Under the pieces are notes generated by a model, which was not told the DNA's origin, did not search any database, and saw nothing but the letters and a program-made list of their open reading frames with translations. This document shows positions 1 through 64,000 of a DNA stretch of 64,000 nt, one piece after another. The stretch covers positions 13,823 through 77,822 of the forward strand of contig CAUQSW010000002.1 in the NCBI GenBank assembly GCA_963520895.1. The letters are read 5' to 3'. The first letter of the stretch is position 1; every line of letters starts with the position of its first letter. The translations under genes and the position numbers were made by a program. The stretch is from an uncultured Corynebacterium sp. (GTDB lineage Bacteria > Actinomycetota > Actinomycetes > Mycobacteriales > Mycobacteriaceae).

Positions 1-1071
1 CACGCCTTAACAGAGACGCGATCCCTCCAAGAAACCGCGCTATTAGTAAAAGAATCAGTCGCCGAACTAAAGAAATACCAACGGGTATGGCAAGCGTTAA
101 AACACCCCTATATTCAACGGGCTGCTGCTAGGGCCCAACTATCCTTACCGGTAGTGGTGGTATTGGGCACTAAAGCCAACTTCCGGCTGCGGTACCACAA
201 AAACCGAGTCGGATTATTAGTGCAACTCTGTGAATTAGTGCAAGGCTTAGGTGTCGACGAAGCCACCGCCCTCATAACCGAAACCATTACCGCCTGGCTA
301 GAAGACGCCACCCGGCAGTTAGACGTCGCCTACATGCATAAACGAGTTGGCAAAGACGGCAAACGCCGACTCACCGCAGCATTCAGCGCCCCACTAGCGG
401 CAAGAATAGATACCATCCTGCACCGGCTAGCCGAGAAAATCAGACAAGACGAGCCCCAATTACAATACGACCAGGCCTACGCGAAAGCTCTAGCCCACAA
501 ACTCACCAGCACCGACGCAGGTGGCGGGCAACAAGAACTTTTCGGCCCAATGTTCATGATCGCCACCGACTGCCATTTCCATGCTGATGGCAAAATCAGC
601 ACCACGGACGGAGCTTTAGTCGACATTCGTGACGTGGTCGATGAAAAAATAGCCCCCACTGGCTGGGCCGCCGTTACCGGAACCAGCGACGATTCTCCCG
701 TCATCCCACTTGTCGGGGCATTTGTGAAAGTACACCGCCGGTTGGCCTCACCACCCCAGCGGCTTGCGGCAATCCTGGAGACACTCGTCTGCGCATGGCC
801 TGGCTGCGATGTGGCGGGGACAAAATGCCAAATCCACCACATCACCGCCTACCAACACGGCGGATTGACCACCGGGTTGAACCTCACAGCGCTGTGCAAA
901 CAGCACAATGGCGAAAACGACGACAACCCGCACCAGAACTGCAACGGGCGTATAGAACGCGACCCGCACACTGGGCGCCCTGGATTCAGACGCTACCCAG
1001 AGCAGCCCTTGATCTTCAACAACGAGCCGGTAGCCGCTAAGAGTATAACGGCTTTAAAACCTAAACCCTAA
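1..1071 (+). CDS. HNH endonuclease-motif protein (DUF222/13E12-repeat-like), 5' end outside window
   Basis: Frame is open from base 1. C-terminal CAWPGC..CQIHH..GGLT..NL..LC..HN motif typical of actinobacterial HNH proteins. Confidence 0.8.
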   Translation, partial: HALTETRSLQETALLVKESVAELKKYQRVWQALKHPYIQRAAARAQLSLPVVVVLGTKANFRLRYHKNRVGLLVQLCELVQGLGVDEATALITETITAWLEDATRQLDVAYMHKRVGKDGKRRLTAAFSAPLAARIDTILHRLAEKIRQDEPQLQYDQAYAKALAHKLTSTDAGGGQQELFGPMFMIATDCHFHADGKISTTDGALVDIRDVVDEKIAPTGWAAVTGTSDDSPVIPLVGAFVKVHRRLASPPQRLAAILETLVCAWPGCDVAGTKCQIHHITAYQHGGLTTGLNLTALCKQHNGENDDNPHQNCNGRIERDPHTGRPGFRRYPEQPLIFNNEPVAAKSITALKPKP

Positions 1072-1088
1072 GGTATCAGCCGGTATCA

Positions 1089-1113
1089 GCCGAGGCGCTC
1101 GTAGCACCTCGGC
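1089..1113 (-). terminator. Hairpin between convergent HNH and M13 peptidase genes
   Basis: GCCGAGGCGCT-CGT-AGCACCTCGGC; pairs fully (one G-U) on the minus strand. Confidence 0.55.
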
Positions 1114-1125
1114 CCCTAGCCATGC

Positions 1126-3039
1126 CTACCAAATGGTTACGCGGTCTTCTGGCTTGATATAGACCTTGGAGTCTTTAACAACATCAAAAGCTTCGTAGAA
1201 TTCCGCGACATTTGCTGCGATCACGTTACAACGAAACTCTGCTGGCGAATGCGGGTCGATAGCGAGCAGTTGGGCTGCCATCTCTGGGCGGGTTTTCGTT
1301 CGCCACACATGTGACCACGCCAGGAACAGCCGCTGCAAGCCGTCGAAATCTTCCCCTTCGAGTTCCGGGCTGCAGTCCTCGGCTACAAACGGCCGTGATT
1401 CGGAAGCACCATGATCGGCCAAGTACATCTGGTAAGCGATTACTGCGATTCCTAGGCCACCAAGGTCGCCGATATTTTCACCGAGGGTGAACTCGCCATT
1501 AACGCCAGTGGTTTCTACTCCAGCTTGCTGCAAAACTTCTGGAACTAGGCCTTGGAATTGTTCTACCAACTTGGCGGTCAGTTTGGTAAAGGCGGCGCGG
1601 TCTTCTTCGGTCCACCAGGATTCGAGGTTGCCTTCGCCGTCGTAAAGCGAGCCTTGGTCGTCGAAGCCGTGGCCAATTTCGTGGCCAATGACAGCGCCAA
1701 TAGCACCGAAGTTTTCCGCGGCGTCGGCGGCGGGGGAGAAAAACGGCGGACGCAAGATGGCGGCAGGGAAGGTGATGTCGTTGACCGTCGGGTTATAGAA
1801 AGCGTTAACGGTTTGGGGCGTGCTAAACCATTCGGAACGATCCACGGGGTTGCCGATCTTGGCTAGCTCGTAGTCGTGGGCGAATTCCTCACCTGCTCGC
1901 ACATTGCTAACCAACTGGGCGCCGTCGGCTGAGAAATCCAGTGTTCCGTAGTCGCGCCACGTGTCCGGGTATCCGATTTTGGCTTGGAATTTCTCTAGCT
2001 TGGCCAGAGCCTTTTCCCGCGTCTGCGGGGTCATCCACTCCAGGTTGGAAATCCGCTCGCGATATGCGCGCAGCAAATAATCCACCAGGGTGAGCATTTC
2101 CTGTTTAGAAGAGGCCGGGAAATGCTTAGCCACAAACAGTTGGCCGATTTCGTGCCCAATGTAGTCATCAGCGGTGGCCAGCGCGCGTTTCCACCGTTCC
2201 TTTTGCTCAGTGGCGCCAGTAAGCACGGTGCCATAGAAATCGAAACGGGCTTTGGCGATCTCTTCGGTCAGTACCGGAGCGCGATTGTGAATGATGTGCC
2301 AGGCTGCCCAAAGTTTCCAATCGTCAAGCCGCTCGTCGGTCAGTAGCTTTGCGACGTGCTCAACGTAGGAAGGCATCATAACCACCACTTGCTGCTCAGG
2401 GTAGCCAGCGGCACGAAGGATCCGTTGAATCACCGGCGGTAGCTTCTCGAAATCGGCGGGGTTGTAGGTTTTTAAGGAATCCCTACTAGCCACCACATCC
2501 CAATGGCCAGCCGCGATCTCCTTTTCCAAGGCGACTACTTTATCCGCACCCTCCAAACCCACATACGAGAGCATTTTTGCAACGTGCTCCTTATAGGCAG
2601 AAAGTACCTCGGCATGCTGTTGATCGCGGTAGTAGGCTTCATCGGGCAATCCGAGACCGTCTTGGTAAAGGTAAGCAATGGCGTTCTCACTGCCAGAATC
2701 TTTAGCAACATAACCGGCCAGGACTCCCGGAATTCCTATGCGTTCCAGTTTCCCTAAGGCGGTAGCGAAATCTTCAATGGTAGTGGTATCGATGAGTGAC
2801 AGTTCTGGGGTGATCGGCTCGATGCCTGCTTTGTTAATGCTGGCGGTATCCATGAAAGATGCGTAAAGCCGCCCAGCCCGGGAATCTTTAGCTTCTTTAA
2901 CTAGGGCGTGCACATCAGCTTCGGCTTGGTCCCGCAACTGGTAGAACGTTCCATCCGTGGCGCGGTCGGCGGGAATGGTGTGAGTGTCAAGCCAAGGGCC
3001 ATTAACAAAATGGAAAAGATCCGTCATCGTTTGTGTCAT
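1126..3039 (-). CDS. pepO: M13 family zinc metallopeptidase (PepO/Zmp1-like)
   Basis: VNAFY, GHEIGH (HExxH), GENIGD and DPHSP motifs; start moved to ATG at 3039. Confidence 0.92.
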   Translation of the reverse strand: MTQTMTDLFHFVNGPWLDTHTIPADRATDGTFYQLRDQAEADVHALVKEAKDSRAGRLYASFMDTASINKAGIEPITPELSLIDTTTIEDFATALGKLERIGIPGVLAGYVAKDSGSENAIAYLYQDGLGLPDEAYYRDQQHAEVLSAYKEHVAKMLSYVGLEGADKVVALEKEIAAGHWDVVASRDSLKTYNPADFEKLPPVIQRILRAAGYPEQQVVVMMPSYVEHVAKLLTDERLDDWKLWAAWHIIHNRAPVLTEEIAKARFDFYGTVLTGATEQKERWKRALATADDYIGHEIGQLFVAKHFPASSKQEMLTLVDYLLRAYRERISNLEWMTPQTREKALAKLEKFQAKIGYPDTWRDYGTLDFSADGAQLVSNVRAGEEFAHDYELAKIGNPVDRSEWFSTPQTVNAFYNPTVNDITFPAAILRPPFFSPAADAAENFGAIGAVIGHEIGHGFDDQGSLYDGEGNLESWWTEEDRAAFTKLTAKLVEQFQGLVPEVLQQAGVETTGVNGEFTLGENIGDLGGLGIAVIAYQMYLADHGASESRPFVAEDCSPELEGEDFDGLQRLFLAWSHVWRTKTRPEMAAQLLAIDPHSPAEFRCNVIAANVAEFYEAFDVVKDSKVYIKPEDRVTIW

Positions 3040-3069
3040 ACCCACCACAATAAACGGTAATTTGGTGAC

Positions 3070-3585
3070 ATGGCATTTTATCGGCACAAACCCAGATTGA
3101 CGCCGTGGCAGAAAACGATTGTCACCGGCGCGATAGTGGTGCTTTTATTACTCCCAGCTTTGATCAATTTGCTGCTACCGCAGATCTATAGCGAGAAAAC
3201 CCCCGTTATGCTGGGTGCGTCTGGGTGGGAGCTACCACTGGTGGATGAAAATCAACAGCCGATGGAATGCGTTCGAATCTCGGAGGTGGATATTTCCAAA
3301 CAGTGGGATTGTTCTGATTTTCTGATCGAAACCACGGTGGTTAATAACGGGGACAGCCCTAAACTAACGCTTCGCCGTGCCTACCGGGCGTTCTCACCAG
3401 CCAACGTGTACCCCGAAGACGCCGATATTGCTATCGACGGCCGCGTGTATAGCTTAACTTTCGAAGGGTATTCCGCCGTGACCTTTGATGGCGTTGGTGA
3501 CAACGAAGGGGAGTCCATCTTCGTCTTATTTGTGGCTACTGATCACGATCAGGTGTTGGAACTGGTGAAAGGAAGTCTGAAATGA
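3070..3585 (+). CDS. Hypothetical membrane-anchored protein
   Basis: N-terminal hydrophobic helix; ATGA overlap with the next gene. Confidence 0.7.
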   Translation: MAFYRHKPRLTPWQKTIVTGAIVVLLLLPALINLLLPQIYSEKTPVMLGASGWELPLVDENQQPMECVRISEVDISKQWDCSDFLIETTVVNNGDSPKLTLRRAYRAFSPANVYPEDADIAIDGRVYSLTFEGYSAVTFDGVGDNEGESIFVLFVATDHDQVLELVKGSLK

Positions 3586-4553
3586 ACCGGACCGTCTTTA
3601 TCGTTATGAGTAGTTTAAGCGCTGTGGTCGCCTTGATTTTCGCTGCTCTTAATCTATTTTTAGCGCCGGTTGCTGGGCTGGTAGGCATATTAGGGGTGGC
3701 AGTCTACCTAGTGGCGGGGGTGGCGTTGTTCAGGTTCTCCCCGATGTGGCCACGGCTTGGTTGGCAGTGGTTATTGAGCTGCTGGGCGTGGGGTGCTGGT
3801 TTCAGCATGGTGATGATAACCATTGCGGCATTGCCGTTAGTTGAGATTACCCAGAAACTAGGCTGGGCGGCGTTCAGCGCTTCCCTAGCGGGCGCTTACC
3901 CTGAGGAGATCATCAAAACCACCATCATTGCCATTATTTTGTTTCAGTTCCCAGAACTCAACCGACCCTGGCATGGTTTTGTTACGGGTGCCATGGTGGG
4001 CTTGGGTTTCGAAGTGCTAGAGAATTTCTCCTACGGAGCCATTGGCAGTGTGCTTCATATGCAAAGCGATTTTTTGGGGGCGCTCGGCATGTGGGGGATG
4101 CGAAGCGTTGCCGGGCCGGGTCTGCATGTCTGTATTTCTGCCCTCGCCGGCTTCGGTTTAGGCTGCGCCGTTTTCCTTGCCGACGCCAAATACCCCCGCT
4201 GGTTTTATGCCTTCGCGGGTTTCGCCGCAGCCTTCTTCGTCCATTTTTCCTGGAACACCATGGTCAGCGACAACACCTTAGTGCAAGCAGTTTGGATGTT
4301 TGGCGTGGCAGCGGTGTTGTACCCGATGTTTATTGCTTGTTGGTGGTACTGCCATAAACAAGCCAAAATTGATAATGGGCCGATCACCATGGATCAGCCC
4401 ATCTCGACGGTTAGTCGTATTCCTTCTTATCAGTATCAATATTCTGGTGGCCGGGGTTCCACAAACCAGAACGCCTTACAGTTTCCAGTTCAATGGCCGC
4501 CAAGTCCGGAACCTCCCCAACAGAATTCGGGCGCATTTCGTATTTTTCAATAG
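3582..4553 (+). CDS. PrsW-family intramembrane glutamic/metalloprotease
   Basis: Multiple TM helices; PEEIIK, GFEVLEN and conserved His motifs (PGLH, HFSWN). Confidence 0.85.
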   Translation: MNRTVFIVMSSLSAVVALIFAALNLFLAPVAGLVGILGVAVYLVAGVALFRFSPMWPRLGWQWLLSCWAWGAGFSMVMITIAALPLVEITQKLGWAAFSASLAGAYPEEIIKTTIIAIILFQFPELNRPWHGFVTGAMVGLGFEVLENFSYGAIGSVLHMQSDFLGALGMWGMRSVAGPGLHVCISALAGFGLGCAVFLADAKYPRWFYAFAGFAAAFFVHFSWNTMVSDNTLVQAVWMFGVAAVLYPMFIACWWYCHKQAKIDNGPITMDQPISTVSRIPSYQYQYSGGRGSTNQNALQFPVQWPPSPEPPQQNSGAFRIFQ

Positions 4554-7500
4554 CGCCCCAGTCCCTCAGCCAGTCGTCTTTGGCGTAGGCGGGGACTTCG
4601 TAGGAGAAGTTCACTGCCTCAGCGGTTCCTAGGACACCGCCACCGTGATAATCCTGGAAGCTGGTTCCGGAGCGTTTGCCTTTGTAGTCAGGCAGTATGC
4701 GGTACTGCGGGATTTCGGCCACTCCAGCGTAATGGCTGAAGGGGCGTTGGCAACTAAATTGCAGCGGAACGGACCAGTCCAATAGCCCGGGGTTTTCCGA
4801 ACCAACAACATTATTGAGGGTGTCTAGGTTGGGCACCCTGGGCGGGGTGAACACTAACCATTCTTCTGGGTCGAGGGAAGAATCGACGGCGTGGATGCGG
4901 ATCACGTTGGCGTCGGCAGGCAAATCCTCGATGGGGAGTCGCAGATTGCGCCACCGCTTTTTGGGGCCAATGTCGAGCATTTGGGTTTCACCTAGTTCGG
5001 TGATTTTTCCTGAGGCGTCCTTGTTGCCGTATTGCAGTACGAGTTTCCGGCCTTCTTGTTTCACGCCATCAGCGTCGACACCTTCAATAATGCCCGCTGC
5101 CGAAACCACGATCAGGGGTGCTTCGTCGGTGGATTGCGGCACTTCGTACCATTGGGTGGTGGCTTCGCCGTACACCTGTTTGCCGGCCGAATAGGAACCC
5201 AGCACGGGCACTTTCATGGGGTCCAAGTTAAAGGGCAGGATCATTTGTGAACCATTAATGCCCTTGGTGTCGCGGCGGCCATTATCCACGTTGAGTAATT
5301 CAGCGGAGCTAACCAGGTAGGGCAGTTGGGTGGTTCCTAGCGGGGGAATGCCATTGGGTTTGAAGCCGCGTAGTTCGTCGGTTTCTAAGGAGTCACCTAA
5401 GGAACCAGTGACGGGTTTTAAGAAGGCATCGTTGGTGTTGGTTTCCATCAGAACATAATCTGCGAGCCCGCAGGTGCGCCCGGCGAGATTACGTAGGTTT
5501 CCTAGGCCCACCGAATAGGCTGGGTACTGGTCGGTGAAAGCTTTAGCGAAGGAAGTCATAGTAAACAGCACGGCTAAAGCACAGAAGACTGCGATAGGGG
5601 CGGCGAAAAGATTACTAAAACGGCTCGGTTTTTGGTCTTTATCTTTATAGTCTGAATCGCCGTTGAGCTCTGTTGCCAACCCACTGCGGAAGGATTGCAC
5701 CACACCCACTATCAAAATGATGAGTGCGATGATCATTAATACGGTAGCGAATTCTATCGTTTTGAATTGTACTGACTTATCCCACCACGGTATGCCATAA
5801 CTGGAGACGTACCAGAACCCGTTGGTTCCCGATAGCGAGAAGGCGAAAATGAACAGCAGGCCGCCCATGACTAGCGTCCTGGAATGCCGAGACCTGGTGG
5901 CGAATTCACTCAGAGCAATCGCGGCTAGTCCGCCGAGGGCTGCGGCAATGCCTGCCCAGACACCGAAGTGGTGGGTCCATTTCGTGGGGGTGAAGCTCAT
6001 GAAGAACAGGGTGCCCATGAACACCATGAGCAGCCTGAGGGAGGAGCCTTTGTTGGAGCCGGGTACTTTGCCGTTGCGCAGCATAGATGCGAAGACTAAA
6101 ACCACGGAAACGAAGGCAAACATGACGGCGATGCGCCTAGAGAAGGAGCCGTCGACAGTTTGCTGGAATAGCACTTCGTAGCGCACCCATTCTTGGTACC
6201 ACTTTAGGCTGGGGCCTTTGTCGCCGCGTACGTGGATGGATTCCAGTACTGTCATGAGGGTTTGGTCGCCAAATACCGCGAGGAAGACGGCGGTGCCTGC
6301 GGCGAAGAAGGGACCCAGCAGGGCTGCCCAGTCGAGGCGGGTTTTTGCCCGCCGGGCCATGATTCGGATGAGGCTCGATAGGCTGACTAACAGCGCGGAA
6401 AAAGCCATGAGTCCGGTAGGGCCGCAGGCTAAGGTGAACGCAGCGAGTGAGGTGCCGATGGCTGCGGGGAAGAGTCGTTTTTGCGCGATGGCGCGTTCGA
6501 AGCATACCCAGGACAGCAGTGTTCCCATGGCAATGATGGGTTCAGGGCGTAGACCGTTGTTATAGGGCAACCAGAAGGCTAGGAACATTAAAGCCGCGGT
6601 CCAGTGGGCAGCTTTGCGAGCATTAATACCCGCACCTAGCCTGGGCAGCACTCCTCTGGATAACAGCAGCCAGATGACGATCCCAGAGATTAATGCCGGT
6701 AGCCGCATCCACATTGAAGAGGTCGATACCGTGGTCATTAAGGCGAGGAAGTCGTAATATGGCGCGCCGAAGGGGGATTCAGGTACACCGAACCACCGGT
6801 AGTAGTTGGCCATGTAGCCTGATTCCAGCGAGGCTCTGGCCATGGTGAGGATAAAACCATCATCGGAGGTGTTAGCGCCGAAGACATACCAGATGAGCAG
6901 GATGCCTAAGACTAGACCGTCGAGAAGCCGCGGGCGGAACATTCCGGCGGTTAGGAGCTTTGTTGGCGCTGGGCCGTCCATACGGTACAAGCAGATCAGC
7001 GCGATGATCAGTAGTACCGTTCCACCGATCATGGTGAACCATTTCAGCAGGGTGGGGTAGGAGGTGTAGCGCGAGTTGATTTCGACGTCAACGTTGAGGC
7101 CGGCGTCGATAAGCGATTGCGCGTCGCCTTGTAACTCGGTGTAGATACCGGTGATTTGGGGGCGCTTGTCTTCCTCTTCTTCGCTGGTAACTTGTACTTC
7201 TCCGGCGAGCGATACCGAGGTTTCGGTTTTGGTGGAGCTAATCAGCAGCAGCGAGTCTTTGGGGAGCGCGGCAACTTCTTCGGCATCTAATTGGAAGTAG
7301 ACGGTATCGCGAACAACCACGTCTAAGGCGCCGTCGAAGGAGCGGACAAACATGCCGCGGGAGGTGGCTTGCTCGGAGTCCAGCGGTAGGGTTCCGATCA
7401 GCAGCGATTCGTCTTCGCGCAGGGAATCAATGGCAGAGACCGGTACCTGGATGTCGATACGTTCTGGGGCGTAGGATTCCAGCGGCGCGTTGACACTATT

Positions 7501-7653
7501 AAGCGAGCCCTGCGGCCAATGCAGCGATGACTGGATTTGATTAACCGGCATCAGGGGTGTGAGCAGGAAAAATAAAAAGCCCACGATACCGCTGATGGCG
7601 GCGATCATTTTTAGTTTGGTATCGGCTGTTGGAGCCGTTGTTGTATCGCTCAC
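4411..7653 (-). CDS. emb: Arabinosyltransferase Emb
   Basis: NTSDDGFILTMAR, NYYRWFGVPESPFG, FTPTKWTHHFG motifs; GTG start overlaps the aftA stop. Confidence 0.96.
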   Translation of the reverse strand: MSDTTTAPTADTKLKMIAAISGIVGFLFFLLTPLMPVNQIQSSLHWPQGSLNSVNAPLESYAPERIDIQVPVSAIDSLREDESLLIGTLPLDSEQATSRGMFVRSFDGALDVVVRDTVYFQLDAEEVAALPKDSLLLISSTKTETSVSLAGEVQVTSEEEEDKRPQITGIYTELQGDAQSLIDAGLNVDVEINSRYTSYPTLLKWFTMIGGTVLLIIALICLYRMDGPAPTKLLTAGMFRPRLLDGLVLGILLIWYVFGANTSDDGFILTMARASLESGYMANYYRWFGVPESPFGAPYYDFLALMTTVSTSSMWMRLPALISGIVIWLLLSRGVLPRLGAGINARKAAHWTAALMFLAFWLPYNNGLRPEPIIAMGTLLSWVCFERAIAQKRLFPAAIGTSLAAFTLACGPTGLMAFSALLVSLSSLIRIMARRAKTRLDWAALLGPFFAAGTAVFLAVFGDQTLMTVLESIHVRGDKGPSLKWYQEWVRYEVLFQQTVDGSFSRRIAVMFAFVSVVLVFASMLRNGKVPGSNKGSSLRLLMVFMGTLFFMSFTPTKWTHHFGVWAGIAAALGGLAAIALSEFATRSRHSRTLVMGGLLFIFAFSLSGTNGFWYVSSYGIPWWDKSVQFKTIEFATVLMIIALIILIVGVVQSFRSGLATELNGDSDYKDKDQKPSRFSNLFAAPIAVFCALAVLFTMTSFAKAFTDQYPAYSVGLGNLRNLAGRTCGLADYVLMETNTNDAFLKPVTGSLGDSLETDELRGFKPNGIPPLGTTQLPYLVSSAELLNVDNGRRDTKGINGSQMILPFNLDPMKVPVLGSYSAGKQVYGEATTQWYEVPQSTDEAPLIVVSAAGIIEGVDADGVKQEGRKLVLQYGNKDASGKITELGETQMLDIGPKKRWRNLRLPIEDLPADANVIRIHAVDSSLDPEEWLVFTPPRVPNLDTLNNVVGSENPGLLDWSVPLQFSCQRPFSHYAGVAEIPQYRILPDYKGKRSGTSFQDYHGGGVLGTAEAVNFSYEVPAYAKDDWLRDWGAIEKYEMRPNSVGEVPDLAAIELETVRRSGLWNPGHQNIDTDKKEYD

Positions 7654-9632
7654 GAACGTGTCACCACCACAAAGGGACCGAATTGTTTGGTTGTCCATGG
7701 TGCGCCCATGAAAACCTCCGAGTTGAATCGAACACCCCTGAAACGGACATTGGGGTTATTGGGATAAATGTCTTCGGCCAAATCATAGACCCAACCGGTG
7801 TGCGGACGGTTATTTTCCAGGTCGTCTTTAGCTTCGGACAACGAACCACGGAAGATGAATACTTCGGGTGATTTCCAGGGCTCTTGCTCTAGCTTTTCGA
7901 CGAACTTCGTCGGCGTTTTCGCATCACTCCAGCTATCGAGTGCCCATTGGGTAATGGCTTCGTTACGCAGGTCGAATTCTCCCAACGGATTGGCGTAGTG
8001 GCTGGTAAAGGCCTGGAAACCTCGGTAGGGGTGCAACGACATGAAGTCTTGTTCGTCGGTCATCACCACGGTATCGCGTGGTGCCTTGCCGGTTTGTTGC
8101 TGAATGTAGTCTGACATGGCTTGGTAATACTGTGTGGAATTTGGCGGATACCGATCGGCACGCTCACCATAACCATCGGTGTCGGAATAGGCATGCTCAA
8201 AAGACGTGCTCAAACTGCTAGGGATTGATTGGGCGTAACTGATGCCGCCAGCAATGAGCACCGCCATGAACGCAAAGTTAATAGTTCTGGAGGTTTTAAC
8301 GTCGAAGGTATCGGGGAACAGCTTGTGAATACTGTAAATCCGCAATTCTGCCAAGCCCAATACACCGGCGGTGACTAACTGCAGCGCAATCACCACATCG
8401 AGCCGGAACCCTAGCAGGGTTGTGCCGATCAACGTAAACGCCATGGATAGTCCCACCCAGGCATAAACCACCAGCAGGCCAATACCTAGCATCCGGACAT
8501 CGAGGTCTTGCACGCGAACTATCAAGTAGATCAAGCCAATCAGGCACAGGAGGCCCACGATACTAGGCGAAAGCATCGGTAATGGGATCTGGGCTCCCTC
8601 TAAGGGCAAATAGTGCGAAGCGGTAGCACCTGATGTGTGACCGCCGCGGATCACGGCACTGAAATACGGTGCCCACCAGATGGCGGCAAAAGCAAGCGAG
8701 CACACACCCATGATGGTCAGCCGGATGATGGGTTTAAAGGATTTCAGTAAGACCGCGGAGACCAATGCAGCGATGAAAATAACACTCAGTGCTACCAGCG
8801 CGGTGTATAGGGTGTAGGAGGAGGCAGATATGCCCAGGTAGATAATCATTCCTACCATGGAAAATCGGCTGCCCACCAACGCGCGGTAGGTAAGGATGCT
8901 TGCTGCTGGTACTCCTAAAGCAATCACAGCGGCATAGGGTTCTTCTGCACTCATCACCAACGCCACGCACGTGCTGGCTAGGGCAATGCCAGTGGCTACC
9001 GGCAGGCTGCCACAGAGTCGTTGCCAGAGTGGCACCAGTAAGCTGGCGGACATACTCAGAGACACGATGGCCCATGGTTGGAAGCCCTCCCACCCGGGCA
9101 TTCCTAGCAAGTTGGAAAAACGTCCCCCGAACCAGAACCAGAACCCAGGGTAGAAGGTGGGCATGTCGATGTAATTCATGTCGCTTAATTGCGCAGAATC
9201 GGTCAGCCGGGTGAAAAACTGGGTTCTAAAGCCCTGATCGACGGTGATGCCGTCGAGGTAGAGTCGAGTTGCTGATAGTGGTACCGCGATGGTGGTCACT
9301 ACTAAGCCAGCGGGTGCTAGGTAACACGTGAGGTAGGTCAGCCATACCCGCCATCGGGGGTGGGGTTGTTTACGTTTCTCGTCCATCACCCAAGCAATGA
9401 CTAGGAAGGCCACGACGGCTAAGACGATCACCGAGCCTAGGGTGGAAATGGCACGGGTGACCATCGAGGGCCCGAAGGCTGGCAGACTAGTGGTTTTTAG
9501 CAGGTACCAGCAGATGAGACTGAACGCCCCACCACCGAATAAAGCCCCGCAGAGACTGAGGAGAGTTTTTCTCATACTCAGCATGTCGGGGCCGTATTCT
9601 TCCAATCGGGAAGTATCAATAGCCTGAGTCAT
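7650..9632 (-). CDS. aftA: Galactan 5-O-arabinofuranosyltransferase
   Basis: LDGITVDQGFRTQF, FQAFTSHYANPLGEF; position between dprE2 and emb. Confidence 0.94.
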   Translation of the reverse strand: MTQAIDTSRLEEYGPDMLSMRKTLLSLCGALFGGGAFSLICWYLLKTTSLPAFGPSMVTRAISTLGSVIVLAVVAFLVIAWVMDEKRKQPHPRWRVWLTYLTCYLAPAGLVVTTIAVPLSATRLYLDGITVDQGFRTQFFTRLTDSAQLSDMNYIDMPTFYPGFWFWFGGRFSNLLGMPGWEGFQPWAIVSLSMSASLLVPLWQRLCGSLPVATGIALASTCVALVMSAEEPYAAVIALGVPAASILTYRALVGSRFSMVGMIIYLGISASSYTLYTALVALSVIFIAALVSAVLLKSFKPIIRLTIMGVCSLAFAAIWWAPYFSAVIRGGHTSGATASHYLPLEGAQIPLPMLSPSIVGLLCLIGLIYLIVRVQDLDVRMLGIGLLVVYAWVGLSMAFTLIGTTLLGFRLDVVIALQLVTAGVLGLAELRIYSIHKLFPDTFDVKTSRTINFAFMAVLIAGGISYAQSIPSSLSTSFEHAYSDTDGYGERADRYPPNSTQYYQAMSDYIQQQTGKAPRDTVVMTDEQDFMSLHPYRGFQAFTSHYANPLGEFDLRNEAITQWALDSWSDAKTPTKFVEKLEQEPWKSPEVFIFRGSLSEAKDDLENNRPHTGWVYDLAEDIYPNNPNVRFRGVRFNSEVFMGAPWTTKQFGPFVVVTRS

Positions 9633-9670
9633 ACCCACTAGTTTCCCACATTGGGTACCAGCTTCGGGTA

Positions 9671-10432
9671 TTAGAAGGGTAGTTTTCTAAAGACTGCTTG
9701 CGGAATAAGTTTAAAAACCAAGGAAACTGGCTTAAACAGGGGGTGGACAAAAATGCTTTCTTTCCGGTCCAGTACCGCAGATACTACCGATTTGGCCACG
9801 TCTTCCCGGTTGACAGTCAGTGGGGCTTCGCCAGCAGCGGCGGACATCTTGGTGCGCACCTGGCCGGGGCGGACCACTAGTACATTGATGCCGAATTCCC
9901 GAAGCGCCTCCCCTAAATTGACGTAGAAGCCGTCCATGCCTGCCTTGGCTGCGCCATAGACGAAGTTGGAGCGGCGCACCCGCTGACCAGCCACGGAGCT
10001 TAAAGCAATGATGGTGCCGTGTCCCTGGAGTTTTAGTTTTTCTGCCAGCAACACGCCAACGGATACGGGGGCGGTGAAGTTGGTTTCGGCGGATTCCACG
10101 GCAAGGTTTTGATCCTGCCATAGGGCTTCTTGGTCACCTAAGGTGCCAAAGGCCACGATGGAAATGTCCACATCGCCGTCGGCAAATGCGAGGTCGAGGG
10201 TTTCCCGGTGGGAGGAAAAATCGGTGGCGTCGAAATCAATGACCTCGACTGCGCTGGCACCAGCGGCCTCTACTTCGGCGACGGCGGCGTCGATACGCGG
10301 TGAGGAGGTACGGGCAGCGAGGATCACCTTGGCTGGCCCCTTGGTTAGAAATTCCTTGACAATGGCAAGGCCGATCTCGGAGGTGCCACCGATCAGAAGA
10401 ATGTTTTGGGCTTGGCCCACAGCGTTCAGCAT
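9671..10432 (-). CDS. dprE2: Decaprenylphospho-beta-D-erythro-pentofuranosid-2-ulose 2-reductase
   Basis: SDR beginning MLNAVGQAQ, GGTSEIG, RVRRSNFVYG; directly downstream of dprE1. Confidence 0.95.
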   Translation of the reverse strand: MLNAVGQAQNILLIGGTSEIGLAIVKEFLTKGPAKVILAARTSSPRIDAAVAEVEAAGASAVEVIDFDATDFSSHRETLDLAFADGDVDISIVAFGTLGDQEALWQDQNLAVESAETNFTAPVSVGVLLAEKLKLQGHGTIIALSSVAGQRVRRSNFVYGAAKAGMDGFYVNLGEALREFGINVLVVRPGQVRTKMSAAAGEAPLTVNREDVAKSVVSAVLDRKESIFVHPLFKPVSLVFKLIPQAVFRKLPF

Positions 10433-10450
10433 TTATTCGTTGCCTTTCTT

Positions 10451-11878
10451 TTAGTGCAGCTCAAGGCGGCGGGACATGTCGGAGGCAAACACTCCGGTGG
10501 GGTCGATCTGGTTGCGGGTTTTGAGCCACCCTGCCATGCCGGGATACATCTTGTGGAAATTCTCGGCGGTGGTACGGGATTCCTTGGCCAGATACAACCG
10601 GCCCCCAAATTCCATGACTCGACGGTCAAGATCATCCAAGAACTTGCCTAGACCCGGACGAATGGGGAAGTCTACGCAGACGTTCCAGCCGGGCATGGGG
10701 TAGCTCAGCGGTGCCTTATTGCCGGGGCCGAACAGTTTGAACACATTCAACGCGGAATAGTGACCAGAACGCTGAATATCACGAATGATGTCTTTGAACG
10801 GGTCAACGGCTTCGGTGGGAACTACGAACTGATACTGCAAAAAGCCCTTGGAGCCGTAGCCACGGTTCCACTCGCCGATCAAATCGAGCGGCTGGTAGAA
10901 CTGGGTGAGGTTTTGCACCTTATTGCGGTAGGTTCCGGATTTGAGCCACCACAGCTCACCGATGGCCATCATGGATAGCTTGTTCATGGTGAACGAAGGG
11001 AAGATGTCTGGAACAGTTACCAACTGCGGGGCATTGAATTTCAGGGGATCTTTGGCCAGCTTTGGTGCCAGCTCTTCTAGCTGCGCCAAGGTGGCTAAGG
11101 AGCCTCGGGAAATAGCCGCACGACCCAGTTTTGGTTCTGGGGAAATGGCATCAAACCATGCTGAAGAATAGGTGAAGTTGTGTTCGGAGCCATCGGAGTG
11201 GAAGGCCACGGTTTCATCTAAGTTGGCCGTGAGATCACCGTCTGCAATGAAGTAGGCGGTCTCGGTTTTGGTCATCTTGATTTTTGCCCGCAGAATGATG
11301 CCGGTTAGTCCCATGCCGCCAACGGTTGCCCAGAATAGTTCGCCTTCTGGGTCATCGGGGGTTCCTTCCGGTGCCAAGTGCAAAATCCTGCCATCAGCTA
11401 CCAGCAGATCCATGGATACCACGTGGTCGCCAAAGGAGCCAGCGGAGTGGTGGTTTTTTCCGTGAATATCTGGGCCAATGGCACCACCGATGGTTACTTG
11501 CCGAGTACCAGGCAGTACTGGCACCCAGAGACCATAAGGCAGCGCAGCCTTCATGAGCTGATCGAGGGTGACACCACCATCGACATCCACAATTGCGGAC
11601 TCGGGGTCAATGGAGTGAATTTTGTTCACCGGTTGCATGTCGATGACAAGGCCACCAGCATTTTGAGTTGGATCGCCGTAGGACCTCGCCATGCCGCGGG
11701 CGATCACGCCACGCTTGAGGTAGTCCGGTTTGTCGGCATTGTCCTCGGCAACCAGTTGCACAGCACGGACGATCTCTTCCACGTCGGGAGTGGATAGAAC
11801 ATGCGCAGTGGTCGGTGCCGTTCGGCCCCAACCGGTAAGCTGCTGTGTACTGGTGACGAGTGGGGAGTGTTGAGTCAT
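10451..11878 (-). CDS. dprE1: Decaprenylphospho-beta-D-ribofuranose 2-dehydrogenase
   Basis: [39 protein letters not shown]. Confidence 0.96.
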
Positions 11879-11968
11879 AGATGTATTGCCTTTTCAACGA
11901 AAAACACTATCGACTCAACCCTACCGACCTTTTGGCAAGCGGTATAGCGATTCTGGTCTCATTTTTGC

Positions 11969-12193
11969 TCAAAGGTCCATGAGCTCACGAATTTCCTCAG
12001 GAAGCTCCTCTTGGCTGGTAATAATCTCGCCGTCGTAATTATTGAGGATTTCGTATATTCGCACCCTAGAGGCCGAATCCAATAAAGGTAGCTCTTCTGC
12101 GATGAGCCTTGTCATGTGCTCATTAAGCGGGAGATTGGTGTGCTGTGCGGCGATATAGCCTGCAGCTGGCTTCTTTTTGAAAATCCCAAACAT
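11969..12193 (-). CDS. Small conserved-looking hypothetical protein
   Basis: 74-aa ORF (MFGIFKKK...) upstream of dprE1 with protein-like composition. Confidence 0.6.
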   Translation of the reverse strand: MFGIFKKKPAAGYIAAQHTNLPLNEHMTRLIAEELPLLDSASRVRIYEILNNYDGEIITSQEELPEEIRELMDL

Positions 12194-12669
12194 GCCCCCG
12201 ATCCTAGCACGTGCTTGCTTGACGACGCCCACCGCTAAAGCCGCTTTTACCTGCGCTTATGCTTAAGGTTGCTGGATTTTTAGTTTCCATGATCGGTTTT
12301 TGGCCACCGAGTTCCCGAATATCGGGTTTTTGGAGATACTGTTGCCGATTTCACAAAAATTTCTTTCCGAGATTTTGGGCATAGAAAACTGCGGTCACGG
12401 GTGGCGCTTTTCGGTGGCGAGCTAGTGCGCGGCCTTTGGTTCTGGGTTTATTGGTAATGCGTATATGAAGCGGCAAATATATGCCTAGACTTGGTAAATG
12501 GAGAAATCTGAGATGCTGGTTAAGGAAGCCGTTTTCCGCCTTGAGGCGGAACAGCGGGATACAGTGTAGTGGTGCCGGTGGGGTTATGTGGTTGTGGAAA
12601 TCTCATGTTCTTAGGGTTTTTCTTAAGTTCGGTCTGCAATTTTCGCCATTCCTCGCTACGCTGGGGGCT

Positions 12670-13476
12670 ATGACCACTTCGATGCGAGTTAAAACAGCGG
12701 AGAGCACCCTTATCCTCCGTGCTCATATCGTTTCAGCTGATCGGGAAATTGTTAGGCAGATCGGCGTTAATAACGCATTAAGCTTTGAGGAGTTTCACAG
12801 GATTCTCAACGTTTGCTTTGATTTCTCCGACGGCGTGTTGAACTATTCTCAGAAACAACAGGAGGTCATCGACGACCATGACCTGTTGGCAGATCACCTA
12901 CGTAAAACCGGCGATCAGATCAGCCACTTCGTCGGGCTATGGTGCATCGAGGTAGAGTTAATAGAGGCCATCATGCGAGATCAAGGCACCCCGCATGCTC
13001 TGTGCATTGGTGGTTACGGGCAGCTCCATGGCGCGTTCGACATGACCGCCATTAATGCTCAATTGACCGGCGATGAAGCTATTGAACAGCTCATGACCAC
13101 GGTCAAACCGGAGGTGTCGTCGATAATCAAGCGTTCTGGGATTTTAGATTTTATTCCGCTGCTGCAAGCTATTGATTTCTCGCGCCATTCGGAATTGGAA
13201 TCCGACGCGGCCATGATTTGTGCGGTGTTGCCGGTGGAGGAGGATCCGAAAAAACGGGATGCCTTTTGGGCCACGGTGTTGTCGTTAAGTTGTATGTGTG
13301 ACTCGGAACTCACCGACCATATAATTGAAAGCGTGACCCATGCCATTGGCTGGGAAGAGAACGCGGGTGAAGTGCGAGAACTATGCGCACAGTCCTTAAA
13401 GCAGCTTGATCGGATTGGTGGTCTTGGTAGCCCCGTGGATCGGCTAGATATTTACCGGGAGCTACTGCGCCTGTAA
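12670..13476 (+). CDS. Hypothetical protein, possibly pRiA4b ORF-3-like N-terminal domain
   Basis: IVRQIGV..LSFEEFHRILNVCF resembles that family; start placed at ATG 12670. Confidence 0.6.
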   Translation: MTTSMRVKTAESTLILRAHIVSADREIVRQIGVNNALSFEEFHRILNVCFDFSDGVLNYSQKQQEVIDDHDLLADHLRKTGDQISHFVGLWCIEVELIEAIMRDQGTPHALCIGGYGQLHGAFDMTAINAQLTGDEAIEQLMTTVKPEVSSIIKRSGILDFIPLLQAIDFSRHSELESDAAMICAVLPVEEDPKKRDAFWATVLSLSCMCDSELTDHIIESVTHAIGWEENAGEVRELCAQSLKQLDRIGGLGSPVDRLDIYRELLRL

Positions 13477-13487
13477 GTTTTTAACCT

Positions 13488-13895
13488 ATGGCTCAAACTT
13501 CCCTCAAAACCCAATTAGGACGATTTATTGCTGTGGGCGTGGTCTCGGCAATCATTGACCTGGGGTTAACCCTCATCTTGGATTATTTCCTTGGTGTCCC
13601 TAGGGCTTGGGCGAAAGCCCTAGGCTGGGTAGCTGGCACCATTACTGCCTATATTTTGAACTCCAAATGGACGTTTAATTCCACCACCTCAGCAAAATCC
13701 ACAATCGCTGTCGCGGTGCTGTACCTTTCCACCTTTGCCGTGCAAAATGTCTTGTACTGGGCGATGGAAACCCCACTGGAAGCTATCGGACTACCAGAAA
13801 AACCCGTGGATATTATTTCCTTCGTTATTGCTCAAGGCGTGGCAACCATAACGAATTTCATTATCCAACGGGTAGTTATTTTCAAAGCCGCTTAA
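13488..13895 (+). CDS. GtrA-family membrane protein (Rv3789-like)
   Basis: Four TM helices, RFIAVG..AIID, AYILNSKWTF, NFIIQR; arabinogalactan-locus context. Confidence 0.88.
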   Translation: MAQTSLKTQLGRFIAVGVVSAIIDLGLTLILDYFLGVPRAWAKALGWVAGTITAYILNSKWTFNSTTSAKSTIAVAVLYLSTFAVQNVLYWAMETPLEAIGLPEKPVDIISFVIAQGVATITNFIIQRVVIFKAA

Positions 13896-13908
13896 GGTTC
13901 ACAACCGC

Positions 13909-14817
13909 CTAAGGCCGATAGAACTGTTCTTTACGCCCCAACCGGTGCAGCTTAAACCACTCCATAAAACCTTTGGGGTCTTTTTGCTGCACCAAGAAAA
14001 ACCAACCAAACCGGGCGTATTCCTGCGGCAATAACCGCCGCATGCCGGGCTGATTCATGAGGTAACCGCGGTTGCGGTACGTGAAAAATCGTTTCCCGGC
14101 ATTATCGGGATACTGGGTGTGCATTTTCCCACCCAAGATGGGCTTGAACTCATCCGAGCCATCTGGATGTAAGTAGGCGGTTTTTAAACAGGTGCCAAAC
14201 GGCAGGCCGGAACGCACCAACCGGCGGTGATACTCCACCTCGTCACCCCGGATAAACAACCGAAAATCTGGCACCCCAATAACTTCTAAGGCATGGGCGG
14301 AAATCAATGCGCCATTAAATAACGAGGCAATACCAGCTAAGAACTCACCGGCTGGTTCTAATTCACTGCGCAGTCTGCGCCACTCTAGACCACGTCGCAG
14401 TGGGAAAGCCAAGCGGTCGGGATCATCTAGATTCACCACGACGGGGGATACTTCTTCGAGTTGGTATTTCACGGCGCAGTCCTGCAATGTGGCCAGCACT
14501 GAGGTGTTTTCTGGGCGACCATCATCGTCAGCACACCACACGGCATCAGCACCTAGGGATAATGCGGTTAAAAACCCCAAAGCGAATCCGCCGGCGCCGC
14601 CTAGGTTGCGGGCGCTGGGTAGATACACCCCGTTATCTAAGGCGGTAACCATGGCTTCGACTTCTGGCTCGCAGCCATTATCCACCACGATCACCCAGGA
14701 TACTGGGCGATTTTGGTTCGCAACCACGGCAAGGGATTGCTGGAGTAAGGCAGCGCGGTTATGAGTGACAATGACAGCTGCGACTTTATCGCTAACAGAA
14801 AGGGGCATGTCAGCCAT
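13909..14817 (-). CDS. glfT1: Galactofuranosyltransferase GlfT1 (GT2)
   Basis: AVIVTHNR, NLGGAGGF, WCADDDG, FIRGDEVEYHRRL. Confidence 0.92.
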   Translation of the reverse strand: MADMPLSVSDKVAAVIVTHNRAALLQQSLAVVANQNRPVSWVIVVDNGCEPEVEAMVTALDNGVYLPSARNLGGAGGFALGFLTALSLGADAVWCADDDGRPENTSVLATLQDCAVKYQLEEVSPVVVNLDDPDRLAFPLRRGLEWRRLRSELEPAGEFLAGIASLFNGALISAHALEVIGVPDFRLFIRGDEVEYHRRLVRSGLPFGTCLKTAYLHPDGSDEFKPILGGKMHTQYPDNAGKRFFTYRNRGYLMNQPGMRRLLPQEYARFGWFFLVQQKDPKGFMEWFKLHRLGRKEQFYRP

Positions 14818-17420
14818 TATCGCACTAATGGGTTGGCAACGTCGAAGTATTTGTCCCCTTGATGAGGGTCAAGGGACATGGCAATAAACGCCTTTTGTTT
14901 CCACCGAGGTGCCAATAATGCCGCTCTATCTTCGGGCGGTGGTTGATGTGTGGCGATCAGTTCGTCGACAAGCGAGCGCACCAACTGCCAATCCAGCCCA
15001 GGCATGCCCGCGAGATTGCCCAGAAACGTAGCGTAAATGCCTTTGTTGCTAAAGGTTGCGTGATCATCGGTGCGCACAATGCCGCGGCCGAGGTCACAGC
15101 GCTTACTGTAGATGCGCAGCCCGGAGAAATCCCGAAATTTAATACCATCTGGGGTAATCAAGGTGTTTTGCCGGTGTGCTTCGATGGCGATGCCATGCTG
15201 CCACATAGTAGGAAGCACATAACCTAATAGCTCACGGGCGTAGCTTGCGAAATCAAATGGCATACCTGATTCCGCAATTGCGGCGGCCGTGATGGCATCC
15301 GCCTGATGCTCCCGCAACAAGGTGCTTAAATCCCGGGTGCGAACGTGCGCGCAACCGGCCACCTCTTTCACAGCTGGCACCAGCTTTGCCACCTCGGCCG
15401 CAATGGTGGGCGTATTCAGGGCGGAATCCCGCGACATATCACGTTTAGTAGAAGTGAGCACCACCCCAATGGCGGTTTTGATATGCCACCGATTGCCGCT
15501 GCTACCTGGGTGATAACTTAAACCCGTGCGCATAGAAAGTGTGGGAATAACCGGCAACGTAGCACCCAAATCCACCGCCTCGGGATAACCCGGCGCGATC
15601 ACATGCTCCCATTGCCACGGATGTACCGGCACCACCTGCAAGGAGGTATCCGGCACCGGAAATTCCTGTTTGAGTAGTGCATCGAAATCGCCGGTCTCTT
15701 CGATCACCCCGGGTGGAAACCCAATGAGTTTCAGATCCACTGGGCGGAAATTCTCTGGCCCGTAGGCTGCGGAATCCGCGAGGTTGAAGCCTTTACGCAA
15801 TTTCGCCAATGGGTGCACATTATGCCCGGTTACCGCCAGTGAATCCGCCAAAACTCCGTGCAAACTCGGCGGAGCGGCTGCTTGTGGGGTTTCGTAGCCT
15901 AAGGCGTGGTAGTGCTTGTATCGCTTATCGACGCTCTGCTTAACCTGCGCTAGATGTTCCACCGCATTATCAATGTCGGCTTGCTTAGGTGTGATTCCAG
16001 TTGCTTGAAACTCCTCTGATGCTGCGATCCGCTGCCGGACGTGTTCTTTTGCCCATAGGGTATCGGGTTGTTCAGAAGTAGTTTGGGGAATGGGGTTGGG
16101 GATGTGCACGTAATCTTGTTCGGTTACTGCACCGGATAGCCGCATGGCAAATACCCGTTTTTGTGGCAGCAATTGAGGCAGCGGTAGGGGTTCCAGCTCG
16201 GTGGGATCAACATTGGCCGCTGCACACAACCCTAGGAGCAAATTAGTAATCATGGGGTAGAGTAGCTTGTCCCGAGCGTCACCTTGTAGCAGTGCGGTTC
16301 CGGCTAAAAAGCTCCAATCTCGCTGCTGGTGAAATTGTGAGCCGGGTACAATTCGGCACCCGCCGTAATCTCGAACTGTTACGGCATACGGCCAGCCGTC
16401 TTTGAGTTCCAGCACCGTATTTTGGGGATGTGGTTCTAAGGCGAATCCGTAGTCTAATAACCGCAAACAGGGTAGTACTAGAATTTCGGCTAATCGATTG
16501 AGCCACTGCACTGGTTGTTTGGCGTAGTGCCGGATAAACAACTCGCCGGTGAGCGGATTAGTGGCGGTTAATGCTGCCACGGGAATCCCCGTGGGGGCTT
16601 GGCGAATGATGGCACCCAGTTGGCTACTATTTTTTAATTTGATACCCGCTAAATCTTGTGCGACCTTAAACGCCGGTGTGTCATCTACGGTATAAGGTGC
16701 AATGGCTGTACGGGCTAAGAGTTTGGTGGCTTCCTTGGCAATAATCGGCCCGGCAATAGCGGTATCAGAAATCCCTCGGATCGCGCCGGTGAGCTGGAAA
16801 TTTACACTGGTTTTAATATCAATATCTTGATACCGCAGTGTTCGAACGCTCATTAATGGTTCTACGTTGATGGTGGTGCTAAGGAGTCGAATGTCATTAT
16901 CAAGTGTCACCCCGTGTTCTAATTGCCACGGATGAACAGGAATGACTGCACAACCTTGTGGTAGTTCTTCTTTTAGTTGCGTGCGCACAGGTTCTGGGAG
17001 CACGCTAAGAACCGGTTGGCCGGTTTGGGTGGTGAGGTGTTCGGGCACCGCCACAAATTTCAGTGGGATAGTTTCTGATTGCTCTGGTAGGTACTTATAG
17101 CCATCAGGTCCTAGCCCAAGGGTGGTTTTGGCGCAGGGATGTTTGGGGTGACCTTCCCAAATTAACTGCTCCATATTCCCCAGTGTGGTGCGGTTTCGAT
17201 AGCGCCGTGCCACTCCGGCACGGGCGCGCTTAAGACCTGCAACGCTATCGGTTAGTTCTGCCAAAGTGCGGTCAAAATTGGTGGCAGAAACGGTGAGATA
17301 GGGACGAACGAATGTGAGGATTTCACCAGGATCATCGGGAGCGTGTGCAAGAATACTGTTGTCGGTGAGAAGTTTTTCTTCCACTAGTGCGCTAAGGAGA
17401 CGATCCCGAATAGAATTCAT
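14817..17420 (-). CDS. Tandem two-domain IucA/IucC (NRPS-independent) siderophore synthetase, CiuE-like
   Basis: NIS motifs occur twice: EGHPKHP/TGHNVHP, PVHPWQ x2, MSVRT/LSMRT, EPHPQN/EAHRQN, RDYGG/RDFSG. Confidence 0.88.
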   Translation of the reverse strand: MNSIRDRLLSALVEEKLLTDNSILAHAPDDPGEILTFVRPYLTVSATNFDRTLAELTDSVAGLKRARAGVARRYRNRTTLGNMEQLIWEGHPKHPCAKTTLGLGPDGYKYLPEQSETIPLKFVAVPEHLTTQTGQPVLSVLPEPVRTQLKEELPQGCAVIPVHPWQLEHGVTLDNDIRLLSTTINVEPLMSVRTLRYQDIDIKTSVNFQLTGAIRGISDTAIAGPIIAKEATKLLARTAIAPYTVDDTPAFKVAQDLAGIKLKNSSQLGAIIRQAPTGIPVAALTATNPLTGELFIRHYAKQPVQWLNRLAEILVLPCLRLLDYGFALEPHPQNTVLELKDGWPYAVTVRDYGGCRIVPGSQFHQQRDWSFLAGTALLQGDARDKLLYPMITNLLLGLCAAANVDPTELEPLPLPQLLPQKRVFAMRLSGAVTEQDYVHIPNPIPQTTSEQPDTLWAKEHVRQRIAASEEFQATGITPKQADIDNAVEHLAQVKQSVDKRYKHYHALGYETPQAAAPPSLHGVLADSLAVTGHNVHPLAKLRKGFNLADSAAYGPENFRPVDLKLIGFPPGVIEETGDFDALLKQEFPVPDTSLQVVPVHPWQWEHVIAPGYPEAVDLGATLPVIPTLSMRTGLSYHPGSSGNRWHIKTAIGVVLTSTKRDMSRDSALNTPTIAAEVAKLVPAVKEVAGCAHVRTRDLSTLLREHQADAITAAAIAESGMPFDFASYARELLGYVLPTMWQHGIAIEAHRQNTLITPDGIKFRDFSGLRIYSKRCDLGRGIVRTDDHATFSNKGIYATFLGNLAGMPGLDWQLVRSLVDELIATHQPPPEDRAALLAPRWKQKAFIAMSLDPHQGDKYFDVANPLVR

Positions 17421-17435
17421 TACCCTATTATGGCT

Positions 17436-17454
17436 TGAAGTTAGGTGTACCTGT
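17436..17454. promoter_or_regulatory. Probable DtxR operator upstream of the NIS synthetase
   Basis: TGAAGTTAGGTGTACCTGT, about 14/19 to TWAGGTWAGSCTWACCTWA; adjacent to a minus-strand CATAAT lying 6 nt before the ATG. Confidence 0.55.
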
Positions 17455-17705
17455 GGGTGACAAGGCTGGCTCAGGGGTTAGGTGAGTTGGTGGCGGCGTA
17501 TTAATTAGGCTTTATCTGGTTTAACTAGCTCTTGGCTGTTAATTAAGAAATGAGCACAATAAACAAATGGGTACACACAACACTGGCATTTGATTGTCTG
17601 TTGCCCATGAAGTCCGGTGATTTCATCATAGTTAATTCCCTCATTCGGGGTACTGACCTCGTGTAAAGTGCCAAGTGTGTAAAACCCCGGTGGGAAGGTA
17701 GAAAT

Positions 17706-18332
17706 ATGTCAGATTATCGGCCAGTATTATGGCCGCCGTTTAGCCTGCACATCCAAGTGGTGGATCTAGAGCTTATCGCAGTTGATGACAGCCATATCCA
17801 AGCCTTGTCCGCCGTAACCTATGAGGACTTCTATGGGCCGGAGAAACCCGACCATGCGTTTATTTGGCTTGAAGGTACTCCCTTGGAATCAGCGAAGTTC
17901 CGTTGGGCGAACCGGGTAAGTATGTCGCCTATGCAGTGGGCACTGGATTTAGTGGCGCTGCGAGGTGACGAGATAGTGGGTGCCATTGACCTTAGAGCCA
18001 CTAATTTTGCAGACACCCGCAGTGTAGAAACTGGTTCCTTTGTGTTCTACCAGCACCAAGGTCACGGGATCGGCACACTGATGAGGCATGCGGTGGCGGT
18101 GTATGCGTTTGACTACCTCGGGGCTACCGAATTAACCACGGCCTGGGCTAAAACCAATCCAGCCTCAGGCGCGGTGTCGCGCAAACTCGGTTACGAGATC
18201 ACCGGCGAGACCCGCGGACCCGGTGGCATGCTCTGCGACGCCGCCACCTTAACCCCCGCTACTTATCGACGCGATCCTCAGGTCACCGTCACCGGTCATA
18301 CCGCTGAGTTACAGCGGTTGCTGGTTGGGTGA
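17706..18332 (+). CDS. GNAT acyltransferase (RimJ/RimL, Rv0802c-like), copy 1
   Basis: WPPFSL, VETGSF..QGHGIGTLMR, NPASGAVSRKLGY. Confidence 0.85.
   Translation: MSDYRPVLWPPFSLHIQVVDLELIAVDDSHIQALSAVTYEDFYGPEKPDHAFIWLEGTPLESAKFRWANRVSMSPMQWALDLVALRGDEIVGAIDLRATNFADTRSVETGSFVFYQHQGHGIGTLMRHAVAVYAFDYLGATELTTAWAKTNPASGAVSRKLGYEITGETRGPGGMLCDAATLTPATYRRDPQVTVTGHTAELQRLLVG
18312..18332 (+). repeat. 21-bp direct repeat, copy 1
   Basis: CAGCGGTTGCTGGTTGGGTGA, identical at 20639-20659; encodes the last codons of GNAT copy 1. Confidence 0.9.
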
Positions 18333-18336
18333 TGGG

Positions 18337-19038
18337 TTATTCTAGTCCCTTTTCTTGGCGCCATTTTTTGATGTAGTCCTTTTCGGCTATTTTGTAGGCA
18401 TCTGCGAGTTTTTGCTCTGCAGGTGAATGGGTGGCGGGGCGGAGTTCTGTTTCTGGCCAGAACCATAGTTTCAGCTGGAAGGGCAAGGTGTCCCAGGTTC
18501 CTTTGCCAGCTGCAAATTCTCCAGGGGTGATCTGGTTGATATGCATGTTGCGGAACTCGTTTAAGCCCCCAGGAGCGGTAGTAACTTCTGCCCGAACACG
18601 CCATGTACCAGGTGGGATTTTAAGCTCCCGTAACTCAGGGTACCTATCAGAAGGTTCGTCTCCCATACCGCCGCCTAAGGTACCTTCCCATTGGTCGGCA
18701 TCTTTGTGCTTTTCAAAGGAGACGGAAACTTCTGACCAGTGCTCAACATCGGAAAAGTCCGCAGGATCCGGGTGTTCATCGCTCACTGTGACTTGCGTGC
18801 CAATTGTGACAGCGACGAAGGGAATCGCATTGCCTAAATTGATAGCGAGAAAATTATCTAGCGAACGCAATAGGGGAATAGAAGTATAGGAAATCCCGTC
18901 TTCTAGTTCTTGGGCTTGTGGGTATTTGGCGTTGGGGTGATCCCAGTCATCGTCCATCAACCATAGGGGTCGGTAAAAAATAGCCCAGGAAGATGTATCG
19001 TCGCACCCAATAGCACCCACTACTGTCTTTGTTGTCAT
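18337..19038 (-). CDS. Putative nuclease inhibitor/immunity protein, copy 1
   Basis: 233-aa acidic protein without signal peptide; ATGA overlap with the nuclease stop; WSEVS, PPGTWRVRA, LWFWP motifs. Function inferred from position. Confidence 0.6.
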   Translation of the reverse strand: MTTKTVVGAIGCDDTSSWAIFYRPLWLMDDDWDHPNAKYPQAQELEDGISYTSIPLLRSLDNFLAINLGNAIPFVAVTIGTQVTVSDEHPDPADFSDVEHWSEVSVSFEKHKDADQWEGTLGGGMGDEPSDRYPELRELKIPPGTWRVRAEVTTAPGGLNEFRNMHINQITPGEFAAGKGTWDTLPFQLKLWFWPETELRPATHSPAEQKLADAYKIAEKDYIKKWRQEKGLE

Positions 19039-20308
19039 GGTACCACCGTTACTGTGTATTTATCGCCTTGCTGCACTTGCTGGTTGCTATAGAATTGTCT
19101 CAAGTGATACCCCTGCTCTCGGTTTCCTTTTAGGCTGACCCACCGAATACTTGCTCCAGCACCACCTTCCAGCGCAGAGTTGAATGGGTATTCATCGCAT
19201 GAAGGCGAATCCATATTATCTGGCGCTGGCTCCTCTGCTTCAAGTCTCCTTTGGTTCATCGGACTACAAGCGACATTCCGGTTGCCGTCATCTCCGGGAG
19301 TGTTTTTGGTCAAAGTGCTTGGTTTCTTTCGGTGATTGATTGCGTAATCAATATGAGCTGCTACTTCGGGGTAGTCCGTGAGTGAAACAACGTAACTGGC
19401 AGCTATATCTGGATTTACGCAGTTCCTAGTTGCACGACTCCACGCCTGCCCACACCGAACTTTTACTGGGCTGCTCGTATTTACCATGCTGACATGATCC
19501 ATATTGGAATCAAATCGAAAATGAATCTCTTTAGCCGGGTCACCATTGAGAGTTTGGGGAATATTGAGTATGTCTTCGCTGATCGTCACGAATCCTATAG
19601 GTCCAATCAGTTCTGATATTTTCAGTGTGCGTAGATTAAATAACTCATGCCCGTCGGGGTGTATCAACTGAAAAGCTATTTCCTCAAATGCATTAGGAGG
19701 TTTTCCCTTTGATTCGCTAATGTAAGCATATCCTCGGGTAATCGTTGTTGTTCTGTTTGATTCCATGTAGTGGTCAAACCGGAAAATGATTTCTCTTTCC
19801 CAACTCACTGGTCGTTCTCCCGGGCATTGTTTCGGGCATGAACCTATTTGCTTCACCCGAAAAACTGAGCATGCTCTAAAACGATTATTTCTATCGCAAT
19901 CAGGAAGAGGGCGAACATCAGGCCCTGGGGAATCCTCGGCTTCTTGAGCTAACTCAGCCTCCAGTTGTTCTATCTCTGCTGGGTTGTCGATAGATTCGAT
20001 TTCGTGCGTTACCTCGACTTCGGGTGATAAATATTCCTCTAGGGTCAACTGCTCCCCAGCTTCTGGTTCAGTGGGGGGGGCACTGGTGCAGATTCTGGAT
20101 TTGTATCAGGTTCGATCTGGGGATCTTGCTCGGGATTGTTTTCGGTGGGAACCTCAAGGTTGGGATCGGGGTTTTTTGGTATTGATTCAGTAGTTACTTG
20201 AGTATCTTCGGGAAGCATGTGTATCTCAGCTGCCCAAGAACTTTCGCTGGTCGTAAAAGCCAGCATGGTCAAAGTAACTACTGTGGTTATGGTTTTGGCA
20301 AAACGCAT
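19035..20308 (-). pseudogene. Secreted NucA/NucB-family DNase, frameshifted at a C8 tract (possibly phase-off)
   Basis: AAGGAG RBS, signal peptide and Pro/Glu-rich linker in 20045-20308; catalytic NR..AC..SCDEYPF..EGG..N..QG in 19035-20048. One extra C at 20073-20080 joins them into about 424 aa. Confidence 0.8.
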
Positions 20309-20638
20309 GACCACTCCTTTGTTAGATGGATTTGCTACAGTTTTGGCTTAAAAACCATTGCTTAAGCTTGTCTATATGATAAGTGCTAAGAAGTTTCACG
20401 TAAATGGTTATTATGTTAAAACTATTTAATATTTATCTTTCTACTCCTCGGATTGGGGTAACGTCAGTCGTTCCGTGGTGTGCTAAAGGTATTTTTAGCT
20501 GTTCAGGACGATTGTGGCGTTGTGCTTAATGTAGTCAGTATCGTAAAAGTCTAATTAAAAGATAAAAATTGGCTGACTCTATAGTGTTGCTGACTTGCAT
20601 CATAGAGTCGAAGGTGAACAGGGAAGTATATTTATTTT

Positions 20639-20659
20639 CAGCGGTTGCTGGTTGGGTGA
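20639..20659 (+). repeat. 21-bp direct repeat, copy 2
   Basis: Identical to 18312-18332. Confidence 0.9.
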
Positions 20660-20664
20660 CCTCG

Positions 20665-21366
20665 TTAGTTGATGCCTCGTTCGTAGTTCCATTTTTTCAT
20701 GTAGGCGCGTTCGGCTAATTCGTACTTGTCGGCATATTCTTGCTCTGCAGGTGAATGGGTGGCGGGGCGGAGTTCTGTTTCTGGCCAGAACCATAGTTTC
20801 AGTTGGAAGGGCAGGGTGTCCCAGGTTCCTTTGCCATCTGCAAATTCTCCAGGGGTGATGTGGTTAATGTGCATGCCGAGAAATTCACCAGTTCCTCCGG
20901 GAGCTTCGGTTGCTTCGGCCCGAACGCGCCAGGTGCCCGGTGGGATTTTAAACTCCCGTAACTCGGGGTACCTATCAGAAGGTTCATCACCCATATCTCC
21001 GCCTAAAGTGCCCTCCCATTCGTCGGCATCTTTGTGCTTTTCAAACTGTACAGAGACTTCTGACCAGTGCTCAACATCGGAAAATTCTGCAAGGGGCGGA
21101 GCTTCATCGCAAAGCATGGCTTGAACCCCGACCGCAATAGCATCGTATTTAAAAGCCGCTCCTAAATTGATGGAAAGGAGATTAGTAAGCGCTCTTAACA
21201 ACGGGATGGGGGCATTGTAGATGCCCATTTCGAGGTCTCTAGGGTCAGGCTTTTGAGCATCAGGATGGCTTAGATCATCATCTACCCGCCAAGGTTGTTC
21301 GTAGAGAATCGACCATAAGTACACTTCAATGCTGGTAATAACACCAACTACTGTCTTTGTTGTCAT
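20665..21366 (-). CDS. Putative nuclease inhibitor/immunity protein, orphan copy 2
   Basis: 233-aa ungapped paralog of 18337-19038. Confidence 0.6.
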   Translation of the reverse strand: MTTKTVVGVITSIEVYLWSILYEQPWRVDDDLSHPDAQKPDPRDLEMGIYNAPIPLLRALTNLLSINLGAAFKYDAIAVGVQAMLCDEAPPLAEFSDVEHWSEVSVQFEKHKDADEWEGTLGGDMGDEPSDRYPELREFKIPPGTWRVRAEATEAPGGTGEFLGMHINHITPGEFADGKGTWDTLPFQLKLWFWPETELRPATHSPAEQEYADKYELAERAYMKKWNYERGIN

Positions 21367-21515
21367 AGCTCCACCAATACTGTGCTGTCTTGTTGGGGGA
21401 CGCTAGTGCCGCCCAAGTTTTCCCGCCAATCCTAGTTAAGAAACGAGTAAAGAGTGGTGTCGAAAAGCAAGCACCTCTCGGCGCATGAGCGGTAATCGCG
21501 CATACAGTCAGGGAT

Positions 21516-22187
21516 ATGGACCCAGATTACGTAGAACAGAATCTTGTTGCTTGTTGGCCGTTATTTGGTTTGCTTATTACCACTCCTGACCTAGTGCTGC
21601 GGGTGGAACGGGATGAGGATATTGTCCGGTTTAGTCAGATAGGTCTAACAGAAATTTATGGCGTTAGTGATCCCGCAGCTGCCCCTGGGTACGCTTTTAG
21701 CTGGGCATTTCATTCTTCCGCGCAGGACATAGCAAAGTTTCGGTGGGGTCGCAGGGCAACATTAACTCCCAAAGACTGGTCGCTGAATTTCGCCGTGCTA
21801 AACCCAACCGGTGACCTGGTAGGCAGCGCGGATTTACGAGGGCGGAATTTCGCTAAAACCCGCAGCATCGAGACCAGCTCGTATGTGCTGCATAAGTTCC
21901 AACGGCAGGGACTCGGCACGCAGATCAGGCAGGCAATTTGCCATTATGGTTTCGCCTATCTCGGCACTACCGTGATGACATCCGGCTGGCAGCTTAGCAA
22001 CCTCGCCTCCCAGCGAGTTTCGGAGAAGCTGGGCTATCAGGTGGTTAAAAAGATTCGGTGTATTGGCGGGCCGCACGGCAAACTACAAGCAGGGGTGCGC
22101 GCCGAGCTGCGGACACAGGATTTCACTCCTACCATTCCCATTGAAGTGTCTGGTCACACCAAAGAAGTAATGAGAATGTTGGTTTAG
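21516..22187 (+). CDS. GNAT acyltransferase (RimJ/RimL, Rv0802c-like), copy 2
   Basis: WPLFGL, IETSSY..QRQGLGTQIR, NLASQRVSEKLGY; paralog of 17706-18332. Confidence 0.85.
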   Translation: MDPDYVEQNLVACWPLFGLLITTPDLVLRVERDEDIVRFSQIGLTEIYGVSDPAAAPGYAFSWAFHSSAQDIAKFRWGRRATLTPKDWSLNFAVLNPTGDLVGSADLRGRNFAKTRSIETSSYVLHKFQRQGLGTQIRQAICHYGFAYLGTTVMTSGWQLSNLASQRVSEKLGYQVVKKIRCIGGPHGKLQAGVRAELRTQDFTPTIPIEVSGHTKEVMRMLV

Positions 22188-22193
22188 CACCAA

Positions 22194-23051
22194 CTAGTCT
22201 TCTACATCGCGCTTTTCGACGCGCTGATCCTTTGCAGCTGCTTCCGGTTCTTTGGAATCCTCAGTCTCTTCATCAAGCCGCTTAATGATCCGGCGGACAT
22301 GGTCGGCTGCCCCTTTGCCCTCGTAAGCCTCAATGATTTCTGGAATCGGTCCGGCTTGGCGGATTTCGCCGTGGTCTACCCATAGGGCAGTGTCGCAGAG
22401 TTGGGCTAGAAAATCATTGGAGTGGGAAGCAAACACCAAGATGCCAGAGCGTTTGACGAGCTCTTGGAGCCTTGCTCGGGCTTTGGCCATGAATGCTGCG
22501 TCAACGGCGCCGATGCCTTCGTCGAGAAGCAAAATTTCCGGTTCGATGGACGTAACCACGCCCAGTGCTAGCCGAATGCGCATACCAGTGGAATATGTGC
22601 GCAGCGGCATAGCCAGGTATTCACCCAGTTCCGAGAACTCCGCGATCTCATCCATTTTTTGCTTCATTTGCTTGCGGGTCTGCCCAAGGAACAGGCCGCG
22701 AATAATGATGTTCTCGTAGCCGGAAATTTCCGGATCCATGCCCACGCCTAGATCGAAAACTGGGGCGACGCGGCCGCGTACATGAGCGGAACCACGGGTG
22801 GGCTCATAAATGCCAGACAGCAGCCGCAGCAGCGTGGATTTCCCGGCTCCGTTATGGCCAACCAGTCCCACTCGGTCGCCTTCCTGCAGATGCAGGTTCA
22901 CATCCCGCAGCGCCTCAACAACCACAGTGTTGTCTTGGTTGCGGCCGATTGCGCCGCCAGCTGCGCCTAAGAAAGCTTTTTTCATGGAGCGGGACTTTGC
23001 ATCGAAAATGGGAAAGTCCACGCAGGCATTGTACGTATCAATAGAAACCAT
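22194..23051 (-). CDS. wzt: Galactan export ABC transporter ATP-binding subunit
   Basis: DFPIFDAKSRSMKK, GHNGAGKS, YSTGM signature. Confidence 0.93.
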   Translation of the reverse strand: MVSIDTYNACVDFPIFDAKSRSMKKAFLGAAGGAIGRNQDNTVVVEALRDVNLHLQEGDRVGLVGHNGAGKSTLLRLLSGIYEPTRGSAHVRGRVAPVFDLGVGMDPEISGYENIIIRGLFLGQTRKQMKQKMDEIAEFSELGEYLAMPLRTYSTGMRIRLALGVVTSIEPEILLLDEGIGAVDAAFMAKARARLQELVKRSGILVFASHSNDFLAQLCDTALWVDHGEIRQAGPIPEIIEAYEGKGAADHVRRIIKRLDEETEDSKEPEAAAKDQRVEKRDVED

Positions 23052-23060
23052 GAAACATCC

Positions 23061-23981
23061 TTAAACCCAGTAGCTAACGCGGAACCGCCATTGTCGCATG
23101 GCAAGCATAGCTAAGAACAGCCCAAGTACCGTGCAAGCCAAAACCACCCACCAGTGATACACCGGCAGTTCTGCGCCGATCAACGGTGCCCGCACCACTT
23201 CCATATAGTGATACAGGGGATTGAGCTGGGCCAGTTTCGCCCGCTCAGAAATCGCACCACCTTGATCGTTCAGCGTCTGAGTCATCCACACAATGGGGGT
23301 GACATAGAACAATAGCTGTGTTCCTGCTTCTAGAAGTGGAGCAACATCCCGGTAACGGGTAGCAATAATGCCAAAGAACATAGAAACCCACACACCATTA
23401 GCAATCAGCAGCGCCATAGCGGGGATGGCCAGCAGAATATCCCAGCCCAAATGTCTCGGGAAAATCAGCATGAGGATCACCCAGATGACCAGATTATGCG
23501 CAAGGAAGAGGGTTTGCTTCCACACTAGTCGGTACACATGAACTGAAAGCGCGGAAGGAAGTTGCTTAATCAAACCTTCGTTTTCTATGAAAACTTGCGA
23601 TCCTTCTTTGATGCATCCGGAAATAAACGTCCACATGACCAGACCCACTGTTACGTGGGGGAGGAACTCCGCCACGGGTATTTTAAACAAAACCGAATAC
23701 AATAGACCTAAAGCTAGTGCCATCACGCCAGTGGCGATGGTGATCCACAGTGGTCCCAGTACCGAGCGACGATACCGTTGCTTAATGTCCTGCCACCCGA
23801 GCTGCAGCCAGAGTTCATGCTGGTTGAAGCCCTTGACGAGGTCTCGCCAAGCGGCTTTGACCGTCTTGGAATCTGACGGCTCAGGATCCGATTCGCCCAC
23901 CGCGATGATGCGGTCCAGCTGCCCAGAAAACTTCTTTCTTAAGGTAGCATCAAGAGCTTCGTTGTCATTTTCATCGTGCAC
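23061..23981 (-). CDS. wzm: Galactan export ABC transporter permease
   Basis: DIKQRYRRSVLGPLW, NPLYHY; GTG start chosen at 23981. Confidence 0.92.
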   Translation of the reverse strand: MHDENDNEALDATLRKKFSGQLDRIIAVGESDPEPSDSKTVKAAWRDLVKGFNQHELWLQLGWQDIKQRYRRSVLGPLWITIATGVMALALGLLYSVLFKIPVAEFLPHVTVGLVMWTFISGCIKEGSQVFIENEGLIKQLPSALSVHVYRLVWKQTLFLAHNLVIWVILMLIFPRHLGWDILLAIPAMALLIANGVWVSMFFGIIATRYRDVAPLLEAGTQLLFYVTPIVWMTQTLNDQGGAISERAKLAQLNPLYHYMEVVRAPLIGAELPVYHWWVVLACTVLGLFLAMLAMRQWRFRVSYWV

Positions 23982-24058
23982 AGATTTCAAGCTTAGTGCG
24001 CTAAACGCTTCAGGTGGGCATATTATTAAGGCATTGGTTATATGGAAGGAGCCTAAAG

Positions 24059-25204
24059 GTGGTCTACGACTTAGCGCGTGTCCGAGGTCTTTATACGTCG
24101 TTAGGTGATGGTTGGACCTATCTCTCACAGCCACAAGTGCCGGAGCGAGTATCGTCTGCGGTGGCGCGTGGCTTTCGTCTTGCAACGGTGATGACTACCC
24201 CCAAAGGTGGGCGGTTAGGGGCCGAGGATTTACTTGATTCTGCCCGATTGGCAATTTCGGATCTGACCGGCACCTCGCCCGAGGCGGTCGTGCTGGGGCC
24301 GAGCCTGGATGTGTTATACGCCAGACTCAACCAAGCCCTGCAACCGGTGCTGCGCCGAGGCAGTCTGCTCGCCTCGCGTGCCGACGTCCGCCAGATCTAC
24401 CACACCGATGTCAGCTTCGCCGAGGCGGACCTAGGCACCGGGGAAGTACCCGCATGGCAATACGAGTCCCTAGCCACCGGAGCCACCCGGCTTGCCACCT
24501 TATCGGCGGTGCACCCACAAGTCGGCACAATTAACGACGTAGCGCGGATCTCAGAGATCATCCGCCGTCACACCCGCGCTTGGGTCCTCGTGGATGCCTC
24601 CGGGCTGGCTGGGTTTAGTTCTATCGCCGTAGATGATCTCGGCGTAGACATTGTGGCCTTAGACTGCGCGGATTTCGGAGGGCCGCAGATTTCAGCCGTG
24701 GCTTTTCGGGATGTTTCCATGTTTCCCCGCATGGACATGGGCGCCTTTGTTAACGATGCCGCGCCGGGGCTGGCTGCTGGAGTGCCAGCGGCTGTGGATC
24801 ATCTGGCGGATCTGGTGGAACAAGAACGCGGCTCACGGCGGCAGCGCCTAGAAAAAAGCCTGGACGAAGTCGGCCACTACCTGAAATCACTCGCAGAGTA
24901 CCTAGCTGATTCCCTCAATAGCATGTTCCGGCTGCAGGTTTTCGGAGTGACTGGTGAGCTGGCCGTCGGATCGAATGCCACTCGTATTCCACGAGTAACC
25001 TTCTGTATCCCAGGTGTTCCCGCGCAGACGATCTATGACCGGCTCTTAGATAATCGGCTGGTAACCAAGATTGCCCCAACCGACCCATTGCTTAATGCCA
25101 TGGGGCTTTCGGAATCCGATGGAGCTATCACCGTCTCGCTAGGGCCCTATAACACTACCTATGATGTTGACCAGCTCATTAGGGTCTTGGCCTCACTGGC
25201 GTAA
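24059..25204 (+). CDS. Aminotransferase class V / cysteine desulfurase-like protein (Rv3778c-like)
   Basis: YDLARVRGLY..L.DGW N-terminus; GGAAGGAG RBS before GTG 24059; conserved position next to wzm. Confidence 0.8.
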   Translation: MVYDLARVRGLYTSLGDGWTYLSQPQVPERVSSAVARGFRLATVMTTPKGGRLGAEDLLDSARLAISDLTGTSPEAVVLGPSLDVLYARLNQALQPVLRRGSLLASRADVRQIYHTDVSFAEADLGTGEVPAWQYESLATGATRLATLSAVHPQVGTINDVARISEIIRRHTRAWVLVDASGLAGFSSIAVDDLGVDIVALDCADFGGPQISAVAFRDVSMFPRMDMGAFVNDAAPGLAAGVPAAVDHLADLVEQERGSRRQRLEKSLDEVGHYLKSLAEYLADSLNSMFRLQVFGVTGELAVGSNATRIPRVTFCIPGVPAQTIYDRLLDNRLVTKIAPTDPLLNAMGLSESDGAITVSLGPYNTTYDVDQLIRVLASLA

Positions 25205-25491
25205 GTTAACAAGCGCTGCTTGGTTGGCTAAGGGCGGTGGGTGTCTTCGCTATGTCGCTTCTGCCGGCTCATTCTTTGTGATGTCTGACACTATTCGGTC
25301 ATTTGGCTGCAAACCCCATGAAATCCCAGCAAAACGTATAGATAAAAATCGAATATCCGAATAGTATCGGGCGCCACAGCCGTCTTGCTGGCTGCAGGGC
25401 TGCTGAGCTTGACGACGCCCAACCGCGCCGGGCTTGTTGCTGTTGAGCCGCTGCTACATGGTGGATCGCTTGAGTGGATGGCTGTGCTTCG

Positions 25492-25550
25492 GTGGTGGTT
25501 TCGTTTTCGAGCGGCACGATTGTGCCGATAGTAAAATTCGAAATCACCAC
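25492..25550. promoter_or_regulatory. Palindromic putative operator upstream of the HipB-like gene
   Basis: CGGCAC-GATT-GTGCCG (25512-25527) nested inside GTGGTGGTTTCG...CGAAATCACCAC arms. Confidence 0.5.
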
Positions 25551-25562
25551 AGGGATGAAGCG

Positions 25563-25784
25563 ATGGATTTTGGGGCAAGCGTGCGAGAGCGTCGTAAAGC
25601 AGGGTATCTAAGCCAGCTGGAGCTCGCCGAACTTGCACAAGTTTCTGAGCGTTTCGTGCGTGAGGTGGAGCATAATAAACCCAGCCTGCGGTTGGATAAA
25701 CTGCAGGCTGTACTTGGGGTGCTTGGTTATGAGCTTGCCATAATTGACTACGTGCCACCAGCACTGCGGAGGCCACAACCATGA
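25563..25784 (+). CDS. XRE/HipB-like (y4mF-type) HTH antitoxin
   Basis: VRERRK..LSQLELAELAQVSERFVREVE..KPSLRLDKL..VL.VLG. Confidence 0.85.
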   Translation: MDFGASVRERRKAGYLSQLELAELAQVSERFVREVEHNKPSLRLDKLQAVLGVLGYELAIIDYVPPALRRPQP

Positions 25785-25852
25785 GGGCATTTGACCCGCG
25801 AGGTATTTCTACGGCTTCCGTTCTGGTGGATGGTCGACCAGCTGCTCACCTG
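25781..25852 (+). pseudogene. Truncated HipA-like N-terminal remnant
   Basis: ATGA-coupled to the HTH gene; MRAFDPRGISTASVLVDGRPAAHL, then runs into the antisense strand of qor. Confidence 0.5.
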
Positions 25853-26800
25853 TTAAACCTTGAGTACCAACTTACCGGTGACCTCGCCTGCGGCGAGCAT
25901 GTCGTGGGCGCGCTGGGCGTCGGCAAGCGGCAGGACTGCGTGGAGTTGGTGCTTGATGGTGCCGTCGGCAAGCAGCGGCCAAATTGCTGCGACAGTGGCT
26001 GCGGTAATACGCGCCTTGTCTTCCTTGGTGCGTCCGCGTAGTGACGTTGCCGAAATCGTGCCCCGCTTGCTCAGCAGCTTGCCAATATTCAGCTCACCTT
26101 TCACGCCGCCTTGCATTCCAATGGTGACCATATGTCCATCTGGGGCTAGGGCGGTGACATTCTGATCCAAATATTTAGCACCAATGATGTCGAGGATCCG
26201 GTCGCAGCGGTTTTTTAGCACCTCTGCGAAGTTTTCCTCCCGGTAATTAATCAAAATATCTGCGCCCAGTTCCTGGCATACTGCGAGTTTCTCCGCACTG
26301 CCAGCTGTCACTGCCACTGTGGCGCCAAGATGCTTGGCCAGTTGAATGGCAAATGTACCAATACCACTGCCGCCGCCATGGATCAGAAAGGTCTGACCGG
26401 CTTCTAACCCGGTGAGCATGCCGATATTGGACCATACGGTTGCAGCGACCTCGATGATGGCCGCGGTTTGTTCAAAGGAGTAGCCATCGGGGATGGGCAA
26501 CAGTTGACCTTCAGGCACCGCCACATATTCGGCATAGCCACCACCAGCGAGCAAACAGCCCACTTTCTCACCCACTGTGCGATTGGTAGTACCAGCGTCC
26601 TCGATCACGCCAGCGCATTCCAGACCAATGATTTCAGATTCGCCAGTAGGCGGGGGGTAGTGTCCAGCGGCCTGGAGTAGGTCCGCGCGATTAACGCCAG
26701 CGGCATGGACTTTGACCAACACTTCCCCCGGTTTCACCGTAGGGATGGGGGCGGTCGTGAGTTCGAGCTTCTTATCTTCTGTAACGGTGATTGCCTTCAT
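25853..26800 (-). CDS. qor: NAD(P)H-quinone oxidoreductase (zeta-crystallin family)
   Basis: GVNRADL..G.YPPP, GLECAG, LIHGGGSGIG. Confidence 0.9.
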   Translation of the reverse strand: MKAITVTEDKKLELTTAPIPTVKPGEVLVKVHAAGVNRADLLQAAGHYPPPTGESEIIGLECAGVIEDAGTTNRTVGEKVGCLLAGGGYAEYVAVPEGQLLPIPDGYSFEQTAAIIEVAATVWSNIGMLTGLEAGQTFLIHGGGSGIGTFAIQLAKHLGATVAVTAGSAEKLAVCQELGADILINYREENFAEVLKNRCDRILDIIGAKYLDQNVTALAPDGHMVTIGMQGGVKGELNIGKLLSKRGTISATSLRGRTKEDKARITAATVAAIWPLLADGTIKHQLHAVLPLADAQRAHDMLAAGEVTGKLVLKV

Positions 26801-26846
26801 GATTAAAGGCTACTAGAAAAGCTGTGGTAATCTTTTCCCGTCCCAT

Positions 26847-26931
26847 GGAAGTGTGGCAGAGCGGCCGAATGCACTGGTCTTGAAAACCAGCGATAGGAAA
26901 CTATCCGGGGGTTCAAATCCCTCCACTTCCG
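26847..26931 (+). tRNA. tRNA-Ser(TGA), CCA not encoded
   Basis: GGAAGTG/CACTTCC acceptor stem, CTGGT-CTTGAAA-ACCAG anticodon arm, long variable arm, GGTTCAAATCC. Confidence 0.95.
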
Positions 26932-26935
26932 CTGT

Positions 26936-27907
26936 ATGAAACTCCTTAGGTTACCAATGCTGTTCCTAGGGAGTTTTCTGCTTACTGCCTGTTTCGCCAC
27001 CCAGCCTGCCACTGAGTCTGCGCAGCCGTCGTTTACTGCGTCCTCTGGGCGGCAGCCTGCCGCTGAGAACACTTCGACTGAGCCACTACATGGTATTACC
27101 CTAGAATCCATTGAGGATTTTCCCACCTCGCATCAGATCATTGCAGATAGTGAGCAACCGCTGACGGTGCGCCTAGTCATGGACGTGGAACGTGATTTAC
27201 GTGAATACCAAGATGAGGTAGCGGATTTAAGCTCCGTGGCCTCTGTGATGGTGCAGTTAGCGGATTCCGAACAGCTAGGGCAGCTGAGCACGACGCAGTA
27301 TGCGCAGCGTGCTACCGAAGCGGTTAAACTGTTCGGTGACCATGTTGATATTTGGGAAATTGGTAATGAGCTCAACGGGGACTGGGTGGGTAAATCACCT
27401 GCGGAAATCAATGCAAAAGTAGTGGCTGCCCACCAGGTGATAACCGCTAATGGTGGGCAAACAGCGCTTACGTTAAATTACTGGTCGAGCCCTGACTGCT
27501 ACGCGCAGCCGTGGGAAGCCACACTTGACTACGCCCGCAGTATGCCGGATGAACTAAAAAGCGTAGATTATATCTTCTTGTCAGTTTATGAAACCGCCTG
27601 TTCACCGCCCCAATATCCCACTACCGGGGAGTTAGGACACACATTGGCTGCGTTAGGGAAAATATTTCCCGATGCCAATTTAGGAATCGGCGAAATCGGC
27701 GCCCAAGGGGTGGAAGACGGCTTAGCCGCAGACCCGAGCCTGGAACAAAAACAAGCCATTGCCCACCGGTATTACGGGATGTACACCGAATTGCGGCAGA
27801 AATTGGGCGACCGATTCGTTGGCGGTTATTTCTGGTGGTACTTCAAACGCGACGTGGTTGATAAACAGGAAGGCCAATCCCTGCTACCCGCCTTAGGGTT
27901 TGACTAG
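26936..27907 (+). CDS. Lipoprotein with putative clan GH-A glycoside hydrolase-like barrel
   Basis: Lipobox LLTA-C, Ser/Thr linker, WEIGNE (acid/base-like) and IGEIG (nucleophile-like) motifs. Confidence 0.65.
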
Positions 27908-28921
27908 GGTCTCCCAGACACCAAGCAGTCGGGTGGTTTCTTCTTCGTTGGTAATCGTGATGCGCACCCCGTCGGGGAAAGCGCGCACAATAATGTCACG
28001 TTCGGCAAATAACGAAGCAATCAGATTTGATTTCACCGTGGGGAGCCAGATGAAATTTGCCTCTGAATAGGCGGTACCAATCGCATCAGCGGCTCGTTTA
28101 CGCTGCTCCACCACCTCTTCGGTGCGACTTAATAATTCGTCTACCGCATCAAGGCTGGCCAACGCACCTGCCTGAGCCATAGAACTAACAGCGAAAGGAA
28201 GCGCCACTTTGTCTAAAGCCTCAATGACACTGGGGTTGCCGAATGCATAGCCGATCCGTGCCCCAGCCAGCCCGTATGCTTTGGAAAAGGTGCGCAGCCC
28301 AATAAGGTTTTCGTGTCGGCCCACTAATTCGGTAGCCACCAGTGCGTTAGGTGCGCGCAGATATTCAAAATAAGCCTCATCCAGTGCTACCAAGACATCG
28401 GTGGGGATTGCAGCCATAAAATCTATAAAATCCCGCTCCGTAATGCTGGTTCCAGTCGGATTATTGGGGTTGCAGATGAAAATCAGCCGGGTCTTCTCTG
28501 TCACAGCTTCGGCCATGGCGGGTAAATCAATCCGGTGTTGGTCATCTAAGGGAACCGGTACGGGGGTAGCGCCAGTTACCTGCGTGAAAATTGGATAGGC
28601 CTCAAAACTACGCCACGGAAAAATGACTTCATCGCCGGGTCCGGCAGTTATCTGCACCACCTGCTGGCACAAGGCAGAAGAACCGCAGCCAATGGATAGT
28701 TGCTCCGGGGTGAAATCTAGATGCTCGGCTAGAGCTTGTTTTAGCTTGCCGACGCTCATATCTGGGTAGCGATTAGCTCCCGCCGCTGCTTGGCTCATGG
28801 CCGCAACGGCAGCAGGAAGTGGTGGGTGAGTGACTTCATTACTGGAAAGTTTTAAGGCGCTGGGGCTCCACTTTCCGGGGACATATGACGGGATGTTGGC
28901 AAGGTCTGCACGAATCATCAT
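27893..28921 (-). CDS. pat: Aromatic amino acid / histidinol-phosphate aminotransferase (Pat/HisC2)
   Basis: KLSSNE, CNPNNPTG, DEAY, RTFSKAYGLAG.RIGY. Confidence 0.88.
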   Translation of the reverse strand: MMIRADLANIPSYVPGKWSPSALKLSSNEVTHPPLPAAVAAMSQAAAGANRYPDMSVGKLKQALAEHLDFTPEQLSIGCGSSALCQQVVQITAGPGDEVIFPWRSFEAYPIFTQVTGATPVPVPLDDQHRIDLPAMAEAVTEKTRLIFICNPNNPTGTSITERDFIDFMAAIPTDVLVALDEAYFEYLRAPNALVATELVGRHENLIGLRTFSKAYGLAGARIGYAFGNPSVIEALDKVALPFAVSSMAQAGALASLDAVDELLSRTEEVVEQRKRAADAIGTAYSEANFIWLPTVKSNLIASLFAERDIIVRAFPDGVRITITNEEETTRLLGVWETLVKP

Positions 28922-28980
28922 GAGGCATAGTTTATCGACATTTGAAAATCTGCGCCGCGGTGAGTTATATTAGTCAGGCT

Positions 28981-29072
28981 GGAGACGTGCCAGAGCGGCC
29001 GAATGGGGCTCACTGCTAATGAGTTGTCTTTTTAACGAAGGACCGGAGGTTCAAATCCTCTCGTCTCCGCCA
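28981..29072 (+). tRNA. tRNA-Ser(GCT)
   Basis: GGAGACG/CGTCTCC stem, CTCA-CTGCTAA-TGAG anticodon arm, long variable arm, encoded CCA. Confidence 0.95.
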
Positions 29073-29081
29073 TAAAATAAC

Positions 29082-29119
29082 AAATCCCGATGCAAACATT
29101 TTGAGCATCGGGATTTTTT
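29082..29119 (+). terminator. Intrinsic terminator after tRNA-Ser(GCT)
   Basis: AAATCCCGATGC / GCATCGGGATTT stem followed by a T run. Confidence 0.8.
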
Positions 29120-29247
29120 ATTCATTAACCCTTTCTGGGGGTAGCCTAGTTTTAAATTCGGAAAAAGTGGCTTCGCTATAGTCGTTTTATAGTTACTTTG
29201 GGAGAAACTCTTGGAACCGAACCTATTTTTAATATAGGAGGCAGGCG

Positions 29248-30822
29248 ATGAGTACGCCTATAACCCATGAATCTTCCTCCCACGCACTTGTGGAAGATGC
29301 CGAAGTACGCGATCCCAAGGAATGGCGCAGGCAACTGATCGGCATGATTGCAGGCGTGATGCTTGCGCTGCTGGTCTATGCCGTTTTCCCCGATTCAGCC
29401 GTCACCATGGTTAACCAAGCCGACCCCGAACTAGAAACCACCGACAGCATGCTGCGAATCACTGCCGCGGTGGCAGTTTTGATGGGGGTGTGGTGGATGA
29501 CCGAAGCGATCCCATTGGCAGCCACCGCGTTATTGCCCATGATTGTCTTCCCGCTGTTGCAGGTGATCCCACTCAAAGAAATCGCCGCGCCGTATGCCGA
29601 CCCCACAATCTACCTGTTCATGGGTGGATTTATCCTAGCGCTGGGTATGCAGCGGTGGAACTTACATCGGCGATTAGCGTTGCGAGTAGTGCTAATCGTG
29701 GGGACCAAACCAAAGCAACTCATTGCGGGTTTCATGTTAGCTACCGGTGTGCTGTCCATGTGGGTATCCAACACCGCTACCGCAGTAGTGATGCTGCCCA
29801 TTGGCGTGTCAGTGCTACAGCTTACCGCTGAAACCGTAGGAGGCATGAAGAATCAAAAACGCTTTGCCACCGGTCTGATGCTCGCCATTGCCTATGCTGC
29901 ATCCATTGGATCACTAGGTACTATCATTGGTACACCACCGAATGCCCTCATGGCGGCCTATATGGAAAACACCCACGATGTGCATATTGGCTTCGGGCAG
30001 TGGATGATCGTCGGAGTGCCACTGGCTACCCTGTACATGGTCATCGCGTGGTTCGCTCTGGTGACCATCTTCAAACCAGAAGTAGACTCAATCCCTGGCG
30101 GCCAAGAACTTATCCGAACCGAACTCAACAAGATGGGAAAGATGGGATTCGGCGAAAAAGCTACCATGATAATTTTTTCGCTGGCCGTATTTTGCTGGGT
30201 ATTTATTCCGGTCATTATCAAACAACTTGGGGTCGACATCGAAATTGCCGACGCCACCATTGGTCTGACCGCCGCGCTTGCAATGTTTATGATCCCAGCC
30301 GATAGGAAAACCGGGATTCGGTTGATGGACTGGAAAACTGCAAACGAACTGCCCTGGGACGTCCTACTGCTTTTCGGCGGCGGATTGGCGCTATCGAAAA
30401 TGTTCTCAGATTCTGGGTTATCCATCTGGATCGGCGAACTGGCAAAGGGACTAGGATCGCTGCCGCTTATACTGCTGATTGCCATCTTTGCCGCACTGGT
30501 GCTGATTTTGACGGAATTTACGTCCAACACCGCCACCGCAGCTACCTTCCTGCCCATCATGGCGGGCGTGGCCATCGGTATTGGACTCAGTGCCAACGGA
30601 AATCAAAATATCCTCCTGCTCACCATCCCAGTAGCCCTAGCCGCAACGTGTGCCTTTATGCTGCCCGTTGCTACACCACCAAACGCCATTGCCTTTGGCT
30701 CCGGCTACGTCAAAATTGGCGACATGATCAGAGGCGGCGTGTGGCTCAACATCATTGGCGTGGTGCTGGTTACGCTGACCACCTATTTCCTTGCAGTTCC
30801 GGTATTTAATATCATCCTGTAA
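29248..30822 (+). CDS. SLC13/DASS sodium:dicarboxylate symporter (DccT-like)
   Basis: WWMTEAIP, SMWVSNTAT, IGTPPN, TEFTSNTAT, FMLPVATPPNAI. Confidence 0.92.
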   Translation: MSTPITHESSSHALVEDAEVRDPKEWRRQLIGMIAGVMLALLVYAVFPDSAVTMVNQADPELETTDSMLRITAAVAVLMGVWWMTEAIPLAATALLPMIVFPLLQVIPLKEIAAPYADPTIYLFMGGFILALGMQRWNLHRRLALRVVLIVGTKPKQLIAGFMLATGVLSMWVSNTATAVVMLPIGVSVLQLTAETVGGMKNQKRFATGLMLAIAYAASIGSLGTIIGTPPNALMAAYMENTHDVHIGFGQWMIVGVPLATLYMVIAWFALVTIFKPEVDSIPGGQELIRTELNKMGKMGFGEKATMIIFSLAVFCWVFIPVIIKQLGVDIEIADATIGLTAALAMFMIPADRKTGIRLMDWKTANELPWDVLLLFGGGLALSKMFSDSGLSIWIGELAKGLGSLPLILLIAIFAALVLILTEFTSNTATAATFLPIMAGVAIGIGLSANGNQNILLLTIPVALAATCAFMLPVATPPNAIAFGSGYVKIGDMIRGGVWLNIIGVVLVTLTTYFLAVPVFNIIL

Positions 30823-30894
30823 GTGCATAATAACCAGCGTGTTTGTGCGTTGCGACGGCGCGGTGTAAAGTCTTTTCCGTTGCTAACGCAACCT

Positions 30895-30970
30895 GCGCCC
30901 GTAGCTCAACGGATAGAGCATCTGACTACGGATCAGAAGGTTGGGGGTTCGAATCCCTCCGGGCGCACCA
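30895..30970 (+). tRNA. tRNA-Arg(ACG)
   Basis: GCGCCCG/CGGGCGC stem, TCTGA-CTACGGA-TCAGA anticodon arm, encoded CCA. Confidence 0.96.
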
Positions 30971-30977
30971 GATAAAT

Positions 30978-31006
30978 CCCCAGTTCACGGTAGGTGTGAG
31001 CTGGGG
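30978..31006 (+). terminator. Hairpin after tRNA-Arg
   Basis: CCCCAGTTCAC / GTGAGCTGGGG stem. Confidence 0.55.
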
Positions 31007-31288
31007 GTATGGTGTATGAAGCACGAAAACCCCGCAGGACGGGGTTTCGGCAATGTGGAGTTGCGTACGTTCGCAATCCCTACACCTCATAATGTAGCGA
31101 GCGCTTCAAAGTTAAATCAATGGGGCTTGCCAAGAAAATAAAAAATTTAAACCTTGTGCAGCATGACACACGGTGGCGACTCTGAAATACGAGTAACGCG
31201 CCAATTCCGATGGCCACTCAGCTTCTGTTGAGCGGCCATTGTGCTTTACGACGAGCAGACAGGTTCGTCGTAAAGCATTGTGGTGCCA

Positions 31289-33013
31289 CTAATCTGTGAG
31301 CCTGAGTCTCCGGTAGCGATTGACGGCGGCAAAGATTTCCTGTTTGCGGGGACGCGCAAGTAATCCGGGATGTCCGCTGTGTGGTGATAAGACGTCGACA
31401 CCTTGGGCATCGATTTCATGGCACAGCTCGTCAATGAGCTGCGTGAGGCTGTGCTTTCCGGTGGTGCGTTCCGCGAGGCGATCGAGGGCGTGGGCGATGG
31501 CTACGGTTTGTGTGGCGTCGATAAGCTGCAGTACTGCGGAAAGCGCAATGGTTTCCTTCCCATAGCGAATTTCGTGTAGACCGTGTGCTCGGGCGGGTTT
31601 GGTCTTATGGGGATCCGAAAGACCACGCGCGGTAGGTATCCGGGGTGGCATATGATCAAACACAGAGCCCGAGCTTGGGTGATAGGGTAGCGCAATGGCA
31701 TGGGCTTGCTCGGTAACATCTTCTACCCGGTAGGAATCTAAGGCAATGACATGATCAGCAACGCTGAAAAACGCGCCGGAGCCACCAGCAACGAGGATAG
31801 TGGAGATGCCTTTTTCCTCGAAAAGCGGACGAACTCGGTCAACGAAGGGGGTAATGGGCTCTCGGCTGCTGGGAATCAGCTTGCGCATCTGCTCATCGCG
31901 AATCATGAAGTTCGTGGCGGAGGTGTCTTCATCAATGAGCAGTGCGCAGCTGCCCGATTCAACGGCTTCCACGAGGTTTGCTGCCTGTGAGGTAGAACCC
32001 GAAGCATTGGTGGTGAAAAAGTGCTGGGTATTAGCGCCCGAGGGCAGGTTGGAAATAAATGGAGAAATATCCACATCAGTGACCGAACGGCCGTCTTCAG
32101 CGCGAATCGCCATGGCATTAGCGCGGGTAATTGCCCATTCCCGGCCATCGCCACCAATATGGGAATACACCCCGCGTTCAATTGCACGCAATAAGGTTGA
32201 TTTCCCGTGGTAGCCACCGCCCACAATCACCGAAACCCCGGTGGGAATCCCCATACCAGAAACCGTACGGCCGCTGGGCAGCTCAAAGGAAACCCGCAGC
32301 GACTCTGGGCTTTCGAACGGCACGGAACCGTTAAGCAGCGGCAGGTCGGAATCCCCAGCGCGACGCGGCAAAATAGCACCATCGCCCACGAAGGCGATGA
32401 GGTCATTTGGTTGTAACTGACTCCGCAGAAACTCTTGGTCGCGGAATAACGTGACATGTGCGCGCAACTGTTCGGCATCAAGATTTTCATAAAGTAATGC
32501 CTGTTCAGCAATGTCAATGAGGTCTTCAGTCAGCAGACGCTCGGCCTGAAACCCTCGGATCCGTCGCCCAGCAGCGGGCAGGCCAACAAGGATCCGTGCC
32601 TCCAGCTCATCATCGGTAAAAACCACACTTGAGCGTTCCAGCACCGCTTGGCCAGGATGCCCAATACTTATCGAGCCACTATTGCCGCTACCGCGATTAT
32701 TCCCATGATCCCGGCCACCACCCGATGAGCGGTTGAGGGTGTGTTTGGCGATCTTGGCAAACTGCCTCGTTAAAAAGTCACTGACCGCAACCCTGCCCAG
32801 CTTATCGGAAATCAAATCTTCCGGTATAGCGGCATCTTCTTGGTAGAAGATTACTCGCATGAGCGACGGAGGTGCGAAGGGATCAGTCTGTACTCGATCG
32901 ATCACCAGCTCGCATGATCCGAGGTCATAGTTTCCCTTTAAGCGTTTGTAGGAGCCGTAGTTTTGGCCATCGAGGCTAGCTAGCGTGCGTTTGAGGTCGT
33001 GGAGATCGCGCAT
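31289..33013 (-). CDS. Stand-alone ABC-class ATPase (ABC_ATPase/PF09818-type)
   Basis: YGSYK.L.G.Y, QTDPFAPPS, GGGYHGKST, NASGSTSQAA, LIDEDTSATNFMIRD, A.NRYR.L. Confidence 0.85.
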   Translation of the reverse strand: MRDLHDLKRTLASLDGQNYGSYKRLKGNYDLGSCELVIDRVQTDPFAPPSLMRVIFYQEDAAIPEDLISDKLGRVAVSDFLTRQFAKIAKHTLNRSSGGGRDHGNNRGSGNSGSISIGHPGQAVLERSSVVFTDDELEARILVGLPAAGRRIRGFQAERLLTEDLIDIAEQALLYENLDAEQLRAHVTLFRDQEFLRSQLQPNDLIAFVGDGAILPRRAGDSDLPLLNGSVPFESPESLRVSFELPSGRTVSGMGIPTGVSVIVGGGYHGKSTLLRAIERGVYSHIGGDGREWAITRANAMAIRAEDGRSVTDVDISPFISNLPSGANTQHFFTTNASGSTSQAANLVEAVESGSCALLIDEDTSATNFMIRDEQMRKLIPSSREPITPFVDRVRPLFEEKGISTILVAGGSGAFFSVADHVIALDSYRVEDVTEQAHAIALPYHPSSGSVFDHMPPRIPTARGLSDPHKTKPARAHGLHEIRYGKETIALSAVLQLIDATQTVAIAHALDRLAERTTGKHSLTQLIDELCHEIDAQGVDVLSPHSGHPGLLARPRKQEIFAAVNRYRRLRLTD

Positions 33014-33203
33014 GTACTGGAGTTTTCTATATTGTGTTCCCAGGTTCAAATTACAGGTTCAAATTGTGAGGCAGCGTAACGGCTTCGGAAAAGTTGAAGC
33101 TTGTCAGGCGCAGGTTTTCTAACTGCGGAGTCACCGGTGCCTTTAACTAGCGCAGGAAATGAGAAGGCGCTGGGTGGGTGTTGCTGTCGCGTAACTTCAA
33201 TAA

Positions 33204-34460
33204 TCAGGGGCACAGGCTAGCTAAAGGAATAACCCATACGCCATCTGGTCGTTGCACTACCGGACCGGTGGGAATAATCACCACCAACGCGGCTGGTGGT
33301 GATTCGATATGAGCAGCAACATGCAGCAACTGCTTGGCAGCCTTGTCTACCCCATGATGTGATAACTTCATTTCACATCCAATCCAATCGCCATCGGCGT
33401 TTTCGACAATCGCATCGATTTCCAGTCGGCCTTTGACATCACGAAGATGATATACGCCACGAGAGCGCAGTGCCTGTGCGTAGACGCGAAGATCATGGAC
33501 TGCAAGGGATTCGAAAATTATTCCCAACGTTTCCAGATCGCTAAGTAGCCTTTTCGGACTTGCCCTCAGTAATGAAAGAGCAAGAGAAACATCCGCGAGA
33601 TGCCGTTTGGGCGTTTGAATAAGCGTCGTGCGGGAACGCAATTTTGTCGACCAAGCTGGCTGATCTTCAATAAGAAAAAGTCGCGAAGCAAAATCATGCA
33701 GCTGTGGAACTAAGGCCTCCGCTGGAGTAGTTCCTGTGATCTCTCCCATGCGGCGGCCAATAGCTTTAAAGGACGCAGGTTGCGCAATAACTCCAGCGTA
33801 TGCCTCCAAAAACGCATAGAACCGCCGAGGATCGCGCCGGGAGCCACCGATCAGGGGATAATCATGCTCACTCATCATCGCTAGATAGGAGGCCACTTCA
33901 TCAGAAGCATCTGTTACATCCAGATCCTGTAGTCCAGGCCAGCCACCGGAAGTCATCCATTGAGCATAATCTTCGACTGACGCATCTGTACCACTGTTAG
34001 GTTGCAGGGTGCCGTCGAAAAGTTTACTTAACGACGCTGCCTCGCTCTGTGTATCATCAAAGCGCTCCATGAGTGACATGGTACGCATGGTCAGCGCTCG
34101 GATTCGGCCAGCGCCGGAATGTCGGCGCGATTCTAGCTCTGGGGTTGCTGAACCGGTGAGAATGAATTGACCTCGAGATTTGCGATCATCAATGGCATGG
34201 CGCACTGCATTCCAAATCTCCGGTATTGCTTGCCACTCATCGATCAGGCGCGGAGTTGCGCCAGCAAGCGCTAAGCGGGGGTCAGTAAGGGCGGCGAAAG
34301 TTTCAGGAGTTGACTCGTCAAGGCGAATTTCAGAAGAACATGCCCGCTGTGACGTCGCTGTTTTTCCACATGCGCGCGGCCCACGGACATAAACAGCCCC
34401 GCTGGTTCGCAAGCCACGTTGTAATTCCTCATCCACTATTCGGGGAAGATAATCGCTCAT
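33204..34460 (-). CDS. AAA_14 ATPase with DUF4143 domain
   Basis: YLPRIVD, GPRACGKT, LIDEWQ, FILTGSA, HSGAGRI, FES..V.DL, EIDAIVE..EMK. Confidence 0.88.
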   Translation of the reverse strand: MSDYLPRIVDEELQRGLRTSGAVYVRGPRACGKTATSQRACSSEIRLDESTPETFAALTDPRLALAGATPRLIDEWQAIPEIWNAVRHAIDDRKSRGQFILTGSATPELESRRHSGAGRIRALTMRTMSLMERFDDTQSEAASLSKLFDGTLQPNSGTDASVEDYAQWMTSGGWPGLQDLDVTDASDEVASYLAMMSEHDYPLIGGSRRDPRRFYAFLEAYAGVIAQPASFKAIGRRMGEITGTTPAEALVPQLHDFASRLFLIEDQPAWSTKLRSRTTLIQTPKRHLADVSLALSLLRASPKRLLSDLETLGIIFESLAVHDLRVYAQALRSRGVYHLRDVKGRLEIDAIVENADGDWIGCEMKLSHHGVDKAAKQLLHVAAHIESPPAALVVIIPTGPVVQRPDGVWVIPLASLCP

Positions 34461-34478
34461 GAGCTTAGAGCTTAGTTA

Positions 34479-34527
34479 AGAGGTATGGATTTCTCCATAC
34501 CTCAGGCATGGAGAAATCCATACCTCT
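34479..34527. repeat. Perfect 20-bp inverted repeat built from two tandem palindromes
   Basis: AGAGGTATGGATTTCTCCAT-9nt-ATGGAGAAATCCATACCTCT, starting 19 bp upstream of the AAA/DUF4143 ATG. Confidence 0.9.
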
Positions 34528-34806
34528 AATGTGACACTGGGTGTGGTCGGTGGTTATTATGAGGAAGATAGAACCCCGCCGAGAAATTAGGATGATCGTA
34601 GGACGTGAAAGCCGTACCTGTGGTTAACTGCCTAGTTTGGCGGGGTGACAAATAGTATCAGCAACAATATTTCCAAGTTCACACCAATGGCTCCTCGTGC
34701 GCACAGTGAATGGCCTGGAACAGCTAAAACACTGCCACACAGGTAACCCCCGGAACATGTTAAAACTCAAAGGCACGACGATAAAACGCGGTATACGGTA
34801 GGACAA

Positions 34807-35598
34807 CTACGGCTTTGGAACAACCATTGGCCGGTCGGTAAGTGGATCAGGAACTATCAAGCACTCGATGCCATACACGTTTTTGATTAACTCGGCTGTT
34901 ACGATCGTTTCTGGAGTGCCTTCCGCAACAATTCCCCCTTCTTTCATTACTATCAAATGTGTTGCATAACGGAAGGCTAGATTGAGATCGTGCAACACGG
35001 CAATAAGCGTGTAGTTGCCAGAACTGTGCAGTCTTTTACAAAGATTGAGCACCTCTAGTTGATGAGTAATGTCAAGAAATGTTGTTGGTTCATCAAGTAA
35101 GAGTAACGACGTCTGCTGTGCCAAGACTAGGGAAATCCAAACCCGTTGCTGCTGACCGCCGGACAAAGTATCCATCTGACGATGAGCAAGCTCTGATACA
35201 CCGGTGGCCGAAAGTGCTTGTTCGATTGCGGCGTCGTCTTCAGCTGACCACTGTCGCAGCATTCGTTGATGGGGAAACCTTCCTCTTGCCACTAAGTCAC
35301 GAACCGTGATCCCCTCAGGACTGATACTTGCCTGCGGCAACAGTCCTAACCGCTTGGCTACTAATTTTGTCGGTAGGCGAGAAATATCTTTGCCATCAAG
35401 CAAGATTTCTCCACTGAGTGGTTCTAAAAGCCGAGCTAATGACCGTAGAAGGGTAGATTTTCCACATGCATTGGGGCCGACAATTACGGTAAAAGAGCCA
35501 TCCGTGATGTTGAAGTTGAGGTTTTCAACAATTGCAACATCTTTATAACCGAGGGTAGTACTGACTGTGCGTAGCGGCGAATGAGGATTGGTAGCCAT
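34807..35598 (-). CDS. Ferric siderophore ABC transporter ATP-binding protein (FepC-like)
   Basis: GPNACGKST, LSGGQQQR, LDEPTTFLDI, VLHDLN. Confidence 0.92.
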   Translation of the reverse strand: MATNPHSPLRTVSTTLGYKDVAIVENLNFNITDGSFTVIVGPNACGKSTLLRSLARLLEPLSGEILLDGKDISRLPTKLVAKRLGLLPQASISPEGITVRDLVARGRFPHQRMLRQWSAEDDAAIEQALSATGVSELAHRQMDTLSGGQQQRVWISLVLAQQTSLLLLDEPTTFLDITHQLEVLNLCKRLHSSGNYTLIAVLHDLNLAFRYATHLIVMKEGGIVAEGTPETIVTAELIKNVYGIECLIVPDPLTDRPMVVPKP

Positions 35599-36641
35599 TA
35601 GACATTTTCTTTCGTCAAAATCCAAAGAAGGTACATTCCACCAATTAGCCCAGTGGTTAATCCTACAGGAAGGGCAAAACCTACGGGGATATTCTGGGAA
35701 AGTACATCAGCAGAAAGTAATAATGAAGCACCAAAGAGCGCTGATGACAATACTTGCACTCGTCCACTTCTAGTCAGACGCCTTGTGATTTGTGGCCCGG
35801 CTAAGGCAATAAACGCAATCGGTCCAGCAGTTGCTACGGAAACAGCAGTAAGTGCTACTCCCGAGAACATCACAGTAAAACGTTGGGCCTCTATTCGGAT
35901 ACCTAGTTGTTGTGCCTGTTCATCACCCATTTCTAAAATATCGAGTTTTCGCGCTGCAAAAACAAGTAATGGAAGAAACATAAACATCCCAATGAGTGCT
36001 GGATAAACATCTATCCATTCTCGGGCATTTAGCGAGCCGCTTAGCCACAGCTGTGCTTTGATAGCTAAGTCAATATTTCCTTTGGCCAAGATCAAACTAT
36101 TAGCAGCCGATAGCATGGCGGAAATGCCAATTCCGATGAGCACAAGGCGGTAGCCGCCACTTCGGCCATGGTTTCTGGCGAGAAGATAGACGATCACTGC
36201 GGTAAGTAATCCTGAGCAAATGGCTGCAAGTGATGTCGCTATAGGGCCTAGATTAAAAAATACTATTTCTATCACGGCACCAGTGGCAGCGCCAGTAGTA
36301 AAACCAATAACATCCGGTGAGCCTAGCGCATTCCTAGAAACCGACTGGAAAACACCGCCAGCTGCTCCAAGTGCAGATCCAACAATTAGGGCTGCTACTA
36401 CCCGGGGGAGGCGAATACCCCAGATAACTAACTCGGTTCGATTATCTGAGTTTCTTAACAACGCAGCAAACACCTGCTGTGTGGAAAACTGTATTGTTCC
36501 CGTCGATAAGCTCAATAGTGATAGTAGGACAATGATAACTGTCAGAATTATGACGAGCGCAATCGTTCGTTTCTCGATCTGGAGATGAATTTTCCCCAGC
36601 TTTAACCGTAGGCGAGTGGTGTCAGGTTGTATGGTTGTCAT
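35598..36641 (-). CDS. FecCD-family permease (FepG-like)
   Basis: IRLPR, FQSVSRNALGSPDVIG, WLSGSL. Confidence 0.92.
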   Translation of the reverse strand: MTTIQPDTTRLRLKLGKIHLQIEKRTIALVIILTVIIVLLSLLSLSTGTIQFSTQQVFAALLRNSDNRTELVIWGIRLPRVVAALIVGSALGAAGGVFQSVSRNALGSPDVIGFTTGAATGAVIEIVFFNLGPIATSLAAICSGLLTAVIVYLLARNHGRSGGYRLVLIGIGISAMLSAANSLILAKGNIDLAIKAQLWLSGSLNAREWIDVYPALIGMFMFLPLLVFAARKLDILEMGDEQAQQLGIRIEAQRFTVMFSGVALTAVSVATAGPIAFIALAGPQITRRLTRSGRVQVLSSALFGASLLLSADVLSQNIPVGFALPVGLTTGLIGGMYLLWILTKENV

Positions 36642-37660
36642 AAGCCGCTTACCTTTCCCTTTCGTACTAACCAGATGAAAAAGGGTGCGCCAATGAAAGC
36701 GGTCATGATTCCTACCCCGATTTCGTTTGGGCTAAGGATAACTCGGCCAACGATATCAGCTACAAGTAGCAGTAAACTAGCTATTATGGCGGAGTAGGGG
36801 AGGACCCAGCGATGATCTGGGCCGACTATTATTCGGGCAATATGCGGTGCCGCTAAACCTATAAACCCAATGGGACCAATGGCTGCCGTGGTTCCTCCAG
36901 TAAGAATTATGATTGCTGCATTGGTAAAGTTCCTGGTAGTTCGTATATTGACGCCGAGGGCTTTGCCGAGGCTAGTGCCTAAAGCTACCGCATTAAGCGA
37001 CTGTGCAAGAAAACAACAAATAATCAAGCCACAACCGAAGCTGATTAATACAACCGGTACAAATGCCCACCCTCGACCGTCTAATGAGCCAGTTACCCAC
37101 GCTCGCATGGAATTAAACACTTGGTTGGCATTGGAAAGCACGACAATCGTCGTTAAGGAACCAACCATGATGGACAACCCAGCACCTGCTAGCACTAAGC
37201 GAACCGAATTAACTCCAGTGTCTCCAGCTCTACCAAGTCTATGGACGATGATGGCTGTGACTCCAGCTCCGATGAAAGCAAACCAAATATAGACAGTAAT
37301 GGTGGTGGTTGGTACGAAAAGCAACCCCAACACCACACCGGCAGCAGCGCCAGCATTGACACCCAACGTGCCTGGTTCGGCCAGAGTGTTTCGAGTTAAA
37401 GATTGCATTAGCGTTCCAGCCAAACCGAGACTTGCACCGGCAAATACTGCGATCAAAGTTCGGGGAATGCGTAGCTCATACACAATGAGATGGTTAGTGT
37501 CTGTGGCATCATAATGAGTAATCGCATGCCATACGACTTCAGGTGCAAGCGGGTTGGAACCAATGAACAGGCTTATTCCCATAAGTGGTATCAGCGACAC
37601 TAACATGCAGAGGAGTACTAGTCCATTACGAGGCGTTGTACTCCATCGGTTCTCCATCAC
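36638..37660 (-). CDS. FecCD-family permease (FepD-like)
   Basis: LRIPRT, MQSLTRNTLAEPG, IGFIGL..PH, GAPFFIWL. Confidence 0.92.
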   Translation of the reverse strand: MMENRWSTTPRNGLVLLCMLVSLIPLMGISLFIGSNPLAPEVVWHAITHYDATDTNHLIVYELRIPRTLIAVFAGASLGLAGTLMQSLTRNTLAEPGTLGVNAGAAAGVVLGLLFVPTTTITVYIWFAFIGAGVTAIIVHRLGRAGDTGVNSVRLVLAGAGLSIMVGSLTTIVVLSNANQVFNSMRAWVTGSLDGRGWAFVPVVLISFGCGLIICCFLAQSLNAVALGTSLGKALGVNIRTTRNFTNAAIIILTGGTTAAIGPIGFIGLAAPHIARIIVGPDHRWVLPYSAIIASLLLLVADIVGRVILSPNEIGVGIMTAFIGAPFFIWLVRKGKVSGL

Positions 37661-38685
37661 TTGCCGTAAGCAGCAGACACGGCATCAACAATATCTCGAC
37701 CGGAATATGGATCAATCCGGAACGATGTTAGACCTAGCGGATAAACAGCTTTATTCTTAGTAGATTTTAGGTTGGCAAGAACCGCTTCTTTTTCAAACTT
37801 GGACACGTTGGTTTCGTCACTGCTGAGCAAGAATACGGCATCGCTGTTATCTAAGACTTTAGGTAGATTTTCCAGAGAAACAAAGGAGAAATCTTCCCGC
37901 GGCCTTGAGGAAGTATCTAAATCTTCGGACGCTTCAATAACGGTGAAACCTAAAGCCTCTAATAAAATTCCATGGGAACCTTTCTTTTTGGCGACACCTT
38001 GTTCGGCACCTGGACCATTATAAGAAACTATAGAAATTCCTCCAGAAGGAGCGGTAATGTTACTTTTAGCGTCTGCAACATAGGAATTGAATTCTGATAT
38101 AGTTTTTTCGGCATTTTCTTCAAGGCCAATTGCTGCGCCAAGCTCTTTGGCTAAGCTTTGCCAAGATTGCTTCGAATAATCAATAGCGATCGTTGGAAAT
38201 TGCGCGCTGATCTGGTCATATTGATTGCTTACTGAGTCTGCTCCACTTACTGATACAATAACAAGATCTGGGTCTTGGGCGATCAGTGACTCCATATCGA
38301 ACTCAAGGTTGGGATAGAGTACTTCCACTCCTTTCTCTTTGGCTACATCTGACCACTGGCTGAAGAAACCTTGGCTATCAGTGATTTCCGACGGTTCTGT
38401 TGCTGCTGATGCTACGACAGGGGCATCAATCGCTAACAGGGTTCCGGTTGCCGAAACAGCGGTATTGGCAATCCGTTTTGGCTGCGATTTGACTGTGGTT
38501 TCTCCTAGTTCGTGCTTGACTGTCCTAGGCCATGTTCCTTGATCTACAGATTCGCCCTGTGCGCCTGTGTCAGTGGTTGATTGATTAGTTTTGGAATTAG
38601 ATGAAGATTCTGTGCAGCTAATTGATGTGGTCGCGATGACGATACCCAAAATCACTGCGCTGATTTTCTTGGTTACTTTTTGCAT
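37657..38685 (-). CDS. Ferric catecholate-binding lipoprotein (FepB-like)
   Basis: Lipobox SIS-C; WPRT, GTLLAIDAPVVAS, GFFSQW, SFRID.YS. Confidence 0.9.
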   Translation of the reverse strand: MQKVTKKISAVILGIVIATTSISCTESSSNSKTNQSTTDTGAQGESVDQGTWPRTVKHELGETTVKSQPKRIANTAVSATGTLLAIDAPVVASAATEPSEITDSQGFFSQWSDVAKEKGVEVLYPNLEFDMESLIAQDPDLVIVSVSGADSVSNQYDQISAQFPTIAIDYSKQSWQSLAKELGAAIGLEENAEKTISEFNSYVADAKSNITAPSGGISIVSYNGPGAEQGVAKKKGSHGILLEALGFTVIEASEDLDTSSRPREDFSFVSLENLPKVLDNSDAVFLLSSDETNVSKFEKEAVLANLKSTKNKAVYPLGLTSFRIDPYSGRDIVDAVSAAYGK

Positions 38686-38767
38686 CTATCCTCGATCCTT
38701 CGGGTTGAAAACCTATCAAAAATTGTACAGAAATTTTCTTTCTGATTGGCGATATTATCAAACTAAT

Positions 38768-38786
38768 CAAGGAAAGGCTATCCTTA
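38768..38786. promoter_or_regulatory. DtxR-like box upstream of the uptake operon
   Basis: CAAGGAAAGGCTATCCTTA versus consensus TWAGGTWAGSCTWACCTWA. Confidence 0.7.
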
Positions 38787-39066
38787 ATCTAGTTTAGATT
38801 GTCAAAGTTTATGTTTTATCTTTACGGCTCTTCCTGTATTGGCGGGTGTGGAACTGGTTGATATTGAAGGGGCGATCTTCACCTTTGTATGCATTTGAAA
38901 CGTCGCCAAGCTCAGGCGTTGGCTGATGTACAGGTTGCCAGCCATAGAAGTGCAGTTTGATTTTTATACTGTGCGACTTCAGGGGCTGTTCGGGGTGTGA
39001 TTTGTACTCGGGGAAGAGGTTAGCATGCCGAGGGGATTTGCCAACTTTTGGGGGTACTAATTTAAA

Positions 39067-39105
39067 TTAGGGTTGACTAACTTTAGCAAAGTTAGGGTAC
39101 CATCT
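39067..39105. promoter_or_regulatory. DtxR-like box with a weaker tandem box, upstream of the biosynthetic operon
   Basis: TTAGGGTTGACTAACTTTA (39067-39085) followed by CAAAGTTAGGGTACCATCT. Confidence 0.7.
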
Positions 39106-39297
39106 ATGGCAGAAGGATTGCTGTACTATTTGGCTCCTATCTGGTGGTGGTTATCTAGAAAAAATAGAACGTTTGCAACAGAAATATTGTTTGTGTCGGT
39201 GTTTTGTTGGTCGAGTGACCGAAAAAGAAGTAGCAACCTAGTCTGATGACGGATTTAGGCGATGTTATTGGAACATGGCGGGTAAGGAAGTAAACGG

Positions 39298-41961
39298 ATG
39301 ACTCGATATGATGATTTTTGTTATTCAACTAAAAGTAGAAAAATTAATATATATTCGGAAAATTTAAAGCCAGTAAAAGAATGGAAAAAAGGTACGCGAG
39401 TAGTTGGTGCTTTAGCATTTTCCGATAGGCAAGACGATAGGCTCTACCAAGTATGTGGTGGACCGCACGGCTCGCGATCGGAGGAAGCTTCTGATTGTGA
39501 GCGGTTCAAGTGGGATTGTGACGAGCTTCATGCGTTAGAATTTTGCGATGGTCCCGGTCTGACGAAAGAAAAATATATAGATGCTGTGGAGCAAGCGCTT
39601 AAGGTCATGCCCAAACAACTTCGAAAAGTTGTATTGGCACGATCGAAATCTGCTGAGGCAAATTATTTACCACTACAGCCTAGTATTTTGTCGAAATTGA
39701 AGCTGGCCAATCCCGAGGCCTGCGTATTTTCAGTGCCAGTGGATGAAGAAAGCTGTTTTCTAGGAGCGAGTCCGGAACAATTGGTGGCAAAAACTGGTTC
39801 TATGATTTCGTGTCACCCCCTGGCAGGATCGGCTGCTAGGGATCTTGTTGATCCGGAAGCCGATAAGCAAATTGCACAAGATTTACTTCTTTCACATAAA
39901 GACCGTATCGAGCACTCCTACGTTGTCAGTATGATTGAAGAAAAGTTGAGACCATTGTGCCACAAGCTAAAGATAGGTTCTGCAGAGATAGTTTCTACTG
40001 ATTTAATGTGGCATATTGGAACTAAAATTGAAGCTGAGCTAAAAGAACCAGATGCTTTTAGCGCGCTGGATCTTGCACGATTATTGCATCCGACTCCTGC
40101 TGTTGCTGGTACACCAACTGGAGCAGCGCAAAAACTGATTCAGCAGTTGGAACCGGTTTCTAGGGGACTGTATGCAGGAACTGTTGGATATTGCGATGAG
40201 AATGGTGATGGAGAGTGGTATGTTGCTATACGATGTGCTACTCTAAGCGGGGCCGTAGTTACGGCGTGGGCAGGCGCGGGAATCGTACCAGGCTCAGACC
40301 CCTACCGAGAATATTGTGAAACTGAATCTAAGTTAAAAACCTTTTTATCGGCAGTCTCCGATGATAAATCTGCCCTCTTTCCTTCAGATGTGACTGGACA
40401 TTACAGGCAATTAGGTTTATGGGTTGGGCAAAAACTTGATCAGATGCACACGGTACACAGCAGTCCAGAAGCAATTGCATTGATAGATGCATCTGAAAAA
40501 TTGACTTACTATGAGCTGGAACAGGAAGTCTCCGGTGTAGCTGCAGCCATGGCGCAAGCTGGGGTCAAGTCAAGGGAACACGTGTTGGTTCATCTGCCCA
40601 ATACTGTTTCCGTGATTATTGGGTCGCTCGCTCTCCTTCGGCTTGGCGCGATTCCGATTTATCTTCTCTCTTCGCATGGCTTAGCTGATGTTAAGTCGGT
40701 GGCTAAGGATGCCAAAGCTAGCGTGTATATGTCAGTACAACCGTGGCTAGAGGAAACTACTAGCCAAAGTTATGGTTTTAGAAAATGCTTAGATATAGCG
40801 CAGTTACGTCATCAGGCTAAGGGAGTGACTAACATGGCTAAAGGAGTACGCTCAAATAACGTAAAGCCACAAGATTTGGCGTTTCTTCAGCTTTCGGGTG
40901 GTACGACAGGGAAACCAAAGCTCATCCCTCGTACGCATGATGATTATGCATATTCCATTCGAAGGTCTGTAGAAGTATGTGGCTATAATGATCAAACATG
41001 CTTACTTATTGTGTTACCTGCTACCCATAATTTTCCTACAAGTTCTCCTGGTTATATGGGAGCACTGTATGCTGGTGGAACTGTAGTGCTCAGTGAAAAG
41101 GCTGATTCAGAGACGGCCTTTTCTCTTATCGAGGAACATCAGATAACTCATGTTCCTTTGGTGCCAGCGTTAGCAAAAAGTTGGGCTGAAGCGGCTAAAA
41201 CGACAAAACATGATCTAACAAGTATTCAGACAATTCAAGTTGGCGGAGCAAAGTTAGTCCCCGAAGCTGCTAGGAAGTTATACGAAGCAGGAAGCTGGCA
41301 GGTTCAGCAGGTTTTTGGGATGGCAGAGGGCCTCGTTTGTTACACGCGGATGGATGATAACTTAGATCAAGTACTTAATACTCAGGGTGTGCCGATGAGT
41401 GAATACGACGAATGCAGGATTGTTGATCCAATTTCTGGCGAAGTTGTTTCTGTTGGTCGGAGTGGAATGCTCCAAGTGCGTGGCCCTTATACGATTCGTG
41501 GTTATTGGAATGCACCTACTGTAAATCGGCGATCCTTTACTGATGATGGATATTACATTACAGGTGATATCGCGTGTCAGCTTCCATCTGGACATTTGGT
41601 AGTGAAAGGAAGAGAAAAAGATCATATCAACAGGGCTGGCGAAAAAGTCAGCGCAGAAGAAGTTGAAGACCTGATACTGTCTCATCCGGCAATCTATGAC
41701 GTGGTTGTAGTTGGTATTCCTGATCGGTATTTGGGGGAACGTGTATGTGCGGTGGTAGTTCTTAATAAAGATGCAACATCAATCAAAGATACTACTTTTC
41801 GACGACCCGACCTGTATAGATATCTCAAGTCCAATGGGGTGGCACGGTTTAAAATACCGGACGTGGTTAGGGTAGTGGATAGATTCCCGGTCACAAAGGT
41901 TGGAAAGATCAACCGAATAGAAGTTAGGAAGCTTCTTGCCGATATAGCGCATACAGAATGA
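39298..41961 (+). CDS. Fused isochorismate synthase / 2,3-dihydroxybenzoate-AMP ligase (EntC-EntE)
   Basis: N-half: KVVLAR, GASPE, PLAGS, LHPTPAV, AGAGIV.GS. C-half: QLSGGTTGKPKLIPRTH, HNFPTSSPG, QVFGMAEGL, KVGKIN. Confidence 0.9.
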   Translation: MTRYDDFCYSTKSRKINIYSENLKPVKEWKKGTRVVGALAFSDRQDDRLYQVCGGPHGSRSEEASDCERFKWDCDELHALEFCDGPGLTKEKYIDAVEQALKVMPKQLRKVVLARSKSAEANYLPLQPSILSKLKLANPEACVFSVPVDEESCFLGASPEQLVAKTGSMISCHPLAGSAARDLVDPEADKQIAQDLLLSHKDRIEHSYVVSMIEEKLRPLCHKLKIGSAEIVSTDLMWHIGTKIEAELKEPDAFSALDLARLLHPTPAVAGTPTGAAQKLIQQLEPVSRGLYAGTVGYCDENGDGEWYVAIRCATLSGAVVTAWAGAGIVPGSDPYREYCETESKLKTFLSAVSDDKSALFPSDVTGHYRQLGLWVGQKLDQMHTVHSSPEAIALIDASEKLTYYELEQEVSGVAAAMAQAGVKSREHVLVHLPNTVSVIIGSLALLRLGAIPIYLLSSHGLADVKSVAKDAKASVYMSVQPWLEETTSQSYGFRKCLDIAQLRHQAKGVTNMAKGVRSNNVKPQDLAFLQLSGGTTGKPKLIPRTHDDYAYSIRRSVEVCGYNDQTCLLIVLPATHNFPTSSPGYMGALYAGGTVVLSEKADSETAFSLIEEHQITHVPLVPALAKSWAEAAKTTKHDLTSIQTIQVGGAKLVPEAARKLYEAGSWQVQQVFGMAEGLVCYTRMDDNLDQVLNTQGVPMSEYDECRIVDPISGEVVSVGRSGMLQVRGPYTIRGYWNAPTVNRRSFTDDGYYITGDIACQLPSGHLVVKGREKDHINRAGEKVSAEEVEDLILSHPAIYDVVVVGIPDRYLGERVCAVVVLNKDATSIKDTTFRRPDLYRYLKSNGVARFKIPDVVRVVDRFPVTKVGKINRIEVRKLLADIAHTE

Positions 41962-42015
41962 CTGCACTTTTGTTGTAATAGGCGCTCAGATAGGTGCCCA
42001 AATCTAATTAAGGAG

Positions 42016-42279
42016 ATGAATGAAATGTCCGTGTCCAATAGTTTCAACTTGAGGGAAGAACTTGAAGACCTTCTGGTAGAGGATCTAAGCGATTTAAATG
42101 AGCAAGAGGATGAATTAGAAGCTTGGGGTTTAGATTCAGTGCGACTTATGGAATTGGTGTCACGCGCTCGACAAGCTGGTTTCGAGGTAACTGTTGCGGA
42201 TTTGATGGACAATCTTACTTTCAGTGGAATCGAGAGGGTACTTGGCACAGTTTCGGGACAGGAGGCTGAGAGGCAATGA
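42016..42279 (+). CDS. Stand-alone aryl carrier protein
   Basis: GLDSVRLM phosphopantetheine motif as in the EntB/DhbB ArCP; AAGGAG RBS. Confidence 0.88.
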   Translation: MNEMSVSNSFNLREELEDLLVEDLSDLNEQEDELEAWGLDSVRLMELVSRARQAGFEVTVADLMDNLTFSGIERVLGTVSGQEAERQ

Positions 42280-42482
42280 CGAATACCTTCTCGGCACCTA
42301 ATCCGTTTGACGATGAGCAAGCTCATTTTTTAATTCTGAAAAATTCTCTTGGTCAGTTTAGCCTTTGGCCGGAATTCGTAGAAATTCCGCAGGGGTGGGA
42401 TAGCATTCTTGGACCTGCGACACGAGAGGTTTGTCGCCAGTTTTTAGATCAGAATTGGCCGGACATTACCGCTATCGGTTAG
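42276..42482 (+). CDS. MbtH-like protein
   Basis: NPFDD..F.IL.N..GQFSLWP..IP.GW..NWPDI. Confidence 0.95.
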
Positions 42483-42484
42483 GC

Positions 42485-45400
42485 ATGGATATGGAGAGTG
42501 AGATGGACAAGTCAATAATACCTCTAGGCGGTGCTCAGCCTGGCATTTGGTGGGCATCACGCCTAGAAGGCGAAACCTGTTCTCGATTTAATGTTGCACG
42601 AGCAACGATTATCGAAGGAGAACTCAACCGACAACTATTTGATCAAGCAGTTGCTACAACAATTAGAGAAACAGATACTGTCCGAGCGCGATTTATTGAT
42701 TTGGGTGATGGAATAGGTGGACAGATCCTGGGCTACCATCCGACTAAAGGCGTTGATTTCATTAAAGCAGACAGCATGGAAGAAGCAGTGCAGATCGCAA
42801 AAAGTGATCGCAGTAACCCAGTGGATCTCACCGGTGAAGAGCCACTTTGGCGAATGATTCTTGTGCAAACGCCCGAGAACTGGGTGTGGATTCAGCGGTA
42901 TCACCACTTGCTTGTTGACGGTTGGAGCATTCAAGCGATTGCTTCAAGGGTCGCACAACATTACAACATGCTGCTAAAAGGTGTAGACGCAGCTTCAAAT
43001 CCACTTAATATGAGTTTCAGTGCCATTGTAGAACGAGATCAGGAATACGAAGTTAGTCAAACATGTGTACAAGATCGTCAGTATTGGGTTTCTTTCTTAG
43101 AAAACCTTGATGTAGAAGTCCAATCTGAGTCATTGCTGGTAGCGACAGAACATGTTCACCGTGAAAAAATTCGTTTGTCGAACTGGGATGTGGATACCTT
43201 AGATAAACTTGCGAAACAGTCTGGGGTTACTTGGGTCGATAGTATCGTTGGATTACTGGGAAGTTGGGTGTGTATTAATTCTAATACTATTTCGTGTGTG
43301 TTGGGTTTACCGTGGATGGCACGCCGGACATCAGTTGAGGCACGAGTGACAGGACCGCTCGTTACAGTTTTACCAATTCATTTTTCAGTGAATCCAAGCG
43401 ATACGCCTTGTGATGTAGCGCGCAATGCATCCATTTGTGGAAAACAAGCGCGTAGGCACGGTGTTTTTCCGCAAGAACAACTTCATCGACTTGCTAGCGA
43501 AAAAGGATATGCGCTGTACCAGAATGTTATTAATGTCAAGGCATATGACGAGGAAATACGCTTTGGCAATAATGTGATAGGTCGATCATTTGACATTGCA
43601 AGCGGGCCAGTGGAAGGCATGGAGTATAGTGTCTATCGATCTGGAAAGGAGGCATTATTTATAGAACTACAAGCTAACCCCAAACTAATGGATGGGGAAA
43701 CTCTTTTACGCACCGCAAATCGATTGCAGCAATGGCTGAAAAGTGTATTGGCTGATGTTTCACTGCCGCTTAGTTGGCATCAACGCCTTGCGCAAAACGA
43801 GGAAGAAGAAATTGCGAGTTGCGAGAACAATAACCAGTTTTCTCAACTGTATTCAGCCACCGATCCATTTGAAGCGCTTCCAGAAGATGTTCTTGTTAAC
43901 GGAGTAGATCGGTTAGCAAACATTATTCCTCGACAACTTGCACTAGTTGATGATAATGAACAGCTTACATTTTTAGAATTCGCAGGTGAGATAAATAGAT
44001 GCGCTAGATATTTGCTGCAGGAAGGAATTTTGCCTGGTGATATTGTTGCTGTGCAACTGCCGCGCCAAGTTTCTTGGCCGATAGCAGCATTGGCTGTGAT
44101 CAAGATTGGAGCCATCTTGCAGCCAATAGATTTAGACGCTGCACCAGAACGTATTGCGTATGTAATAGATGATTGCAAGCCAAAGTTAGTGATCCGAGAT
44201 GATTCTTTCCGAGTTAAAGCGCAAGTATTCGTTGAAGAAGTAGTTACTGCAACCGCTGAGCTTTCGCTTGATGGAGCTGCCTACTTGATACATACTTCGG
44301 GATCAACCGGTACACCTAAAGCAGTTGCCTGTTCTCGACGTGGGGTGCTTAACCTTCTTCGATCAAATTGGGCCGGGCCACTTGGTCAGGTGGCGAAAGA
44401 GGCTAAAGAACGTGGCGAACAGGTGAGAGCGCTTCATTTAAGTTCTTTCGCTTTTGATAGTTCTTGGGATATTTTATCGTGGTTATGGTTTGGCGGAACA
44501 GTGTACCTTGGATCAGACACATTACGACGCGATCCAGAGGAGATTATTGACTATATTCATAAGCATGCAATCACCATTACAGATGTGACTCCCACGCTAG
44601 CTGAGCAGCTTGTTGATAATGGGTTATACGCATGTGGCACTAGCTTAAAAGCATTGACTTTTGGTGGAGAGTCAGCTAGTACGCTACTTTGGAATGCCTT
44701 ACGGGGCACTCCTGAACTTCGTGCTTTCAATTACTACGGCCCAACAGAGTGCACTGTAGATGCTACTGTTATGGAGGTTTCTCGCTGGAGTAGTCCAGTT
44801 ATTGGCAAGCCCATAGCTGGTGTTAGTGTGCGAGTACTTGACCGTAATCTGAAGCGCTGCCCATTGGGAGTAGATGGTGAGTTATATATTTCTGGGCCGT
44901 CTGTAGCATTGGGGTATCTGGGGCAACCTGCGTTGACCGCGGAGCGCTTTGTTGCTGATCCTTTTGGTCCACCGGGGGCTCGAATGTATCGGACTGGCGA
45001 TGTTGTTCGCTGGCTGCCAAGTGGCACTGGTGCAGTATTGGATTTTCGGGGAAGAAATGACGATCAAGTTCAAATTCGTGGTTTCCGTGTCGAATTAAAT
45101 GAAGCAAAAAACCTGCTCGAAAAAGTAGCAGGAGTGAGTTGCGCAGTGAGGGCGATATCTCACGGATCAACTAGCTTACTTGTTGGGTATGTCACAGGAT
45201 TACCCAGTGTAGTCAGAATTAGCGAAATTAAAGAAGAGCTAGCTTGTGAATCAAGTTACCTATCCCCGCAGCATATTATTGCTGTGGACACCCTTCCGAT
45301 GACTGTCAACGGGAAACTGGATACTTCGAAGTTGCCAGAACCAGCTTTATTTGTTCCTGGGCAGAAGCCGAAAACTGAACTAGAAATACTCTTGAGTGCA

Positions 45401-48400
45401 ACATTTGCAAAAGTGTTAGGAATGTCAGATTTTGCTGTCGATGCCAACTTTTTCCGCAACGGTGGAGACTCTATATCAGCTATGAAAGTATGTGCCGAGC
45501 TTCGTCGGTCAGGGTACTCGCTGCGCCCGTTTGAGATTTTCGAGTATCCACAGCCCAATGAACTCGCACATTACCTTAAACCTACGGTAAAGCGCGTAGA
45601 GACTACGAATAAAAACGATACTGGTGTAATTCCGCTGCTGCCTATCCATCGTAGCTTTCTCAAACAATGTGAGCTTCTTGGAAGAACGCCTAGGTTTTCC
45701 CATACCTGTGTTTTTGACGTTCGAACAACGGACATCAACAAGGTTAGATTGGCTCTTATGTCATTAATTACTGTACATCCTGCGTTGCGTGCTGACTGGA
45801 AAAAAGGCCAGTTATATATCAGGGACATTGAATTTTTTGAATGTCAAGTTGAGTCTGGCGATTCTATTGATTACGCAATTAACGCAGCACAGTACCTCAT
45901 TGATCCTGATATTGGAAAAATGCTTGCTGCAGTCTTTGTTGAGTCAGAACAAGCATTAGTGTTGTGTATTCATCATCTTGTGATAGATGCCGTAAGCTGG
46001 TCCATCATTGAGTCGCAGCTTTATATGGCTTTGAGCGGACAGGCTTTGTTGCCAGAGGAGACATCATTAAAAAGCTGGGCAGAATATGTTGGAGAAGAGG
46101 ATGGGGAGCCGCAGCTGTATGACTGTACTTATGCTAGGGCCTCACGGCTATTGTTGGAGGTAGCGGTCGATACTACGGTTTCTGATGAGCAAATTCTAGC
46201 TGCGACTGCGGAAGCCATAGCGGGCCGTAAAACTTGTTTAGAAGTGGTAGTTGAAACTCATGGAAGAGGTAGAGGTGAACGGTTGGCAGCACACGATACC
46301 GTTGGGTGGCTAACTATTGAAAATCACTGTTGGTTGCAATCAACTTATAAAGGCGGGTGGTTTCGGGGTGCACGTGAGGTCATGCTAAAAGCTAAGGTTA
46401 ACGCATGTGCCCATTTTGGGGGTATACCTGATTTACTTTTTAATCACTTAGGAAACGTTGGCGAAGGCTTCCATGTGGACATAGATTCACAGATGTTTAT
46501 GTCTGCTCCTTTGGAGGTAAACTCCTTCATTGCGGTTAGCAGTGATGATGCTACGGTAGATAGTCTTTGGATTGAATGGACCTGGGATAGCAAAGTTTTT
46601 GATATTAATGACATATATAAAGCAAATGACTTTATTCAGAAGAAGCTTGCAAGTACTTTGCCGCCCCACACACCTCTGGTGCCTGCAGAATGTGGTGGAG
46701 TGGAAATCACCTTCGACCAAATTGATCGTTTGGAGGAAGACTTTTTCCCGGTACAAGCTATTTTACCGTTAGGGCCACTTCATGAGGGGTTACTTTATGA
46801 AACCGAAACATCAGGCGGGTATGCCTCGATCACAACAATTGAACTTGATTACCAGGTTGGAGTAACGAAACTTAGCGTCGCATTGAAACAGTTGGTTCAA
46901 AGGCACCCGCAATTAGCAGCTCGGTTTGTTATGGGGATCACAGAAAACCCTATTCAGGTGATTCCGAGAGACATTGGGCAGCCAAAAGTTACCCTCGTGG
47001 TAGAGAGTGAAGAAGAAACTAACCTGTTGGAGCAACTCGAAAACCAAGAGGTTGCTTTTAACTTTGACGTTGGGCATGATCTTTCATTTCATGCACATTT
47101 GGTGCAGAGATTAAATGCTAGTTCTACCATTTTATTAACCATGCACCACCTCATTATTGATGGGTGGTCAACTGCACTTCTTGTTACTGATTTACTAGAT
47201 CTGCTGTCTGAAAGCGAAGTCGGACCAGAAGACAGTAGCGGAGTTATAGAGCGATATCGCCAAGGGATTCTGAAAAGTAATGCAAAGCCGGAAGCGCAGG
47301 CAGTATGGTGTGATGAACTTGAAGGCTATGAACCTATGGTCAAGTCTAGCCGCAGGTTATCTCCTACCGAGGTTTTAGTGGTATCGAAGGATCTTAAGGG
47401 TAATCCATATTTTAGGTTGATGGAAGATCTTCAAAACCTAGGCGTCACTCTTGCTACTGCTGTCAATCTTGCATTTAATGCCGTGTTAACCGAAATCTTG
47501 GGCAGGGTGGACGTTGTGCACGGATCCACCGATTCAGGCCGTGAGTTTGTAGGCGACAATCTCATCGGTCTTTTTACCAATACTTATCCGGTTCGGCCAC
47601 GGTTGCAACCAAGCTTGACTCTTGCTGAGCAAGCGAATGGTTTTCAAATGAACCAGTCGAAACTGCGAAGTTCAGCAACTCGAGTTCCGCTTGGCAAAAT
47701 TGAGGCTGTTGGAGAGATTCCTGCATTATTGGTTATAGAAAACCAGCCTAGCGACTTTCCAGTTTCAGTGAGGAATAAAGGCTTTACCCATTATGGTCTT
47801 ACTGTCTTAGTGTTGCCCAGTCGAGATAAAGTTCGATTGATCGCTGAATATAATCCAGATTTTCTGGATGGTCATCAGTTTTTGGAACGAATGCAGTACT
47901 ATCTGCGAGGATTTTTCAAGGTTAAGCTAGCTCACTCTGTTCTGCCGACGGTCTCAGTAGATCGAGGTGAGGACATTGACCTTAGATCTGCTCCAATGCT
48001 GCCAGAGCTGGTGGCTAGACAGTGCCAAATGACGCCTGATGCTGTTGCGTTATCGTTTGGTGAACAAAAAATGACTTACGGCGAGTTTGACAACCGTGTG
48101 AACGAAGCTGTTCTGGCTCTCGGAATGGAGCCAGGCCAAGTAGTGGCAATAAACTTGCCTAGGAGCATGGAGTTCTTGATAGCTCTACATGCTATCTGGC
48201 GGGCTGGTGGTGTTTATCAGCCTCTAGATCCGACGTTACCTCACAGCCGAGTCGAATTATTGCTAGAAGATTCTCAAGCGCAGATAGTGATTTTATCACC
48301 AAAGCAATTGCGGCTTAATTCAACGCATAGTGATACTAAAGTTGCCGGCAAGGTTGTGTTGCCAACTGACGCGGCTTACATTCTTCACACTTCCGGTTCT

Positions 48401-50473
48401 ACTGGGCGTCCTAAAGGAGTGGTAGTATCACATGAAGCGTTACTCAATCGAATTTTGTGGATGCAGAGTGAATACTCCCTGAGCAGCGATGATGTAATAC
48501 TGCATAAGACGCCTATGAGCTTCGATGTTTCGCTATGGGAGTTAACCTTGGGATTCGTAGTAGGGGCAAGGACCGAAATCCTACCTCCAGAAGTGCATAA
48601 AGACCCAGCAGAGATCATTGCTGTGGTGGAACAGGCACAAGTGACAACATTGCATTTTGTGCCGTCGATGATGCAGGAATTTTTAGCTTTTGAGCACCAG
48701 AATCCTACGTTAGCTCTAAATAGTCTACGATACGTTTTCTGCAGCGGGGAGGCGTTACCATCAATTTTAGCCCAAGAGATGGCATCGCAGGCTACTACGG
48801 AGGTACATAACCTGTATGGGCCAACCGAGGCAGCGATTGATGTATCATACTACGCATATCATCAGGAGAATAAGGATAGCTTTGTTCCAATAGGAAAGCC
48901 TGTTTTTAATACCACATTGTATGTATTGGACTCATGGTTGCGTCCTTGTCCGCCAGGTGTAGTCGGTGAACTTTATATTGGTGGGGTACAGTTAGCGCTA
49001 GGTTACCTGGGAAGACCTGACTTGACAGCTGAACGATTCATCGCAAACCCATATGATGGCGATGGCTCTCGAATGTATCGTACGGGTGATCTGGTCTATT
49101 CTAATTCCGATGGTGATCTGGTTTACGTCAGTAGAGTAGATGATCAGGTGAAAATCCGTGGTCAACGGATAGAGCCTGGTGAAATAGCTGCACTTTTAAA
49201 TGCACACCCGAACGTATTGCATAGCTATGTTGGTGTCATTGACAAAGCCCACCTAGCAGCATGGATACAATTCGCTAAGTCAGTTACCGATTCGACTGAG
49301 GCAATAGAAACGGTGGCAGTGTGGCTTCATGACAAACTTCCAAAATATATGATTCCAAGTTTATGGGCGATGGTAGAAAGTTTCCCTAAAAGTCTGACCG
49401 GAAAACTAGATAGACATGCGTTGCCCGTCCCTTCGCATATTCGTAAGTCGGCTGAAACCCAAAAGGTGCCATCTGGTGAGATTGAATGTGGAGTTGCCAG
49501 CATCATGCTTGATCTCTTGGGCTATGACAAGTCGAAAACTATTGATGCTGATGCCGATTTCTTTGAGATTGGGGGGCATTCGTTATTGGCCATTCGCCTA
49601 GTTTCACAGTTACGGAACCGGTTTAACGTGGAGTTGCCTGTTGGTTTGGTTATGGAGAATGCAACGGTCACCAATATTGCCGAAGTTATCGATCAGATGC
49701 TACATTCTTCTCAAGATTTGATTATCAATAACGGAACTGGCGAGTTATTGTGGCTTGTGGAGCCAAGAGAACAATCTCTGGGGCCGCTAATTTGTATCCA
49801 CCCCGCCAGTGGTTTCTCGTGGCAATATGCGCCAATCGCGCGGCGAATCTCTGAGGGCTTTTCAGGTGGCGTGCTCGCACTTCAATCACCAGATGGACAA
49901 GGTGCTTTAGCGACCTGCGCAGATCTGCGACAGGTAGTCAATCATTATGCTCGATTATTACAAGAAGCGGACATTAATGGTCCATTCCGACTGATGGGAT
50001 ATTCATTAGGAGGAATAATTGCTATCGAGCTTGCTGCGCTGCTGGAAGAAAGGGGAGAAAAGGTGGAATTTTGTGGGCTCCTTGATACTTATCCTCCGGA
50101 ACTACAAAACTGGGAAACCGACTTAACTCCAGAGGAAGTAGAGCTAGAGCGGCAGGAGTTGAGTAGATATCTGCAGGATTACGAAATTTCCGAGAGAATC
50201 ATATCCAATTATGACGAAGCATTCCGGTTGATGTCCCAGGCTGCAAGTTCACCGTATCAAGGTGAGGTTGATCTCTTTGTCGCGGAACTTACTGTTCCTG
50301 CTGAGTTCAATGTTGAAAATGCGTGGCCCAGTGTTGGTGTTTCAAATGTCAGAATTCACCAGATGTCTTGTTCACATGTAGATGTGCTAGATCCAGCTCA
50401 AAAACACTTTGTAGAGCCAGTAGTCGCAAATGCATTTCTATCGTCGTTGTCAAAGTCGGTGGAATCTATATGA
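42485..50473 (+). CDS. Two-module siderophore NRPS (C-A-T-E-C-A-T-TE)
   Basis: HHLLVDG (C1), TSGSTG.PK, GGDS (T1), [19 protein letters not shown] (E), HHLIIDGWS (C2), Ser-type A2, GGHSL (T2), GYSLGG (TE). Confidence 0.93.
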
Positions 50474-51738
50474 ACTGGATAACGATAGATCTCAGTCCTT
50501 TACAAGTTACTAGCTATAGGCGAGTTTTAATGGCTCGAACCATTTCTATCTTTGGGTTAGGTATGGTGATGGTTGCCATTCCGGTTCAGATTCAACAATT
50601 AACTGGTTCGCCGGTGTTTGTTGGCGTGGTCGCTGGATTAGAAGGTCTCGCAGCATTTTCAGGAATGTTGTTAGGGGGCGGGGTTATTGATCGGTATGAC
50701 CGGCGGCTTGTTATTATATATTCGAGGATGGTGGGTTTACTATGCTTTGCTATTTTGAGCATTAATGCGCTGGTTGATGCGACAGGAACCACAATCAAAT
50801 TAGGAATAATTACAACTGTCGCCATTACTGACGGTTTTGCAGGCTCCTTCGCTGCGGCTGCCCTAGTGGCGATTACAGGAGTACTGCTTCCCAAAGAAAA
50901 AATGGCGTCAGCTGGGATGCTAAACATTGCGACGATTCGAATCGGGACAATATTTGCTCCGTTGGTGGCAGGGTTTATCATCGCACAGTCGTCTATAGTA
51001 TGGTGCTACGTTATTGGGTTACTGTTAACAGCGATCACAATTATGGTGCTGATCGGTCTGCCGTCGTTGAAACCTGCACAAGTGGAACGTGGTGAAGGTC
51101 GCTTAATTGAAGATCCATCAATCTGGTATGGGGTGCAGTTTATAGTAAATAATAAACTGCTGTTGTTAGTTATGTTGATTGCAGTAGGTTCCAGTCTAGT
51201 TGGTGGGGTGCGGGTGCTTTTTCCAGCTTTAGTGGACGAACAGTTTCACGGACAGGCACAGTTAGTAGGGCTGATGTTTTCAGCAGTACCAGCTGGGGCG
51301 CTGGTGGCGGCTATTTTTAGCGGATGGATGGGCAAGCTCAAACGAAGTCAAGAAGCCTTGATCGTGATGGCTGTATTTAGTTTCTTTTTCCTCGGCTTAT
51401 TCGGTTTAACTTGTTATTTTTCCTTCTCGTGGACTTGGTTGGGGCTAGGGTTTCTTGTGTGCTTTGGCTGCCTAAGTAGTTGGGCGGATGTATTACAGTT
51501 TGCAATCTTGCAGCAGGAAACGCCCGATTGTCTTCGTGGAAGAGTGAGTGGGGTATGGCTGGCTCAAGAAATCTCGGCCGAATCAGTCGGTTCATTTGGT
51601 GCAGGTTGGATAGGAAAAATATGGGGTGCATCGCTAGGGATAGTGATACTAGCGGTTTCGGCTTCGGGGTTATCAGTTCCCGCTATTAGCAAACTCTTTG
51701 GTGCTAGGTGCTTATATTTTCTACGGAGAAACCGGTGA
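50470..51738 (+). CDS. entS: EntS-like MFS siderophore exporter
   Basis: [40 protein letters not shown]. Confidence 0.88.
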
Positions 51739-52763
51739 ATAGTATAAATAATGATTCAGCAGTGATACAGCACATTTTTGAATGGCGCCAAGATCGCCCA
51801 GCGGCGCGCGTGAATATTCATGTAGCTGGTGTTCACGATCATCACCATAAAGATCTAGCAACCATGAACCTGATTGCCGATGGTGATGACACTGGTGACC
51901 GATGGCGAGCTGAAATAGCAGCTCCTCGCGATTTATGTTCCGGTTATATCATTGCCGCTGTCCCACAAGATTTTATAACGACATTTGAAGGCGAAAACTT
52001 TGATGCGCGAACACGCTGGTTGGCTTTAGAGGAATATATAGTGGAGGAGGGGCGAATTTTCTCTCCTGATGCGCCACCACGACTTGGCTGGAATGACAGT
52101 GAACTCCCTTCTTGGCGGACTGAGGTTATAGGCGGAACAAAGATTTGGTACCACACTGAACTCGATGCGGAAGTATTGCTGATGGTGTGTGATGGTCAAA
52201 AATGGGCTTCGACAACTTTGATACCTACATTGCAGCGGTTAAACCGCAATAATGTGGTTCCAAAGATTTCAGTTGTTGCAGTGGACACCAGTGTCGATCG
52301 AGCTGAACTATTGAGTTGTAATCCGGAATTTCGCCGGTTTATTGTCGAAAATATTAGTGTCGCTTTTCGACAATCACAGGCCCAGAAACTTGTTATTGCT
52401 GGGCAGAGCCTTGGCGGGCTTGCTGCTGTTGATATTGCTTTAGATTATCCAGCAGCTATTAGTGCGGTGATCGCTAATTCTGGTTCCTTTTGGTATCCAG
52501 AGTGGGGAACCGGTGATGGCGGCGCTACAGTGCATAAACTTCAAAATACTACGCTTTTGGAGCAGGTCAGACAGGAGCAGGTTAGTTTCCATTTTTCTGT
52601 GGGCACATCCGAAGGGGGAATGGTTTCCCATTCTCAAGCAGTAGTGGAAGCGCTGCGATTTGGTGGTATTGATGTGAGTTTTGAGGTGACAAATTCAACA
52701 CACGAAATGGTCTCATGGGAGGGGGCATTAACCAGAGGAATTATTGCGCTTTTTGGCTGTTAA
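51735..52763 (+). CDS. fes: Enterochelin esterase (Fes-like)
   Basis: DG..W, GQSLGG nucleophile elbow, SGSFWYP; GTG overlaps the entS stop. Confidence 0.85.
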   Translation: MNSINNDSAVIQHIFEWRQDRPAARVNIHVAGVHDHHHKDLATMNLIADGDDTGDRWRAEIAAPRDLCSGYIIAAVPQDFITTFEGENFDARTRWLALEEYIVEEGRIFSPDAPPRLGWNDSELPSWRTEVIGGTKIWYHTELDAEVLLMVCDGQKWASTTLIPTLQRLNRNNVVPKISVVAVDTSVDRAELLSCNPEFRRFIVENISVAFRQSQAQKLVIAGQSLGGLAAVDIALDYPAAISAVIANSGSFWYPEWGTGDGGATVHKLQNTTLLEQVRQEQVSFHFSVGTSEGGMVSHSQAVVEALRFGGIDVSFEVTNSTHEMVSWEGALTRGIIALFGC

Positions 52764-52799
52764 TGAGTAGTACAAAAATGAGAAAGGAAAACGTAAAGA

Positions 52800-53507
52800 A
52801 TGTCTGCCGCACTTGAAATTGGATCACCAGCCGTTGTTGTCGGAGCACAGGGGGGAATTGGAGCTGCTTGCGTCGAAAAGCTTCAACTCGCAGGAGTCCA
52901 GACAGTGGCTTTGGATTTGCCGCATGCAGATGTCACTGACCGAAATGATATAAAGGCCACGATTAATTCCATAGGTGACATATCGATATTAATATATTGC
53001 TCTGGGGTAATGATTGAAGATTCTGCGTTAGACCCTCATGGGATCGATGCCAACTTTGCTGTGAACTTTAGCGGGCTGGTGAATGTGTGTTCTGTGGTGG
53101 CCAAAAATATGTGTGTCCGTAAGACTGGTTCAATTGTTGTGGTCTCGTCGAACGCTGGTACAACGCCACGGATGGGAATGGCAAGTTATGGTGCTTCTAA
53201 GGCAGCTGCATCTGCTTGGGCTAGGACACTCGCTTTGGAGTGCGCGCCGTTCGGAGTGCGTTGCAATGTAGTATCACCAGGTTCGACGGATACATCTATG
53301 TTACGAGATATGTGGCCCACAGGGGAGGATAGAACATTCGATGTGATTTCTGGAAATTTAGGTACGTATCGTTTGGGTATCCCCCTAGGAAAATTGGCAA
53401 CAGCTGAAGACGTTGCAAATGCATGTGTCTTTTTGTCTTCTTCGGCTGCAAGTCATATAACTATGCATGATCTTCGCGTCGATGGTGGCGCCACTTTTGA
53501 TAAATGA
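52800..53507 (+). CDS. entA: 2,3-dihydro-2,3-dihydroxybenzoate dehydrogenase
   Basis: GAQGGIG, SSNA..PR.GMASYGASKAA, CNVVSPGST.T, HITMHDLRVDGGAT. Confidence 0.92.
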   Translation: MSAALEIGSPAVVVGAQGGIGAACVEKLQLAGVQTVALDLPHADVTDRNDIKATINSIGDISILIYCSGVMIEDSALDPHGIDANFAVNFSGLVNVCSVVAKNMCVRKTGSIVVVSSNAGTTPRMGMASYGASKAAASAWARTLALECAPFGVRCNVVSPGSTDTSMLRDMWPTGEDRTFDVISGNLGTYRLGIPLGKLATAEDVANACVFLSSSAASHITMHDLRVDGGATFDK

Positions 53508-53520
53508 AATGGTGAAAACA

Positions 53521-54156
53521 ATGTCAATTCCCCAAATATCTCCGTATCTAGTGCCAGAACTACCCGAAATTGCAAGTGTCGATTGGGCTCTCGAAACCTC
53601 TCGTGCTGCTCTGTTGATTCATGATATGCAGAAGTACTTTGTTGATGCTTATGATAAAGAGGCTGAACCGATTAATCATGTAATTGAGCATATTCGACGT
53701 TTGGTGCTACTGGCAGATGAACTACGGGTTCCAGTCTTCTATTCTGCTCAGCCGCCTGGACAGCATCGTGTTCGGCGTGGGTTGTTGGGAGACATGTGGG
53801 GCGAAGGTATGGCTACCAGTAAGGACGCTGAGATTATTTGTCAACTGAAACCAAAACCTCATCATGTGTCCATTACTAAATGGCGTTACTCTGCATTTGA
53901 GCGAACAGATCTAGAACATGCGCTGCGTTTTGCCAAACGGGACCAATTGCTAATAACAGGTGTGTATGGGCATATGGGGTGCATGGTCACTGCAGTAGAT
54001 GCCTTTATGAAGGACATTCAACCGTTTATTGTTGGAGATGCTATCGGTGATTTTTCGGCAGAAGAACACGCTAATATGATGCGTTGGGTAGCTAAAAGGT
54101 GCGGTGTAGTTTTGTCTACTGAAATGGCACTTGCGCAGATTTCGAGTAGCCATTAA
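53521..54156 (+). CDS. entB: Isochorismatase (EntB/DhbB catalytic domain only)
   Basis: MSIPQISPY, LLIHDMQ.YF, KWRYSAF, GVY.H.GC..TA.DAFM; no C-terminal ArCP. Confidence 0.9.
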   Translation: MSIPQISPYLVPELPEIASVDWALETSRAALLIHDMQKYFVDAYDKEAEPINHVIEHIRRLVLLADELRVPVFYSAQPPGQHRVRRGLLGDMWGEGMATSKDAEIICQLKPKPHHVSITKWRYSAFERTDLEHALRFAKRDQLLITGVYGHMGCMVTAVDAFMKDIQPFIVGDAIGDFSAEEHANMMRWVAKRCGVVLSTEMALAQISSSH

Positions 54157-54260
54157 GTACAAACTGTTTGTTGTTTGACAAAATGGCCAAAATTGTGATG
54201 AAGAATCGTACACTTGCGAAAACGTCACGAAACAATGTCCTCCACCCCAACCTCCACCAC

Positions 54261-54920
54261 TCAATTCGGGTCTCCGGGACCGGGTAAAAATCCGTCTTCT
54301 TGGGCGCGCCGGTACAAATCAACTTTTGTTTGTGCTGGTCTGCCTGCGTTGGCGTATTTCAATCGGATTCTCCCTAAGTAATCGTTGACTGTTTCTTGGG
54401 ATAAGCCGGTTAAGCGGGCAACTCGTTTGGCGGGTTCGCCGGATGCATATAGTTCTAATACATCGCGTTGGCGTTCGGAAAGTTCCACATGGTCAAGGTT
54501 CGGGTCGGAATCAATAAAAGATGCCCATTCGGCTGTGGCGACAGTAGCACCAGCTGCTGCCTTCCGGATAGCGCCTATAATATTCTCGGCGTTGTCGGTT
54601 TTGCTAATAATTCCTAGTACGTCTGCTTGGAGTGCCCTGCGCACGAGGTAAGGGCTTTCTAAAGAGGAAAACACCAGCACATTCGGGGTGATTTGCTGTA
54701 GCGCTTTAACATTTTCCTCCGGTTTGGTGCCATCGGGGAAGCGCAGGTCGAGTATTGCTAAATCAATTTCATCGTGCTGTTTCACGCTTTCTAGCACCGC
54801 TGCCATGTTAGCGAACACCCCTAGAAGCTCGATGTCATCGGCACTTTCAATCATGCCTGCTAAGCCCCAGAGTGAAACCTCGTGGTCATCGATCGCTATG
54901 ACTTTATAGGTTGTGGGCAT
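54261..54920 (-). CDS. NarL/LuxR-family response regulator
   Basis: IDDHE, ILDL receiver Asp, LSERQRDVL.LYASG helix-turn-helix. Confidence 0.9.
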   Translation of the reverse strand: MPTTYKVIAIDDHEVSLWGLAGMIESADDIELLGVFANMAAVLESVKQHDEIDLAILDLRFPDGTKPEENVKALQQITPNVLVFSSLESPYLVRRALQADVLGIISKTDNAENIIGAIRKAAAGATVATAEWASFIDSDPNLDHVELSERQRDVLELYASGEPAKRVARLTGLSQETVNDYLGRIRLKYANAGRPAQTKVDLYRRAQEDGFLPGPGDPN

Positions 54921-54943
54921 CGTTGGGAATCCTTTCTTGCAGG

Positions 54944-57175
54944 CTAGTTGTCAGTTTTTGTTATGCGTTCGATTCCAGATTCACTGACAATGGTGGCGAA
55001 GGTAGGGCGGTTGGGTGGGAAGAGCCGGATGGTAATTTCGGTGTTTTCTGCTGCTAGATCCAACGTGGGAATCGCCCGTCTAAGCAGTTGCTCTAGATAG
55101 TGGGGGAGTTTGGGGTCTGGGTTGTGTGCGGGAGGCTCGTAGTTGGAGTAGTCGTCGATAAGCCGCACGGTGACACCGCGGGCGCGTGCATCCCACACGG
55201 AAGCATTTAAGGTGGGGCGATCCAGAAAGGGGGAGCGTAAGGTGTCGCGTACTTTTAATTCCGTCAGGTGGGCGCTTTTTAATTGCGGGGTGGGTTCGTC
55301 TAGTAATTGGGCGGTAGCAAAGACCGGGAAGACTTCTTGTTCTAGCCAGTTAAGGTTGCTTTTCCGTCTTGCTTCCAGCTCAGCGGTGGAAGCTGCGGTG
55401 CGTTCGGCTTGAGTTGTGCTTGGCGGGTTTGGGGGAAGCGTAGGAAAAAATACCGCAAACCGAAATGAACGAGAGTGGATGGGATTACCAACAGTGCGAC
55501 AGCGAGCACAACCCAGAACCGCACATAAGAAGCCGGATTGAGCCCAACCCAGAAGAGGATTTCAATCAGTAAAGCTGAAGTAAATATGATGATCCAGCTT
55601 GCAAGCGGCCGTCCGCGGATGGCTAACAGAGCTGTTAATAAGACGAAGCCATTAAAAGTAGTGAAGCTATTCCAGGCTTCAGGTTGTTGCATGATTGGTT
55701 GGTGGATTGCTAGTAATGCCAAGGCGATTAATAACACCACTAGAGCGTAGGTTTTCTGCAGTGGGAGTTTTTCGTACCGTCCCGGGATAATAAGCATCAT
55801 TCCCAGTAAAAACACCAAGGTGATAATCACATCTACGATGCCTAATTTTGGGCTTGCCAGCAAGGTGATGTCGGCAAAAATGCAAAATATGATGATACCG
55901 AACCACCAGGAAAACACGATCTTCGTGCCCAGTAGGTTGTAAATATTATGCTGGGGTGAATCTTCTAAAACGTCAGGGGTCTGCGAATCTTCTTCGTCAG
56001 TACTGGCCCAACTTAATGTCACTGTAGTGCCCAGACTAGGCTGGGATTCCACAGCAGCAGTGCATCCTTTAACGCTGTGTATTCTACCCAGGATGGACAC
56101 TTGGATGCTCGCTCTAAACGGCGGCACCTTTTCGACGTCGAAACCGTGGCCGTTATCGCGAAGAATAATTTTTTGTTCCTGCTGGGCTATCCAGATTTCG
56201 CAGTGCCTTGTTGCCTGTTCACCCGCATGTTTGAGGGAGTTGCGCAAAGCTTCAGTTAAGGCTGGCACTACGGCACCAATTGCCTCTTCAGGAAAGCGCT
56301 GTGCCGGTAGCTCGGCATCATCATGCAGAACTACTATGCAGTTGGGATCTAGCTGGTAAATAACGTCATGCAGAACGTCTTGTAGTGACTGTTCGGCAGT
56401 TTCGGATCCTTTGTTGAAATAAAGATGGCCGCCCAGAAGCTGGGCGAGAGTCCCCGATGGGGTGATCCCCCGAGAAATAGCGGAAAGATCTGCTAGCACT
56501 CTGTCGTGAATGAGCGCTGAAAATCTGGTTTTCTCCTCCGCCCTAGTGCGTAACTTGGCGGCAATCGTGAGGTTTTTTACGGGTTTGAGCTTCTGCTTGA
56601 TCCAATATGCGAGCAATGGATAACGCCGTGTTGCTGAACACTATAAAAGGAAAAGAGTAGATCAGGGCAAAACCAAGTTCACCTATGATCTCGTACCAAG
56701 GATTCCAACCAACCGCCCACATTTTGCCCGATATCGAGCAGCCAACGGTGAGGAAGAAACACGGAAATGCGATTTTCTTTCCCACAGTCAATGCGAGGCT
56801 AACAGCCGGAATGCCAGAAAAGCCGACAAACCAGAAATGCTGAACTTCCGGCTTAAGGTCAGTGTGTACTACGGCAAAAACAAGAAGTAATAAGGCCAGC
56901 GGAATAGTCGCTGCGGTAAACCTACTTGCTAGGATGATAAGCGAGTCTTTTTTTAAAACGCACACTAGCAACATGCAGCCACTTGCCGTGGCAAACAGCA
57001 AAGCTGTAACTAGGGGAAGCCAGTGATCTCGCCAAGCTCCATGCGGATAATCGGCAGCTAACCTTGCGAATATCCACGGAGGCCATGAGCATCCGATAGC
57101 TAATGCTGCGGCGATGAGGACGCCATGTTCAATAGAAGAATTTCTGGTTTGTGCAACGAGTTTAGTTTGGGTCAT
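54944..57175 (-). pseudogene. Membrane sensor kinase/HATPase, two frameshifts
   Basis: IHDRVL, EALRNSLKHA, DNGHGF, GTTV.L.W. ORFs 56543-57199, 55342-56616 and an open frame 54944-~55410 join after removing one A at 56573-56578 and adding one base near 55410. Confidence 0.78.
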
Positions 57176-57397
57176 TGGATCACACCTCCCCCGATACACA
57201 CGTTTGGCAGTTAATTCATCTTAGATATTTTTATATCATGTTTCTGCAATATTTATATGAAATAAATATTTTTAAGTTTCTTGTGATATTGACGCCACTA
57301 TCGCATTGTTGTTCTGGTTGTTGATATAGGCCCGCCACGCTCGGTGGCCGTTTCTACCGAACCGTTGGGCAAGTTGTTGGAGCTGCTGCGTGCCTAG

Positions 57398-58969
57398 TTA
57401 CTTGATGGCGGTTAGGGAAAAATGCATGGCTAGGGGGCTTGCTTGGCTGTAGCTGAATTCCAACATGTTGATAAAAACCACCTCGCGTTCCCTGGCGGAT
57501 TGCAGGAGCTCAGTGCTGATGATTGCATCATTATCTAAAGTCGTACTGATGGTGCATAATAAGGTTTCTCGTTGTCTGTCTTGTTGTCGATCCGCGTTGC
57601 CCCAGCACATCGCAATCAGTGCAGGAAGATGAATGGAAAACGCTCGCTTAGTGGCCCGAGGGAGTGGGTTTTGGATCTTCCCATAATTAGTGATTTCCCG
57701 CAGCCGGTTTTCAGTTGCCTGAAAATTCGCCACTTTCTTCATCAGTTCCTTATTTTTAATCACTGCCGCTGAACTGGATAAAATGCTGAGAATCTGACGA
57801 GCAAAACTGTCAACCCTTATGGCATGAAGAATGCGATGGGCATGTTTGGCCGAAATGTCGATGGTATCGGTGCGTACTGAAATCCACCGGTGGAGCATTT
57901 CTGGGTCGATGATACGATCTGGGCAGGTGGTGATAAAACGCCATGACGGTTCAGGGGCGTATTTAATAATTTGATTTATTTTTGCTTCATTACTGTCTCC
58001 CTGCCTGCGGGCAGAATATAGTGCAATAGCGGCATCAGCTATATCCATACCAGGACCGACTGTACCTCGGATTATGTCATAATCTCCTTACTGAACATGT
58101 AATAACGTACCTGGATGATCCGCAGCTAATCGGCCAGATAATTTCTGCCGGGTGGTTTTTCGCAGCGATACATAGTCCAACATGCGCGGTAAATTTGCTA
58201 AAGACGGGGGATGATTGAGCAAATAATCCGCCAACAGGTCGCGATTATGCCTGATGACAGGATAGTTTTTTAACTGGGGTTGCGCTACAAGCCGGAGTAT
58301 CACAAAGACGCTGGGTAACGTTTCGACAGGTATTCCTTCAGAAAGACAATCTAGGATGGCTGTTAAAAAACCATCTGAGTCGGTGTTTTTAAAAGTAGCT
58401 GTTAGCTGTACCCCAGTAGGAGGCGTCTTCTGTGAAAACCTGTCGATAATCAACTGGGTGGTCGTGAAGTAACCGGTTAAGCAGTTGAATCCCTGCCGTG
58501 CCGAATCCAGCTGAGAGCAATAAGTGGCCTAATTCTGCCAGCTCTGCTGCGGGTGCTGGATGGGTTTCGGTGAGGCGACGGGTAATATCAGTCAGCCATC
58601 GTGCGCTGGCTACGTTATCGCTGCCTTTTTTAAAATGGCTTGAGCAGCTGTAATCAGTACTGTGCTTTCTTGTGGGGTGGGAGGTTCTGGTTTGGGAAAC
58701 AGCAGTAAAGCAGCTGCATCTGATGCTAATTGTGCATCCATCCACTGTGACCAGATTCGGATGGTCGTGGTCATTCTAAGAACATCTTCGGTTGGGAATA
58801 TGTGCGCCAGTTCGACGACTTTTGCTGCAGTTTTAGGAAGCGAACAATCGCAAATCTGACCAGTGATCATAGCTGCTTTACTGACCTGTTCTGGTGGTCG
58901 GCATTCGGTGGTAGGAGATGCACACCTAGCAGACATTTCCCTCTTTAACTCATATGACCTAGGCATCAT
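57398..58969 (-). pseudogene. Decayed gene of unknown family (about 520 codons)
   Basis: GAGGAG RBS at the start; frameshifts near 58630 and 58455; in-frame TAA at 58088-58090 followed by the same frame as ORF 57398-58048. Confidence 0.55.
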
Positions 58970-59242
58970 GAGTTCTCCTCCATGGTCGCAACAATGCGGG
59001 TAACCAAAACGGAAATATCACTTAAAAGTTCGGTGTGCCGATACAGAAGCACGGTAGTTTTGGCTTGTTTCAGTACCGAGTCTAACAGTCAATTATGCCT
59101 CTGAACAGGGAATATGCGCCCCCAATTATAGTGCCCCAAAAAATAGGGGCATCGAGAGTGGCGCAACTAAAGTGTATTGTGCACAATCGTATCGATAAAG
59201 CTAAACGCCCTGTCATAAGCTGCGGCGGAGGGCGTCGTAAAG

Positions 59243-60463
59243 CTATTTCCCGGCGACGGCTGCGGCTTTAACCGCTTCGCTGACCGCAGGAGCAACCCGT
59301 GGGTCGAATGGTGAGGGAACAATGTGTTCGGCATCGAGGTCCTCGCCAACAATATCGGCAATGGCGCGAGATGCAGCAAGCTTCATGGCGGAGGTGATTT
59401 TCGGCGCATTAGCTGCCAATGCACCATGGAAAACACCAGGATAAGCCAAAACGTTATTGATCTGATTGGGCATGTCTGAACGGCCAGTAGCCACCACAGC
59501 GCCGTACTTATAGGCAAGTTCAGGTCGAATTTCTGGATCGGGATTGGCTAATGAGAACAAAATCGGCTGATCTGCCATGCGTTGCAAATCTCGTTCGTGC
59601 ACATGCCCGCGTGATAGGCCGATGAAAGTGTCGGCACCTTCCAGTGCCTCAGAAATACGGCCAGTAATCCGGCGGGGATTGGTGATCTGGGCGAGCTCTG
59701 ACTTGATATTGTTCAGTGGCTTGCGCTCGGGGTGGATAATGCCGCGTGAGTCTAGCACGATAACATCTTTTACGCCCGCTGCAATCAACATTTTGGCACA
59801 GGCCACCCCGGCGGCACCAGCACCAGAAATGACCACCTTCAAGCTTTTTAGGTGACGCCCTAGCAGTGTGCAAGCGTTCCGCAGCGCTGCTGTGGTGACA
59901 ATAGCAGTACCGTGCTGGTCATCATGCATTACCGGAATGTTGAGGTGATCAATTAGCCGCCGCTCCAGTTCGAAACAACGCGGAGCGGAAATATCCTCTA
60001 GATTAATGGCGCCAAACGAGGGAGCAATGTGGCAGATGGTATCGAAAAGCTCATCAACATTGGTGGTATCCAGCACAATGGGCACACCATTGAGCCCCAC
60101 AAAACGCTGGAACAACTGGGCCTTTCCCTCCATTACGGGAAGTGCTGCCTGCGGGCCAATATCCCCAAGGCCGAGCACTGCCGTGCCGTCAGAAATGATA
60201 GCCACATTGCGGCCGGTCCAAGTGTAGTCGTGAACTAGCGAAGGGTCTTCGTGGATCGCCTCGCACACCCGCGCCACGCCTGGCGTGTATGCAATGGACA
60301 AATCACGCACAGAATCCAAATTAAGCTTTGAAGTGGTGGCGATTTTGCCACCAAGGTGGGCGTTGAAAACTTCCGCATCAGTAAGCTCGGCGAACTCGCG
60401 ACCCGTGCTATTAAAACTGGAAAAATCCCGAGTAGAAGCTTCAGCCTCATGTGAATCGGACAT
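59243..60463 (-). CDS. malE: NAD(P)-dependent malic enzyme
   Basis: YTPGVA, SDGTAVLGLG, PVMEGKA, INLEDI, HDDQHGTA, GAGAAG, NQINNVL; start at ATG 60463. Confidence 0.93.
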   Translation of the reverse strand: MSDSHEAEASTRDFSSFNSTGREFAELTDAEVFNAHLGGKIATTSKLNLDSVRDLSIAYTPGVARVCEAIHEDPSLVHDYTWTGRNVAIISDGTAVLGLGDIGPQAALPVMEGKAQLFQRFVGLNGVPIVLDTTNVDELFDTICHIAPSFGAINLEDISAPRCFELERRLIDHLNIPVMHDDQHGTAIVTTAALRNACTLLGRHLKSLKVVISGAGAAGVACAKMLIAAGVKDVIVLDSRGIIHPERKPLNNIKSELAQITNPRRITGRISEALEGADTFIGLSRGHVHERDLQRMADQPILFSLANPDPEIRPELAYKYGAVVATGRSDMPNQINNVLAYPGVFHGALAANAPKITSAMKLAASRAIADIVGEDLDAEHIVPSPFDPRVAPAVSEAVKAAAVAGK

Positions 60464-60675
60464 AAAACAACTTCCTTTGAGAGAGGAAAACAGCAATACA
60501 GTCGAGTTTAGGGAAAAGCAAATAAAAAGTGCCCGGTTGAGGGTAAAAATGTGAGTAAAAAGACAAAATTCCTGCCCGAATGTGTTGTTTTCGTAGGAGG
60601 CGGCGACTGTCCACATGCTTTTCGGGCAGAGGTGGTGTGCTTGTAACTAATGAGTTTTCTACTGCTGTCTGTTAT

Positions 60676-61431
60676 TCATTTAACCAAGGCATCAAATACG
60701 TCGTCTGGCAGACCTTTAATGTATTCAATGCGGGCGCGGATGGAGGCTTCAAGATTGACAAGTGAAAGTGCTATGGAGGGCTCAATGAACTCTCCTTGTC
60801 CGCTTTCGGCAGTAAGTAATGCCGCAGCATCGTAATTCCGTTCTGCAACCATGCGTTCAAAGAAGATTACATACCTGTCGATATACGATGTTTCGACGAA
60901 AACGGGGTCTGCTGCAAAAGGCATGGATGCGGGAAGTTTGACTGGATCAAGAGATTTTGGGGTGCGTTCAACGAGCATTACGAAACCAAACCATGGTTTC
61001 AAGTGTCCAAAAAGCCCGTGTTCAACTGCTGTTTGTGAATCTGCTGATAAGCCAAGAGCTTCCTCGGTCCGGTTGTTGAAGTTGTTTCCGAACGATGGTC
61101 CTCGTTGAGATTTGAACTCCATCGCAGCAACAAGTGCGCCTCGATACAGTACAATGAGATCCCAATTCTTAGTAGGCCGGAAATATGCTGGGAGATGGTT
61201 GTGCCCTGCTGCATGCACCTCTAAGCTAACACTCGGATCGCTGCTCCAAATTTTCGCGAACACATCTTGGAGAGCATTCATTTGTTGTCCGCCGGTTACT
61301 GCGGCGCGGTTACCAGTGTCTTTTATGCCTGTTGTACTGCCTTGCTTGGCCTGTTGGATATTTAACCCATCCCAGTACCTTTGAACTGCGGTTTCCCAGG
61401 TTTTCCTAGGCGTAAAGGTGTTGCTGCTCAT
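60676..61431 (-). CDS. Type II restriction endonuclease, PaeR7I/XhoI family
   Basis: G.RAAVTGG.QM, LPAYFRPTK.WD, EFKSQ.GPSFGNNFNNRTEEALG. Confidence 0.88.
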   Translation of the reverse strand: MSSNTFTPRKTWETAVQRYWDGLNIQQAKQGSTTGIKDTGNRAAVTGGQQMNALQDVFAKIWSSDPSVSLEVHAAGHNHLPAYFRPTKNWDLIVLYRGALVAAMEFKSQRGPSFGNNFNNRTEEALGLSADSQTAVEHGLFGHLKPWFGFVMLVERTPKSLDPVKLPASMPFAADPVFVETSYIDRYVIFFERMVAERNYDAAALLTAESGQGEFIEPSIALSLVNLEASIRARIEYIKGLPDDVFDALVK

Positions 61432-61440
61432 AGGTCCACT

Positions 61441-63066
61441 CTACTTAAAACAACCTGGCGGAATCCCATAAACTCTTTCCGCGACGCGAGTTGCAGCCTC
61501 ACGGTCTTTTTTCCGGAAAGCTTCGCGAAGTGTCTTCGCATCAGGTTCGCTAATGCTGTTTGGAGAAGGGACAACAATTTTGCGTAGATACTGCGCCTGG
61601 AACCTCAAGGTGCCGCCACGCATCTTCACTCCGTATGCTTGGATGAAGGCCTCGGCAACACGAGAAAGCAATAACCCCCCAAGTACCTCCATGTCCCAAG
61701 AATCAGAAATGATGTAGTACAAGTTGTGATGTGGGTAGTATCCTCCCGGCTCTAAGACTGGAGTTATTTTCGCTTTCATGTCTTGGAGCAACAGTTTCGG
61801 TTTCTTAGTCAAGCCGGGGCGTACTTTGTCAATGGTTCGGAACCAGTGGTCTGTGTTTTTGCGTGCGATGAATCGCTTCTTTACCGCTTCCTGGGACTCG
61901 AGTGCTTGAATGAAATGAGGGTACTTGGCAGGATCAATGAGGTTACCCTGTGCGTCCCACGGGTTGAGCATTACTTTCCCTGGCTCTTTTAGATAGCCAG
62001 AACGGATATCATCTGCCATGACCAACGGTAGTAAACGATCAGGTTCAATGTCGCCTACGTCGGTGGATTTAAGGATAAAGGCTTTGTCCGCACCCGTCGC
62101 TACGCCAATACCCACGCGAGTAGTTCCGTCGTCTTCTAGGGCTGGGAAGGTTCGCTGCAAATGTTCCAGATGAAGGATGGTGCTTGGTGAAGCAGAGGGC
62201 CAAAAATCATCAGTGCTAAACCATTGTTCTAATCGAGCACCATCCCAGTGCGTACCTTTGCCTTCCGGATGCCCGGAATGTATAAAAGCTAAGGCTTCGC
62301 GAGCGGAGTTGGTATCAAACTTGGCTTGGGCGTTGATTATAGTCGGAGCAGTCCCTTTGGCAGTTCCAAGCACCGTGATTGCAGGGTAAGCAGAGACTGC
62401 AGCCTCAAATGCATCAACATCATGCATTGTCCAGACTGATTCGACCGAGTAGGAATTAGCTATCAGGTGTCGGAGATGCTTGCCATAAGTGTTGCGCATC
62501 CAACGGTCTGCGCAGATAAATCCTAGTTTTCCTCCATCTGCCAAAAGCGACAAGGCGCACTCGTAAAAGCCTACGTAGATATCAGCTCTGCCCGACATTG
62601 TTTTCCACAGCGTGCGGTACTGACGCTCTACAGTGTCGTCAAGATCCTCAGATCTAATATAGGGAGGATTACCTACAATAACGTCAGCTTGTTCAGTATG
62701 AAATTCTAAAAGGAAATCGCCACACTGGATCCATGATTCTGCGAGTTCTTGAGCAATATGTGGGGCTACACCATGTGTTTTCAATACTTCACCCACAACA
62801 CCACGCGAGGTAAGCACGTGTTCGTTTTGTAAATCCCAACCACGAATAAGGCCACGTAATTGTGTAAGGGGCACACCTCTATCCTGCGCTGAGGTAATAA
62901 GTCGTTGCACCATTGGCTCAAGGAAAGTTCCACTACCCACGGAGGGCTCTATAACACGTAGGGTTGTTAGATCTTTGTCTGTAGTGTATCCGACAAGGTC
63001 AAGGATAGCTTCCACTACCCAGCGGCGTGTAAAAACCTCCCCGTATTTTTTGGCAGTATTAGTCAT
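61441..63066 (-). CDS. N6-adenine DNA methyltransferase (M.PaeR7I/M.XhoI-like)
   Basis: GEVFTR.WVV, EPSVGSG.F, VGNPPY, ICADRWM.N.YG, IGVATGADK, PHHNLYYI, MRGG.LRFQAQYLR. Confidence 0.9.
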   Translation of the reverse strand: MTNTAKKYGEVFTRRWVVEAILDLVGYTTDKDLTTLRVIEPSVGSGTFLEPMVQRLITSAQDRGVPLTQLRGLIRGWDLQNEHVLTSRGVVGEVLKTHGVAPHIAQELAESWIQCGDFLLEFHTEQADVIVGNPPYIRSEDLDDTVERQYRTLWKTMSGRADIYVGFYECALSLLADGGKLGFICADRWMRNTYGKHLRHLIANSYSVESVWTMHDVDAFEAAVSAYPAITVLGTAKGTAPTIINAQAKFDTNSAREALAFIHSGHPEGKGTHWDGARLEQWFSTDDFWPSASPSTILHLEHLQRTFPALEDDGTTRVGIGVATGADKAFILKSTDVGDIEPDRLLPLVMADDIRSGYLKEPGKVMLNPWDAQGNLIDPAKYPHFIQALESQEAVKKRFIARKNTDHWFRTIDKVRPGLTKKPKLLLQDMKAKITPVLEPGGYYPHHNLYYIISDSWDMEVLGGLLLSRVAEAFIQAYGVKMRGGTLRFQAQYLRKIVVPSPNSISEPDAKTLREAFRKKDREAATRVAERVYGIPPGCFK

Positions 63067-63314
63067 ATGTAATCACCTTACATGGCCACCTGACATAGCT
63101 ATCTAATAGCGTATCAGGCTAAATAAACCGGCCTGACCTGAAATTGTGAGTGATTATTTGATTTATATCGGGTCATGGAATCCTCGAGTTATGATAAAAA
63201 CCCAAGTCATCGGCACACTCCTGATATGTGGAGGGTCAACGGCTTAGGCCTTAGTGCCAGGCTATCATATATGTCGTAGTACAGGAAGGCCGTGCCGCTG
63301 CAGGCCCTTAAACC

Positions 63315-64000
63315 CTACAGTACTTCAATCCGTGCGCCTACCGATTCTGCTTGGATGAGCTGATTGATCCAGCCATTAACTCCTGGATGTAACCGGAACA
63401 CTGGGCGGTTGGATACGGGGGTAGGACTGACTGACTGGGAAGCGTTAAGTCCCGAACGTGCTTCAAACCTAATCCGCGACCGGTAGCCATTATCAATGAG
63501 TTCTTCTAGGTTGGGTTTGGGTTCGCACAGGTGGGCGCGGGCGTCGTTAAGCAAACTCAGTGCTTCATCGAGTGCTTCTAGTAGTGCGGTGTGATTGGTT
63601 TCGCACATAGCGCGCACTAGGGACGGTGCAGAACCGGCAACCCTCGTGCCATCGCGGAAGCTGCCAGCGGCAAGGGATAAGGATAACGCGCCGCCGTTGT
63701 CACCAACAATGGCTAAGGTTTCCGCGAGGATATGCGGTAGGTGGCTCACGCGGGCCACTGCTGCATCGTGTTGGTGCGCCCTAGCGGGGATTACTTCCGC
63801 GCCAACAGCGGTGGCCATATGGGCTACATCAACCCACAGGGAGATCCATTCTTCCGCAGGGCCAGCGGGGGAGTCCACTGCATAGTCGAAGCTAATTACC
63901 CATACTGCGCGCTGGAATAAATCAGGGTCGGAGGCTTCCCAGCCGGAGTTTGCAGTGCCCGCCATGGGGTGCCCGCCCACGTAACGCTGCTGCATTCCGT
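63315..64000 (-). CDS. tyrA: Prephenate dehydrogenase, 5' end outside window
   Basis: GGHPMAG, HDAAVARVSHLPH, AGSFRDGTRVA. Confidence 0.92.
   Translation of the reverse strand, partial: GMQQRYVGGHPMAGTANSGWEASDPDLFQRAVWVISFDYAVDSPAGPAEEWISLWVDVAHMATAVGAEVIPARAHQHDAAVARVSHLPHILAETLAIVGDNGGALSLSLAAGSFRDGTRVAGSAPSLVRAMCETNHTALLEALDEALSLLNDARAHLCEPKPNLEELIDNGYRSRIRFEARSGLNASQSVSPTPVSNRPVFRLHPGVNGWINQLIQAESVGARIEVL

Follow-up and report, generated by a model that had tools for sequence, protein, structure and literature searches.

Results

Organization of the locus

Within the window, the 64,000-nucleotide stretch of Corynebacterium DNA analysed here, an acetyltransferase gene (GNAT1) is followed by three genes on the opposite strand, encoding protein A, a NucA/NucB-type nuclease and protein B, and then by a second acetyltransferase gene, GNAT2 (Table 1). 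This order, noted in a first-pass annotation of the sequence, was borne out by the coordinates, as was the position inside the galactan gene cluster, the locus being flanked by an IucA-type gene and glfT1 on one side and by wzt/wzm on the other. Three promoter-like sites and four terminators were predicted, both counts lying below the means of shuffled sequences; the promoter-like site found 62 nt ahead of the nuclease gene therefore carries no weight.

Table 1. Genes, repeats and relics at the nuclease/inhibitor locus (positions within the window).
Feature	Position	Strand	Basis
GNAT1, Acetyltransf_3 family, resident flanking gene outside the cassette	17706..18332	+	PF13302, E 3e-12
First copy of the direct repeat: final 24 nt of GNAT1 and 3' half of A	18309..18782		81% to copy 2; blastn against the genome
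Protein A (233 aa), coupled to the nuclease through ATGA; predicted inhibitor of ComJ/Nin fold	18337..19038	-	AF2, 4MQD, Foldseek
Nuclease, downstream piece, 337 aa: cysteine-containing middle domain and C-terminal NucA/NucB domain	19035..20048	-	PF14040, E 9e-21, residues 235-334
Nuclease, upstream piece, 89 aa: Sec-type signal peptide (by eye) and acidic Pro-rich linker	20045..20314	-	Matches the P0012 N-terminus
Eight-base G run (C on the coding strand) within the Pro-rich linker; break in the nuclease frame	20073..20080		Length varies between assemblies
Second copy of the direct repeat: remnant of the 3' end of GNAT1 and 3' half of B	20636..21110		blastn, junction alignment
Protein B (233 aa), orphan inhibitor paralogous to A	20665..21366	-	68% identity, no gaps
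Remnant 3' end of a nuclease gene, coupled to B through ATGA	21363..21395	-	19/22 final nt match the L086 nuclease end
GNAT2 (Acetyltransf_3 family), adjoining wzt; the resident gene's second copy	21516..22187	+	PF13302, E 9.6e-11; 39% to GNAT1

The two acetyltransferase paralogs do bracket the locus, but a role for them as part or marker of the system was not upheld: across the genus this site normally carries one GNAT, homologs occurring one per site beside glfT1/wzt in 26 of 29 loci from other genomes, and the other nuclease/inhibitor loci have none. The 39% identity between GNAT1 and GNAT2, together with the absence of GNATs from non-syntenic loci, ruled out both a target-site duplication and a function within the system. 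The GNATs are bystanders, the outcome of duplicating a gene resident in the galactan cluster. In the GNAT tree, which does not date this duplication, GNAT2 lies on a long unresolved branch.

The nuclease gene is split at a run of eight G

The nuclease had been described as a signal-peptide protein. Both parts are present but do not form a single open reading frame, since a frameshift at the eight-base G run places the signal peptide and the NucA/NucB domain in different frames in this assembly. The PF14040 match scored 74.7 bits against a curated cut-off of 23.8, and the CDEYPF and GNREQG motifs align with DEWP and DNRG of NucB (alignment to 5OMT/6EJS). The catalytic DE dyad and metal-binding Asn are present, the aligned NucB residues being reported as essential in the available text of PMC5758888; the equivalent of His53 lies outside the aligned stretch. 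Judged on its sequence, the gene is likely that of a Sec-exported NucA/NucB (ComI-type) DNase. Because it is split in this assembly, the earlier proposal that this genome makes a secreted DNase is unsupported.

The G run is one of just 10 C/G runs of at least 8 in the 3.07-Mb assembly, and its length differs between the contigs of runs X1 and X4. A programmed switch across the family was considered but is not supported, since C/G runs do not exceed 6 in any of eight further nuclease genes. Natural full-length alleles exist elsewhere (P0012, P0007 and P0014). Full-length P0012 contains no Pfam family besides PF14040, and an Atlas search with the middle domain gave a sole lead (0.75), to the same nuclease family. 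Two nuclease alleles differ at 17 of 147 nuclease-domain residues but at a single one of 110 middle-domain residues.

By eye and hydropathy, a signal-peptide-like N-terminus is retained in all eight nuclease relatives examined, and every intact relative has a Sec-type signal, conserved cysteines and an acidic charge. No known uptake domain was found, and a crude regex scan detected no S8-protease-like motif in the ORFs of eight related loci or in the 10-30 kb part of the window. Acidic proteins with neither of these elements give a Sec-exported DNase no evident way into a target cell, which counts against the competition reading discussed below. The secretion features and the lack of an uptake module would suit an extracellular, NucB-like DNase that scavenges DNA or remodels biofilm, with A guarding the producer from enzyme folded in its cytoplasm and the spare inhibitors being leftovers; NucB itself is presented in the accessible part of PMC5758888 as a secreted biofilm nuclease inhibited by Nin.

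Protein A is predicted to adopt the ComJ/Nin fold

As first described, A and B align without gaps (158/232 residues identical) and lack signal peptides, neither N-terminus pairing a basic n-region with a long hydrophobic stretch (by eye and hydropathy). Two thirds of their differences (50/75) fall within residues 1-94. The coupling of A to the nuclease was also confirmed, the start of A overlapping the nuclease stop at 19035-19038. Searches of Pfam, NCBIfam and PDB sequences returned no match for A or B, and PF11033 (Pfam ComJ) matched none of 21 A-family members and nothing in this genome at E<=1; A is consequently filed as a ComJ-fold protein and not as a PF11033 member.

The suspicion of a ComJ/Nin-like fold was supported by structure prediction. 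The AF2 model of A reached a pLDDT of 84.8 (only 34.4 for a single-sequence AlphaFold model), and its best structural match was 4MQD (Z 9.3, rmsd 3.3, 130/133 residues), the third match having a Z of 2.5. Foldseek ranked 6I86 and 4MQD far above all others (prob 1.0, E 3.3e-3); an Atlas lead for A (0.91) had low recognition value. A is thus predicted, from its model, to adopt the B. subtilis Nin/ComJ fold. The fold also occurs in CgnJ (6I86), from a natural-product cluster; no text on CgnJ was found in PMC10070186.

We then considered the co-folding of A with the nuclease domain, which scored 0.54 against 0.01 for the best control. The three runs gave 0.89, 0.06 and 0.54, with contacts agreeing at 80% or more and a partner pLDDT of at least 85. 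Of 157 solved pairs, 116 attained this complex mark, as did 2 of 215 mismatched pairs; those attaining it at scores of 0.60 or below, however, were just 18 of the 157 solved pairs but both mismatches. The modelling thus lends weak support to binding of the nuclease domain by A.

The relic of a nuclease 3' end ahead of B supports the earlier view of B as a spare gene, and an orphan inhibitor with a toxin 3' remnant likewise occurs in G270. B would be a spare inhibitor that an earlier cassette left behind. A/B mosaics occur, which could in part be assembly chimeras.

Inhibitors outnumber nucleases in a patchily distributed family

Linkage of A homologs to nucleases in other genomes was examined across 301 genus genomes, which contain 15 PF14040 matches. 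An A-family gene directly follows all seven non-RHS genes and none of the eight in RHS-type loci. Outside this genome, the nuclease/inhibitor family is present in 5 of 300 genus genomes, multi-copy and often broken; two loci from the genome-contig scan duplicated DNA already in the set and were counted once. A first search of relatives (0/60), an order-wide profile search (0/300 other genomes) and a scan of viral contigs (0/20) found no member, and a metagenome scan with the full-length nuclease gave 41 pattern matches, none confirmed. Distant nucleases were found on plasmids. Downstream of three of these, the Rhodococcus gene is unrelated to A and the two Streptomyces genes are faintly A-like (hhalign probability 1.5% and 15%).

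The content of the glfT1-wzt interval differs from strain to strain, in agreement with the proposed cassette-exchange site; in G096 the wzt side falls into an assembly gap. Cassettes sit at unrelated chromosomal sites and are gained and lost, and no mobility gene is their constant neighbour. The locus is one cassette of a family gained, lost and shuffled by a few Corynebacterium lineages. Such behaviour might be expected of a selfish cassette resembling a toxin-antitoxin system, which moves from site to site and decays and whose signal peptide is incidental, and the plasmid-borne relatives and the frequency of broken nucleases (3/3 here, 1/2 in G096, 1/1 in G270) point the same way. This explanation is nonetheless improbable in our judgement, given the N-terminus kept in every relative examined, the viral contigs free of the family and the inconstant mobility genes.

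The present genome holds seven inhibitor-family copies versus three nucleases, all broken, with orphan inhibitors at C19, C22 and C72. Another assembly of the same species has four intact pairs (L090, L091, L093 and L095), and at two of these four sites the inhibitor stands alone here. Orphan copies have dN/dS values of 0.10-0.30, indicating purifying selection; the C22 copy lacks an adjacent nuclease in three assemblies, yet its dN/dS is 0.11-0.23. Inhibitors that outnumber and outlast their nucleases, like the C22 copy, argue against DNA scavenging or biofilm remodelling, and an arms race better explains the several divergent pairs per strain and the concentration of allele differences in the nuclease domain. 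Scavenging is therefore possible but doubtful. Orphan inhibitors could also persist as protection against other nucleases of the same genome.

Discussion

Our preferred reading, held with modest confidence, is that the locus is a cassette of a nuclease and a ComJ-fold inhibitor, with B as a spare, that serves competition between close strains. The layout of a polymorphic toxin is present, with an N-terminal export signal (by eye and hydropathy), a C-terminal toxin domain and an adjacent immunity gene. All relatives keep the same nuclease family and, among the few examined, only NucA/NucB tips occur on the N-terminus, no swap to unrelated toxin tips being seen.

The first-pass annotation recognised no described Corynebacterium system with this layout. 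None was found either in a literature search that covered the main text of mostly open-access papers, but the pairing itself is known: ComI nuclease and ComJ immunity form a described polymorphic-toxin pair (Zhang et al. 2012, PMC3482391), and the accessible text of that paper lists Sec (T2SS) export and actinobacterial toxins for Tox-ComI. As there, a ComI/NucA-type nuclease domain with a DE dyad forms the C-terminus of a longer protein, here probably exported, and a ComJ-type gene comes next. In contrast, that text carries no listing of Imm-ComJ for Actinobacteria, and A, at 233 aa with large insertions, is invisible to PF11033; neither RHS nor HINT is present here, and the family has expanded to multiple copies in one Corynebacterium lineage. 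We regard the locus as a Corynebacterium form of this pair, with a likely antibacterial role.

The B. subtilis nucA-nin (comI-comJ) pair and NucB share with our locus the nuclease family, the catalytic D/E/N, the nuclease-then-inhibitor order and the predicted inhibitor fold (PMC5758888, in the part available; 4MQD, 5OMT). A competence pair trimming incoming DNA would account for this match in domain family and fold pairing. Such a role is, however, very hard to reconcile with presence in only five of the other genus genomes as multi-copy, often broken genes, with a nuclease of 424 aa versus the 17 kDa of ComI, and with the lack of noticeable DNA-uptake genes among the neighbouring ORFs listed. 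Unlike its B. subtilis counterparts, the nuclease is about three times longer, with an acidic linker and a middle domain, and the family is patchy and multi-copy, with orphan inhibitors; identity to Nin is 6-8%.

Two further systems bear comparison, each through the accessible part of its source. The S. aureus esaD/esaG arrays (PMC9484751) likewise place non-identical immunity paralogs, with conserved blocks and recombinant mosaics, beside a nuclease toxin; EsaD, however, is a type VII substrate whereas export here is likely by Sec, our arrays consist of one or two copies, and no test run here relates the folds. ABP systems of Gram-positive bacteria (PMC13460014), reported in Corynebacterium, also combine a Sec-secreted toxin with a cytoplasmic immunity protein, but no adjacent S8 protease motif was found here by the regex scan, and our proteins are acidic, not cationic.

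In the competition model, the NucA/NucB DNase would be exported by Sec while A, as a predicted cytoplasmic Nin/ComJ-fold protein, would inhibit its own nuclease. The DNase may enter neighbouring cells, with the middle domain as candidate carrier, and would kill them. Orphan inhibitors would defend against nucleases of other strains, and the present strain may be a non-producer retaining immunity. A bolder version, which we regard as speculative and unlikely to hold in full, is a protease-independent family of Sec-secreted DNase toxins for intraspecies warfare, with several allele-specific nuclease/ComJ-fold pairs per strain, a mycomembrane-crossing middle domain, ON/OFF slippage at the base run of the present copy and mixed populations of producers and immune non-producers.

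The literature searched describes few protein weapons used among corynebacteria. With these cassettes, ComJ-type immunity would come to include an actinobacterial branch that is invisible to Pfam, and the transition from producer to putative immune non-producer is visible at several sites in one species. The mechanism by which Nin/ComJ blocks its nuclease is stated to be open in the available text of PMC5758888 (2017), and the several natural, divergent nuclease/inhibitor pairs offer material for testing specificity. If the enzyme does enter mycomembrane-bound cells, its entry route would be of general interest.

Protein A is predicted to share the fold of ComJ/Nin

The gene order proposed in the first-pass annotation, GNAT1(+), A(-), nuclease(-), B(-), GNAT2(+), was found as stated, flanked by an IucA/IucC gene and glfT1 on one side and by wzt/wzm on the other. 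Likewise, the predicted inhibitor paralogs A and B are both 233 aa long and align with 0 gaps (158/232 identical), the start of A overlaps the nuclease stop as ATGA, and the two GNAT proteins are paralogs (39% identical). The IucA/IucC double protein between glfT1 and GNAT1 occupies the same site in G096, G013, G261 and G279.

Features of the locus and its surroundings (window positions)
Feature	Position	Strand	Length	Remarks
IucA/IucC double protein	14817-17420		867 aa	two IucA/IucC units, siderophore synthetase type
A	18337-19038	-	233 aa	
PF14040 ORF	19035-20048	-	337 aa	PF14040 at residues 235-334, E 9e-21
Signal-peptide/linker ORF	20045-20314	-	89 aa	
G8 run	20073-20080			frame break
B	20665-21366	-	233 aa	
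Additional ORF	26936-27907		323 aa	lipoprotein-like N-terminus (by eye); no Pfam match

No sequence match to A or B was found in Pfam, NCBIfam or PDB. The structure of A, for which a ComJ/Nin-like fold had been suggested, was predicted with AlphaFold from a 21-row alignment (pLDDT 84.8, pTM 0.85). Among 48,161 representative chains, the model best matched B. subtilis ComJ/Nin (4MQD; Z 9.3, rmsd 3.3, 130/133 residues, 8% identity), followed by CgnJ (6I86; Z 7.8), the third match reaching only Z 2.5; Foldseek returned the same top two entries. The Atlas lead for A was to ComJ clusters (58% of members) at 0.91; its recognition value was low. The ComJ fold is also that of CgnJ, from the crocagin cluster, which may be a stray immunity gene itself or a sign of other uses of the fold. 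Co-folding, also proposed earlier, was performed with A alone and the last 150 nuclease residues, and gave 0.54 (runs 0.89, 0.06 and 0.54) versus 0.01 for the best control, with contact agreement of at least 80% and partner pLDDT of at least 85. This is weak support, on a scale where 116/157 solved pairs and 2/215 mismatched pairs reached the mark, and where only 18/157 solved pairs, but both passing mismatches, scored 0.60 or under. We consider it very likely that A is a nuclease inhibitor in the first place.

In its presumed mode of action, the nuclease/A pair is like B. subtilis nucA-nin and like the Tox-ComI/Imm-ComJ pair that Zhang et al. described (PMC3482391, in part), where Sec export and actinobacterial toxins are listed for Tox-ComI and, in the portion available, no actinobacterial entry for Imm-ComJ. 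That the pair is a competence nuclease and its inhibitor is very improbable. The A family differs in having no sequence membership in PF11033 (ComJ), and the window system does not look like an ABP system as outlined in PMC13460014. No description of this Corynebacterium family was found in the literature searched (partial coverage, supplements excluded). The pairing of ComI-type nuclease with ComJ-type immunity is known, and the window family is a variant of it.

Nuclease and predicted inhibitor genes are linked across genomes

A nuclease-first search located PF14040 at 15 places in 11/301 genus genomes. Seven of these genes are of non-RHS type: this genome has three, G096 has two, and G164 and G270 have one apiece. 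Every one of the seven has an A-family gene directly downstream, contrary to the possibility that A homologs are unlinked to nucleases elsewhere. The counts include kin genomes, which are not independent, and no significance test was therefore applied. At the remaining eight places, which are RHS-type loci (L043-L049 and L052, in G321, G233, G278, G108, G267, G127 and G203), NucA/NucB tips precede similar, unrelated-looking genes of about 145 aa (range 143-155 aa). These gave no match to the A profile and no confident Pfam match, and are perhaps a second immunity family.

The A family occurred in 5/300 other genus genomes (three with nuclease, two with fragments only) and in 0/300 genomes drawn across the order. 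In an inhibitor-first search yielding 12 metagenome loci, the upstream nuclease was intact in four, an end or remnant in three and absent in four, the last locus beginning too close to the gene to judge. A signal-peptide protein with no Pfam match lies between two inhibitor genes in G164 (L029:10282-10998), and its relative (41% identical) directly follows the nuclease on a Rhodococcus plasmid (L104:4426-5172). This possible co-secreted partner is absent from this genome by tblastn.

The nuclease gene is split at a G8 run in this assembly

The nuclease had been described as a single signal-peptide ORF; the gene is in fact split over two frames at the G8 run, and C/G runs this long or longer number 10 in the whole assembly. 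Alignment of the domain to Bacillus NucB showed that the DE dyad and the DNRG-motif Asn, essential in NucB (PMC5758888, in part), are retained. Sec-signal-like N-termini were present in 8/8 related nucleases examined, and the intact related proteins contain 6-8 cysteines. The closest nuclease relative (L032:1740-1830, G096:C196) is split too, near short A and T runs, where decay and assembly error both fit.

The 90% cluster of the nuclease has eight members: three full-length proteins (P0012 of the window allele, P0007 and P0014 of a different one) and five shorter calls. Among the latter, P0009, P0013 and P0010 represent the window allele, while P0008 and P0011, on 202- and 320-kb contigs, represent a third allele and begin at the same residue as the window's call. 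The genes behind the shorter calls are probably broken at the same place as the window gene. Contigs from 2/4 sequencing runs compared covered the G8 run, and both differ in run length: the X1 contig (depth 3) is otherwise letter-identical over 363 nt, and the X4 contig (depth 2.1) also differs at the run, differences that may be errors because of the low depth. Over 2,187 nt, this genome and L094 show a single indel, at a 9-C run in the C72 paralog; runs of this kind therefore differ in length from one assembly to another, and cellular slippage or sequencing error both fit. C/G runs over 6 were found in 0/8 other family nucleases. Homopolymer slippage has a precedent in a Gram-positive toxin-secretion locus (PMC9900821, in part). 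Ordinary slippage and decay of the G8 run is quite plausible, reversible phase variation is doubtful, and an assembly error is rather unlikely.

Cassettes are gained, lost and recombined

This genome carries 7 A-family copies versus 3 nucleases, all broken: the window gene, a C54 gene interrupted by transposase-like ORFs and a C88 remnant. The C54 cassette (G000:C54:445-3274, L051) is split by two such ORFs (IS630-like by eye), and an EccC-like gene and a WXG100 pair, recognised by eye, lie ~3 kb away. That the nuclease/inhibitor cassettes of the family are selfish elements is very improbable. One other assembly of the species (flanks 93-97% identical) has 4 intact nuclease/inhibitor pairs; at two of these sites, C19 and C72, this genome has the inhibitor alone. 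A nuclease remnant plus inhibitor in another assembly (L092) corresponds here to an 87-nt scar of the inhibitor 3' end (G000:C4:52099-52356). The nuclease C-terminal fragment at L096:842-1141 stands alone immediately behind an inhibitor gene and is reminiscent of an orphan toxin-tip cassette. Orphan inhibitors are conserved: three C22-type copies, none with a nuclease next to it, gave dN/dS values of 0.23, 0.19 and 0.11, the C19 orphan 0.10 and the C72 orphan 0.30 (6 changes only), compared with 0.10 for GNAT1.

Comparison of the site across strains, as the first-pass annotation had proposed, showed that its content varies. A B-type gene occupies A's position in L086, coupled to the nuclease, and in an X3 contig (~90% identical relative) an A-type start is joined to GNAT2, so that the 2,340 nt holding the nuclease and B are missing. 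At least 4/11 strain variants (P0002, P0016, P0018 and P0022) are A/B mosaics, some possibly assembly chimeras. Differences between A and B number 50 in residues 1-94, 12 in 95-209 and 13 in 210-233. A direct repeat at the window site (474 nt, 81%) spans the end of GNAT1 and the 3' half of A, and recurs at the 3' half of B. Ahead of B lies the remnant of a nuclease 3' end (19/22 nt identical to the L086 nuclease end), as a similar one does ahead of the second inhibitor copy of G270. The mosaics and rearrangement resemble recombination among esaG paralogs (PMC9484751, in part). Two nuclease alleles differ at 17/147 nuclease-domain versus 1/110 middle-domain residues (Fisher p 0.0008, for one pair picked after inspection).

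GNAT homologs occur in 78/301 genus genomes. Among the best 29 other-genome loci, 26 lie no more than 1.5 kb from glfT1, gtrA, an IucA gene, wzt or wzm, 0 have the nuclease, and no window-type GNAT was found at the non-syntenic nuclease/inhibitor loci. GNAT1 and GNAT2 are a duplicated resident gene of the glfT1-wzt site, and nothing beyond position ties the cassette to galactan synthesis.

A model for the nuclease/inhibitor pair

If the pair serves competition, entry is the weak step, because no uptake domain or partner protease was evident (S8-type protease motif sought by a crude scan of 8 related loci and of window 10-30 kb) and the family nuclease proteins are acidic. A nuclease that scavenges extracellular DNA, with an inhibitor for self-protection only, is an unlikely alternative. 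We favour, as the probable reading, a model in which an intact allele would yield a Sec-exported DNase that A would hold in check inside the producing cell, and which would enter and harm close relatives without a matching inhibitor; strains would lose the nuclease or turn it off and retain the inhibitors.
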